From the NCBI RefSeq assembly GCF_030028105.1, contig NC_092390.1, positions 16,214,507-16,278,506 of the forward strand: a stretch of 64,000 nucleotides of DNA, in the 5' to 3' direction. A program made the translations under genes and the position numbers. The stretch is from Mobula birostris. Its lineage: Eukaryota. The notes under the pieces were generated by a model. That model did not search any database. It was given only the letters and a program-made list of their open reading frames with translations, and was not told the DNA's origin. Shown here in pieces: positions 1-64,000 of this stretch. Positions within the stretch are counted from its first letter, which is position 1. Each line of letters begins with the position of its first letter.

Positions 1-3000
1 CTATTGAAACCCACTGCTTCCATATCTCCAGTGTTTAGTTAATCTGCCTAAAATAGTGATTGCAGGTAAAAGAATCTGGGGAAACCTGGAATTCTGTGAC
101 CAATTTGTCCTCTGACAATGAGTTTACTTGGTAAGTTTGATATTAGATTGGCTAGTCAGTCACCTCTTGAACTTAATGTAACTTTTGAACCAAGCTGCTG
201 GTCACTATTGTAGTGACCCTGATATCTACAAAGGTGTACACATCTAAACTCCATTGCAGTATCCAGGTAATAAATATTAGAATACTTGGAGGACAAGAAA
301 TCAAGTTCATTTTCATTCAACCATACACGTGTATACCACCAAACAAAGCAATATTCCTTCAGTGCATATAACTCCAACACATTACACAAAGTCAGATTTC
401 CACAAGTGATCAAATAATAAGGTGGATATACAAAGCAAGTAAAAAAGTAAACAGTATAACGTTACTGGTGCTTCATATGTGATAAGATGTGGGTATATTT
501 AGAGCCAGGTAGGTTCTTGATTGGTAAGGAGGTTAAGGATTATGGGGAGAAGATGGGAGAATGGGATGGAAAAAATAACCAAGAAGAAATGGCCGAGTGG
601 AATGGATGTGCTGAATAACCTGACTGTGCTCCTATATCATAAGAGCTTAATGGTCTTGTGGATATTCGGGACTATTCCGAATCTGGAGTGGGAAAATAAT
701 AGCTGGAGAACTCCACAGCTTGAGCAGTGTCTGTGGTGGGAAAATGACAACATTTCTTGTCTGTCCTGATGAAGGGTTTCAACCTAAAACAACAATTCCT
801 TTCCCTCTATTTGCCAATCCAATGGACCGGAGATCCTGTAGCTCCTTTGAGAGATTTCTGGACAGATCTGAGTGTCATCGTTTCATTATTGCCATCTGAA
901 ACCTTCTGTGTTACCTTATAATCAGGTTTGCTAATGGATCTGGTTATTGAATTGAGAGCAAAGAGCTATTTGGAGGTTTTGAATTTAGTTAAAATTCTGC
1001 CTTCTATTATTTCAAGCTCCGTTACATCCAATCATGCTTTGAACAAAACCTTGCCTCTTGTATTTGGAATTGCATGGGTGTAGCCCTAGACTTCATCAAA
1101 GCTATTGTTTATCACCAGCCTTCTCAGTCTTGTGAAGACACTGGGTCTGAGTGTGTATCAACTACACTCAAGTATGAGTTTCTTTTTATTGTAAAGATCT
1201 TGATTTGTAACTTCGAGGAAGAATGATTTATTTCGTCAAAACTAAATGTTTGTTCTGTATCTACTCAGTCCAGGTTCTTGTGCTACAAGATGATGGTTAA
1301 GACTATACTACCCTTGCCCACTTCTCAGCAATCTCATCAGTTTGTTGTAAAGTTCTGATTCAGTCCTTTGGTCTGGCTCATTCATTGTTGAGTCCTTTGG
1401 TACCTTGTCATATCTTGGCTGATTTCTCACAATGACTGATTTGGATGTTCAACAGCTTGACCATGTGCTCGACCGCCGCGATTCTCTCCAAGTTGGATTG
1501 AGAAGTCCCACTACCATTGGCTGTGGGAACTGAAAAGACCCTGAGGACCTTGTTGCTCTGTAATTGTCATTTCCTGGGAAGTGTGTAGTTGGAGAGTGGC
1601 AGACGTCCCAGGTGGGAACTGCTACCTGTGTGTCACTGAAATAACTGCGTCGTAAAAGTGTGCGTGGAACGGCAGCAGAGCCTTGCTCATTGCTCCCAGG
1701 TGGCACTGAAGATCTCTGCTTACGCCTGCAAATGGTCGCTGCTCCTCTTGGAGCTTTATTTCATTACAAATTCGCCTCCCATAACTTGGCAGTTTGTGAA
1801 CTTCATGTCTCATTTTAATGATGTCTCCTGGATCCTCCTAATGGGGCCACCATTCCTCAGTTGATTTCCAATTCACCAGTTGCTACTTAAGATGCCATAA
1901 AATGTTAATGAGCTTGTGCTGCCTTTAGAAGTTAAATAATTTTCCCCAAACTGAAGGCTGCCCTTTCTCCATTGTTCTTGTGCTATCATAAACTATTAGT
2001 AATTTTCTGATCTGTAGGTCAGTTACGTCTGCACATCTTTAGTGAAGCAAAAATCTTGGTGCTTTACTGGAGTGCTATAAAATTTGACACAGCCACAGAT
2101 GACAAAACTTTGACAGGTATGTTTTATGAAGTGCTTAAAGGATAGAGATAAGATATTGGTGTGTGTGTGGGTGGGGGGGTGTCACTTCAGTGTTGCTGGC
2201 AGCTGAAAATAGAACTGCCTGTTCTAGAGCAGTTTGGTCTAAAGGAGTTCCAGGTTGAGGGCTGTAGCAAGATGGGATTTGAAGCTGGCAGTGGCGTTCC
2301 ACAGTAATTTAGGAAAGGGAAATTTAAATACACTGGGAGCCAGTGCACGTTGCTACGCATGGGTGATAAAGTACGATTTAAGATCCCAGTTGCCTCATTG
2401 GGAGACTGGAAAGCTAGCCCCAATTCCACAATCTATTTGGGCTGCATTTGGAGTATTCTGTGCAGTTCTGGTCACTGCATTACAGAAAGGATGTGGAAGC
2501 TTTGGTGAGGATGCAAAAGATGTTCATTAGGCTTAGAGAATTAAAGGAAAGGTTGGTTAAACTGTTTTCTCTGGAGCATTGGAGTCTGAGGGGTAAAATT
2601 TGTAATTCTTCCCAGAACGGAAATGTCAAGTACTGGATGAGAAAGCTTTGAAGGGAAAATGAGATGTGCAGGGCATGTTTTTGGACATAGATTGGTAGGT
2701 CCTGGAATGGGTTGCCAAGGGTGGTGGTGGTAGTGGTACTTGAGTGACATTTGGACAGGCACATGAACACAAGGAGCGGAGAGAACTGGATCATGTGCAG
2801 ACAGTTTTGGCAATGTGGTTGGCACAGGCATCGTGGGCCGTGGGGCCGGTGCTGTTCCGTACTCTGTACTGGATTGTTTCCATGATGACTCTGGGTGTTG
2901 ATTTGCTGATTGCTTTTCAGTACATAGGAAAGGATGAAGTGTATGCATCCCGCAGTATTGTATCAGCCCACATTGAGGCACTATATTAACTGGATTTTCT

Positions 3001-3011
3001 TTTATCCACAG

Positions 3012-3100
3012 GCCTCTGTGTATAAAATCTGTAAGGAGATGTATGATGATGAAATGGACGGTGACACAATGTGTGATCAGCCAGATATCATCGGTGACAG
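3012..3100 (+). CDS. OGA: O-GlcNAcase (OGA/MGEA5 or OGA-like) internal exon, ASVYKICKEMYDDEMDGDTMCDQPDIIGD
   Basis: ttatccacag|GCC acceptor and GACAG|gtgagt donor, 89 nt. Translation matches human OGA ASVYKICREMYDD..QPDLIGD. Upstream exons are not in the window. Confidence 0.9.
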
Positions 3101-4203
3101 GTGAGTATGTGTGGAGAGAGTTCAGTTGTCCCGAAATTTCATCCACTTCGTAGTCTTCTAAAGAATTATTCAGGTGCCCAAAGCGAGATTGTCTTTGCCT
3201 ATTTCATCAAATAGTTGAAGCAATCTGCCCTTTCCATCAATGCTGCGACACTGGAGGCAGAACTCGAGCCCTTCAAACGGTAGAATTTTTTTTACCCTGA
3301 TGAGTCACCTGACACAGATCTTTTTAAAATTGAAGTTTATTTTCCTCTCATCTGAAACTAATGGCTTTTAATGGGGAATGGAGTAGTTGTACATTTGCCT
3401 GATGCTGCCGCAGTGGCCTGCTAGCTAGATGCCACTAGTTAACTGTTCAGTGGCACTACCTTGGTTATCAGAATTCTGAATGATGAGTAATATGTATAAG
3501 TGGCTAAGGACCATCTATCTGATACAGCAGAACCACGTTGAGGCCACTGCTTGGGGCAAATAATACTGAGTCTGAGCTTGTCTTCATGTGTCTTCGGCCA
3601 AACTGCAAAGTTCAAAGTAAATTTACTATGGAAAGTACATATGTCACGTATACAACCTTGAGATTCCTTCACAGTAAACACAAACAAAAGAATAATAAAT
3701 CTTGAGCATGAGATGAAGAGTCCTTGAAAGTGAGTCCATAGATTGTGGGAGCAGTTCAGTGATGGTGTGAGCCAAGTTTGAGAGGCCTCTGATTTGAGAA
3801 CCTGACGGTGGATGGATGTAGATTGTTTGGGGTTCCTGTTTCTTGCTGCCAAGCATTCTTGTTCCTTTTATTGCTGTTGCCAACAGTAGAGACCTCCAAA
3901 AAACATTACCAACAGGAGCAGGAATATGTTATTCACCCCTTCCTATTCAACAACACCATGGTCTATTCAAACACATTTTCCAGCCAATTTGACCAGATCT
4001 GGATCTGTCAGTCAGTGGGAGATATCACCCTCTTTTCAAGCTATTCAGTGTTTAAACATCTTGGGCAAATTACCAGAGCAACATTGTCCATTCTTCTGTA
4101 AACAACTCCCAGTAAAAGATGGTGTCTAATTGATGTTTAGTTATTATGGATGGTGGATGTGAGTATATCTCCGCTCTATTGTGCTGTTCTTGCTGTGTTA
4201 CAG

Positions 4204-4396
4204 TTTGGTGGGCGGACTTCTCACACTGAGCCCAGATTATTGCTTCGTGTTGGAAGATGAGGGCAGTATATGTGGCTATGCCCTTGGCACGGTGGATGTG
4301 AAACCATATGCTAGAAAGTGTAAAGTTTCCTGGATACCTGCTATGCGGGAGAAATATGTTAAACCAGAAACTAATAAAGAACTCTCAGAACAACAG
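4204..4396 (+). CDS. OGA: OGA exon, pseudo-HAT domain: [64 protein letters not shown]
   Basis: ttacag| acceptor and CAG|gtaatt donor, 193 nt, phase fits the previous exon. Strong match to human [32 protein letters not shown]. Confidence 0.95.
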
Positions 4397-5879
4397 GTAA
4401 TTTCTCATTAAGTTGACTTGCTGTAAATTTATTGTTTTAAGAGAAGAAACTGCAACAATTAAAGACATTGGGTTCTTGTAAAGGCATGGCTGCAGCAGGT
4501 AACTCACAGCCCATCATGTCTGCACCAACCATGCATTAACCTTCCGTTTACACTAATTCTATTTTGTTCCCACATTTCCACATTCCCAAACCCAACTCCC
4601 AAGATTTTGCCACTCACTAAAAGACAATGTGCCACAAGAAATTCCGTACCCTTTGAAAGCTCTCCTCATGAATTGCCATGGTTCCCTGCCTAGTTGTAGG
4701 GGCTGAATACAGTTTGGCCAAATCAATGTTGCATTAAGCTTCTGTCACCTTTGAAGATTTGTGCATTTATACTGTAGACCTCTGCGACCTTGAACCCCCT
4801 TTAGAAATGAACGCTATATTTCACTACTTTATTTTTTCTATACCTTGCATATATTTTAATTTAGTTTTTATTATGTATCTCAATGTACAGGTGCTCCAAA
4901 ACATTTCACGGCATATGCCAGAGATATTAAACCTGATGCAAATTCTTAATTTTCCAACCAAAGTACATGATTTTGCGCTATTAAATTTAATCACTTACAT
5001 TGCCAACCCACCAACCTGTCCAGACCTTATTTGCCTGTCCTGCAGTTTTCCTTTCTGGTATTGTAGCCAATGAGCCTAATTCAGGGTCATATACCCTTCT
5101 CCAAGCTGGAAAAACAACCATTCACTGTGCTTTGCTAAATTATCAGGAAGATTTCCCCTGTGCCACCAACTGGCCTCTTTTAAATTATGGGCTTTTGTTT
5201 GGCTAGTAAGATTGCTTGTCATCAGTTGCTTTCTGAAGGTCTTTATCTGCATGAAGCTTGTTCTCATCAGCACAATGCTGGAGGGAACTAGAAGTCTGGT
5301 GGCACCTGTGGAAGGGAATGATCATTGTTTCAGGTCAAGACCCTTCATCTGTTTATTCCTGTCCAGAGATGCTGCTGACTTGTTGAGTTCCTCCAGTATT
5401 ATGTGCATGTTGTTCAGGATTTCCAGCACCTGCAGAATCTGTTTTTGTCTAAATCGACATCTGGTGCTTTATCATATTTTGAAATTTTGCCTCTAGACTT
5501 TATAAAGTTCAGTCACTATTTTGCAGTGGTGTTGAGTAAACAGCCATGTTCATTGATCTTTGTGGCAGAAAGCTTGGCCAAACACTGGTCTTTAGTTATC
5601 ATCTTTGTGAACTTCCCTTTCAGTGCTACAAGCCTGCGCAGCCTAATTGCACCATGTGACCAATTAACCTACTAACCTGTAGTATTTGCAATATGGAAGC
5701 AAACTAGGCCACCCGGAGGAAACCCATGTGGTGACAGGGAGATGGCAGTGGAATTAAACCTGGGAGAGTGGCGCTATAATAGTGTTACATTAATTGCTAC
5801 ACTCATGTGCCACCCAAAATTTTTGTTGCCGTAACTTGGGGTACTTCTATTCTTTGATGCTTAAGAGGGTGGCGTTTGA

Positions 5880-8020
5880 TCAATCTTCATGCCTTTCGGT
5901 GTCTTTCAGCACTCAAAAGACATCCACATTTCACACTTGGTATTAGCCAATCCATTGAGGTCTGAAGGGGGCAGTGAGTACAGTCAGTTAGGGAAGAGGC
6001 TGCAGAGTGTGACCTCCAAGGTAGTAATTTCTGCATTATTCCCAGTACCACGTGCTAGTCGGGGCAGGAACAGGGTGGTAGCACAGATGAATGAATGGGT
6101 AAGGAACTGGTAAAAGGGGCTGGGTTTCTGATTTCTGGATCATAGGGATCTCTTGTACATATAGGATGGGTTACACCTGAATTTGATTAGGACCATTCGT
6201 TATACTTGCAGGTGATGGGAGTTGTATACTCGCCCCTGAACAGTAGCTGGGATGCAGGATATAAATGTCAATGGGGAAGTAGAAAAAAGGCATGAATAAT
6301 CACGCGGAAATTTCAATGTGCAGGTAGTTTAGGAAAATCAGGTTGGTGCTGAACCTAGAGAGTAAATTTGTAGAATGCCTGAGATGACTTTTTAGAGCAG
6401 CTTGTGGTTAAGCCCACTTGGGGAATCAGCTAATCTGCAGTGGGTGTTGTGTAATAAACCAGATTCAATTAGGGAGCTAAAGGAAAGGAGATAGTGATCA
6501 TAATATAATAGGTTCCACCTTGTAGTATGAGAAGATAAATCAGATATATCTGTATTACAGTGAAGTAAATGGTTTCTTAAGGTTGTCATAGCTGGGCTGA
6601 GTAGTGGGGATGAGCTCCTTTACCCATAAAATGCTCCCAGTGGCTTGTATCTCAAATGGCCCCTGACAGCCAGGTTCGGTTTCTGACCTTCACGTGTGGC
6701 TTAGCTACTGAGCCTAGCAGAACTGACAGGAGAAGGGGCAAATGCGGGTTAATGAGGCATTAAAACCAGTTGCTTTGGGTAGATGGAGCTCATCAGCTGT
6801 AGATGGCAGCTTTATTAGAAGGAAGACTTGATCATTAAACCACAGTTGCCTTGCGGCTATACCCACTCATGGGGAAGACCAGAAGTATACCCTGGGGAAA
6901 AATCCGGATCTGGATTCCCTCAGGCAGTTGTACATTGAGTTCAATGCTGACTGGCAACACTTTGCGTTGCTGCTGTGCCAAACTGTATCGGTCCCTACCA
7001 TTCCTTTGGGTTCATCAGCTGCTTGGTGAGGGGGAGCCTGCTGCATGGGCTATAGCTTGCTCTCCGTATTGTACTGCCCTAGCTCACATATCATGTAGAC
7101 GGCTAGGACACAACGTCCATCGCTGACCCTGATCAATAGAGGGCCGATGTAAAGGAATGAGAGAGGAGCGGTTCGAGGTTGATTGGAAGGGGACACCAGT
7201 AGGGATGATGGTGGAATGATAATGGCTGGAGTTTCTGGGAGCAGTCCCCACATGCAAGAGAAATACATCTCAAAGAAAAGTATTCTAAAGGCAGCATGAA
7301 AGGAAAAGGAAGAGCATATAATATAACAAAAATTGGTGGAATGTTAAGAGGATTGGGAAGCTTTTTTAAAAAAAAAAGGCAACTAAAAACGTGAGAGAAA
7401 AGAGGAAATATGAGGGTAAGGTAGCCAAGAATATCAGAAGATACCAGATGTTTATTCAGATAGATCACAATTAAGAGGTGATAAGATATTGGTCAGACTA
7501 CACTTGGAATATTGAGCAGTTTTGGCTCCTGATCTAAGAATGTACTGGTATTGGAGAGGGTTCAGAGGAGATTCAGGAGAATGATTCCAGGAATGAAAGG
7601 GTTAACACAGGAAACATTTGGCTCTGGGCCTGTACTGTTTGGAGTTCAGAAAAATGAGGAGTGGGTGGGTGTTCTCAGTGAAACCTATCGAAAGGCCTAC
7701 ATAATGTGGATGTGGAGAGGATGTTTCCTATAGTGAGTGAGTCCAGGACCAGGCTCAGAATAGAGGCACGTCCATTTAGAAGAGATGGGAAAGGATTTCT
7801 TTCACCAGAGGGTGATGAATCTGACTTCATTGGCCAAGCTATTGAATATATATAAAGGGAAGGTTGATAGGTTCTTGGTTAGTTATGGCGTCAAAGGATG
7901 TGGAGAGAAAAAAGGCAGGAGAAAGGAGTTGAGAAGGATAATAAATCAGCTATGATGTAATGGTGGAACAGACTTGATAGGCTGAGTGGCCTAATTTTGC
8001 ACCCTTGTTTTATGGACTGT
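5880..8020 (+). mobile_element. CR1 fragments (ORF1 esterase 5880-6200, ORF2 pieces to 8020) interrupted by an RTE-like element
   Basis: VVISALFPVPRASRGRNRVVAQMNEW, LERVQRRFRRMIPGMKGL, CR1 3' UTR. Confidence 0.75.
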
Positions 8021-8126
8021 GCTGACTTTCACTTAAGTTTTATAGAATCTTTGCCATTACTCATTCTCTATGTCCTGCTAAACAGTTACATTGAGTGAGC
8101 CTTTAACTTGTCTTTGCTTCCCTCAG

Positions 8127-8286
8127 AAAATGATGCTGAGCTTCCATGAAGAGCAGCAAGGATTGCCAGAAAACTTCCTCGCCACCTTTCCCTCGCTAAT
8201 TAAAGTGGATGTCCACTCAAAGGTGACAGACCCAAGTGTGGCTAAAAGTATGATGGGCTGTTTGCTTTCTTCCTTAAAAGCCAATG
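8127..8286 (+). CDS. OGA: OGA penultimate exon: [53 protein letters not shown]
   Basis: cctcag| acceptor and AATG|gtaagg donor, 160 nt. Matches human [48 protein letters not shown]. Confidence 0.95.
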
Positions 8287-8553
8287 GTAAGGGCCAGTGT
8301 CTCCTTTACTGCAACTTCTCTGTAGGTGGTTCAGTAATCTCCTGGGTATTCATTGTTTCCTGGGGCAGGCTGTTTGCTAAGTTGGTATAATTTAAAAATT
8401 TCAAATAGAATTAAAGTAGTAAGTTACTGTGTAATTCATTACTTCACACTATTTCAATGTTATTGTGTAATACTGTCGTCTGACTTTAAATACCAGTTTT
8501 CTTAAGGAAGCTAGGAACCCCAAAAAGGTAGGAAGAGAGCGGTGAGCTGGGTG

Positions 8554-9480
8554 CAACACACATCAAAGTTGCTGGTGAACGCAGCAGGCCAGGCAGCATC
8601 TCTAGGAAGAGGTATAGTCGACGTTTCGGGCCGAGACCCCTCGTCAGGACTAACTGAAGGAAGAGCTAGTAAGAGATTTGAAAGGGGAAGGGGGAGATCC
8701 AAAATGACAGGAGAAGACAGGAGGGTGAGGGATGGAGCCAAGAGCTGGGCAGGTGATTGGCAAAAGGGACATGAGAGGATCATAGGACAGGAGGCCTAGG
8801 GAGAAGGAAAAAGAGGAGGGGGGGGAACCCAGAGGATGGGCAAGGGGTATAGTGAGAGGGAGAAAAAGGAAAGAGAGAAAGAATGTGTGTGTATATAAAA
8901 TAATGGATGGGGTACGAGGAGGAGGTGGGGCAATAGCGGAAGTTAGAGAAGTCAATGTTCATGCCGTCAGGTAGGAGGCTACCCAGACGGAATATAAGGT
9001 GGTATTCCTCCAGCCTGAGTGTGGCTTCATCTTTACAGTAGAGGAGGCTGTGGATAGACATAACAGAATGGGAAAGGGATGTGGAATTAAAATGTGTGGC
9101 CACTGGGAAATCCTGCTTTCTCTGGTGGACAGAGCGTAGGTGTTCAGCAAAACGATCTCCCAGTCTGCATCGGGTCTCGCCAATATATAGAAGGCCACAT
9201 CGGGAGCACCAGACGCAGTATATCACCCCAGCCGACTCACAGGTGAAGTGTCGCCTCACCTGGAAGGACTGTCTGGGGCCCTGAATGGTGGTGAGGGAGG
9301 AAGTGTAAGGGCATGTGTAGCACTTGTTCCGCTTACAAGGATAAGTGCCAGGAGGGAGATCAGTGGGGAGGGATGGTGGGGACGAATGGACAAGGGAGTC
9401 GCATAGGGAGCGATCCCTGCGGAATGCAGAGAGAGGGTGGAGGGAAAGATGTGCTTAGTGGTGGGATCCCGTTGGAGGTG
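8554..9480 (-). mobile_element. Penelope-like element, same family, GIY-YIG + 3' region, inserted in a V-SINE in the OGA last intron
   Basis: ORF 8780-9259 is the GIY-YIG domain, highly similar to the copy at 27080-27477. Imperfect flanking repeat (GAGCTGGGTG / GAACTGGGTG). Confidence 0.9.
8615..8652 (-). ncRNA. Minimal type I hammerhead ribozyme, canonical
   Basis: Minus strand reads UAGUC CUGACGA G GGGU-CUCG-GCCC GAA ACGU C/ GACUA: stem I UAGUC/GACUA, core CUGANGA..GAAA, stem II with tetraloop, palindromic ACGU stem III, GUC cleavage triplet. Confidence 0.85.
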
Positions 9481-11885
9481 GAACTGGGTGGCTTGTTTAG
9501 TGCTGGGGCCTATTTGTTGTATGTTGAAAATAGAAACATGTGCAATATTTCTGTGTGGATTTCCCCTGGTTGCTCCAGTTTCCTCCGATCATCAAAAGAT
9601 GTACCATTTGGTAGGTTAGTTGGTCATTGTAAATTGTCCCAGGATTGGGCTCGGATTAAGTTGGGGGATTACTGGGCAGCATGGCTCCAAGGGCCGATTC
9701 TGCACTGCATGTCAATGAATAGTTTATCATTATCTGTTGCTAGAGCTATCAGACCAAAATTCATTCAAAGTTTCAGAGTACATTTATTATCAAAGTTTCT
9801 ATGCAGAATATAATCCTGTACAAAGCCGCAAAGCCATTTAAACCCATCAAAACATCAAACACCTAATTTGCGAGAAAAGAACAAATCATGGAAATCGCAA
9901 ATAACACAGAATATTGAACATCAAATCACGGTCCACAAATGACAGCTACCAAGTCAGTTCAGCTTAGTGACCGCAGGCCTCAGCTGTAGAGCCACTTCTG
10001 CACTGAATAGCCTTGATCAAATTGCGCAAGAAACAAACACATGGAACATGAACTGCAGATTCCTCCAAAAATGAGTTCACAACTGCGGAGCATGTTCAGT
10101 GCTGAGGACATTAAATATCAAACTGCAGAATCCCATAGCCATGAGCTGCGCCAAGGCAATCGAATGGGCCACCTTCCTCTGGCAGTGGCGAATGGGAGAT
10201 TGCACCAAACCTCCGCTCATCTTCAGCTCTTGTTCTCGTTACAATCTTGCTCAACACTTCAATTGGTGAGGGGTAATAGAGCCACCCATTTCATCTTCCA
10301 CCATTGGGAAACGATGGCTGCACTCTCCACTCTCAATCCAATCAAGATGTAAATTATTGGATGTGACCAGTCGCAGTTCAGGAGAAGCATATTTAAAAGC
10401 AGAAGTAATGTTTTGAGCTGTTGGTCGCGTCGGTCACTGGCGCCATCTTGTATCTTCACATGCATTTCTGACAAAGTGGTTGAAATTATGGACTTCAGTT
10501 ATGTTGGCTCCTGTTATCTATGTAACCTTTAATACTTTGAATCCTGTAGAGAGTTTAGCTGAGATGCTTAAACATGCACTTTGTTTTGTGTTTAGGAACT
10601 CGGGCAGTGCCTGCAGCTTCCTGGTTCATAATCTAGTAGCTTATCTTGTTTGTGGTAAACAACGATTTTTTTTAGTTAATGTTAATTTAAATCATTACCC
10701 AATCTTTAGTTGCATGGCTTTTATTCAAACATTAAATATCAGGACCGCAGTCATTGGTTTACACTGTTTTAAATGCAAGGTCAATTCCTTTGGAAGTAAC
10801 AACATTGGGTTAAACTGATAACTAATACCACTGGCAGAGAAAAATTGATTCTCTCCTGCAACAAATGGTAATGACCAGTGCGTGGCTGACAGCTGACATT
10901 TCAGGGTGACAGTCTGTCAGTAAGAGTGTTCATTCTCCGCAATTCAAACCCCCCCGGCATTCTCTCTTCTCCCCTCCCCCTTTGGGCAGAAGATGCATAA
11001 GCCTGTGAATACATACCACCAGGCTTGAGGTCGAGTTCTGTGCTGCTGTTATCAGATTCTTGAACGGACATCTTGTACTTTAAGACTGACCCTTGGCCTC
11101 TCAATCTTCCTCGTTATGATCTTGCACTTTATCAGTTAGCTGCACTACACCTTTTTGGTAGCTTTTACACTATTCTCCATTGTTGTTTTACCTTTAATCT
11201 AGTTGAATGCATGTATATTCTGATCTGTATGAACAGTATGCAAGACAAGTATTTCACTATCAGTACATGTGACAATAATAAGCCCACACAAAAGCTAGGA
11301 ATCCATAAATCAATGGGCAATGGGTCTTGTGTGTCCCTAAGACAGTGTGGGGGTGGGGGGGGGGGAACTCTGGTCCTGTCACAGTCGATACAAGGATGAA
11401 CCTGCATGCACTTACATAAAATTTATTTAGCACACTTTACATAGTGAAACGTCAAGACACTTCACGAGACATTACACGGTTAAATCTAAGGTGTTGACAC
11501 AACTAACCTGAGTGCCAGTAGAGTAGTGGTTAACACAACACCTAGGTTCTATTCCTGTTGCTGCTAGTAAGGAGTTTGTGCATTCTCCCCGTGACCGTGT
11601 GGATTCCCTCTGGGTGCTCTGGTTTCCTCCCAGTCCAAAGACATACTGGTTGGTAGGTGAACTGGTCATTCTAAACTGTCTCATGACTAGGCTAGGGTTA
11701 AATCAGGGGTTGCTGGGTGGCACAGGTCATCGGGCCAGAACGGCCTGTCCCACACTGGCTATTAAATGGTGTCACTGAAGCCTTCTGAGGTCAGCAGGGG
11801 TGAGCGGTTCGTCTCCTGCATGTGAATGTTGGTGATGCCATTTTCCACTGCCAGCTGTAAACACTATTGTTTTCTTCCCATTCAG

Positions 11886-12022
11886 GATCTCGAGGAGCGT
11901 TCTGTGAAGTAAGACCCAACGACAGGCGTGGTTTGGAGTTCTACAGCAAACTGGGCTTCCTGGAGTTGGCCAGGATGGAGGGATTTCCAAAAGAGATGTT
12001 GGTGCTGGGAAGGAATTTGTAA
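11886..12022 (+). CDS. OGA: OGA terminal coding exon: [45 protein letters not shown]
   Basis: ttcccattcag| acceptor, 137 nt ending in TAA. Matches the human C-terminus [39 protein letters not shown]. Confidence 0.95.
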
Positions 12023-15000
12023 CGGGCAGCCTCTTCATTGTAGTGTAATTAAAGGATGTGTATAATTAAATGTATCTAAATTTAGCCTTAAACTGAATAA
12101 TGTGTTTAGTAATATTTTATATTTTAACTTTTTAAAATGTGCAATACACAGTGAGCTCCAGAAGGATCTTTTGAAGTTGGTGACCCTCCACTGATGCAAT
12201 AACAGCATTGCCTTGTCTCCTTTTCCTTCTGATATTTCAAGCCAGTCCTTCATCCCCACCCCTGCCCCCTTCACATCTCTCACACAAATATTGGACAGTT
12301 GACATGTGTCTTACCTAGAATGGGGAAGCTGGTGGTAGAGTAGATGGCTTAGTCCTCTGTATCCTTGCAGTGATGATTCTCCACTGCCTGACAGCAGCCC
12401 TTGATCATGGTGTGGACTTGCTCTTAAACAAGTACTTTGCTGTCACAACTTGGCTCTGTCGATGACTGTTCCTATGCAGGAGTAATCGGGGTACTTAGTC
12501 CCTGGAGCTCAGTTCATTTTCACTAAGTGAGACTTTCGGGCTTCAGCTGGCAATGAAAGTGTTTGCTGTCTGCAGCTCATGCACATCTGTGAAAACTAAT
12601 GACCTTTCGATACCTCTGAATGCATTTTATATGGTGATTCTCAGTCGGAATGGTTAACGGAATTGCTCTCTGCAGAGAGGAACAAGCTCGATGTTGGAAA
12701 TGAGTGTCACACTGCTGGGATGCACACTGGGTCTGTTAATATCTGTAGAGAAAGATGGGCTAATAATTTGGGTGCATCAACTTAATTAAATGTACATGAA
12801 ATGGTTGAGTGTGATGGGAGAGCTCCCTGTCTACACCATCTGAAGTGATCCTGACTGGGTTTACTGGCACTTACTGAAAGCAAACTAGCCCGGGTTTCTT
12901 TAACCCCATCATTTCTGTCTGCTGTTTTTGAGAGCTGATGCCTTGTAAACAACAGTGGGGCTTCTGATGCAGGTTTTAGTCTGAGATGTGAGTGGTCTAA
13001 GCTGCTGGCTCACGGTGAGTGGGGTTTCCAACATCTGTAGCTGCCCATCGATGACCATTTGAAAAGCTGAACAACTTGGCAGTGGATTAGAGAACTGAAG
13101 AGCATTAACCTTATTGCAACTGGACTGGATGATGAAGCTGACATGTCAAATTCATCTTTTAGACATGTGGCCAGTGTACCTTCATCTAAAAGAATTAACA
13201 GCCACTCTTGTAATGAGAGATGTTGAGGCTAGGTTCATAGCTTGAGGTGGTGAGAACCAGCACCAGGAATGCATTGCTGAGCATCTTGTGGCAAAACAGC
13301 TCCTAACACTTAAAACTGGGAAGAGTGTGGGAAGGATGTCCCTCCCCCAACTTGAAGGACAGTTGTCAGAAGAGACTGGCCAGGCTAAGACTTTCTTTTG
13401 GAAGCCTTGTTTAAAATCATAATGGGTATAGATAGTGAATATCTGCTGTCTTATTCCCACGTTGGGGAGTGTACAAGGCATAGGTTTAAGATGAAAGGGG
13501 AAAGAACTAATACTAACTTGAAGGTCAATTATTTTTACACAGGGTGGTAAAAAAAGTTACCAGAGGAAGTCGTTGAGGCAGTTCCTGTTGCTGACATTGA
13601 AGAGACACTTTAATTAGAAAAGTTGAGGGATATGAGTCACCGGTGAATGGGACTAGCTGGGATGGGTATCTTGGACAGTCTAGATGAGTTGGGCTGAAGA
13701 GCCTGTTTCTATTGTTGTCTTTCACTATGCTTGCCTTGCAGACCATACAGTTTAAAGTGTTAAAGGCATAAATAGCTTGTCTTTAACACTTCGCTGTCCA
13801 TTATGTAGAGAAAAATGTCATTGAAAATCCAGAGATCTGGGCAGGGATAGGGTCAGGTGCCCGAGCATTAAATTGGGTTTGAAATTCCACTCGGATGTTA
13901 GGATATGGGTGCAGTACTTTTTAGTGTGAGCAAGTAAATGGGTGCCAGGCCTTCAGAGCTCTGATGCCTGAACAACCAGTTTGTTCCAATACTTAATCCT
14001 CAGTCACATCACAAATGTGATTATTTTCAGAGAGATTCTGCAGATGCTGGAAATCCAGAGCAACAATGCTGGAGGAACTCAGCAGATCAAGTGACATCTA
14101 TGCAATGGAAGAAACAGTCAATGTTTTGGGCTGAGACCCTTTAGCATGAATCTTGATATAGGGTCTTACCCCTCTCCACTGATGTTGCCTGACCAGCATT
14201 TTGTTACAAATGCAGATAATCTGTGCTGATCTGTGTAAAATTTCTGCTGTTTCCTCTGTTAAACATTGCCTACACAAAAATAAACACCTTTGTGGCTGGG
14301 GAGTGCTTTGGGGTGACCTGGAGTTGTGTATATGAGCATCTTCATTGTGCAGGTTTATGAGTGAAACTTCCTTTCCCACCTGCATTAAACATAACTTTCT
14401 CACATTTTTCAGATATTCAGTTGTTTATTTGAAGTTGATCTTCATGCACATCGCATTCTCCCAGACCACCTTGTCAATTCATGCACCTCCTTTAACTCTT
14501 ACAATGAGAGAGCTCAGTTCAAATTGGCCAAGAACTGACTGCAGGGAATTGCAAACTGAAGTACTGCTGTCTGAATGTGCTTTGTCCTGTCACAACATCT
14601 GTTTTCATAACGCTTCACCAAATACACTTCCTGCAGCCAGCCACATACACACAGCAAACAAACACTAGTTAGGCTTGGTGCTTGGTACAGCTGCTCCTCA
14701 CCCTGTGCTTTCTTTGATCTCCCCAGATGGTGCTGGTTGAGGGCAATTGGGGTGTGGTTGCAGTGGTATTGCTTTTCTGGTGTGGGGGAGAGGCTGTATT
14801 TTACACCCAGTTCCACAAACTGCACCAGATTTCCAACTGGGTTTTCCAGTTCCATTGGAGTTTGTGTGCACTCTGGTAAAAATGAAACTGCCATGCCCAG
14901 CATTGAAAAAGCTTTAACTTAAATAAATTCTCTCCTGTCATATTGAGTTACTGAATTTTTTTAAAAGTCTGACCTGATGGGCTCTGGTGTCTCAGGAGAT

Positions 15001-16284
15001 GATGAAACTGGGGCACTAATCCTGCTCATTGACTGTTCTGGCTCCTGGAAGCAGAGTCTCCAGTTCACAGTAAAATTACCTCAGTTCAGTGTGGTCATAC
15101 TTAAGTTTTATTCAATATTATACAAACATGGGTACATAGAATCACAATCAAAATAGATAACACATTCTCTGTGCCTATTTACAGATTTAAAAAGTAGCAA
15201 ATAAAATGAAAACATTTACAATGCTATTCCCCACCAGTAAATGCAGCCTCTGATTGCTCCACTATGACGGGGAAGGAGAATGGTGGTGTGAACTAGAAAA
15301 CTGTCTACCTCTCCGGAAGCCCAACCTTTGTTTAACATTGCTTTTTGTTAACCACTGATCTCAAAGTCAAAGTAAATTTATTATCAAAGTACATATTTAT
15401 TACCATATGCTACATTGAGATTAATTTTCACGAAAATAACAATTTACAGAAAAAAACTACAGATTTGTCTTCACCCTTCATTTTGGCCAACAGTGGTGCT
15501 GTCAGCAAACTTAAATATGGCTTTGAAGCTGTACTTGGCCCTCGGTCAAAAGTTGAAGCAAGCAGACCAGGTGGCTAAACATACAGTCTTGTGGTACACC
15601 TGCGCTGGTAGAGATTGTGGAGGAGATATTGCTGATGTGAACCGATCGGGGTTTGCAAATAAGGAAATTGAGGATCCAGTTGCTTGTTGAATTCTTCTAA
15701 TTTGAGTAAATTTTTGCTGCTGGTTCATTCAAAAAGCTTGTCAGAATTATAGTTATTCATAAATTCAATTTTATTTTTCTCTTGCTTAAATACTTGCAAG
15801 AAAATGACACTCCTGCTCACTTGAGTTATAACTGTATGACAAACACAGTTCCAATGCTATATTCAAGTTTGCTGATGACACCACTGATGTAGACCAAATC
15901 AAAGATGGTGACAGATCAGCATAGAGGAGGGAGATGGAAAAGCTGGCTGAGTGGTGTCACAACAACCTGATGCCAGCAAGACCAAGGACCTGATTACAGA
16001 CCTAAAGAGAAGGAAACCAGGGGTCCATGAGCCAGTCCTCATTGGAGGATCAGAGGTGGAGAGGGTCATCAACTTGATTTCAGAGGACCTGTCCTGTGCC
16101 CTGCGTGTAAGTGCAATTACAAAGAAAGCCTCTACGTTGGCAGAGATTTGGCATGACATCTGAAACGTTGACAAGCTTCTATAGATGTGTAGTGATACAG
16201 ATAATGGCCTAGTCCACCTCAGGTAAAGACCTACCCACCATTGAGCATATCTATATGAAACACTGTTGTGGGAAAACAACATTT

Positions 16285-16408
16285 GGGTCTCGGCCCAAAA
16301 CGTTGACTGCACCTCTTCCTAGAGATGCTGCCTGGCCTGCTGCGTTCACCAGCAACTTTGATGTGTGTTGCTTGAATTCCCAGCATCTGCAGAATTCCTC
16401 GTGTTTGC
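16285..16408 (+). mobile_element. Penelope-like 3' mini-copy inside a Rex1 fragment (similar short copies at about 5272-5430, 14030-14205, 17278-17360, 39497-39720, 40665-40735, 44520-44680, 45136-45290, 49436-49570)
   Basis: Shared body GATGCTGCCTGGCCTGCTG..CAGCA..GTGTGTTG and tail CCAGCATCTGCAGA. No 14-bp TSD is seen for this copy. Confidence 0.75.
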
Positions 16409-18042
16409 ATTCATCACCAGTGATCATCCCCCGGACATGCTCTCCTCTCATGACAGCCGTGCAAAAGAAGGTACAGGAGCTTTGGGATTCTCATTACCAG
16501 TCCCTACCCCTCAACCATCAGGCTCTTGAACCAAAGGGGATAACTTCGCTTGTCCCATCACTGAAATGTTCCCACAACCAATAGACTCACTTTCAAGGAC
16601 TCTTCATATCATGCTCTCAATATTTATTGCTTATTTATTTTTTAAGTTTTTTTCTTTTTGTATTTGCAGTTTGTTGTGTTCTGCACTCTGGTTGAACACC
16701 CTAGGTGGGCAGTCTTTCATTGATATGGTTATCATTCTGTTAGTGAGGATGCCATTAGAAAATGAATTTCAGGATTGTATAAGGTGATATCTATGTACCA
16801 TGATAATAAACTTATTTTGAACCTAACTCTATATGGTAACATATACATATTTCAATAATTTTGACTTTTTAAAAGTTTGTGTTGTTTAAAATAATAAATT
16901 TTTGTTTATTATCATCCCATGCTCAAAGTTACCTTAGATCTGTGTTCACTCACAAACTTTCTGGTGGTGGATCACTGCAGCAAGCCGTCAACTTAGGTGC
17001 CCAGCAAAAGCCATGTGGTGTGGAGTTGCTGCCTCAACTCCAAAGTCCCAGGTTCAATCTCAACCTCGGCCGCTGCCTTCGTGGAGTTTTATGCTCATTG
17101 TTATATGATCCACATTCCTCCCTCTTCCCAAAGACATGTTGGCCAGTGGGTTAGAAACTGGGGGGTGGGGGTGAAGGGGAGATGATGTGAGATTCAGAAT
17201 AGGTAAGTGCTTGATGCTCAGTACGAGATGACCAGACCACAGGGATGATCCAATACATTTGCTCTTTCTGGGTTTAATGGGTCTCAGCCCAAAACATTGA
17301 CTGTTTATTCCTCTCTGATGCTGCCTGTGACCTGCTGAGTTCCTCCAGCAGTGTGTGTCCATGGGGAAGGTTTAAAGGTTTATTTCTGTCCACGAGGCGG
17401 AGACAAATCACTTGTTTAAAGTTAGACTGGAGCCGAGTCCACCTCGTACGCAATAGCATAGTCCTGCCCCTCGCGTGAAGGGGAATCTAATGCAGCCATC
17501 TCTTTGATGTGACTGAAATTAATCTACCTAAGTACTTAAGTTTGTTTTATATGGACACCACAGCAAGACTGAATAAATAACAATAAATAATGGAGCTGAG
17601 TCCACAGCCAGACGCTGCCCCTCCTGCTCAACTGCAGCAGTATTGAACTGTTGAAATTCTCTGCCTGTGAGGACAGTGGAGGCTCAGTCAATGACTGAAC
17701 ACAGGAGATTCCTGGATATCGGAGTTGAGGGATATGGGGATAAGGCAGAGAAACAGGACCTGGGTAGGTCACTCACTGGTAGAATAGTACAGGAGGGTTG
17801 AGGAGCTGAATAGATCCCTCCTGCTCTTAATTCCTTATGGCTGATTTATTATCCTCTTCAACCCCATTCTCCTGCCTTGTCTCTATAACCTTTACCGCCT
17901 AATCATGAACCTATCAATCTCTGCTTTAAGGACTGGAAAGGAAGAGGGCAGAAGCCTGGGGGGTGGGGGGCTGCAGTAGGACTACAAGCTGGTAGGTGCC
18001 CATGCTTGCCTGCCTTACCCCAGAGAGTGTTGACACCACCCT

Positions 18043-18404
18043 TCACCAGTCCCTCTCCCGTGGCTTCCTGTACACCAGCCCCAGTTGTTGGAAGATGACC
18101 TCCTCGGTGGGCGTGGGAACAGTGTGGCCGTAGCTGACCTTGGTCCCACCCTCCCTCAGCACCTGGCTCTTCAGCGAGTGCTCAGACAGACTCATGTTCT
18201 TGGTTTTGGCCAAGGCGCGCATGGAGCAGTTGAAGTATGCAGAGCCAGTGAAGTACATCAGGGCACAGGCAAACTCCGTGTACGGGACCACGATGATGTC
18301 AAGCCTGCGGTAGCGGCGCCCACACCCCGGCAGCCGGCAAACACCCAGATACTTCACCTGGTTCCTGTTCTGTTCCTGACACATCAGGTCATCCGTGATG
18401 AACC
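18043..18404 (-). CDS. POLL: DNA polymerase lambda last coding exon (loop 1, palm D490, N helix, thumb; ends RERDW*)
   Basis: (t)n gcaag| acceptor (AAG, less common), 362 nt. [55 protein letters not shown] matches human Pol lambda. Confidence 0.97.
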
Positions 18405-18504
18405 CTTGCAAAAAAAAAGGTAGCCGTCAATAAACCGTGCAACAGGCAGTGCTATCAGAAATGTTACATTTCTGTACAGTCTAAACACAAAGCACACAGA
18501 TAGA

Positions 18505-18880
18505 AGCTCCGCCACACCATCCCATCACACCTGGGGTCAGATACAGAGTGAAGCTCTTGACACTGTCCCATTACACACCCCTGGGGTCAGACACAGTGAA
18601 GCTCCCTCTATGCTGTCCCATCACACATTACTGACATCAGACACAGAGTGAAGCTCCCTCTGTACTATCCCATCACACACCCCTGGGGTCAGACACTGAA
18701 TGAAGTTCATCCCATCTCTCACTCTTGGAGTTAAATACAGAGTTAAACTCCTTTTGAACAATTCCATCACACAATCCCAGGCAGGGACAGCATAGGTTAG
18801 ACACAATAAAGCTCTTGCATAGCATCCCATCAAACACTCCAGGACATGCGCAACACAGGTTTGGAAGATACACTTCTCCA
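18505..18880. repeat. Degenerate ~50-bp minisatellite in the last POLL intron
   Basis: At least 4 units of CACACCCCTGGGGTCAGACACAGAGTGAAGCTCCCTCT..GTCCCATCA, decaying rightwards. Confidence 0.8.
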
Positions 18881-20383
18881 AGGACATATTCCAGTCCCAT
18901 GTGTAGAGCTGTAACCAGTCGAACTCAATAGGCTTCACAGCCACTCTGTGACACGTTGCACCCATCCACGTGGGAAATGCTGATGCTGCAGAGGGAGGGG
19001 AACAGAAGGGAGCGCAGTTCTGCCGAGCCTTCCACCACTCTCTACAAGGGAACCCCAGCAGAGCTGCTGGAAATGTGGCTGCCCAGTCTCTTGACAATTG
19101 TCATCATGTCTGTGGTGTCGCGTGAAGGAGAATTATCAGCCAGAAACTAGAAGCAGGACTTCTACGAGCAGCTCCCTCTCCTCCGAGACATTTTATGTCT
19201 GCTCTCCCTCATAACTGCCTGGATTATACAGGTCAGTGGGGGCTGGCTCACAGTCAGAATGACCTCTAGTGACGTCCGAAATAAAAACACAATGCAGTAG
19301 GTCAGTTGTCATTTGCAACAGAGTCCTCAAACTGTAACATTAACCCCGTTTTTCTCTCTCCACACAACACACAGTTATTGGCAGGATACTTGGCAGTGTG
19401 GAGCAACAGAGGGATCTTGGGGTTCACATCATAGATCACTCAAAATTACCACACATCTGTTCCATAGGGTGGTTAAGAAAGCATGTGGTGCGTCAGCCGC
19501 CTTTACCCAGGGATAGAGTTCATGAGCCCATTTAAAACTCTGGTTCGGCCTCACTATGCTCACTTCTGGTCACCTCATTACAGGAAGGATGTGAAGCTTC
19601 AGAGAGGGTGCAGAGGAGATTTACCAGGATGCTGCCTGGATTAGACACCATGTCTTATGAGGATAGGCTGAACAAGCTAAGGGTTTTCTCTTTGGAGCGA
19701 AGGAGGATGATGGTGACTTGATAGAGGTGTACAAGATGATAAGAGGCATAGATCGAGTGAGTAGCCAGAGACTTTTTCTCAGGGAGAAATGGCTAATACA
19801 AGGAGGTATACAGTACTGTATATTGGTTAAAATAGGAAGATGATTGGAAGATGATTTAGCTGAGTTGTATTAAGTGTTATTTGGTAACTCAAAAGACATG
19901 TTATACAGTATTGTGCCAAAGACTTCAGCACTCTAGCTTTATACATGTGCCTGAAACTTCTGCATGGCACTGTAATTTAAGGGTGATTTGAGGAAAATAA
20001 AGCAGGATATCAGAGGATAATCTTTAACATAGAGAGTGGGTATGGGGCACACCCTGCCAGGGGTGGTAGTAGAGGCAGATACATTAGGAACATTTAAGAG
20101 ACCCTTAGGCACATGGATGATAGAAGAGGACTATGGGAGAAGGGTCATGAGAAGATTATGAGGACTTGGAGTAGTTTAAAAGGCTGGCACAACATTGTGG
20201 GCCAAAGAGCCAAAACTGTGCTGTAATGTTCTGTGTTGTAGATGCAGCCCAACCTGTTGAGTACTTGAGTAGCTTCTGGTTCTAGCACCTGCAATGTCCT
20301 GCACAGGGCTGTATATTAGATCCCTGGAGACCTTCATTCCGAACCGTGTCCCTGTACCAGTTACCAATTCACATCGAGCTCAC

Positions 20384-20552
20384 CTTGGTCTTTCAGACCG
20401 TCGAGGAGTTTGCTGAAGACGCCTCTGTGTGACTTTCCATCGGGATGTGTGATGAGGACATCCACGTCGCCACAGGTGGGCTTTCCACGGCGGAAGGAGC
20501 CACAGGCGAAGCCGATCAGGCCTGGATTAATGGAGTGAGCCATGTTGCACAC
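20384..20552 (-). CDS. POLL: POLL exon with catalytic GDVD motif
   Basis: ttctctag| acceptor and AAG|gtgagc donor, 169 nt. [23 protein letters not shown] retains the D427 and D429 equivalents. Confidence 0.97.
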
Positions 20553-22129
20553 CTAGAGAACACAGAATGATCCCAATGGCTCCATCAATTCCACACCTTG
20601 TTTCCCTCCATGCTGCTCCTCCAGTCCCAGCTGTACAAAATTCCCTCTTGCTCATTCCCTGCTCTGACACCACAAATTTTACCTGTGCTATGCACTGCAT
20701 GCATTTTCCATGATATTTTACTAGCTTATTTATGGTAGTATTTGGTTTACGTGTGTGTGAGAGATCTGTTTTGTGAGTTATGCTGTCTTTCGTTTGGTTA
20801 CATACCGTATATGTACAGTCAGTTGATATTAATTTGAACTTGATTACCTTCAGCATCTTCCCTGGTCTGAGGATCACATTTGCCTCAGTGTGTTAGTGCT
20901 ACGGCTGGACATGGCTGACAAATCCTGATAACCTCTCTAATGATTCTGGTGAGATGGTGGTGTGCTCAGATGTAACAGATTCTACGGGCCAACCAAACCT
21001 GTCATTGTCTTTTTAAAATGTATTTGCTATGATCGCAAGAACCTGCTGGACATGAAGAAGTTAAAGTACTGCAAGTCGACCCCATCAGTGAGTTGCTCGT
21101 TGGTGGAGAAACTGAAGGAGCTGGACTTGGTGCGGATCGCGCTGCTGTCTGCATGAAGGTGGTGATTGTCTTGGTTGCTTTTCTTGTGATCGTAAGACCC
21201 TGTTGGGCATTGGTAATGTGGAGTGCTGCAGGTCTCCTTCACCGTTTTATTGGTGAACGGCGGGGGAGCCGTGTGGCCTTGGTTGTAGCAAGGACTAGGT
21301 CTCAAACTGCGGTGTCACCTGTTTGTGGCTGCCCAGGAGAGAGGCGTCAGAGTCCGTACGTTCCACCAAAGGCAGTGTGGCACAGCGTCCATACTTGTTT
21401 CGGTGCTGCCCTTCAGCGTTCACTCGGCAGAAGACAAGACGTACTGTGTTTGACTGCAGACTGCTGCAACATTCACAGACTCAGGGACCTGAACTATGTT
21501 TTTTTATGTATAACCGTGTTTTCCCACTGCCTTCTATGTGTTACATTTGCCTTGTTGTGTGAATGGCTGTTGATACTGTGTTTTGCACCACGGCCCCAGA
21601 GTAACACTGTTCCTTTTGTCTGTATTCATGGGTATTCCATCTATGGTTGAATTACAGCTGAACTGGAATTTGAATTTAAACCGTGCAATGGTCAGACAGT
21701 GTAAGCTGGCCTTTGTCAGCTCCCCAAAGCGTGGATGGGGGTGCAGATGCTGCTGCAAGTACCTTTAGCTTTGTCACACGTACATCGAACATACAGTGAA
21801 CTGCATCGTTTGCGTCAGTAACCATTAGTACTGTCAGGCTTCTGACCCCAACATAGCATGCCCATAACTTACCAACTTTAACCCATACAGCTTTGGAAGG
21901 TGGGAGGAAACTGGAGTACCCACAGTCACAGGAAGAATGTACAAGTTCCTTACAGACAGTGGTGGCAGTTGAACCCTAATCGCTGGTTCTTTAAAGCAGT
22001 ACAGTAACTTTTACTTTATGCTCGCTCAGTGGATATGTAATGATCTGATCTGTATACGGTATCTCGGTACACGAGACAGTAATGGACCAACAGCAATTCC
22101 AATCGGGAAATGAGGGTAAGTTGTTAGAG

Positions 22130-22231
22130 CAACACACATCAAAGTCGCTGGTGAACACAGCATCTCTAGGAAGAGGTACAGTTGATGTTTCGGGCTGAGA
22201 CCCTTCGTCATCTGCAGATTTCCTCGTGTGT
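22130..22231. mobile_element. 102-bp inverted + direct Penelope-like mini-insertion
   Basis: Begins CAACACACATC (inverted arm), ends with the tail GCAGATTTCCTCGTGTGT. Perfect 14-bp TSD GTAAGTTGTTAGAG (22116-22129, 22232-22245). Confidence 0.88.
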
Positions 22232-22580
22232 GTAAGTTGTTAGAGTCCATTAACTCAGTGATAACACTGTAAGAGGATCCAAGATGGGAGGACTAGTTCC
22301 AGAACAGTGGAGTCAGTGTAGTACTGGTTGATGCCTTTCCCATGAGTTGATACAGAGGCCCCATCAGCCCTCCTAGTCGGGCGAGAGGGAGAGCTTGTCA
22401 ATGATTCTACTTGTTGGGAGGCATGTGTGGATAGTCATTTTGGGGGTTAGCTCAGATACAGTGGGCCAGACGAGGGAATACGCAGAGCTGAAAGGCTTTG
22501 TTTGGCAGCAGTACAACCATGGCACTTCACAGTCCCATCTCGCCCGAAACACTCATATGCTTGTAAGCATAAGGACTTAC

Positions 22581-22709
22581 AGTGTTCTCAATCTCAGCGG
22601 CCTCTTCTCGGGGCATCCGATCCAGGAAATCATGGTAGTGTTTGAGGCCAATTGTCTGCTGACTGGTGAGACTGGCTTTCGTCTTAATGTCTTCTAAAGT
22701 TCTGAAGCC
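22581..22709 (-). CDS. POLL: POLL exon [43 protein letters not shown]
   Basis: ttttccag| acceptor and ACT|gtaagt donor, 129 nt, phase 0-0. Confidence 0.97.
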
Positions 22710-23811
22710 CTGGAAAACACACCGACATGAATTGTGCAGGCGAGGACAGTGTAAGTGAAAGCTTTTGGTTTCCACCAGAAACGTTGAAGGTTAAAAGCCC
22801 AGAGTGGGCTGTGTCAGGGTTTCAAAGTGAGGGGTCACCATTCAGGTCTCATATCAGAAGAACCTCTTCACCCAGAAGGCCGTAAAGCACAGGAAAGGAA
22901 TTAGGCCATTCAGCCCATCGAGCCTGCTCTGGCATTCCATCACGGCTGGACTATTATCCCTCTCAACCCAAGTCTTATGCCCTTTTTCCAGTAACCTTTG
23001 ATGCTCTGACTAATCAAACAATTAATCTCCTTTTAAATAAACATTCTTTTAAAAATATGTGGACTTGGCCTCCACAGCTGTCTGTGGCAAAGAATTCCAC
23101 AGATTCCCCACCGTCTGGCTAAAGAAATTCCTCCTCATTAGGGACATCCTTCTACACTGAAGCTGTGCCCTGTGGTCCTAGACTCCCCTATTATAGGAAA
23201 TATCCTCTCACTAGACACTAAATCTCCACTCTACATTTACTCTATCTAGATCAGAGGTTTCTGATCTGGAGTCCATGAACACCTTGCTTTATGGTATTAG
23301 TCCATGGCATAAGAAAAGGTTGGGGGCCCCTGATCCCGATGATGAATCTTTGGAATGATCAACTAAGGGAGCCTGGAGAGGGTTAGTCAATGATACATCC
23401 AAGGTAGATTTCTACAGGCATCAAGAGAGTCAGGGAAGATAAATGGGAAAGGAAAGTGGTGCTGAGGCAAAAGAGCAGCCATGATTCTGTGCCAAGCCTA
23501 GCTGTAGGGTTGTTCGTAATTACAGTACATGGTAATTGGCTTATTATCGTCACATGTACTTATCGACTCATCATTTTCGCTTTATATCCCTGCTCAAGCT
23601 CTTAGGTTTTTTTCTGCCGACTTCATAAATTTAAACAATTTCCTCAAAAGATAACTGGCAGGTCAGCTCTTTTGAACTACTAAATTGTGGATTCAAAACC
23701 TACAACTATAAAAGATGTGCTCAGTTGACAGTTTTAAATGCCAGCTCAAAAGCCATTTATTTAATCTTGCTTTTAATTAACATCAATTTACCTACAATTT
23801 GCCTACCGACA

Positions 23812-24081
23812 CAACCGATCGGCTGGTGGTGCAGTGAGATCAGCGCCGGGCTCGAGAATGGAGGTTCCCGAGTTCGATCCAGTGACAGGCCGCCCCCGTG
23901 TGCGCTCTCCATCCGCGCCGGGTTGATGTCGAGCTCGCGACTCGGCCTCGTAAAATAATACTGCGAAATGTCTGTGCGAGGAGTGGCGCCCCACACAGCC
24001 CTTCGAACTGTGCCTTGTAAGGCATGAAAATGCCCGACACTGGCCCCTCAGGTCTGAGTCGACATCACCATCATCATCATC
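23812..24081 (+). mobile_element. Young tRNA-derived SINE with (CAT)n tail
   Basis: A box TGGTGCAGTGAG, B box GAGTTCGATCC, CpG-rich. 11-bp TSD GCCTACCGACA (23801-23811, 24082-24092) splitting a Rex1 QFAYRHN motif. Confidence 0.85.
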
Positions 24082-24739
24082 GCCTACCGACATAACGGAT
24101 CCTCAGATGACACAATAGCCACAGCTCTACACACCATCCTTACACATCTGGAGAAGAAGGATGCTTCTGTGAGAATGCTGTTCTTGGACTGCAGTTCAGC
24201 ATTCAACACCATAATTCCCTTCAGGCTCGACAAGAAGCTCAGAGACCTCGGCCTTCACCCTGCCTTGTGCAGCTGGATCCAGGACTTCCTGTCAGATCAC
24301 CAGCTGGTGGTAAGAGTGGGCTCCCTCACCTCTGCCCCTCAAAAGAGGTGCCTCTCAGGGCTGCATCCTAAGCCCCCTCCTTTACTCTCTGTATACCCAT
24401 GACTGTGTCGCCACCCACAAATCTGCTAATTAAATTTGCTGACAATACTACATTTATTGCGCTAATCTCTCTATTTAAAATTTTTTATTTGGATAAGGTA
24501 TTCGCAAGAATTATACAAACTTTTTTTTTTACATGTATAACCTTTTCCATTTTTTATATATGTATAAATCTATAATTATTTATACATTCACAAATACACA
24601 TTGAGATGATATAAAAAGTAATTAGCTGCTTAAATAGATAATTATGTGCAGTTGTAATTTCACTCTATTAGACTAAGAAATGATAATGGTTGTTAAAAAA
24701 ATACTAATAACAGTGGTTGAATAATAATTTCCATGTATT

Positions 24740-25135
24740 TATTCCCTGGAGCGTAGAAGAATGAGGAGAGATTTGATAGAGGTATATAAAATTATGATGG
24801 GTATAGATAGAGTGAATGCAAGCAGGCTTTTTCCACTGAGGCAAGGGGAGAAAAAAACCAGAGGACATGGGTTTAGGGTGAGGGGGGAAAAGTTTAAAGG
24901 GAACATTGGGGGGGCTTCTTCACACAGAGAGTGGTGGGAGTATGGAATGAGCTGCCGGACGAGGTGGTAAATGCGGATTCTTTTTTAACATTTAAGAATA
25001 AATTGGACAGATACATGGATGGGAGGTGTATGGAGGGATATGATCCGTGTGCAGGTCAGTGGGACTAGGCAGAAAATGGTTCGGCACAGCCAAGAAGGGC
25101 CAAAAGGCCTGTTTCTGTGCTGTGGTTTCTATGGT
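24740..25135 (+). mobile_element. CR1 3' fragment (other CR1 3' fragments at about 470-660, 2420-2760, 13330-13740, 19480-20230, 22880-23250, 41650-41995, 47105-47520, 48090-48510, 50345-50790, 56120-56640, 61080-61600)
   Basis: MRRDLIEVYKIMMGIDRV..TRGH motif and conserved 3' UTR. Confidence 0.8.
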
Positions 25136-25149
25136 TTCTTCTGGTCCAT

Positions 25150-25780
25150 TTCTTTCTGGTCCAAAATATTGTATGTAGCCCTATGTAACTTCCATCGTAG
25201 GTGCTTATATATCTTAACTCGTTCACATTTGCTCCTACCCACAAACATACTTATCCAATCCCTATGTACTTACTTACTTCATTTTATCATATTTTTTTCC
25301 TTTCCCAAATCTTTTCCTTTACTTGTGTTAATTCCCCGTTTTCCAAAAAAGAATATTAAATATTCGAAGCAAGGGTGCTTACGCTAACACTATTACTATG
25401 TTGATGAGGAAAGCAGTATGAACCATTAGGAGAGTCATCTAAAGTCTGCTCGCTTTGGGGTTATAAATTCAATCCATTTATTCCAAATTTGATAAAAATT
25501 TTTCTTTTTGAATTCTCAGAGAGTAAGTCATCTTTTCCATTTTAAATATTTCTAAAATGATTTCATGCCAATCTTCTAATGTAGGTGATACTGGATTTAG
25601 CCACTTTCTGGTGATTGATTTCTTACTTGCCGCTAAAAGGGCCTGAAGCAGCTTTATATCTTTCTTCTGTTCAAGAAACAATACATGCCCCAAATACAGT
25701 CACAAAGTTCAGAGGTATCTGGGTCTTAAATACCTTCCCAATATAAACTTAATTTTGGGCAATCCCAAAAAAAATGGAAA
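25150..25780 (-). mobile_element. L1/Tx1-clade LINE 3' end
   Basis: LLAASKKSITRKW..PTLEDW..IFKMEKMTY, followed by an AT-rich 3' UTR. Confidence 0.75.
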
Positions 25781-26114
25781 TATTGGCCTCATCTCAAATA
25801 ATAATGAGGCAGCCTACAGAGAAGAAGTCATCACCTTGACATAGTGGTATCAAGAAAACAACCTTTCCCTCAATGTCGCAAAAACAAAGGAGCTGGTTGT
25901 GGACTACAGGAGGAATGGAGACGGGTTAACCCCTATTGACATCAATGGATCTGGGGTTGAGAGGGTGAACGGCTGGAATAGAACCCAGGACGTTGGCACT
26001 AGCCGCTGCACTACCGCACTTCCTTGCCCTGATATGCCTTGCCTCTGTTGATAACTGAAAAATCTGAGAGTCTGTGCTGAGATATTACATAAATCACAGG
26101 TTGCTTTCAGTATA

Positions 26115-27866
26115 TCAGGAAGGTTGGATGTCCAGTCCTTATATACTTCCATCCCCCATCAGGAAGGTCTCAAAGCTCTACACTTCTTTCTGGATTCCAG
26201 ACCTAATCAGTTCCCCTCTACCACCACTCTGCTCCGTCTATCGGAATTAGTCCTTACTCTTAATAATTTCTCCTTTGGCTCCTCCCACTTCCTCCAAACT
26301 AAAGGTGTAGCTATGGGCACCCGTATGGGTCCTAGCTATGCCTGCCTTTTTGTTGGGTTTGTGGAACAATCTATGTTCCGTGCCTATTCTGGTATCTGTC
26401 CCCCACTTTTCCTTCGCTACATCGACGACTGCATTGGCGCTGCTTCCTGCATGCACGCAGAACTCGTTGACTTTATTAACTTTGCCTCCAACTTTCACCC
26501 TGCCCTCAAGTTTACCTGGTCCATTTCCGACACCTCCCTTTCTAGATCTTTCTGTCGCTGTCTCTGGAGACAGCTTATCCACTGATGTCTACTATAAGCC
26601 ACTGACTCTCACAGCTATCTGGACTATTCTTCTTCTCACCCTGTCTCTTGCAAAAACGCCATCCCCTTCTCACAATTCCTCCGTCTCCGCCGCATCTGCT
26701 CTCAGGATGAGGCTTTTCATTCTAGGACGAGGGAGATGTCTTCCTTTTTTAAAGAAAGGGGCTTCCCTTCCTCCACTATCAACTCTGCTCTTAAACACAT
26801 CTCCCCCATTTCACGTACATCTGCTCTCACTCCATCCTCCCGCCACCCCACTAGGAATAGGGTTCCCCTGGTCCTCACCTACCACCCCACCAGCCTCCGA
26901 ACATATTATTCTCCGTAACTTCCGCCACCTCCAACGGGATCCCACCACTAAGCACATCTTTTCCTCCTCCCCCCCCCCCCCCACATTCCGCAGGGATCGC
27001 TCCCTACGCAACTCCCTTGTCCATTCGTCCCCCCCATCCCTCCCCACTGATCTCCCTCCTGGCACTTATCCGTGTAAGCGGAACAAGTGCTACACATGCC
27101 CTTACACTTCCTCCCTCACCACCATTCAGGGCCCCAAACAGTCCTTCCAGGTGAGGCGACACTTCACCTGTGAGTCGGCTGGGGTGATATACTGCGTCCG
27201 GTGCTCCCGATGTGGCCTTTTATATATTGGCGAGACCCGACGCAGACTGGGAGACCGCTTTGCTGAACATCTACGCTCTGTCCGCCAGAGAAAGCAGGAT
27301 CTCCCAGTGGCCACACATTTTAATTCCACATTCCATTCCCATTCTGACATGTCTATCCACGGCCTCCTCTACTGTAAAGATGAAGCCACACTCAGGTTGG
27401 AGGAACAACACCTTATATTCCGTCTGGGTAGCCTCCAACCTGATGGCATGAACATCGACTTCTCTAACTTCCGCTAATGCCCCACCTCCTCCTTGTACCC
27501 CATCTGTTACTTATTTTTATACACACATTCTTTCTCTCACTCTCCTTTTTCTCCCTCTGTCCCTCTGAATATACCCCTTGCCCATCCTCTGGGCCCCCCC
27601 CTTGTCTTTCTTCCCGGACCTCCTGTCCCATGATCCTCTCGTATCCCTTTTGCCAATCACCTGTCCAGCTCTTGGCTCCATCCCACCCCCTCCTGTCTTC
27701 TCCTATCATTTTGGATCTCCCCCTCCCCCTCCAACTTTCAAATCCCTTACTCACTCTTCCTTCAGTTAGTCCTGACGAAGGGTCTCGGCCTGAAACATCG
27801 ACTGTACCTCTTCCTACAGATGCTGCCTGGCCTGCTGCGTTCACCAGCAACTTTTATGTGTGTTGC
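26115..27866 (+). mobile_element. Penelope-like retroelement (Neptune-type), 5'-truncated, frameshifted: RT + GIY-YIG endonuclease + 3' region with hammerhead
   Basis: RT motifs DVQSLYTSIPH, GVAMGTRMGPSYA, LRYIDD. Cys linker PCKRNKCYTC. Endonuclease VIYCVRCSRCGLLYIGET..RFAEH. Perfect 14-bp TSD TTGCTTTCAGTATA (26101-26114, 27867-27880). Confidence 0.93.
27767..27804 (+). ncRNA. Hammerhead motif of the long Penelope-like copy, stem III mutated (ACAU)
   Basis: TAGTC CTGACGA A GGGTCTCGGCCT GAAACATC GACTG. The G-to-A change breaks the ACGU palindrome. Confidence 0.7.
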
Positions 27867-27984
27867 TTGCTTTCAGTATAATTCACTGTACCGTGGAACT
27901 GCCTCTCCATTGAGAAGTCCTGGCCACGAGACAGCGACAGTAAACACACTTACTGAACGTGGAACACCGAAACCCGGTACCCAC

Positions 27985-28158
27985 CTGCTGGTACCACACC
28001 TGGGCTGTCTTCACACCGGCCCCCCAGATGTTGGCAAAAACCTCCAGCACAGACACGCTGTCGCTGATGTAGTCCAGCTTGCGCAGGTGCCCAGTTTCCA
28101 GGATCTCCCAAATCTTCTCGGCCATACGCTTGCTGATTCCTGGGATCTGACAGGCTTC
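27985..28158 (-). CDS. POLL: POLL exon, 8-kDa lyase HhH and fingers: [43 protein letters not shown]
   Basis: tttccgtag| acceptor and CAG|gtgggt donor, 174 nt, phase 0-0. K312 equivalent (AEK) is retained. Confidence 0.97.
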
Positions 28159-28549
28159 CTACGGAAAGTGAGAAGGCTGGCTCAAGACCACACAAGTGGC
28201 AGATTTTTAGATGAGATTTAGAAAAACACAAGAAGCAGATCATAAATAGATCACTGCTCCTTCACTATCACTGGGTCTGAAGCCTGGAACTGTGCTTAGA
28301 CCCAGTGAACAGAGTGAGGGTCTGTGTTCAGTCCCTCTACAGCACTGCAGGGACACCCTCATCACTAGGACTGAAGTAGTTAGCCCTCACCAGGGGCTGA
28401 TAGGAGCGGGCAATGAATGCTGGCCTGGACGTGATCTCCTGTGGCTCTACAAGCAGTTAATACAAGGAAAAGCACTAATTCCCACCGCAAGAGCAGGAAA
28501 AGGAGAGACCTTGATGTCAGTTCAACAGGAGAATTGTCATAGAAAACAA

Positions 28550-31460
28550 CAGCACAGAAACAGGCCTTTTGGCCCATCTAGTCCATGCTGAACCATTTAA
28601 ACTGCCTCATCCCATTGACCTGCACCCAGTCCATAGCCTTCCATTCTCCTACCATCCATGTACCTGTCCAAACCTCTCTTAAATGTTGAAATCAAGCTTG
28701 CATGCACCACTTGTGTTGGCAGCTTGTTTCATACTTTCACAACCCTCTGAGTAAAGAAGTTTCCCTTAAGTGTTTCACCTTTCATCCTTTACCCGCATGA
28801 CCTCTAGTTGTAATCTCACCCAGCCTCAGTAGAAAAAGCCTGCTTGCATTTACCCTATCTATACCCCTCATAATTTTGTATACCTCTATCATATCTTCTC
28901 TCAATCCCCTATACTCGAGGGAATAAAGTTCTAACTATTCAATCTTTCCCTATAACTCAAGTCCTCAAGTCCTGGCAACATCCTTGTAAATTTTATCTGC
29001 ACTCTTTCAATCTTATGTCTTTCCTGTAGGTTGGTGACCAAGACAGCACACAATACTCCAAATTACGTGTCACCAACATTTTACACAACTTCAACATAAC
29101 ATCCCATCTCCTGTACTCAATAAACACACATCAAAGTTGCTGGTGAACGCAGCAGGCCAGGCAGCATCTCTAGGAAGAGGTACAGTCGACGTTTCAGGCC
29201 GAGACCGTTCATCCTGACGAAGGGTCTCGGCCTGAAACGTCGACTGTACCTCTTCCTAGAGATGCTGCCTGGCCTGCTGTGTTCACCAGCAACTTTGATG
29301 TGTGTTGCCTGAATTTCCAGCATCTGCAGATTTCCTCGTGTTTGCGTCCTGTACTCAATACTTTGATTTATGAAGGCCAATGTACCAAAAGCTTTCTTTA
29401 TGACCCTATCTACATGTGACGTCACTTTCCATGAATTATGGATCTGTAGTCACAGGTCCCTCTGTTCCACTGCACTCCTCAGTGCCCTACCGTTCACTGT
29501 GTAAGACCTACCCAGGTTGGTCTTCCCAAAGTGCCACACCTCAGACGTGACTGCATTAAACTCCATCTGCCATTTTCCAGCCCATTTTCCCAGCTGGTTC
29601 AGTTTCCGCTGCAAGCTTTGATAGTCTTCCTCGCTGTCCACTACACCCACAATCTTGGTGTCATCCGCAAATTTGATGGTTCAGTTAACCACATTATCAT
29701 CCAGATCATTGATATAGATGACAAACAACAAGGACCCAGCACCGATCCCTGTAGCACTGCACTAGTCACAGGCCTCCAGTCAGAGAAGCAGCCATCTAGT
29801 ACCACTCTCTGGCTTCTTCTGCAAAGCCAATCTCTAATCCAATTTACCACCTCATCTTGAATGTCGAGCAACTGCACCTTCTTGATCAGCCTCCCAGGTG
29901 GGACCTTGTCAAATGCTTTGCTATACTCCCTGTAGACAACATCCACTGCTTTGCCTTCATCAACTTTCTGGGCACCTTCTCCGAAAAACTCCATAAGATT
30001 GGTTAGACACAACCTACCACGCATAAAGCCGACTATCCCTAATGAGTCCTTGTCTATCCAAATACTCACATATCCAGTCCCTTAGAATACTTTATAATAA
30101 CTTCACCACTACTGATGTATGGCTCACCAGCCTACAATTTCCTGGTTTATTCTTAGAGCTGACAGCAAAACAACATTAGCTTACCCTGTAGCACCTGTCG
30201 CTAAGGATGATTTAAATATCTCTGCTAGCATCACTGCAATTTCGACACTTGCCTCTCTCAGGGTCTGAGAGAGCACCTGGTCAGGTCCTGGGGTGTCCAC
30301 CCTAATTTGCCTCAAGAGAACAACTACGTCCTCCTGTGTAATCTGTAGTCCAGGATTTCGCTGCTGCTTTGCCTCACTTCTATAGGCTCTGTGCTATTTC
30401 CCGAGTAAATACAGATGCGAAAAAATTCAATTAAGATCTCCTGCACCTCGTTTGGCTCCACACATGGATTACCACCCTGATCTTCCACAGGACCAATTTT
30501 GTCCCTTGCTATCCTTTCGCTCTTAACATATCTGTAGAATTCCTTAGCATTCTCCTTCACCTTGTCTGCTAGAACAACCTTCTATCTTCTTTTAGCCTTC
30601 CTGATTTCTTTCTTAGATGTTCCCTTGCACTTCTTATACCGCATTTGTTCCTACCTGCCTACACCTGCTATGCGCCTCCTTTGTTTTCCTTAACCAGGGC
30701 CTCAATAGCTCTTGAAAACCAAGATTCCTTAAGCCTATTATCCTTGCCTTTCATTCTGACAGACACATACGAGCTCTGTACTCTCAAAGTCTCAATTTTG
30801 AAGGCCTCCCACTTACCAAGTACACCTTTGCCAGGAAACAACCTGTCCCAATTCACACTTGCCAGTTCCTTTCTGATACCATCAAAATTTCTCCAATTTA
30901 GAATCTTAAATCGAGGTCTAGACCTATCCCTCTCCATAATTACCTTGAAATTAATGGCATTATGATCACTGGATGCAAAGTGTCACCCACCCTGTCTCAT
31001 TCCCTAATAGAAGATGAAGTATTGGACACTCTCTCATCGAAACTTCTATGTACTGATTAAGGAAATTTTCCTGAACGCAGTATGGGACTCCCAGTCAATA
31101 TGTGGAAAATTAAAATCACCTACTATCACAACCTTATGTTTCTTGCAACAGTCTGCGATCTCTCTACAAACTTGCTCCTTTAAGTCCTGCGGACCTTTGA
31201 GTGTCTATAATATGGCCCCATTAACGTCGTCATAGCTTTCTTATTCCTCAGTTCCACCCATAAAGCCTCATTAGACGAGTTCTCCAGTCTACCTTGACTG
31301 AGCACTACCATGACATTTTCCCTGACTAGTAATGCCAGCCCTCCCCCTTTACTCTCTCTCGTTGTATCACGTCTAAAACAGTGGAACCCTGGAATATTGA
31401 GCTGCCAGTCCAGCCCCTCCCGCAACCAAGCCTCACTGAACCTGAGCACATCTGCCTTTC
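28550..31460 (-). mobile_element. Long decayed CR1-type LINE (endonuclease to RT to 3' end)
   Basis: GFMRGRLCLTNLMEFF..VDVVY..SKAFDKVP..VLQGSVLGP; KFADDTK region; CR1 3' end near 28550. Confidence 0.9.
29123..29346. mobile_element. Fold-back (inverted + direct) non-autonomous Penelope-like 3' fragment with hammerhead core, inserted into a CR1
   Basis: About 83-bp near-perfect inverted arms. Core CTGACGA at 29214-29220 and GAAACGTC at 29234-29241. Perfect 14-bp TSD TCCTGTACTCAATA (29109-29122, 29347-29360). Confidence 0.9.
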
Positions 31461-31905
31461 ATTTATTTTATTTATTTATTAAGATACGGCGTGGAACAGG
31501 CCCTTCCGGCTCCTCCAGCTTCCCTGGAAGACAGCCCAGTAATCCAAAAATCTGTTGCCCTCCATCCTACATCAACTCCTTTGCCACATATTAAACTGTA
31601 TGATCTTCCTATTTCTGGCTTCAGTAGCATGTGGCACAGATAGTAATCCTGAGATAACAAACCAGAATGTCCTAACCTTTAACTTAGGATCTAACTCCCT
31701 GAACTCACTTTGCAGAACCTTGTCCCTCTTCCTACCTATGTCATTGGTATCTAAATGGACTATGACCTCTGCTGCTCACCCCCCTCCCACTTAAGCATGC
31801 TGAGGACTCATCCAAGATTAAAGGACCCTGGCATTCAGGAGGTAATATACTATTGAAAAAAAAACCTACTACATACAATGATGATTAGTGAGGCACAGAG
31901 AGATC

Positions 31906-32340
31906 TGTATTTACTGACAAGTACCTTTATTGTTTAAACTAATAAGTATGTGAATTCATACACTAAATACCATTCGCTAGGTATCCCTGACTCTCCTGAA
32001 TAGTCAAAGAATAACAAGGGTATTACCCAGGCAAGGGAGTTTACGCTGGCCAGGCGTTCCTTGTTGTCCCGATTCACTCACCACGTGTTTCTCACAGGAT
32101 TGCTTACACTTGTATTTGCGATGGTTATTCTTCGAAGTTACCGCTACCAGCACACACGAAGCATCCACTTTTATATCCATTCCTTATCAATTCAAATATC
32201 GCATTCCAGTGTCATCGGCCACAGGCCATGTGTCTGTCCCTAAACACCTTGTTTTTGGCTCTGTTCCAAGCCAGCATCGATTTATTGCTCTCTTCCCATC
32301 AAGTGACAGTCGATAACTTATGGCTCTTTGCTCTCAATCA
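31906..32340 (-). mobile_element. Possible solo LTR
   Basis: TG..CA ends. On minus there is a TATA-like GATATAAAAG and AATAAA 20 nt before the terminal AAATACA. No TSD found. Confidence 0.35.
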
Positions 32341-32719
32341 GCAATGAGCTCCAATCACTTCAGGCAGGCATCAACCCCAACATTCACAAACCTGCGTGTT
32401 ATAGCCAACCAAGGAACATCCCACAAATAACTTCTTATTTGGAAATGATCTTCAGTCCAGCAGATTACCTGAAGAATCATCGTGTCTTCTTTAAAACATT
32501 GATCAAGCCCAACATGTCAAGCTCACAAAATGGAGAACAGAGTGTCTTCACAAAATGGCAGCCTCCATCCCCAAGCATGTGGCAAGAACAAAGACAATTA
32601 GTCTGGGTGTTTCCACTGTCCTTGATTCATTTGAATTCACTGAGTTGTAGATTGTCATTCTTTCTGGCCAACAATACCATCCAGGAATCTTGATTTCAAC
32701 CACAGAGTCTCCTTTCTGT

Positions 32720-33480
32720 TCCTCTAACTAATGAATTCCCTATCACCACAGCTTGCCTCTTCTCTCCTCTTCCCTCTGAGCCACAGTGCACAGTGCCAGA
32801 GACCTGACTGCTGTGACACTCCTCTCCGAGGTCAAACCCCCAACAGTATGCAAAGGGTTGAGGGGGATAGCCACAGGGGTAGTCTGCACTGGCTGTTTAA
32901 CCCTTTTCACCCGTCCTGACTGTCATCCAGTTTCCTGTGTGCTACACCTTAGATGTAACTACCTCTTTATATGTCCTATCACCCCTTCAGCCTCCCAATT
33001 GATCTGGAGTTCATCCATTTCCAGCTCCAACTCCTTAACACAGAGTATTAGAGGCTGCAGCTGGATGCACTTCTTGCAGGTGACGTTGCCAAGGACACTG
33101 GAGGTCTCCCTGTCTTCCCACAACACACAAGAGAGTATTCAACTATCTTGCTTGGCGTCCAACTGCTCTAACTGTGCAACTATTAAGAAGGAAACAATAA
33201 ATAAACTGGAAAAAAACATACCTACAGTTTTTCAGCTCTCTCACTCAAACCTCTCCACACTAGGCTCAAAGAGCTAAAGCCTCAAATCCCTACTCTAGCA
33301 ATGGCTGCTCCACCTGCCCCTGCCTTATTCTTATTGCCCTTGCTAATGAATTCCAGTCTCAGACTGGCTGCGAAACTCCCGCAAAGCACTGCTTTTTAAT
33401 GCACACTCACCAACCTCTGAACTACGCTGTGTGAGTTTTGTATCTCCATCCGCTTGAGCATTAGGTTAAGCTTACAGTCG
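32720..33480 (-). mobile_element. CR1 5' region / ORF1 N-terminus remnant
   Basis: Minus strand reads KCIQLQPLILCVKELELEMDELQI, typical of a CR1 ORF1 zinc-finger/coiled-coil start. Confidence 0.6.
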
Positions 33481-33633
33481 AGTTTTATTGTCCTGTGCAC
33501 ATGTTCATGTATACACAGGTGCAATGAAAACTTACAGCAGTAAAAGAGGCACATGGGATCAGATAAGCAACATTTACAAGAAAAACATAAATTATACAGT
33601 TTTTACAAGAAAACACAATTAGAACAAAAAAAT

Positions 33634-33782
33634 CACAAACAAGAGCAAATCTGCAGATGCAGGAAATCCAAGCAACACACACAAAATGCTGGGGGAACTC
33701 AGCAGGCCAGGCAGCATCTATGGAAAAGAGTAAACAGCCGACGTTTCAGGCCAAACAATTCCAACATTTTGTGCGTGTTGTC
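33634..33782. mobile_element. Composite mini-insertion of a sister Penelope-like subfamily
   Basis: Tail + body on minus, short opposite arm at right. Flanked by TTAGAAC(A)6-7T, a 14-bp repeat with one homopolymer slip (33619-33633, 33783-33796). Confidence 0.75.
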
Positions 33783-33828
33783 TTAGAACAAAAAATATTC
33801 ATTTTAGTGGAAGGTGGCGAAAGTATCA

Positions 33829-34250
33829 TAAACACAAGAGATCCTGCAGATGCTGGAAATCCAGAGCAACACGCACAAAATGGGAAAACGCGGCAGGTCA
33901 GGCAGCATCCATGGAAGGAAATGAACAGTTGACTTTTCTGGCCAAGACCTTCCTTCAGGACTGGAAAAGAATGGGGGAAGAAGGCAGAATAAAAAGGTGG
34001 GGGGAGCGGAGGGAGGATAGTTAGAAGGTGATGTGAAGCCAGATACGTGGGGAGGCAAAGGGCTAGAGAGGAAAGAATCTGATAGAAGAGGAGAGTGGGC
34101 CACTGGAGAAAGAGGGGGGGGGGACCCAGGGAGATGTGATAGGCGGGTGAGGAGAGGTAAGAGGCCGGAGTGCAGAATAGGAGAAGAGGGGAAGGGGAAA
34201 GAAAGCTATTTTTACTGGACGGAGAAATCGATATTCATGCCATCAGAATC
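33829..34250 (-). mobile_element. Older Penelope-like 3' fragment (purine-rich 3' region, degenerate hammerhead)
   Basis: Same tail and body, ending at the end of the GIY-YIG coding region (GATATTCATGCCATCAG). Confidence 0.7.
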
Positions 34251-34459
34251 TTATTTTGGTGTGATTGGCAAGAAAAACCACTGGACTCTGTAATGGGGTG
34301 ACAGATCCCGTGAATGAATAGATAAAAACAAACTGAAAGAAGAGGCTAGTGGCTTAAGTTAGAATTGAGGCAGAATCTTTCTTTAGAGCATCTGCCCTTT
34401 CCTTGGTTAACCCTTTCAGCTACCCCACCTTCACCACAAACTCATCCTTTCATTCTCTC

Positions 34460-34574
34460 CAACAACTGAAATGTTGACTGTACCTCTTCCTACAAATGCT
34501 GCCTGGCCTGCTGTGTTCACCAGCAACTTTTATGTGTGTTGCTTGAAATTCCAGCGTCTGCAGATTTCCTTGTG
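34460..34574 (+). mobile_element. Penelope-like 3' mini-copy starting inside the hammerhead
   Basis: CAACAAC then TGAAATGTTGACTGTACC..tail. Flanks C(T/C)TTCATTCTCTC are duplicated (34447-34459, 34575-34587). Confidence 0.7.
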
Positions 34575-34819
34575 CCTTCATTCTCTCTTCTCTTTTTTCC
34601 CTTAAATCTTTGGCCTAAAATGTTACTTGTTTTTCTCTCCCCTTAGGAGCTGCCTGAACTGCCGATGCTTGCCTGTGCTTTTGGTTTTTCTCTCAGGTTT
34701 CCAGCATCTGCAGAACATTTTCCTCTTTTCAGGTTCCATCATTTCCCGCCAGGTCTGGTCAGAACATTATCCCCAAACAGAAGTTCCCTTGTAACAACGA
34801 AGATGCCCACCATCTGGGC

Positions 34820-35935
34820 CATGCTATCTTCAAAGTTCAAAATTTAAAGTAATTTTATTATCAAAGTACATATATACAACCCTGAGATTAATTTTCTCAT
34901 GGGCATTCACAGTAATTACAAAGAAATGCAATAGAATCAGTGACAGACCACACCCAAGAGGACGGACAACAACCAATGTGCAAAGAATAAAAACAAATTG
35001 TGCAAATACAAAATGAAAAGAAAAAGGTAACAAAATAATAAAAAATAAATAAATGATAAATATTGAGAACATGAGATGAAGAATCCTTGAAAGTGAGTCC
35101 TTAGGTTGAGGGTGCAGTTCAGTGGTGGGGTAACTGAAGTTGAGTGAAGTTATCCCCTTTGGTTCAGGAGCCTGATGGCTGAGAGGTAATAACTGTTCCT
35201 GAACCTGGTGATGTTGGTCCTGAGGCTCCTGTACCTTCTTCCTGATGGCAGTAGTGAGAAGAGAACATGGCCTGGATGGTGGGGGTCCTTGATGATGGCT
35301 ACTGCTTTCCTGTGACAACGCTCCGTGTAAGTGTGCTTAATGGTGGGGAGGGCTTTATCTGTGTTAGAGGATTTTCCGAACAAGGACGTTGATGCTTCCA
35401 CGCCAGGCCATGATGCCACCAGTCAATATACTCTCCACCACACACCTATAGAAGTTTGTCAAAGTTTTACATGACATATCAAATCTCTGCAAACTCCTCA
35501 GAAAGTAGAGGTGCTGCCATGTCTTCTTTGTAAGGGCACTTGCATGCTGGACCTAGAACAGGTCCTCTGAAATGATAACATCAAGGAATTCAAAGTTGCT
35601 GACCCTCTTCACATCTGATGCTCTGATGAGGACTATCCTCCCATTAGTGCATACACCTCCGGTTTCCCCCTCCTGAAGTCAATAATTATCTCCTTGGCCT
35701 TGCTGACATTGAGTGAGTGGGTGTATGCGTCTTCGCTACCCAGGTGTTCCACAAATGACTGAAGAGCCAACGAAATGGCATCTGCAGTTGACCTGTTGTG
35801 ATGGTAGGCAAATTGGAGTGGATCCAAGCTGCTTCTCAGGCAGATGTTTCATCACCAGCTTCTCAAAGCACTTCATCACAGTGGATGTAAATACTAGTGC
35901 ATAATAGTCATTAAGACAGGTTACCACATACTTCT
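34820..35935 (-). mobile_element. Rex1/Babar-type LINE fragment (others at about 15835-16790 +, 23790-24470 +, 25785-25975 +, 42190-43105 -, 43120-43930 +, 43935-44330 -, 56900-57330 +, 61590-62250 +)
   Basis: MDPLQFAY..NRSTADAISLAL, LFIDYSSAFNTI, KTKELI.D..R motifs. 3' tail ATAATAAATTTACTTTGAACTTTGAA. Confidence 0.8.
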
Positions 35936-36274
35936 TACAGTATCAGGCAGGAGGTACAGAATCCTGAAGTCCCATACCACCAGGTTGAAGAACAACTACT
36001 TTCCTTCAACCATTCAGTTCTTGAACCAACCTGCACAATTTTAATCACTGTGGGCGACTCTTTACACTATAATGAACTTCACTTTTTTGTTGTTCCACTG
36101 GTGTTCTTTCGTGTGTAATTTATGTTGAATTTATGCTTTCCTTGAGAATGCTGCTTATCTGATGTCATGTACCTGCAATGCTACTGCAAGTAAGTTTTTC
36201 ATTGCACCTGTCCATACATATACATGTGCAGATGGTAACAGACACCACCATACACGTTATAAACCTGTCACACA

Positions 36275-36610
36275 GACAGCAGTACGGTTAGTGTAACACT
36301 TTACACTGCCAGCGATCACCAATTGGGTTTCAATTACCACCGCTATCTGCAATGAATTTGTATGTTCAATTACCACCGCTCTCTGCGATGAGTTTGTATG
36401 ATCTCCCTGTGGCCGTGTGGGTTTCCTCCGGGTGCTCCGGTTTCTTCCCACATTCCTAAGATGTACAGCATAGGGTTAGTAAGTTGTGGGCATGCTGTGT
36501 TGGCACCGGAAACATGGCGACACTTGCAGGCGGCCCCCAGCGCATCCTCCGGTTGTGTTGTTGCAAATGACATATTTCACATGCGACAAATGAAGTCAAT
36601 CGTTAAATAA
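36275..36610 (+). mobile_element. V-SINE (HE1-like) with a 36-bp internal tandem duplication (other copies at about 5630-5820, 9490-9720, 11510-11775, 16970-17230, 21800-22010, 40370-40660, 41130-41400, 46830-47050, 50820-51930, 58020-58190, 62580-62890)
   Basis: V-domain GTGGGTTTCCTCCGGGTGCTCCGGTTTCTTCCCACA and a tRNA-like head. Confidence 0.8.
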
Positions 36611-36797
36611 ACTCTTCTCGGTCTTACAGCCAGGTACAGGTATCCATTATAACAGATTAAAATGATACCTGTATCTGGCTGGAAGCCTGCAAAGAATTTA
36701 TTCATCATATACGCCGGGAAAGCACTAGATACTTTTTCCAATCATTAAATCTTTAAAAACTTGACTATGTTTTATGGAAGAGGTGATAATGTCTTAC

Positions 36798-37106
36798 CTC
36801 ATAGGAGGAGATTGGTTTATGATAACTCTTCAGAGCGTTGATGGCCTTGCCATATCCCAGCGCTCTCCATCTGTCACCCTGATGTGTATATGCTGTCTCC
36901 AGTACCTTCAGCTTGTCCGTGATGGCCTTGTTGTGGTTCACCTTCTTGCTTTCCGATGACTGAGAACACACCCATTTCCTGCTAACACCCTTTTCTGGGA
37001 GTTCAGGGCTGGCAGCTGGATGCCCATCCCCAGAAATCAGAGCCTGCAGGTCAAGCTGGGAGACACTGTCATCCTCAGAATCACTGTTGCTGTCAGCGTT
37101 GGAGAA
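36798..37106 (-). CDS. POLL: POLL exon, linker and start of 8-kDa domain (..[45 protein letters not shown])
   Basis: gtctcctcag| acceptor and GAG|gtaaga donor, 309 nt, phase 0-0. Confidence 0.95.
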
Positions 37107-37179
37107 CTGAGGAGACATTACAGAGGGGTTCAACGTATTAGAACACAGAACAGTACAGCACAGCATAAACACAAGGGAT

Positions 37180-38700
37180 TCCGCAGATGCTGGAGATAGA
37201 AGATCATAAAATGTAGGAGCAGAATTAGGGCACTCAGCTCATTGAGTCTGCTCTGCCATTCCATCATGGCTGAAGAAATTTCTCCTCATCGGTAGTCTGA
37301 ATGAAGTCCCTCTATTCTGAGGCTTTGCTCTCTGGTCCTAGGCGCCACCACTATGGGAAACATCCTCTCCACATCCACACTATCTACATCTCTCAATATT
37401 CGATACGTTTCAATGAGATCCCTCCTCATTCTTCTAAACTCCAGCAAGTACAAACCCAGAGCTATCAAAGGCTCCTCATACACTCCTCTAGTGATTATTT
37501 AAAGATCATTACTAATGCCTCCACAATGTCAGCCACCTCTTTCAGAACCCTTGCTGTTGTCCAGCTGACTTATCTACTTTCAGACCTTTCAGCTTCCCAA
37601 GCACCTTCTCCTTAATAGTAGCAACTGCACTCACTTCTGCCTCCTGACATTCTTGAATTTCTGGCATACTGTTTACGTCTTCCAAAGTGAAGACTGATGT
37701 AAAATACTTAAGTTTGTCCATCATTTTATCGTTCTCCATTACTACCCATCCAGAGTCATTTTCCAGCAGTCTGATTTTCACTCTTGCCTCTCTTTTACTC
37801 TTCATATATCTGAAAAAGCTTTTATTATTTAGTTTTATTTTATTGGCTAGGTTTCCATATTTCATCTTTTTTCTCTTTATGGCTTTGTTCGTTACCTTCT
37901 GCTGGTTTTTAAAAGCTTCCCAAGCCTTTAACTTCTCACTAATTTTTGTTATATGTGCCTCTTTACCTTTTATGCTGTCTTAAGTTTCCCTTGTTAGTCA
38001 CAGTTGTCTCATCCTCCCTTTAGAATATCTTTTTCATCTTTGTGATGTATCAATCCTGCGCTCTCCAAATTGTCCCCAGAAGCTCCAGCCATTGCTGTTC
38101 TCCCATCATCCCTGCTGGTGCCCCCTTCCACTTAACTTCCACCAGGTCCTCTCTCCAGCCTCTGTAATTCCCTTTACACTGTAATTCTGACACATCTGGC
38201 TTTATGGTCTCTCTCTCTCTCTCTCTCAAACTGCAGGGTGAATTCTATCATACTATGATCACTGACCCCAAAGGGTTCCTTTACCTTAAGCTCCCTGATC
38301 AAATCTGGTTCATTACACAACACCCAATCCAGAATTGCCTTTCCCCTAGTGGGTTTTCTTGGGATCCAGCACTAACCTAATTTTTCCAATCTACCTGCAT
38401 ATTGAAATCCCCCATTACTATTGTAACAGTGCTCTTTTAAAAGCCTTTTCTATCCCTCACTGTAATATGTATAACACATCCTGGCTACTGTTTGGACATC
38501 TGTATCTCCCTACCAAATTAGCTTAACAGTTCTAGCAAACCTACCCACAAGGATATTGATCCCCGTCGAGTTCAGGTGTATCCTGTCCTTTATGTACAGG
38601 TCATACCTTTCCCAATAAGAGATCGCAATGATCCAGAAATCTGAAACCCTGCCCCCTGCACCAATCCTATACTCCTCCAACTTGATAGACTGCAGATCCA
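37180..38700 (-). mobile_element. Decayed CR1 LINE fragments
   Basis: NNKSFFRYMKSKREARVKI, VLGKLKGLKVDKS, LEFRRMRRDLIETYRIL. ORF1 esterase remnant near 38560-38680. Confidence 0.8.
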
Positions 38701-38755
38701 ACAGAAGGCACCAGTGATAGTTGGGGTGGAGGAGGTAGGAAGTGTGTTACATTAC

Positions 38756-39255
38756 CTGGGCTGCGGAGTCCTGAAATGTTTCCACATTTTCCTTGGTGGT
38801 AATACCTTGCTGGTGCTCAACCAGAGGCTCCTTTGGCCTTGTGTTGTTCACATCCGGCAACAGTGAAGACTGCTTGTTCACCTCAGCACACTTGTTCCCT
38901 TCTTGCTCTTCACCCCCCGGTCTCTGAGGATGGTCCTGCTGTTCTGGTGGCTGACGGTCATCCAGGCTGAAGATGCTGTAGCCCGAGGGGCTCAGAAGTC
39001 TCCGCTCTGAGATACACGAGCTGAGCCAGGCGGAGCGCAACACATGGACACCGGGAGGACGCACCTCACACCTCAGGAGCCGCAGGGCTCGGTCACAGTC
39101 CATCCCATCTTCCACGATCACGTGGGTCACTGCTGGGCCGAAGGCCAGGAGGACCTCGCCACCATTCTGTGTGATCTGCTTCTGAAAGATTTCCGTCCGG
39201 GTCTTTCCGATCCCCGCCTGGACGATATATGCTGTCACTCCACTCAGCCACTGCT
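38756..39255 (-). CDS. POLL: POLL BRCT-domain exon (EQWLSGVTAYIVQAGIGKTRTEIF..VTHVIVEDGMD..SAWLSSCISERRL)
   Basis: ctctctgcag| acceptor and CAG|gtaatg donor, 500 nt. BRCT matches the human sequence. The linker downstream is divergent. Confidence 0.93.
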
Positions 39256-42015
39256 CTGCAGAGAGGCAAGAAAGGCAGCAAGGATTGTAAAAACCCAGTT
39301 GCACTGTGTGAGAGGCGCTGACACCATTTGCAATGAGCTGGGACTGCAGTACTTGTGGACCTGAAAGGACAGCGGTAACCAGTGATCAGAGGTCACAAGA
39401 CGAGAAGGCAGAAAATGCCACTCCAGCCTGGCTTCCCTCGCCCAGAGTTGTCACTACCTGGAACAAGCTACTCAAAAGGATAGTGGAGTCAGATTATAAA
39501 CAAGAGATTCTGCAGATGCTGGAATTCTTCAGCAACATACTCAAAATGCTGGAGGAACTCAGCAAGTCAGGCAGCATCTATGGAGGGGAGTAGAACAGTC
39601 GACATTTCAGGCCGAGACCCTCCATCAGGACTAGAAAGGAAGGGGGCAAGAGCCAGCATATGTAAGTGAGGGGCAGGGAAGGATTACAAGCTGGCAGGTG
39701 ATAGGTGAAATCAGGTGAGGGGTGAGTGGGTGGGTGAAGGACTGTATTAGGTTAGTGGGCCTCCTATCCAGAGGTTGGCACTAATGATCAGGAATCTGTT
39801 CAAATCCCACCACAGCAGCCAGAGAATTTAAATAAATCTGGAATAAAGAGCAAGATCACAAAACTACTGAGAGATACAGAAATGCATCTGGCTTATTAGT
39901 GTCTTCAGGAACAAAATCTGCGTTTGTAACTAAACCTGCAAGAAAATGAATCTCAGAGTAGTAAATGGTAGTATATACATACTTTGATAATAAATTCTAC
40001 TTTGACTTTGTTTCCCACCCCCTCCACCCACTTTGCAGCTTAAAACATGGTTGTTTCTCACTTTCCCAGTTCTGAGGAAGGGGCCAGGCACATTTACTCT
40101 CTTTCTCTTTCTGTAGATGCCGCCTGCCCTGCCAGGAGTGCCATGCGTTTTCTGTTTTTATTTTAACACAAGTGAGTCGTTCAAGAGTACATAGGGACAG
40201 CAGTAAATGCCAGTTTGCCAGTGATGGCACATGCCATGAGCAATTAAACAAAAAGCACATTTTGAAAGGTTGACACAGGAGATTCTGCAGATCTTGAGCC
40301 ACACACACAAAATACTGGAGGGACTCAGCAGGTCAGACAGGAGGAAGATAAAAGCTGAGGTTCTAAATACTAACGATTGGCTTTATTTGTCACATGTGCA
40401 TTGAAACATGCAGTAACATATGTCATTCGCATCAATGACCAACACTGTCTGAGGACAGCCTTCAAGTGTTGCCATGCTTCCAGCGCTGACATAGCACGCC
40501 CACAACCTACTAACCTTAACCCGTATGTCTTTGACTGTGAGAGGAAACTGGAGCATTTGGAGGAAGCCCACAAGTCACGAGGAGAACATGCAAACTCCTT
40601 AAAGACAGCAGTTTTAATTGAACTGGGGTCATTGGCGCTGTAGAGCGTTGTGCTAACTGACAAGTTTTCTGGGATGAGACCCTTCATGCAGATTGCCTGA
40701 CTTTGCTGAGCTCCTCCAGCATTTTGTGTGTTGCTTTTGAAAGGCTGTACACTCGAACAGATGACTTTCTCAGAGACAGAGGTGGTGGCATCCGTTAGTC
40801 TTGCGAGACCATGGACAGGCACAATAACCTGAACAGGCTGAAGGCACCTGCTGCTCTCTGGTGCCCAGTAAACTTCGGTGCAGTGATTTTTCTTTGTTCA
40901 GCAGAGCAGACTCTGCTGTGAGTCACCCGTAAAAAAGCTCCCACTTGCTCCAGGCACCAGGTGTAAAAAAAAGTTATCGAACATTACCAAAGAAAACTTC
41001 AGCGGCAGGTTGACTTGAGCTTCTTAACTGAGAACATGGATGACTGAATAGAGGTCGATAAGAACGTGTAAAGAATTAATTTGTCGACTCACAGACAACA
41101 GAGAATTTATGACAAGCCTTCTGCGTCAGTGCCAGGCAACAAGGTAGTGTAACACTTTACATCACCCACTGTATGGAATTTGCACGTTCTCCTCGTGACA
41201 ACGTGCATTCCCTCTGGGTGCTCTGCTTCCAAAAACATTTGGGTGAGGGTCAGTAAGTTGTGGACTTGCTATGATGGCAGTCAGTAGATACCTGTGAGCT
41301 GCCCCCAGCACATCCCGGTATTGCGCTGGTAGTTGACGCAAATGACGCAGATGTTTCGACGTACATGTGACAAATACAGATAATCTTTAATCTGATAATC
41401 TGTACTTAGTACTTAGCCCTGTAACTCTGCAGATCACAGCACTTCAAGCTCCTATGAAAGTTGCAAAACAGAACAGCACGTATTCTGAATTGTTAATACA
41501 GCGGTGTAACAAAACACCGTAGCCAGTTTGTGCACAATATAAACAGAACTGTGGCAAAAGCAGTCTGTAATAAATACACACAGTCTCTAGTTTACAGTGG
41601 TTTTAAAGTTCACACAGTCGGGGTGTGGATACTGAATATTAAGAGCTGGCCAGAGTGGACATGCAGAAGTTGTTCCCAGTAGCGAGACAGTCTGGGACCA
41701 GAAGGCATAACCTCAAAATAGAAAGATTCAGAATACAGTAGAAGGATATCCCTTTAGAACAGATGAGAAGGAACTTCTTTGGCCAGAGAGTGGTGAATCT
41801 GTGAAATTCATTGCCACAGACAGCTGTGGAAGCCAAGTCATTGGGCATATTTATAGCAGAGGTTGATAGGTACTAGCAAGGGTGTCAAAGGTTACAGGGA
41901 TAAACAGTTGAAAGGGAAAATAAATTAGGCAAGATCGAATGACAGAGCAGACTTGATGGGCTGAATGGCTTACTTCTGCTCCTATGTCTTAAGGCGAAGA
42001 TCACGGCTAGCTTAC

Positions 42016-42127
42016 CTTCGACTTCCTTTGGCTTTGCCTTTTTCTGGGGTGTCCCTGCTGTGATTGAGTGGATCTCCTGGCCTCGTTTCACCTTTCGAAA
42101 TGCCTTTACGATCCCCTGAGGCTCCAT
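42016..42127 (-). CDS. POLL: POLL first coding exon MEPQGIVKAFRKVKRGQEIHSITAGTPQKKAKPKEVE (exon probably starts at 42170)
   Basis: ATG at 42127 and GAAG|gtaagc donor. Resembles human MDPRGILKAFPKRQK. An upstream acceptor follows a pyrimidine tract at 42171-42173. Exon sum is 1755 nt = 584 aa + stop. Confidence 0.9.
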
Positions 42128-45100
42128 GCACAGCACGCCTGTTGATTGCCAGGGCTAGTGGTCCACCCACCTGTTCAACGATTCACAGGAAAGAAAGAGA
42201 CAAGAATCACTACCTGTTCTCCTCACAAGATTAATTTGCTTGTGGGCATTCACAGTAAATATAAAGAAACAGAATAGAATCGATGAAAAACCACACACAA
42301 GACGAACACCCAGCATGCATAAGACAACAAACAGTGCAAACACAAGTAGCAAAAACCCCCAAAATAATATTAATAAATAAATAAAGAATAAATATTGAGA
42401 ACATGAGATGCAGAGTCCTTAAAAGTGAGTGCATTGGTTGTAGGAACAGTTCAGTGTTGGGTGAAGATATCCCCCAGTTCAAGAGCCTGATGGTTGAGAG
42501 GTAATGACTGTTAGTGTGGGTCCTGAGGCTCCTGTACTGCAGCAGTGAGAAGACAGCATGGCCTGAAAGGTGGGGGTCCTTGCTGATGGTTGATGCTTTC
42601 CTCCAACAGCATCTCCTTATAAATTTGCTCAATGGTGGGGAGGACTGTATGCATTACTTCTAGTAAGATTTCCATTCAAGGGCATTGGTGTTCAAGGTCG
42701 TGAAGAAACCAGTCAATATACTCTCCACAACACACCTACAGAAGTCTGTCCAAAGTTTCAGATGACATACCGAGTCTCTGTAAACTTATAAGAAAACAGA
42801 GGTGCTGCCTTTCCTTTTTTGTAATGGCACTTACACACTGGACCCAGGATAGGCCACTGAAATAGTAACACTGAGGAATTTGCAGTTGCTGACCATCTCC
42901 TCCTCCGATTCCCCTGATGAGGACTGGCTCAGGGACCTCCAGTTTCTGGCTCTTGTAGTCAGTAATCAGCTCCTTGGTTTTGCTGGCTTTGAATGAGAGT
43001 TGGTTTCTGTAGCGCCATTCAACCAGGTTTTTAATCTCCGTGTGCTGATTCAACACAATCTTTGATTCAGCCAATGACTGTGATGTCATCAGCAAACTTA
43101 AACCTGGCACTGGAATTGTCTAGACACAACTATTGTTGGCAGGATTTCAGAGGGTGACAAAATTGTATGCAGGTGCGAGATAGATCAGCTGGTGAGAGGT
43201 GACACAGCAACAAGCTTGCACTCAACGTCAGTAAGACCAAAGAATTGGCTGGAGACTTCAGAAAGGGTAAGAAGAGAGCATGCACACCAGTTCTCATCAA
43301 GGGATCAGTAGTGGAAAGAGTGAGCAATTTCGAGTTCCTGGGTGTCAACTTCTCTCGAGGATTTGTCCTGGGCCCAGCATACCAATGCAGCTACAAAGAA
43401 GGCATGACAGCAGCTACGTTTCATTAGGAGTTTGAGGAGACTTGGTAAGTTAAAGATACTTGCAAATTTCTACAGTTGTACCATGGACAGCTTTCTAACT
43501 GGCCACATCACCATCTGTACGGAGTGGCGGGGGGGCCACTGCACAGGATCGAAAAACGCCGCAGAAAGTTGTAAACTCAGTCAGCTCCATCGTGGGCACT
43601 GGCCTCACCAGCATCCAGGACACCTTCAAGGAACGATGCCTCAAGAAGGCAACATCCACCATTAAGGTCACCCATCACCCTCTTCTCACTGCTACCATCA
43701 GGGAGGAGGTACAGGAACCTAAATGCACACTCAACAATTCAGGAATAGCTTCTTCCCCTCTGCCACCAGATTTCTGAATGGACATTGAACACTACCTAAT
43801 TTCCTTTTTTGCAAAACTTATATAACTTTTTAAAAATATTCACTTTCTGTAATTTAGCTTTTAGTTATTATATATTGTAATGGTACTGCCAAACAACAAA
43901 TTTCACGACATATGCCAGTGATATTATGGGAACTAAGCACAGAGGCATGCAGTACACATGCGCTGATGGTGATCGTGGAGAAAATGTCGCCAATCTGAAC
44001 TTACTGGGGTTTGCAAGTGAGGAAATCGAGGATCCAGTTGCACAAAGGTACTGAGGCCGAGGTCTTGAAGCTTATTGATTAGTTTTGAGGGGTTGATAGT
44101 ATTGAATGCCGAGCTGTAGTCAATGAAGAGCATCCCGATGTATGTGTCAGATGTTCCAGGTACCAGTGAAGAAAAAATGAAATGCCATCTGCTCAGACAG
44201 GAGCTGACATGTTTCATCACTGACCTCTCAAAGCACCTCATTACAGTGGATCCAAGTGCTACTGGACATAAGTCACTTAGGCAGGATACCGTGTTTCTCT
44301 TGGGCACCGGTATTGAAGCAGGCGAGTATCTTTGATTACTGCAGCGAGAGTACTGGTCAACAATCAGCCAGTTGACCAGTACTCAGCCTGGTACTCCGTC
44401 CGGCCTTTCTGTGAGTTCACCTTCTCTCACGTTGGACTCATAGTCTGAAATCACAGGGCCGTTCGGGGCTGTAGTTTTCAAAGGTGCCTCCACGTTTTGT
44501 CGGTTATTCCGACAAGAATAAACAGTTAATGTTCTGAGCTGAGACCCTTCACCATATCTCAGACCAAAATGTCAACTGGTCATTCCCCTCTATAAACGCT
44601 GCCTGACCTGTAGAGTGCCTCCAGCATTTTGCATGTGTTCCTCAAGATTTCCAGCATCTGCAGAATCTCTAGTGTTTATGAGTGTGATTTAGTGGCATGC
44701 CAGAGAGTGCATTGCAACCACAGTGCTATTGTCACTTGACTAAAGATTGGCACAAGGAAGCTGCCCCGGCAGAGGCACATTGCATGAAATCTGCTGTGAA
44801 CTTTTCTTTGATAATTCATTTCTCATAAGCTCCATTGTGATGTAGTCCCAAGAAGCAGGTAAACACAAGTTTCTTCAAGAGTTGGGGTGGTAGCCAGTAT
44901 TAAGAGCTGAAGAGAAGGAGTGGGGCAGGAGCAGCAAATGATGGGTGGATCAAGATGAGGAGAGGTGTTAGGCAGATGGAGGAGTGGAGAGGGGAGATAA
45001 TGAGAGAGGATGGGAGGGAAGTGGGAGATGGAAGATGATTGGTGATGGGAAGCTATATTCCCTCTATCTTCACACAAGATGTAAGGTCTTAACGTAAAAC

Positions 45101-46041
45101 GTTCACTGTACATTTCCCCCTACAGAAGTGGCCTAGACACACAAAATGCTGGTGGAACGCAGCAGGTCAGGCAGCATCTATAGGAAGAAGTACAGTCGAC
45201 ATTTTGGGCTGAGACCCTGATGTGGCCTAACTGAGTTCCTCCAGCATTTTATGTGTTGCTCCAGATTCCAGCATCTTTAGTCTCTCACATCTCCTTTGCC
45301 ATAAACTCCAGCACCCTACCCTACTATGTAAATATCAAAATACTGAAACTCCAGGGAATGGACTTCATGTGTCAGAATCCATGGAATGATGATACAAGCA
45401 ATCTGCTGCCTTGGACGAAAGAAATTGTCAACATTTTCCGTCAAAACCCTGCATCACAGACCCACTGAGTCCCTGCAGCAGGTGGTTCGCTGCTCCTAAT
45501 TCCAGCGTCTTGTGCCTGCATGGGTTGGATTCCACGGGTCGTGTCCCGTCGTTAAGATTCGACAGCCTGTAGCCCATGGGAAAGATTCCATTGGACGCAG
45601 TTCAATGATTGGACTCCACGGGTTGAATCCCGGGTGTTAGGTCCCAAGGGAAAGATCGGGGGCTGGAGTTCCTGTGTTGCATCCTAGGAAGTGGGAGTCT
45701 GGCAGGTGGATCGCAGGTCTCAGCTCCAGTGGCCGGATTCCTGGGGAGGAGTCCGTGGACACTGGTCAGATCCAGGCGGAGTGGCGTCCATGCTCAGGCT
45801 CCCGCCCAAACCCCAGCTGCTGGCATTTTAAATTAAAATGATCAGTAGCGACGCCCCATTGGGCAAGGAACCGCCAATCAGAGACGGACAGGTGAGGCCT
45901 GACTCTACCGGACTGTGAAATCAGTGACAACATTAATCCAGCTCCGGCCTTGAGCCACCGGGGATCTCCCGCCTCCTCCTAAATCCGCCCTTTTCTACCG
46001 CCTCCCACCCTCCATTCCCTCCCCGACCGTCCTCACCTCAC

Positions 46042-46120
46042 CGGAAATGCCCGAAGCAATGAAACCACTTCCGGCGTGGTCCGGCCCTCCCCTCACTCAC
46101 TCACTCATTACATTTATAAT
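46042..46120 (-). other. POLL: Probable non-coding first exon of POLL (5' boundary approximate)
   Basis: Minus-strand donor CCG|gtgagg at 46042/46041 inside the CpG island, head-to-head with DPCD. The first coding exon has a splice acceptor, so an upstream exon is needed. Confidence 0.5.
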
Positions 46121-46305
46121 TTAAAATCTCCCTCACACACTAAAACCAAGCTGCGCCGAGAAGCAGGACACAGGGCGGGAGCGAGTGACTCCGCCAGCAA
46201 TGTTTAAGGAAATCAGTGCAGGGGGCGAGGTTCAGGTGTGAGGGGTCAGGGGTCGGGGATCAGCGCGGCGCCGTTGCTGTGGAAACGGAGCAGCGGCCGG
46301 GCGCG

Positions 46306-46369
46306 ATGGCGGCGGGGAGTTGGCTGGGCTGTCTGAGGGCGGCGGAGAAAACAGCGATGGTTCAGGAAG
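46306..46369 (+). CDS. DPCD: DPCD exon 1 MAAGSWLGCLRAAEKTAMVQE
   Basis: gcgATGG start and GAAG|gtgagc donor, 64 nt. Matches human [21 protein letters not shown]. Confidence 0.93.
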
Positions 46370-47534
46370 GTGAGCAGTGGGGAAGCCCGGGGCCGGGGGG
46401 TGATAATCCAACCATGAGCTTCAATGATTCTGTGCAAGCTTAGGCTAAGTTTGCACAGAATCATTTGTTTTGTTTGTTATAGTTTTAAATATTATGTCAA
46501 TACAATTTAAATTTGTTTATTCTGGTGTGAGCTGAATTATTGCGTTCTGGCGAACGGTAGACTTGCTCAGGTGGGTCAGTGTTCATACAAGTTTTCCTTT
46601 ATTCCTCATTTTCCCTTAAAGGGACATTCATGCTTTTATGTTTGTCTTTACCCGAATCGTATTTACCCCAGAACAGCTGATTTATTGGAAATGGCCTTTG
46701 CACTGTTGTTCCGCATGCAGTGTAGAGTTATGTTGCTTATAGTTTGCATTCGCAGTAACAGCTAATTCGTTACGAGCCTGCGGTGAGAGGGTTACACATG
46801 AACATCAACACCTATTTCGTTTCAAAGAGCAGCAATCTAGGGAAGTCGCCATGCCTCCAGTGGTAATGTAGCACACCCACAACTTACTAACCCTAACTTG
46901 TACATCTTTGGACTGTGGGAGGAAGCTGGAGCACTCGGAAGAAACCCACACGTTCATTGGGAGAACATACGAACTCGTTACAGACAGTGGAGGAATTCAA
47001 CCCGGGTCGTCAGCACTAACTGCTACAGTACAGAACCTAAGAGTGTGCGGGTGTTGTTACACATTCCGGCGCCAACACACCATGCTCATAATGTTCAGCA
47101 GAACATTATAGACCATAAGACACAGGAGCAGAATTAGGCCATTCAGCCTGTCGAGTCTGCTCTGCCGTTCCATCGTGGCTGATTCCAGATCCCACTCAAC
47201 TCCACACACCTGCCTTCTCGCCATATCCTCTGATGCCCTGACCGATCAGGAAAGGATCAACTTCCGCCTTAAATATATACACGGATTCAGCCTCCACCGC
47301 AGTCTGTGGCAGAGCATTCCAGATTTACTACTGTTTGGCTAAAAAAAATTCCTCGTTACCTCTGTTCTAAAGGGTCGCCCCTCAATTTTGAGGCTGTGCC
47401 CTCTAGTTCTGGATACCCCCACCATAGGAAACATCGTCTCCACGTCCACCCTATCTCGTCCTTTCAACATTGAGTAGGTTTAAATGAGATCCCCTGCATT
47501 TCTCTAAATTTCAGTGAGTTTGGGGTGCATTCAG

Positions 47535-47955
47535 GTAGATGGAGCTCGTCAGCCTGGGAAGGCAGTCTACCTAAGAGAGGGAAAACTCTGATTTCAAACC
47601 TCCGCTGCCTTGCGGCCATACCCACTCATGGGAAAGGCTTTGGGAGTAAACCCTGAGGACAAATCGGAGCTGGAGTCCCTAAGACAGTCCGACGTTGCCT
47701 TCAACCTCGTTCTGGCAGCTCCTGCGACGACACTGGTGCCAAACTGCATCGGCCCTTGCCCTTCCCTTGGACAACATTGATGGCGTGGAGAGGGGAGACT
47801 TGCAGCATGGGCAACTGCTGGTCTTTCATACAACCTTGCCCAGGCCTGCGCCCTGGAGAGGACATTCCAGCGTCGCCTGACCGCAATGGCACAGAAGCAA
47901 GACTTTCCGGGTGCAGATCCATAGTCTCGCGAGACTAACGAATACCACCAACCAA
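47535..47955 (+). mobile_element. Non-coding element resembling an RTE-clade LINE 5' UTR (older copy at about 6608-7125; matching end at about 40786-40820 on -)
   Basis: GGAAAACTCTGATTTCAAACC..GCCTTGCGGCCATACCCACTCATGGGAAAGGC..GTAAACCCTGAGG occurs in both copies. Family assignment is from recall only. Confidence 0.5.
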
Positions 47956-48816
47956 CCAATGGAATTCATTTAAGAGCCAGTGACATTTCAGGGCCAGGAG
48001 TCATGTATAGATGAGATAAGGGTTGAAGAATTTTGTTTATCAATGAACCAGGTGGGTTTCTGTGACATGCTGTGGAGAGAGTTTAGTGTAGGGGGAGGAT
48101 ATTGTGCAGATATAAGGAAGAGAATGGAGTTTAGAAGAAAGAGGGGAGATCTCATTGAAAACTATCAAATATTGAAAGGCCTGGGTGGAGAGGATGTTCC
48201 CTATATTGGGTGAGTCTAGGACGAGTGGGCACAGCTTCAGAATAGAGGGATGTTCATTTAGCACAGAGATGAGGAGGAGGTTCTTTAGCCAGAGGGTGGT
48301 GTATCTGTGGAACTTATTCCTACAGATGGCTGTGGAGAAGTCATTGGGTATATTTAAAGTCGAGGTTGATAGGTTCTTAATTAGGATGTCAAAGGCTATG
48401 GGGAGAAGGCAGTAAATGGGGTTGAGAGGGATAAAAAATTAGTCATGATGGAATGGTGGAGCAGACTCGATGTACAGAGTGGCCTAATTCTGCTCCTGTG
48501 TCTTAAGGCATTAACACTGCTGGTGCCAGAACAAGATGGGCATGGTGTGGAGATAAATGGAATCGGTTTAATATTGTCACATGTACCAAGATACAGTGAA
48601 AAGCTTGTCTTGCAAACTGCCCATTCAGATCAGATCATTACACGTGTGGTATGTTGATAAATTGGGATTGGTGAGTTTTCTGGAGTTGGCCAGAACCCAG
48701 CTAAGGCTTATTCTGTAGCACTGATAGTCTACCCTAAGCCTGTGAAAATAAAGATGCCAGTGGTGGTGATTGTTACTGACTGCTGAATCTGTACCTGACT
48801 GTCCCTGCAAACCCAG

Positions 48817-48897
48817 GTCGGAGGAAAGTACATTACATATTTCCTGATGGTGCCGAAATGGTGGAAGAGTATGAAGTTTGCAGTGACGAGCTCAAAG
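48817..48897 (+). CDS. DPCD: DPCD exon 2 GRRKVHYIFPDGAEMVEEYEVCSDELK
   Basis: cccag| acceptor and AAAG|gtgaga donor, 81 nt. Confidence 0.95.
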
Positions 48898-49574
48898 GTG
48901 AGAATTTGAAGTTAACTGTTAATTTCCTCTGGTAACTAGCTGGCTTAGTATGTTTTATTATTAACAAGTAACATCTGTATCATGCAAGTGCCAGCCAGTG
49001 TTCAATGACATTCATTGACACTGCCATCTCCCTCTCTCCTATCACCTATGGTGGGTCACCAGAAACTGAGCAGGACTGGCCACGTGACTGCAGCCAGAAC
49101 ACGGCAGGTGACTGTGTGTTTCGATGTACGTGAGGTAAATGAATCTGAATATGTGCTGTGTCAAGCTCGACAACACCTAGAACACTTGATGCTCACTTGA
49201 GGTACCCTTTTAATTCCTGATGAGGGAGAGTCCGTCATCGTGCCCGACGCCGGCCCCCTAGGCCTGAGTCGACATAGTAGTAGGTTAATTACTGGAAAAG
49301 TACTTTCTCCTTGTGGAGCGTATTGTGTGTTCAAGGCACTCCAATTACTCACCCAGGATACTCTTACAGCACCAGGTTCAGCAACGGTTATTATCGCTGA
49401 GCCATCAGGACATTGAACCATCACTGAAGTGCACTCACCTGAAGAAGCGTCTCGGCCTGAACTGTCAACTGTTTCCTCTTTTCCATAGATGCTGCTGGGC
49501 CTGCTGAGTTCCTCCAGCATTTTGTGTGTGTTACTTTGATTTCCAGCACCTGCAGAATTTCTCTTGTTTGTGGT

Positions 49575-50190
49575 TCTCTTTTTTTATATATTCTTTTTAT
49601 TTTTTTATTACAAAAAAAACAACAAAAATACAGCACATCCACAAAAACCACGACCTTAACAAAATCAAGTTAAATATTGAGCAGCAAAAGGGAGAAAAAT
49701 ATAAAGGCAAAAGTAAACATACACAGCAGAGGTGCACCGCACCAAAAATCCTCAGTCCTCACCCGTGAGAAAGTCCAATACAGGGCCCCATATCCTTTCA
49801 AAGATGTCCCTCTGTCCTCATTACACAGTCTCAGTTTCTCCAAATGTAGAGTATTTGCCAGTTCTCTCAGCCACAGATCGTACGTAGGCACAGAGTCCAT
49901 TTTCCACATTTGCAGGATTAACTTCTTAGCAGTCACCATTCCAAACAATACAGCCATTTTTTCATACATATTGGCTGAAGATGGGGAGCTTGTTGCTCAA
50001 AGGATGGCTATGAGCGGGTCTGGTTCCCACCGCTTCCCAAAAGCCTCAGAGAAACAGTGAAAAATACTTTTCCAGTATGCATAAAGCTTACAACATGACC
50101 AGAATGAATGTGACAAGTTATTGTTCACAGATTTACATCTATTACAAACTGGTGAAACATCAGGGTTGAAACTGTGCAACTTTTTTTGGA
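49575..50190 (-). mobile_element. L1/Tx1-clade LINE 3' end with CCHC-type knuckle
   Basis: CNRCK..LSHSFWSC..YW; AKKLILQMWK..PTYDLWLRE..LEKLR. Confidence 0.8.
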
Positions 50191-50905
50191 ATAATGGAGT
50201 CTATGTATTGTTTTAAACTGTATATTGTTTGTGGTTCTTAAAATAGAGAATTACTCTTAATTCTTTCCCCTTGTTATACCAGTTCTCTATCTTTCCAAGT
50301 ACTCCCATTATCAACTACTGCACATTCTAGTACAGAAATGGAAAAGTATTTTGGTGAGACCTGCTTGTACATCTAAGAAAGGATGTGCTGGCATTTGAGA
50401 GGGTACTGAGGAGGTCACAAGAATGATCACGGGAATAAAAGGGTTAATATAAGAGGAGCATTTGATGGCTGTAGGCCGGTACTTGCTGGAATTTAGAAGA
50501 ATGAGTGGGGAATCTTACTGAAACCTATCAAATATTGAAAGGCCTAGAGTGGATGTAGAGAGGATGTTTCCTATGGTGGGTGAGTTCAGGACCAGAGGGC
50601 ACAGCCTCAGAATAGACAACTGTCTCTTTAAAACAGAGATGAGGAGGAATTTCTTTAGGTGGAAGGTGGTCAATCTGAAATTCATTGCCACTGGCAGCTG
50701 TGCAGGCCAAGTCATTGGATATATTTAAAGCAAAGGTTGATAATTACTAAGGGCATTAGAGGTTATGAGTAGAAGGGAGAAGGTGCATAGTGTTGGTCTC
50801 TGCACCTTGTGTTAGAGTGTTATTTCAGCACGGTAACAGGCCCTGTCACCTCAACAAGCCTGCACCGCCCAATTACACCTGTGTGACCAATAATATACTA
50901 ACCTG

Positions 50906-51768
50906 CAACACACATCAAAGTCGCTGGTGAACGCAGCAGGCCAGGCAGCATCTCTAGGAAGAGGTACAGTCGATGTTTTGGGCCGAGACCCTTCGTCAGG
51001 ACTAACTGAAGGAAGAGCTAGTAAGAGATTTGAAAGTGGGAGGGGGAGGGGGAGATCCAAAATGATAGGAGAAGATGGAGGGGGAGGGATGGAGCCAAGA
51101 GCTGGACAGGTGATTGGCAAAAGGGATACGAGAGGATCATGGGACAGGAGGCCCAGGGAGAAAGAAAAGGGGGAGGGGGGAAGCCCAGAGGATGGGCAAG
51201 GGGTATAGTGAGAGGGACAGAGGGAGAAAAAGGAGAGAGAGAAAAAGAATGTGTGTATAAAAATAAATAACGGATGGGGTACGAGGGGGAGGTGGGGCAT
51301 TAGTGGAAGTTTGAGAAGTCAATATTACTCCCCCTTGTATCCCATCCGTTACTTATTTATACCACCTCCCCTTCGTGCCCCATCCATTATTTATTTATAT
51401 ACACAGATTCTTTTTCTCTCTCTCCTTTTTCTCCCTCTGTCCCTCTCACTATACCCCTTGCCCCTTTTCTTTCTCCCTGGGCCTCCTGTCCCATGATCCT
51501 CTCATATTCCCTTTTGCCAATCACCTGTCCAGCTCTTGGCTCCATCCCTCCCCCTCCTGTCTTCTCCTATCATTTTGGATCTCCCCCTCTCCCCCCAACT
51601 TTCAAATCTCTTACCATCTCTTCTTTCAGTTAGTTCTGACGAAGGGTCTCGGCCCGAAACGTTGACTGTACCTCTTCCTAGAGATGCTGCCTGGCCTGCT
51701 GTATTCACCAGCAACTTTGATGTGTGTTGCTTGAAATTCCAGCATCTGCAGATTTCCTCGTGTTTGCA
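50906..51768. mobile_element. Large fold-back Penelope-like 3' composite (about 400-bp arms) inserted into a V-SINE in DPCD intron 2
   Basis: Left arm is the minus copy and right arm the plus copy of the same 3' region. TSD AATATACT(A/G)ACCTG (50892-50905, 51769-51782). Hammerhead motifs at 50967-51004 (-, G12A-type mutation) and 51631-51668 (+). Confidence 0.9.
51631..51668 (+). ncRNA. Hammerhead motif with intact core and GUU triplet, sense to DPCD
   Basis: TAGTT CTGACGA A GGGTCTCGGCCC GAAACGTT GACTG. Stem I is retained through G-U pairs. Confidence 0.65.
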
Positions 51769-52169
51769 AATATACTGACCTGTACGTCTTTTGAATGTGG
51801 GAGGAAACAGGGGCACTTGGACAAAACCCACGTGGCCATGGGGTGAATGTAGAAACTCCTTACAGACAGCAGTGGGGATTGAACCCCGATCTTACAGCTG
51901 GTCCTGTCAGCTATGCGACTGTGCTGTGGTGTTGTGGTTACGGGAGTGATGTCATAGAGGCTGTCACTGTCTCAATAGTTACCTTTGTTCCTGTCTGCTC
52001 GGTAACACTTCATTACAGAATTAAACTCAGACACCATATTCAATCCAGATTAGGGCACTACGGAATACATACAGAGCCTGTATATGCATAGCCCATGTTT
52101 TACTGCACATTTTCTAATGGCTTCCATAGAATGTTGCATTTCCATTCACTTTAAGACCTTTGCTTGTAG

Positions 52170-52294
52170 TTAGAAAGTGGAAGCAGAAGACCACGCTGGG
52201 ATCCCCTGGACAGTGGCAATTCGAGGTGGGGGAAGCATACTCTCGAGCTGTCGGGAGTGTTGAGCAGCCGCTGATACAGGAGAGCAACAGCAAT
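52170..52294 (+). CDS. DPCD: DPCD exon 3 VRKWKQKTTLGSPGQWQFEVGE..LIQESNSN
   Basis: ttgtag| acceptor and AAT|gtaagt donor, 125 nt. Confidence 0.95.
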
Positions 52295-53047
52295 GTAAGT
52301 GCACGTAGAGCAAGTGGTTTCAATGACTCTGCCAAAGCATTTCAGGTTTATTTATGCGGGTGTACCTGTGGTACAAGGGTAGTCGGGTAGTTTCTGTAAG
52401 ATTAGGAATACCTGTCTACAAGGAGAGGGCAGGCATTCATAATTTTACAGAAACTACCTGACTTTCGTCTGTTGATAACCACCCATTCCTCGCTGACTTA
52501 AACAGAAACAAAAATCATTTGTCCCTTGAGTCTACTGCACTGGGTTCCACTTTCCTCCTGAGCCTTGTAACTTTGGATTTCATAGGAATCCAGAAACCCT
52601 TCCATCTTGGTTCGAGTAACTGGTGACGCCCACAACTCAAAGATGGAGAATTTTTAAGATTCACAGCTCCTTAACTGAAAAATAATTCCTTTTTGACTTC
52701 ATCTTAAGTAGTTGGCCTTTTATCCTGAAACCATGTCCCTTGGTTTGAGAGTCCCCCCAGGGAAGGCATCAGTATCTGTTAATCCCCTCTCAAAATATTG
52801 TATTTTGGTAATATCACTTGCCTGTCATTCTTCTGAACTGCAGATTACGTTGTTTTAAAGTCAATATTTTATAAATGTGGAAACTTCCTAAAACTTTTTC
52901 TGCAGCTGTTGCACTTTATTCCACACAGTTACTGTTTTACGTTGTTCTGCCATGATGCACTGTGTAATAATTTGATCTGTATGAACAGTTATGCAAGCTT
53001 TTCACTGTACATTGATGCATGTGACAATAGTAAACCAATTCCAGTAA

Positions 53048-53209
<162 letters not shown>

Positions 53210-53424
53210 TAATCAGTCTATGGTTCAGGCATGAATTGGTTGAGCCAGTTTTCTTCTGTGGTGTTGCAATCCATCTTATGTCCATGCCAAGGGTGGCTCC
53301 TCTTTTGAGCACTCCCTGTGTGTGGGATAGCAAGGTTGGCTGATTAGGTACCTTATAAAATGGCTAATCAAGTAGCTGCAACTCAATGCATAAAAACACG
53401 TAGACATCTCTAAGATAAATCCTG

Positions 53425-54800
53425 CAGATGCTGGAAATCCAAAGCAACAGACACAAAATGCTGGAGGAACTCAGCAGGTCAAGCAGCATCTATGGAAATG
53501 AATATACAGTTGACATTTTGGCTGAGACCCTTCAAAAGGTCTAGAAAGGAAGGGGAAGACACCAGAGTAAAAAGATGGGGAGAGGGGAAGGGGGACAAGT
53601 TAGAAGGATATTGTTGGTGGGAAAGATAAAGGGTTGGAGATGAAGGAATCTGATAGGAGAGGAAACTAGACCGTGGGAGAAAGGGAAGGAGGGAGGAGGG
53701 GCACTGAGGGAGGTGATGGGCAGGTGAGAAAAGGTACAAGAAAGGGGAGGGAATTTTTTTTACTGCAAGGAGAAATCAGTATTCATGCCATTTGGTCGGA
53801 GACTACCCAAATGTAATGTATACACACAATATGCTGGAGGAGCTCAGCTGATCAGGCAGCATCAATAGAAATGAATAAACCCTTTTTCAGGACTGAAAAG
53901 GAAGGGGGAAGACACCAGAATAAAAAGGTAGGGGGTGGGGAGAAGAAAAGCTATAAGATGATAGTTGAAGCTAGGTGGATTGGAATGATAAGGGGCTGGA
54001 GAAAAATAAATCTGATAGGAGAGGAGAGTGGGCCATAGGAGAAAGGGAAGGAGGAGAGGACCCAGGGGGAGATTATAGGCAAGTTAAAAGAGGTGGGCGG
54101 CCAGAGTGGGGAATAGAAGAAGAGGGAAAGGAGAGGGAATTTTTTTCGGGAAGGAGAAATCAATATTCATGCCATCAGGTTGGAGGCCACCCAGACGGAG
54201 TATAAGGTGGTGGTCTCCACCATGACGGTGGCTTCATCTTGACACATGAGGGGAAGGTGGACCCATATGTCAGAACAGGAATGGGATTCAGAATTAAAAC
54301 ATTTGCCCACTGGGAAGTTCCACTTTTGGTGGATGGAATGAAGGTGCTCGATGGAGTGGTCCCCCAATTTACGACGGGTCTCACCTATGTACAGGAGGCC
54401 ACTTTGGATGCACCTGAAACAATAGACAACCCCAGCAGGTGAAGTGTTGCCTCACCTGGAAGGACTGTTTGGAAACCTGAATGGAGGCGAGGAAAGAGGT
54501 CAATGGGCTGGTGAGGCACTTCGGCCTCTTGTGGGGATAAATGTTGGTAGGGAGGTTAGTTGAGAAACGAATGGATAAGGAAATCAGAGAGGGAGCGATC
54601 CCTGTGGAAATCGTAGAGTGATGGGGGGAGGTAAAGATATGTTTACTGGTGGGATCCTTTCAGAGATGGCAGAAGTTGCGGAGGATGATGTACTACATGG
54701 GGAAGCTGATGGGTGGTAGGTAAAGAAGAGGACCTCTATCACTGTTAAGGCGGCAGGAAGATGGACGTCCAAGACATGGCGGAGATGTGGTTGAGGGCAA
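53425..54800 (-). mobile_element. Two adjacent decayed Penelope-like copies; the second retains GIY-YIG remnants (YIGETRRKLGDH..EHL)
   Basis: Tail, body and purine-rich region appear twice. Degenerate endonuclease coding sequence at about 54160-54480. Confidence 0.75.
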
Positions 54801-55710
54801 CATCAATGGAGTTTCAGTTGTTCAGAAAAAACATCAGATTGGGGAAGGAATGTGATCTAAATGACTCTGATCGTGGAATGATTGTTGGACCAGAAGTGGT
54901 GGTTTGAGTATCCCAGACACTGTTAATCTCCTGGAATTTTCACACACAAGCCTCCAGAGTTTACAGAGAATGGTGCGAGAAACAAAAAGCATCCCATCAG
55001 CGTGGCAGTTCTATGGGCAAAAATGCCTTAGTAATGAGAGAAGTCAGAGGAAAATGGCCAGACTGGTTCAAGCTGACAGGAAGGCAGAAGTGTTGAGAAG
55101 GTATGTGTTACAACAGCGTTGTGCAGAAGAGTATCTCTGAATACACGTGTGGATGGGCTTCAGGAGGTACCTAATAAAGTGGCCACTGAGTGTGATAATA
55201 AAGCTGATTGTGATTCTGAATTCTGTCTGTAGATTAGTGGCCAAGTACACTGAAGGCAGATTTTCAGATGTTTTTGGGGGTGGGATGGTCAAGGGATATT
55301 GACTAAACAGAAAAGTAGCACTGACGTTAGGATCAGATTGATTTTATCTGATTGAATAGTGTGGCAGGTACAAGGGGCCAAATGGCTGGCACCTGCTTCT
55401 GCTTTTAACACTAAATAACAATCTGCATGTTGCCCAACATACTGTGCACATTTCTGCACCTGAACTCATTCTTCCACTTGGTTATCATCACCAACGCCCC
55501 AAATAAGCAGATAGAGTTGTGACTGGGAGATCCGTATCCTGACGAAACTGTTCCCCAACAACAGTCCATGAACCATATACACCACCTCTCTATTTTGCTC
55601 TGTTTAGGCACTATTTGTTTATTTATTTTTTATTTCTTATTGTGACTTCTGGTGACATAGTAACTTTTTAATGTGTTGCACCGTTACTGCAAAAGAAGTT
55701 TCACGATATA

Positions 55711-56116
55711 CACGCACTGGTCACTTTATTAGATACACCTGTAGACCTGCTTGTTAATGCAAATATTGAACTAGCCAATCATATGGCAGCAATTCAATGC
55801 ACAGAAACTTGCAGACATTCAGGTTCAGTTGTTATTCAGACCAAACACAAGTCTCTAGAGCTTAGAGAGTGGTGTGGAAGATTAAAAACAACCTCATGAG
55901 TGGCAGGTCTGTGGGTGAAAACACCTTGTTATTGAGAGAGGTTAGAGGGGAATGTCCAGACTGTTCAAGCTGACAAGAAGGTGACAGTAACTCAAACAAA
56001 TATGTTACAACAGTGGTGTGCAGAACATCTATGAACCTTGAAGTGGATGGGTTACAGCAGCAGAAAAACTTGCACTGGGTTCCACTCCTAAATCTAGTTA
56101 AAGTAGCCACTGAGTG
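55711..56116. mobile_element. Non-autonomous Tc1/mariner element (second partial copy at about 54806-55192)
   Basis: TIRs CAC(G/T)CA(C/G)TGG(T/C)CACTTTATTAG.. / ..TAAAGTAGCCACTGAGTG with TA on both sides. Tc1-like internal remnant. Confidence 0.75.
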
Positions 56117-56239
56117 TAGAATCAACTGCCATGGTTGTGTAGCATTGAAGAAAGCCCTTCGGTCCATCTTGCCTATACCGACCATGGTGCCCACCAAGCC
56201 GGTTCTATTTGACAGTGCTTGGCCCATGTCCCTCTAAAC

Positions 56240-56319
56240 CAGGGGTTTTCAACCTGGGGTCCACGGACCACTTGCTTAATGGTATTGGTCCAGGGCATAA
56301 AAAAGGTTGGGAATACCTG
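56240..56319. mobile_element. 80-bp hAT (Charlie-type) MITE (older copy at 23252-23332)
   Basis: TIRs CAGGGGTTTTCAACCT / AGGTTGGGAATACCTG. Perfect 8-bp TSD CTCTAAAC (56232-56239, 56320-56327). Confidence 0.85.
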
Positions 56320-57456
56320 CTCTAAACCTTTCCTATTCATGTATTTCTAGTCTCAAGCAGTTCTAAATGCACACCCATCTCTGTATGAAGAAATTTCTTC
56401 TTGGGTCCTTTTAAACTTTTTCACCTCTCGCCCTAAACCGATGTCGTCTTCTTTTTAGCACCTGCTCCCCAGGAAAAAGTGTGTGCATTCACCCTGCATA
56501 TGCCCGTCATTATTTATCCACATTCTATAAGGAGACTCCTCAGACTTGCAGCCTGAGCCCACTGAACTCCTCCCTATAACCCAGGCCCTCAAGTGTTAGC
56601 AGCACCCTCGTAAGTTCTCCATTCAGTGGACAAGAAGGCTGTAAGCAGTTATTTATACCATGACTCATGAGTGATTAGTGCTCCAGATTCCAGCAGCTAT
56701 CGGAGCCTGACCCTACGGTACTCACAGTATCAAGTCTAAGCTACTCCAGTATCCAGTTCACTGCAGACAATCTGGTCAACGTCCCGTCCTCTTAGCAGAA
56801 GGTTAAGCTGCTCCTAAATTTCTTAAATGACTTAATTCAGAAACAATTGCTGTGAAATACATTAGGATATCTTGGGGAACTCAGCTAATTGAGTTGTGTT
56901 GAAGCAACAACTTGCACTTAATGTCAATAAGACCAAAGAACTGATTCTAGAGATGTACCTTGGGGAGCATTGTAACTGGCTGGATCACTGTCTGGTATTG
57001 GGGGGTGAGGGCTACTGCCTAGGATCAAAGTAAGCTGCAGAGAGTTGCAAACTTAGTCATCTCCATCAATGGCACTAGCCTCCGTAGTATCGAGGACATC
57101 TTCAAGGAGCAATGCCTCAAAGAGGCTGTGTCCCTCATTAAGGACCTCCATCACCCAGGTCACGCCCCCTTTTCATTACTGTCATCAGGAAGGAGGTACA
57201 GAAACGTGAAGGCACACACTCAATGATTCAGGAATACCATCCGATTTCTGAATAGACATTGAACCCATGAATACTACCTCAATGCTTTTTAATTTCCATT
57301 TTTGCATTACTTATTTAATTTAACGATAATATATATATTTACAGTAATTCATGTTATTTGGTGCTATCAGATACAATCCGTATTTGTTCTTTGAACACGT
57401 GTCACACTTGTATAAATGCAGGTTTTTTGTTGCTAACGGACTCTTTCTGATTCCAG

Positions 57457-57559
57457 GTATTTCAAGAAGTTCAACATTCCTGATATGGACCGCTGCTGCC
57501 TCCTGCTGGACAGTTCTGCACTCAGCTTCACACATGCCAACAACACCCTCATCATCACA
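57457..57559 (+). CDS. DPCD: DPCD exon 5 KYFKKFNIPDMDRCCLLLDSSALSFTHANNTLIIT
   Basis: ttccag| acceptor and ACA|gtgagc donor, 103 nt. Confidence 0.95.
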
Positions 57560-58607
57560 GTGAGCACATTACACTTTCCATACAGCTCTCTCTGAGACGG
57601 CAGGGGCTCAGCTGCTTTAGATATTTAAATCATTCCATGTCAGGCATAGTTCAAGGCTGTTAGCTCTGTGAACTCGTGGAAATGGAAAACCAGTAGCGAG
57701 AGATTCAGTTAGATCGTGAATGGAGGACACTGTCCAATCCTGGTCATTCTGACTTAGGAACAATATGAAGGCCCAGTAAATATTTACTGGAATAATTATG
57801 GGGATGAGGGATTTCAGCTCCTCGATTAGACCTGTGGAACTGTGCTCCTCAGGCCTAACCCTGATCTTAGGGTAGGTTATAAAGTTAGCACAACATTGTG
57901 GGCCAAAAGGCCTGTTATGTCCTGTAGAAATATAGAACATAATTCTATGTTCTGTGTTTTTCTTGGAGCAGACAGGTTGAAATATGATTTGATACAGGTG
58001 GATAGATCAGGACTAGTTTAGAGTTGAAAGCCATTCCATTTGGCAGCATAGTGACCAGCCTAACGCTGTACAGTGCCAGTGAGCCAGGTTCACAGGAGAA
58101 CATACAAACTCTCTACAGGCAGTGGCAGGAGTTGAACCCAGGTTGTTGGCACTGTTAACAGTATTGTGCTCTGCTATGCCAGCATGCCACCCTGTCTGCT
58201 TTCCTTTAGTGGTTTGCCTCCATCTATCACCCAGCTGCCTCTGTCTCCTAACTCCACCCCTCCCCTACCTGTCTCAATCCATCACTGCTCCTCAGTCCAC
58301 ACTCATCTCCAGCCCTTGACCATCTCCCCAATCCACTCTCGGTTCTCATTTAAACCCAAGATATCGATGATTCCTTTAACCCCCCCCCCCCCCCGATGCT
58401 GCTTGACCCACTGGGATCCTCCAGCAGATTATTGTCCACATGTCTTTGAAAGGTAGACCTCAGGCTACAGTTTCTGTGTCCAGCCTGAGGGAATGAAGTT
58501 GGGCATGATTGAGGGTGAGTTGGTAGCTTAAAAGCAACTGAAGAGATGTGGTGGTTGGGGCTTAATTTTAAATGCATTAACTGGGTATTTTCCTTCCCTC
58601 TCATCAG

Positions 58608-58712
58608 TATCAGAAGCCGACTGCAATCTTGAAGCTGGAACAGGAGGTGGTGCAAGAACTGAAGAAGATGAAAGTGGCTGAGGATGGAGATGTGGAGTGT
58701 AAAACACAATGA
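58608..58712 (+). CDS. DPCD: DPCD exon 6 YQKPTAILKLEQEVVQELKKMKVAEDGDVECKTQ*
   Basis: ccctctcatcag| acceptor, TGA stop. Total CDS is 612 nt = 203 aa, the same length as human DPCD as recalled. Confidence 0.95.
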   Translation, partial: YQKPTAILKLEQEVVQELKKMKVAEDGDVECKTQ

Positions 58713-58782
58713 CCACAGCACCCACTGGCATTCTACCTCTTGTAGTTGGGCCTGCCATTCCAAATCCACTTTTCAGCACTGT

Positions 58783-58788
58783 ATTAAA
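58783..58788 (+). terminator. Candidate DPCD polyadenylation signal ATTAAA
   Basis: First hexamer after the stop, 70 nt downstream and just before repeat-derived sequence begins. Confidence 0.4.
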
Positions 58789-59688
58789 ACATTCAGTTAC
58801 GTTTCTAATGCAGAGCACCTTTGCATCGGATTGTAGAACGTAGAACAGTATAGGCCCTTCAGACAACATTTTATCCTACTTCACAGCCAATCTTACCTTT
58901 CCCTCTATAGCTCTCTGTTTTACTCTCAGCCATGTGCCTATCTGAGTCTCTTACATATCTCTAATGTATATGTTTCCATTCCTGGCAGGGTGTTCCATGA
59001 TCCCACCTATATATTAAAGAAAAACCTACCCCTGACATCCCCCACCTCAATCACCATAAACCACCCCCTCACACCAGCCATTTCTGATCTGTGATTAGTT
59101 GCATCAATGTTGGATATGGTCACAGCATTCATCTCCTGAGCCCTCAAACCACTCCACAATTTCAAGTCAGTTGTTTGCTGGGTTACTCTGCCCAGCTCTG
59201 TAACTGTTGTACAAATAAGTAATTAACTTTATTTATCATATACATTCACATGTATTAGGAATTTGCTGCAGTGTGTTGGTCAGGGTGTGTCGTGCAACAA
59301 AAACAACAACATTCAAGTTATATTGAATAAAAAAATTTAAAATATAAAGTTAGAGATTAAAGTACAGTAATGGAATAAATATGCATAAATACCAGCTTGT
59401 AGTTACAATGTAAACAGCATTATAAAAAGTGGTTTAAAGTGTAAAGTGCAGTGATGTGGGTAACAGAATTGTTGATAAATTTATTGATAGATTTGCATTA
59501 CAACAGCTCCCTGTGAAACACAGTGTCATGTCTGAGACAAGGCCGTGTTATTTCGAAATGCAAGGCTTTATTTATAAAAATGCTTGCAAACATCAGAACA
59601 TTGTTACAGCCCTTGGCAGCTTCTGTACATACACAAATGCAGTTACAGATGACATTTTGTGCAACACTTATTCACAGGTCATATAAAA

Positions 59689-59694
59689 TTTATT
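59689..59694 (-). terminator. Candidate FBXW4 polyadenylation signal AATAAA (alternative at 59567-59572)
   Basis: TTTATT on the + strand, about 180 nt past the FBXW4 stop in unique AT-rich sequence. Confidence 0.4.
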
Positions 59695-59875
59695 GGAAAT
59701 AAAGACCTCTTTCTCTTTATATTTAAAAAAAAAGCCACAAAAGGTGAATTTTTAAAGGGACTGCTGAGTTAGATGGGTGAAGGCATGGTTTCCATCTCAT
59801 CTGCCAAGTATGCTGGATACCTGTTGACTTCAGAAGCGCCATTCCAGAGATGTCTCACGTTATGCCAAATGCCAT

Positions 59876-60010
59876 TTATTTTGCAAGCCATGAGTCCGCA
59901 GATGTAAAATCCAGTGTATAAAGTGCATGGGCTAAGGCAGCATAGAGGTGCGAGGTAGTGAATCGCAGGCAGTACACAGGGCTGCTGCTGGGGCAAGAGA
60001 GGAAGAACAT
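59876..60010 (-). CDS. FBXW4: FBXW4 terminal exon MFFLSCPSSSPVYCLRFTTSHLYAALAHALYTLDFTSADSWLAK*
   Basis: cccctccag| acceptor, 135 nt. Matches human SSPVYCLRLTTKHLYAALSYNLHVLDF. Confidence 0.93.
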   Translation of the reverse strand: MFFLSCPSSSPVYCLRFTTSHLYAALAHALYTLDFTSADSWLAK

Positions 60011-63000
60011 CTGGAGGGGGTGGAAGAACAAATTGGTTAGCTCACAAACTTAGCTTAGTTGCTATTTATATACAGTTGCTATTAGGGCAGCAGAGGTCTG
60101 CCTGGACCCAGGAAATGCAAGGTGTCCTGATTTAACAAGTAATTATCCAGCCTCAATGTCCTGAGATTCTTCACAGGAGCACAGTCTGTTGAGTGAGGCG
60201 GTGGCACTGGGTCAGATCGTGCTGGATCCTGTTCAGGATTCATGGGTCTTATGTCCTGTTCCCAGCGTGCCCAGATCCTGAGGGTGGATCTTGCTTTGTG
60301 ACTGTGGTAAGGCAGTGTGGTCTTTGATGTGACCAAGTCCCAACCTGGAAAACCACTGTGAAATCCAGAACTTCATATCTGGTCAAAGCTGTAAGACCTC
60401 TCCCCACCACCCTCATTTGAAAGTTAATTAAAATGCAGACTTGCTCATTAAAAAAATCTTCACCTTTGCCTCCAAATCTGCAGGTTCAGAATCCTCATGG
60501 GGGTGGGATTCCCAGCATCACGGGGCCTGATGGAGACCAGTGATGTAGCATAGCTACAAATGCAGAGCCACCTGCCAGGAAGTCTCGATGCATGTACATA
60601 CGATTCACTTAAACTTCAGTGGCTGAACTCGAGCTGAATTGATTATCGATCTACCCAGTATAGATCATCCTGACAGGGAATTCAGTGACAGCTCTGTCAT
60701 GTTACAACAGCAGTAAGGTTAGGGTGCCAGAGAGAAATATTTGATAGTCTGATATTCACAACCTGTTTTTAACTCAAGACACCCATGGAACGGCGTTGTG
60801 TGAAGAAATGCCTAAAGAAAGAGGAATTCACCTGTTTTTGTGCTGGGCTGTGTGTTGCTGTGACACCATAGACCGGGAACAGAAAGCTGAACACACTGAG
60901 AAACTCTCCATTGTCCAGTCTGCCTGTGACAATTACATCGACTGAATGTGTGTGCGTGTGCGTGCGCGGGCGCGGGGGGGGGGGGCGGTCTGTAGCACCC
61001 TGGATCCTATAGCCATGCTCATATCCAAGATTCCAACCTCTCCCCACCACCCTCATTAACAGAGGCTGTTGAAGTGGCTACACTCTGAAGGGAAGCCTTT
61101 CCGGACTGAAAATCGCTTTCTTGCCAGAGCTGTCAAGGACTGAATGAACTGTATTCAGCAAGGCTAAAGGATTGATTGAGGATGAACTTTAAGAGGAAGA
61201 AGAGTTCATGAAAAGGATTTTGATGTTCTGACTTAAGGGGGATCCAGTGGCCTGAAAAATATTGTCACAAACAAATGTGAGAAAGGGTGCAAGAAAATTC
61301 TGGAGAGTGGTGAGTCTGCAACTGGTTCCCAAAAGAAGCAGAGGCAACACTTACAGCAAAGCTGAGAAAACCGATAGGGAAGAAAGGAATGGGAGGTAAC
61401 AACACCCTGAATGTCTTCAGGCTGGGTGTGCAGAGGTTGTTTCCTCCTCTGGCAGAATCTAGAACTAGGGTCACTGTGTAAAAGGTCAAACATTTGCTTA
61501 AATTGGTCATGGAGTCTTTGGAATTTTCTGAAGAAGATTTGGAATATTTGTCAGAGGAAGACATCCCTGATCAATGAGGGGGGAGACAAGAGTTACTGAG
61601 TGTAGACAGAAATTCCTTGGCATTGACATAGAGGATCTGTCCTGGGACCAGCACGTAACTGTCGTCGTAAGTCATGACAGCACCCTTACTTTCTCTTAGA
61701 AGTTTGCATAGATTCACATGTCACCTAAAAATTTGACAAATTTTAATAGAGAGATACACAGTGAAGAGTACCCTAACTAGTTGTTACACAGCTGGTTGGG
61801 AACAACATGCCCAGGAACAGAAAAGTCTAGAGAGTGGTGGATACAGCCAAGTCCATCCCAGGCAAAGCCCTTCCCACCATTGAGCACATTTACATGGTGC
61901 ACTGCCACAAGAAAACAGCATCCATCATCTAAGACCCCCACCGTCCAAGCCATGACCTCGCTATTACCATTGGGCAGGAGGTATAGGAGCCTTAGGTCTC
62001 ACATCATCAGAATCCTGAACTGGCATGGATAACTTCACTCATCTTAACTCAACTCCGAACTGATTCTACAACCTACAGACTCTACAACTCACGTTCTCGG
62101 TACCTTGTCAATCCTTGTTTATGTATAGTTTTTTGAAAGTTCTATTACTTTCTTTATCCCCCTGTAAATGCCTGCAAGGAAATGAATCTCAATGTGGTAC
62201 ATGGTTAATGTATACATACTTTGATAATAAATTTACTTTGAATTTTGAGAACTAAGGTTATAACTAACCATCATAGATCAGGCTTGGTGGGCTAAGTGGC
62301 ATTTTGTTCCTAATGATGTATAATTGGAAGGAGACTTGTGAAATGTGGAGTCACTTGCACAGAAGAGGAGGCAAATGGCCTCTTTCTGTGCTGTATTTTC
62401 CACACCGCTGTGACCCACGAACAGAGGAGACATTGGTTTACACAAGTGATGTGCATCACTCAGAAAGTAGCACACTGGTTCAGTGAAAAGATGGGCCAGA
62501 GAGTTTAGATTTAGGTTCAACTTTGCTATAGTCAGCAAGTGCAATTGCACAGACATGTAATGACTCTCTCGCCAGTGAAATGTTCCTCGTGTTACAGGAC
62601 CAGCGGCAGCCCATTGAGCACAGTAAGCTCCCACACAAAGTGGGGAGGCTTCCTAACTATTACAACACCAACTGCAAGATTGGAGTTGATCCCTGCCGCT
62701 CTCTCTAAGGACTTTTTACGCTCTCCCCATGACTGCATGGGTTTCTTGCTGCATCCTAAAAATGTAAGTTGTGGGCATGTTATATTGCTGCCAGGAGCAT
62801 AGCAACACTTGTGGCTTCCCCCAACACAATCTTTGCAAACAACGTATTTCGCTGTATGTTTCAATGTACATGTGACAAATAAAACTAATCTCTAATCTTT
62901 CTTTATCTTTATGATACTGAGGAGTTACTCCAGGGGAGAAAAAACATGACGAGGTCAGGAGGGAAAGTTGAATGACCTCTTCCCAGGGAGAGTGAGGTGA

Positions 63001-63259
63001 ATCGTCCTGTTCACTGAGAGAATTATGCATTTGCTTTAACGATGAATTGAAGAGCAGTGCCTCTGGAGGTTGGGTGCTTCCTTGGAGCAGCATTCTGCAT
63101 TGTGCCTTTGTGTACCTACAATGTGATTGAACCCAAATTCTTCCCAGTTTGAGGCAAGACAGCAAAACCCATCAAACCACCTTGGCACCACCAGCAGAGT
63201 GCTTCTGGTGAGGCAACGACAACTGGTATCCATAGGGCGGGAGTGGTCACCCAACATAC

Positions 63260-63401
63260 CTGGAGAGTCTTTGACTGTCTCTTGTCCCAGAGACGGACAA
63301 CGCCGTAGTGTGAGGAGCCGCTGGCAATCATGAAGTTTCCATCGGTCTGCAAGCAGTAGAGGGCGCTATCATGTGGTTCTTCCCACTCCATCACACAGCG
63401 C
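63260..63401 (-). CDS. FBXW4: FBXW4 penultimate exon RCVMEWEEPHDSALYCLQTDGNFMIASGSSHYGVVRLWDKRQSKTLQ (WD40)
   Basis: gtttccag| acceptor and CAG|gtatgt donor, 142 nt. Near-identical to human KCVMEWEEPHDSTLYCLQTDGN..GSSYYGVVRLWD. The rest of the gene lies beyond the window. Confidence 0.95.
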
Positions 63402-64000
63402 CTGGAAACGAGCACACAAAAGGCTGGACCAGAGGCAGCATCACACCAAGCACCCAAAACAGCACTGATGGCATTGTCAATCCCCGAAGTTGCACATGGC
63501 CACATAAACATTCACCAACCATAACTACCTGGGAGGCAGACAGGAAAGGGGAAGTGGGATGATGTGGGGAAGACAGACAGTACAGGTGATGGTGAGAAAC
63601 AAGAGTTTAGGAATATAAATGAAATAAGGGAAGTTGGCCATCTGGCCTCTCCAACCTGCTCTACCAATCAGTGTGTTTTCAACTGACTTAACTTTTGCTT
63701 CACCAAGCCCTACTGCTCAGGATTCCCTGTAATACCAACATCTGTCCACATCAATTTTAGATAAATTTCTCCCTGGGTAGAGAATTTCACATTCGCAACC
63801 ATCAAAAAAGTAATTTCTCCTCACGACTCATCCTGATTCTGAAACCGTACTTCTTCCATGACACAAAAAAATTTTAAATAAAATCATCACCCATTCTCCC
63901 AAGTTTCTGAGTATCAACCCAGCCTCCCAACTTCTTTACAAGACAACTCTATTATTTAGAGATGGTTCACTCTACAAGGAAAGAGGTTTTGAAAGAATAC

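Follow-up and report, generated by a model that had tools for sequence, protein, structure and literature searches.

[quoted passage not shown] They lie in the terminal region of elements with reverse transcriptase (RT) and GIY-YIG domains and occur as thousands of mostly solitary, truncated copies, sometimes in close pairs on opposite strands (PMC4209133). In vitro, their monomers have been found to be inactive and their dimers weakly active (PMC4209133; review). The min-HHRs of PLEs are also the subject of Lünse, Weinberg and Breaker (RNA Biol 14:1499), as cited in PMC6765202. Another example is the anole Poseidon element, a vertebrate PLE whose ribozyme lies upstream of a pair of neighbouring reverse-transcription start sites, to which its optional tail of 30-40 nt has been attributed (PMC11167929, 2024). 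In this system, cleavage of the ribozyme required the protein of the element, ribozyme mutants were without effect on insertion in vitro, reads ending at the cut site were not found, and the PLE protein was reported to cleave and extend both DNA strands (PMC11167929).

The window analysed here (the whole stretch of DNA, 64 kb in length) carries a motif of this kind at 8615-8652 on the minus strand, within an element fragment hereafter called copy A (Table 1). We read it as a minimal type I hammerhead of the sort found in the terminal repeats of PLEs, with a probability of about 0.88. The initial annotation had taken minimal dimeric hammerheads to be established for PLEs, and the architecture at copy A does agree with the published min-HHR: both are of the open-ended type I, with a 5-bp helix I, the extra base, G10.1-C11.1 and no loop III, and the motif in the window likewise lies in the terminal region of its element (PMC4209133). 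Helix II has 4 bp and a tetraloop in copy A, whereas it has 7-8 bp in the Schistosoma families (PMC4209133). As in the anole Poseidon, the ribozyme stands upstream of two 3' ends that differ by an optional tail; helix II is separated from the insertion ends by about 86 and 124 nt in the present family, a spacing comparable to the 111-118 nt reported for the Poseidon start site (PMC11167929). The start codon of the Anolis carolinensis Poseidon ORF falls at the start of helix II (PMC11167929), whereas no ORF begins in or just past the motif of copy A, where an ATG 25 nt downstream is followed by a stop after 16 codons.

Two other systems have been compared. In newt satellite 2 and the avocado sunblotch viroid, helix III of the hammerheads is, like that of the PLE motif, too weak for the monomer, and the active form consists of two copies with an extended common helix III (Forster et al., 1988, as cited in PMC4209133 and a review). 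These hammerheads differ from copy A by a helix III of 1-2 bp with a small loop, by helix I and II loops engaged in tertiary contacts, and by their setting, which is either a tandem satellite or a circular RNA. The non-LTR retrozymes of animals, on the other hand, are non-autonomous relatives of PLEs; their type I hammerheads are akin to the terminal repeats of PLEs and, unlike copy A, these retrozymes form tandem arrays that yield circular RNAs (PMC7229834; bioRxiv 10.64898/2026.07.22.740005). The window holds only two tandem arrays, both unrelated and neither bearing the motif, and copy A was rejected as a non-LTR retrozyme because there is no tandem array of hammerhead units in the window. 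A 52-nt tandem repeat at 18517-18705 (3.7 copies) is unrelated to the hammerhead family.

The hammerhead motif and its host element

Read on the minus strand from 8652 to 8615, the motif is UAGUC-CUGACGA-G-GGGU(CUCG)GCCC-GAA-ACGU-C/GACUA, in which the slash marks the predicted cleavage site, at the 8620/8619 boundary. The hammerhead core is complete (C3-A9, G12-A14, A15.1, U16.1 and C17), helix I is formed by five Watson-Crick pairs, and helix II by G-C, G-C, G-C and U-G pairs, the 10.1-11.1 pair being that of G 8639 with C 8628. The structural features of the min-HHR are all found: CUGANGA, GAA, A15.1/U16.1, an H17 that is not G, an unpaired base following A9 and preceding G10.1, a G10.1-C11.1 pair to close helix II, and 15.2-16.2 positions that form a palindrome without a loop III. 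The three CpGs of the motif are all intact. These letters bear out the canonical core, the 5-bp stem I, the 4-bp stem II and the palindromic ACGU of the initial annotation; what its structure omitted is the unpaired G 8640, which must stay unpaired given a helix II of 4 bp. The alternative register of helix II has three G-C pairs around a loop of seven bases.

Chance is excluded as the origin of the motif. A min-HHR descriptor (helix I of at least 4 bp, an optional bulge, G10.1-C11.1, palindromic 15.2/16.2 and H17) matched the window only at 8615-8652(-) and 51631-51668(+), and it found 0 matches in 1,130 simulated 64-kb windows of the same dinucleotide make-up (72 Mb); similarly, the pattern CTGANGA..GAAACGTC gave 2 matches in the window and 0 in 100 shuffles. 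No hammerhead family of Rfam (type I, type III, HH9, HH10 or type II) was matched in the whole window at the gathering score, nor was there a hammerhead match over 8500-8750 at E values up to 10. This miss is read here as a limit of the models, in which the motif escapes because its helix III is not closed, and not as evidence against the motif.

The host of the motif has been compared with its sister at 26925-27866(+), with which copy A shares 90% identity over 950 nt. Pfam places GIY-YIG domains at equivalent positions of the two copies (E 2.4e-4 and 4.9e-4) and an RVT_1 fragment directly upstream in the sister copy (E 3.5e-5), all of them slightly under the curated cut-offs. In a protein atlas, the neighbours of the C-terminal half of the ORF are eukaryotic GIY-YIG clusters (0.96-0.97), and a phmmer search of the ORF against PDB sequences gave no meaningful match. 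An RT followed by GIY-YIG is the defining order of endonuclease-bearing PLEs. This order, with the GIY-YIG at the C terminus, is that seen in the family, and the host is classed as an endonuclease-bearing PLE. The assignment of the ribozyme to a PLE in the initial annotation stands in the same way, with a GIY-YIG ORF upstream of the motif and an RT fragment in the sister copy.

The native stop of the copy A ORF (at about 8936) is mutated, so that the frame reads on, and the ribozyme starts some 290 nt past this stop, as placed by homology with the sister copy. From the motif to the 3' end there are 65 nt in copy A, which is tail-less and ends in ...GTGTGTTGC at 8553, and about 100 nt to the tailed end of other copies. 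Contigs from four public runs show most family members running past 8553 into the tail and also upstream past 9481, where copy A is 5'-truncated; a second direct repeat (pLTR) is absent from copy A because of this truncation. A possible 7-nt target-site duplication, CTGGGTG, is seen at 8547-8553 and 9484-9490.

Table 1. Positions in the window of the hammerhead motifs, the PLE copies that bear them and the neighbouring exons.
Feature	Position	Strand	Basis or remark
Copy A, PLE fragment of 0.93 kb, 5'-truncated	8553-9481	-	BLAST, contig loose ends
Hammerhead motif of copy A	8615-8652	-	Fully canonical
Helix I, 5' strand UAGUC	8652-8648	-	Sequence
Core CUGACGA	8647-8641	-	Sequence
Unpaired G	8640	-	Sequence
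Helix II, GGGU / GCCC	8639-8636 / 8631-8628	-	Sequence
Helix II loop CUCG	8635-8632	-	Sequence
GAA	8627-8625	-	Sequence
Helix III palindrome ACGU, loop-less	8624-8621	-	Sequence
C17	8620	-	Sequence
Helix I, 3' strand GACUA	8619-8615	-	Sequence
GIY-YIG domain remnant	9002-9229	-	Pfam; within copy A ORF 8780-9259
Sister element	26124-27866	+	Longer than copy A; RVT_1, GIY-YIG and hammerhead
RVT_1 fragment, sister copy	26124-26585	+	Pfam; adjacent ORF upstream of GIY-YIG ORF
Sister ORF, 379 codons, C-terminal GIY-YIG	26338-27477	+	Ends ...FSNFR*
Sister hammerhead	27767-27804	+	Core intact; ACAU for ACGU; G.U at 10.1-11.1
Head-to-head inverted insertion, two 5'-truncated copies	29123-29345		Arms 29123-29213, 29216-29306
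Right-arm motif	29209-29246		Core boxes 29214-29241 kept; helix I 5' strand lost at inversion junction
Second head-to-head inverted pair	50905-51767		Arms about 50905-51326, 51328-51730; tail to 51767
Second intact motif	51631-51668	+	Passes descriptor; GUU triplet, unpaired A
Penultimate coding exon, OGA	8124-8287	+	AG/GT borders; human O-GlcNAcase 818-871, E 2.5e-23
Last coding exon, OGA	11886-12022	+	Human O-GlcNAcase 873-916 and stop, E 1.8e-16

Proposed dimeric cleavage and folding energies

In the published model, which by analogy may apply to the family of copy A, cleavage depends on a dimer. Helix III consists of the palindrome ACGU only, and a single copy therefore cannot close it. 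In an active, tandemly arranged element, as drawn from the literature, the transcript would carry two motifs; the ACGU of one copy would pair with that of the other and their helix I strands would be swapped, giving a double hammerhead in which two catalytic centres would flank the shared helix and cut after GUC. Such cleavage would probably be slow and would probably need help from chaperones or from the protein that the element encodes; its effect would be to release the element RNA from a longer transcript.

Folding energies were calculated with nearest-neighbour models (RNAfold and RNAcofold) for the copy A 38-mer and three relatives. The double hammerhead is computed at -17.7 kcal/mol against -18.4 for two open monomers, the inactive monomer fold in which the core GACG pairs with CGUC at 2 x -13.2 = -26.4 kcal/mol, and an extended duplex of two copies at -34.7 kcal/mol. 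The double hammerhead is thus not the minimum-energy form in these models, which ignore the tertiary contacts of the core. A non-minimum active fold is usual for hammerhead cores, and for this reason the energies decide nothing on the dimer model; as modelled values, they agree with the low activity that has been reported and with the need for protein in the anole element. Regarding the inactive hairpin, N7 is C in the subfamily of copy A, so that the core GACG (within 8641-8647) can pair with CGUC at positions 15.2 to 17 (within 8620-8624); this pairing lengthens helix I and is the predicted minimum-energy fold of the monomer. It is not conserved, because N7 is U or A in copies of the older subfamily.

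A single RNA copy might instead cleave on its own, shaped by the (dimeric) protein of the element and not by RNA-RNA dimerisation through ACGU. This has been suggested by the anole Poseidon, in which a transcript with one ribozyme remained uncleaved alone and was cleaved once the protein was added, even when this protein was endonuclease-dead (PMC11167929); moreover, the 4-bp intermolecular helix III of copy A brings no net energy gain. However, two RNAs bound by a protein dimer would also be compatible with the anole experiment, and the loop-less ACGU has no means of closing helix III inside a single strand. In addition, PLE motifs conserve the palindrome at 15.2-16.2 (PMC4209133), and for other PLE ribozymes cleavage has been obtained with dimeric constructs but not with monomers (PMC4209133; review). 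Cleavage by a single, protein-shaped copy is therefore held to be rather unlikely, and dimer-dependent cleavage remains the preferred model.

Family copies, 3' ends and inverted insertions

A BLAST search with the surrounding sequence finds 16 family copies in the window, that is, copy A and 15 relatives, in line with the earlier count of more than a dozen in 64 kb. Apart from the four copies whose motifs are listed in Table 1, the other 12 have been truncated or have decayed, and the three CpGs of GAAACGUCGAC account for much of this damage. Among ten aligned copies, 88.9% of cells pair in register, compared with 43% or less when the alignment is slid, and the 10.1-11.1 pair is G.U in 4 of the 10. 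No compensatory change was found in helices I and II of these ten copies, and the window consequently gives no covariation evidence either way. Two copies of the older subfamily, at 39591-39638 and 33921-33968 (minus), have G in place of A9 (CUGAUGG and CUGAAGG), which may be a shared change of the lineage or independent decay. No copy in the window alignment starts at the 5' end of the predicted cleavage product.

The similarity between the old and young subfamilies is 0.78 over the hammerhead and 0.75 over the downstream sequence, and falls to 0.60 over the 100 nt upstream, which mildly supports a constraint on the motif and the downstream sequence at the level of the family. Since the conserved block spans from the motif to the 3' end and not the motif alone, the likeness to a hammerhead could be thought fortuitous, with the sequence conserved for some other purpose such as protein binding (at the initiation of reverse transcription) or a promoter in the terminal repeat, and both the absence of covariation among the ten copies and the low published activity in vitro (PMC4209133) would fit with it. 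Nevertheless, this explanation is very improbable: the descriptor is silent in the 72 Mb of simulated sequence, the same architecture has been reported with different primary sequences, and with compensatory changes, in PLEs from flatworms to reptiles (PMC4209133), and C3/G8 mutants of the anole PLE lose cleavage, which the double mutant restores (PMC11167929). A genuine min-HHR is the reading retained here.

Relative to the family majority (contigs from the four runs), 2 of the 38 motif bases of copy A differ among the differences listed: the majority has GACUG for the GACUA of copy A, at 8615, and an unpaired A for G at 8640. This divergence is about equal to that of the rest of the copy, as neutral drift would predict, and the intactness of the motif thus needs no selection. 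The initial annotation had called copy A the best-preserved member; it is indeed fully canonical, but the motif at 51631-51668 is intact as well, and the preservation appears to reflect chance, not selection.

In the alignment, the copies are truncated at the 5' end to varying extents, and their 3' ends fall into two classes, which differ by a tail of about 40 nt: four are tail-less (...GTGTGTTGC, copy A included) and nine are tailed (...CGTGTTTGC). Inner ends lie at 8553, 27866, 50904 and 22129, and outer ends at 29345, 51767, 16393 and others. Both alternative 3' ends close with a similar GTGT(G)TTGC motif, and such ends may mark two reverse-transcription start sites; the inner 3' end falls within a small stem-loop, GCAAC...GUUGC.

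Two pairs of copies are arranged head to head. In the pair at 29123-29345, the arms are 91 nt long, 97% complementary and separated by a 2-nt spacer, only the right arm has a tail (to 29345), and a 14-nt target-site duplication, TCCTGTACTCAATA, is found at 29109-29122 and 29347-29360. The two arms of this pair meet within the hammerhead core, at G5, rather than where the ribozyme would cut, and a transcript of the pair would form a near-perfect hairpin of 90 bp. In the second pair (50905-51767), the arms are about 420 nt and meet near 51327, again with a tail in one arm only; the target-site duplication has 12 nt, AATATACT[A/G]ACC, at 50892-50903 and 51769-51780 (11 of 12 bases), and the hammerhead of the left arm is broken (G12 to A, ACAU). 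With its own target-site duplication on both sides, each inverted pair can be taken as a single insertion event. An optional tail and inverted pairs of this kind are typical of PLEs, and they fit what has been reported for the anole Poseidon, with its own tail and its cleavage and extension of both DNA strands (PMC11167929).

Copy A in the last OGA intron

The two exons that flank copy A were compared one at a time with human O-GlcNAcase. Both match it on the plus strand, so that copy A lies antisense in the last intron of OGA, as had been annotated, and the OGA pre-mRNA holds only the non-catalytic complement of the ribozyme. The sequencing evidence consists of contigs from four public runs labelled 'RNA?', which give no RNA ends, strand or expression level. 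Over the exon at 8124-8287, the contig depth is 5-100x that of the flanks, and spliced contigs extend past this exon. The last intron (8288-11885) is covered by contigs throughout, in runs that behave like RNA data, at a depth of about 20-117 in run X1 compared with about 2,100 for the exon; this coverage is compatible with OGA transcripts that are unspliced or keep the intron.

In a second organism, contigs pass from the unique flanking sequence into the element at the junction seen for copy A and cover 24-25 nt of it, an overlap below the 31-nt bridging rule. This suggests that the insertion of copy A is common to two species, and it is probably older than the split of the two species in the read sets. 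An intact motif in an old, shared insertion would be explained if the host had co-opted copy A and selection had kept it, either for the processing of an antisense transcript or for regulation of the last OGA intron, and the three CpGs of the motif have all remained intact. However, the evidence that the insertion is shared stays under the bridging rule, the motif has diverged from the family majority at a rate like that of the rest of the copy, the flanking ORF has decayed, and copy A has no partner in cis: the nearest copy on the same strand (22129-22210) is 13.5 kb away and broken. Co-option has for these reasons only a slight chance of being right. No promoter is visible for copy A. Taken together, the lack of a cis partner, the missing 5' part and the decayed ORF make a function at this locus unlikely; most likely, copy A is an inert neutral fossil whose ribozyme has survived by chance.

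As judged from its sequence, copy A belongs to a class already known, the minimal hammerheads of PLEs, to which it adds an example from a further vertebrate genome. This class has been catalogued since 2014 with thousands of copies per genome, and copy A alone matters little. [quoted passage not shown]
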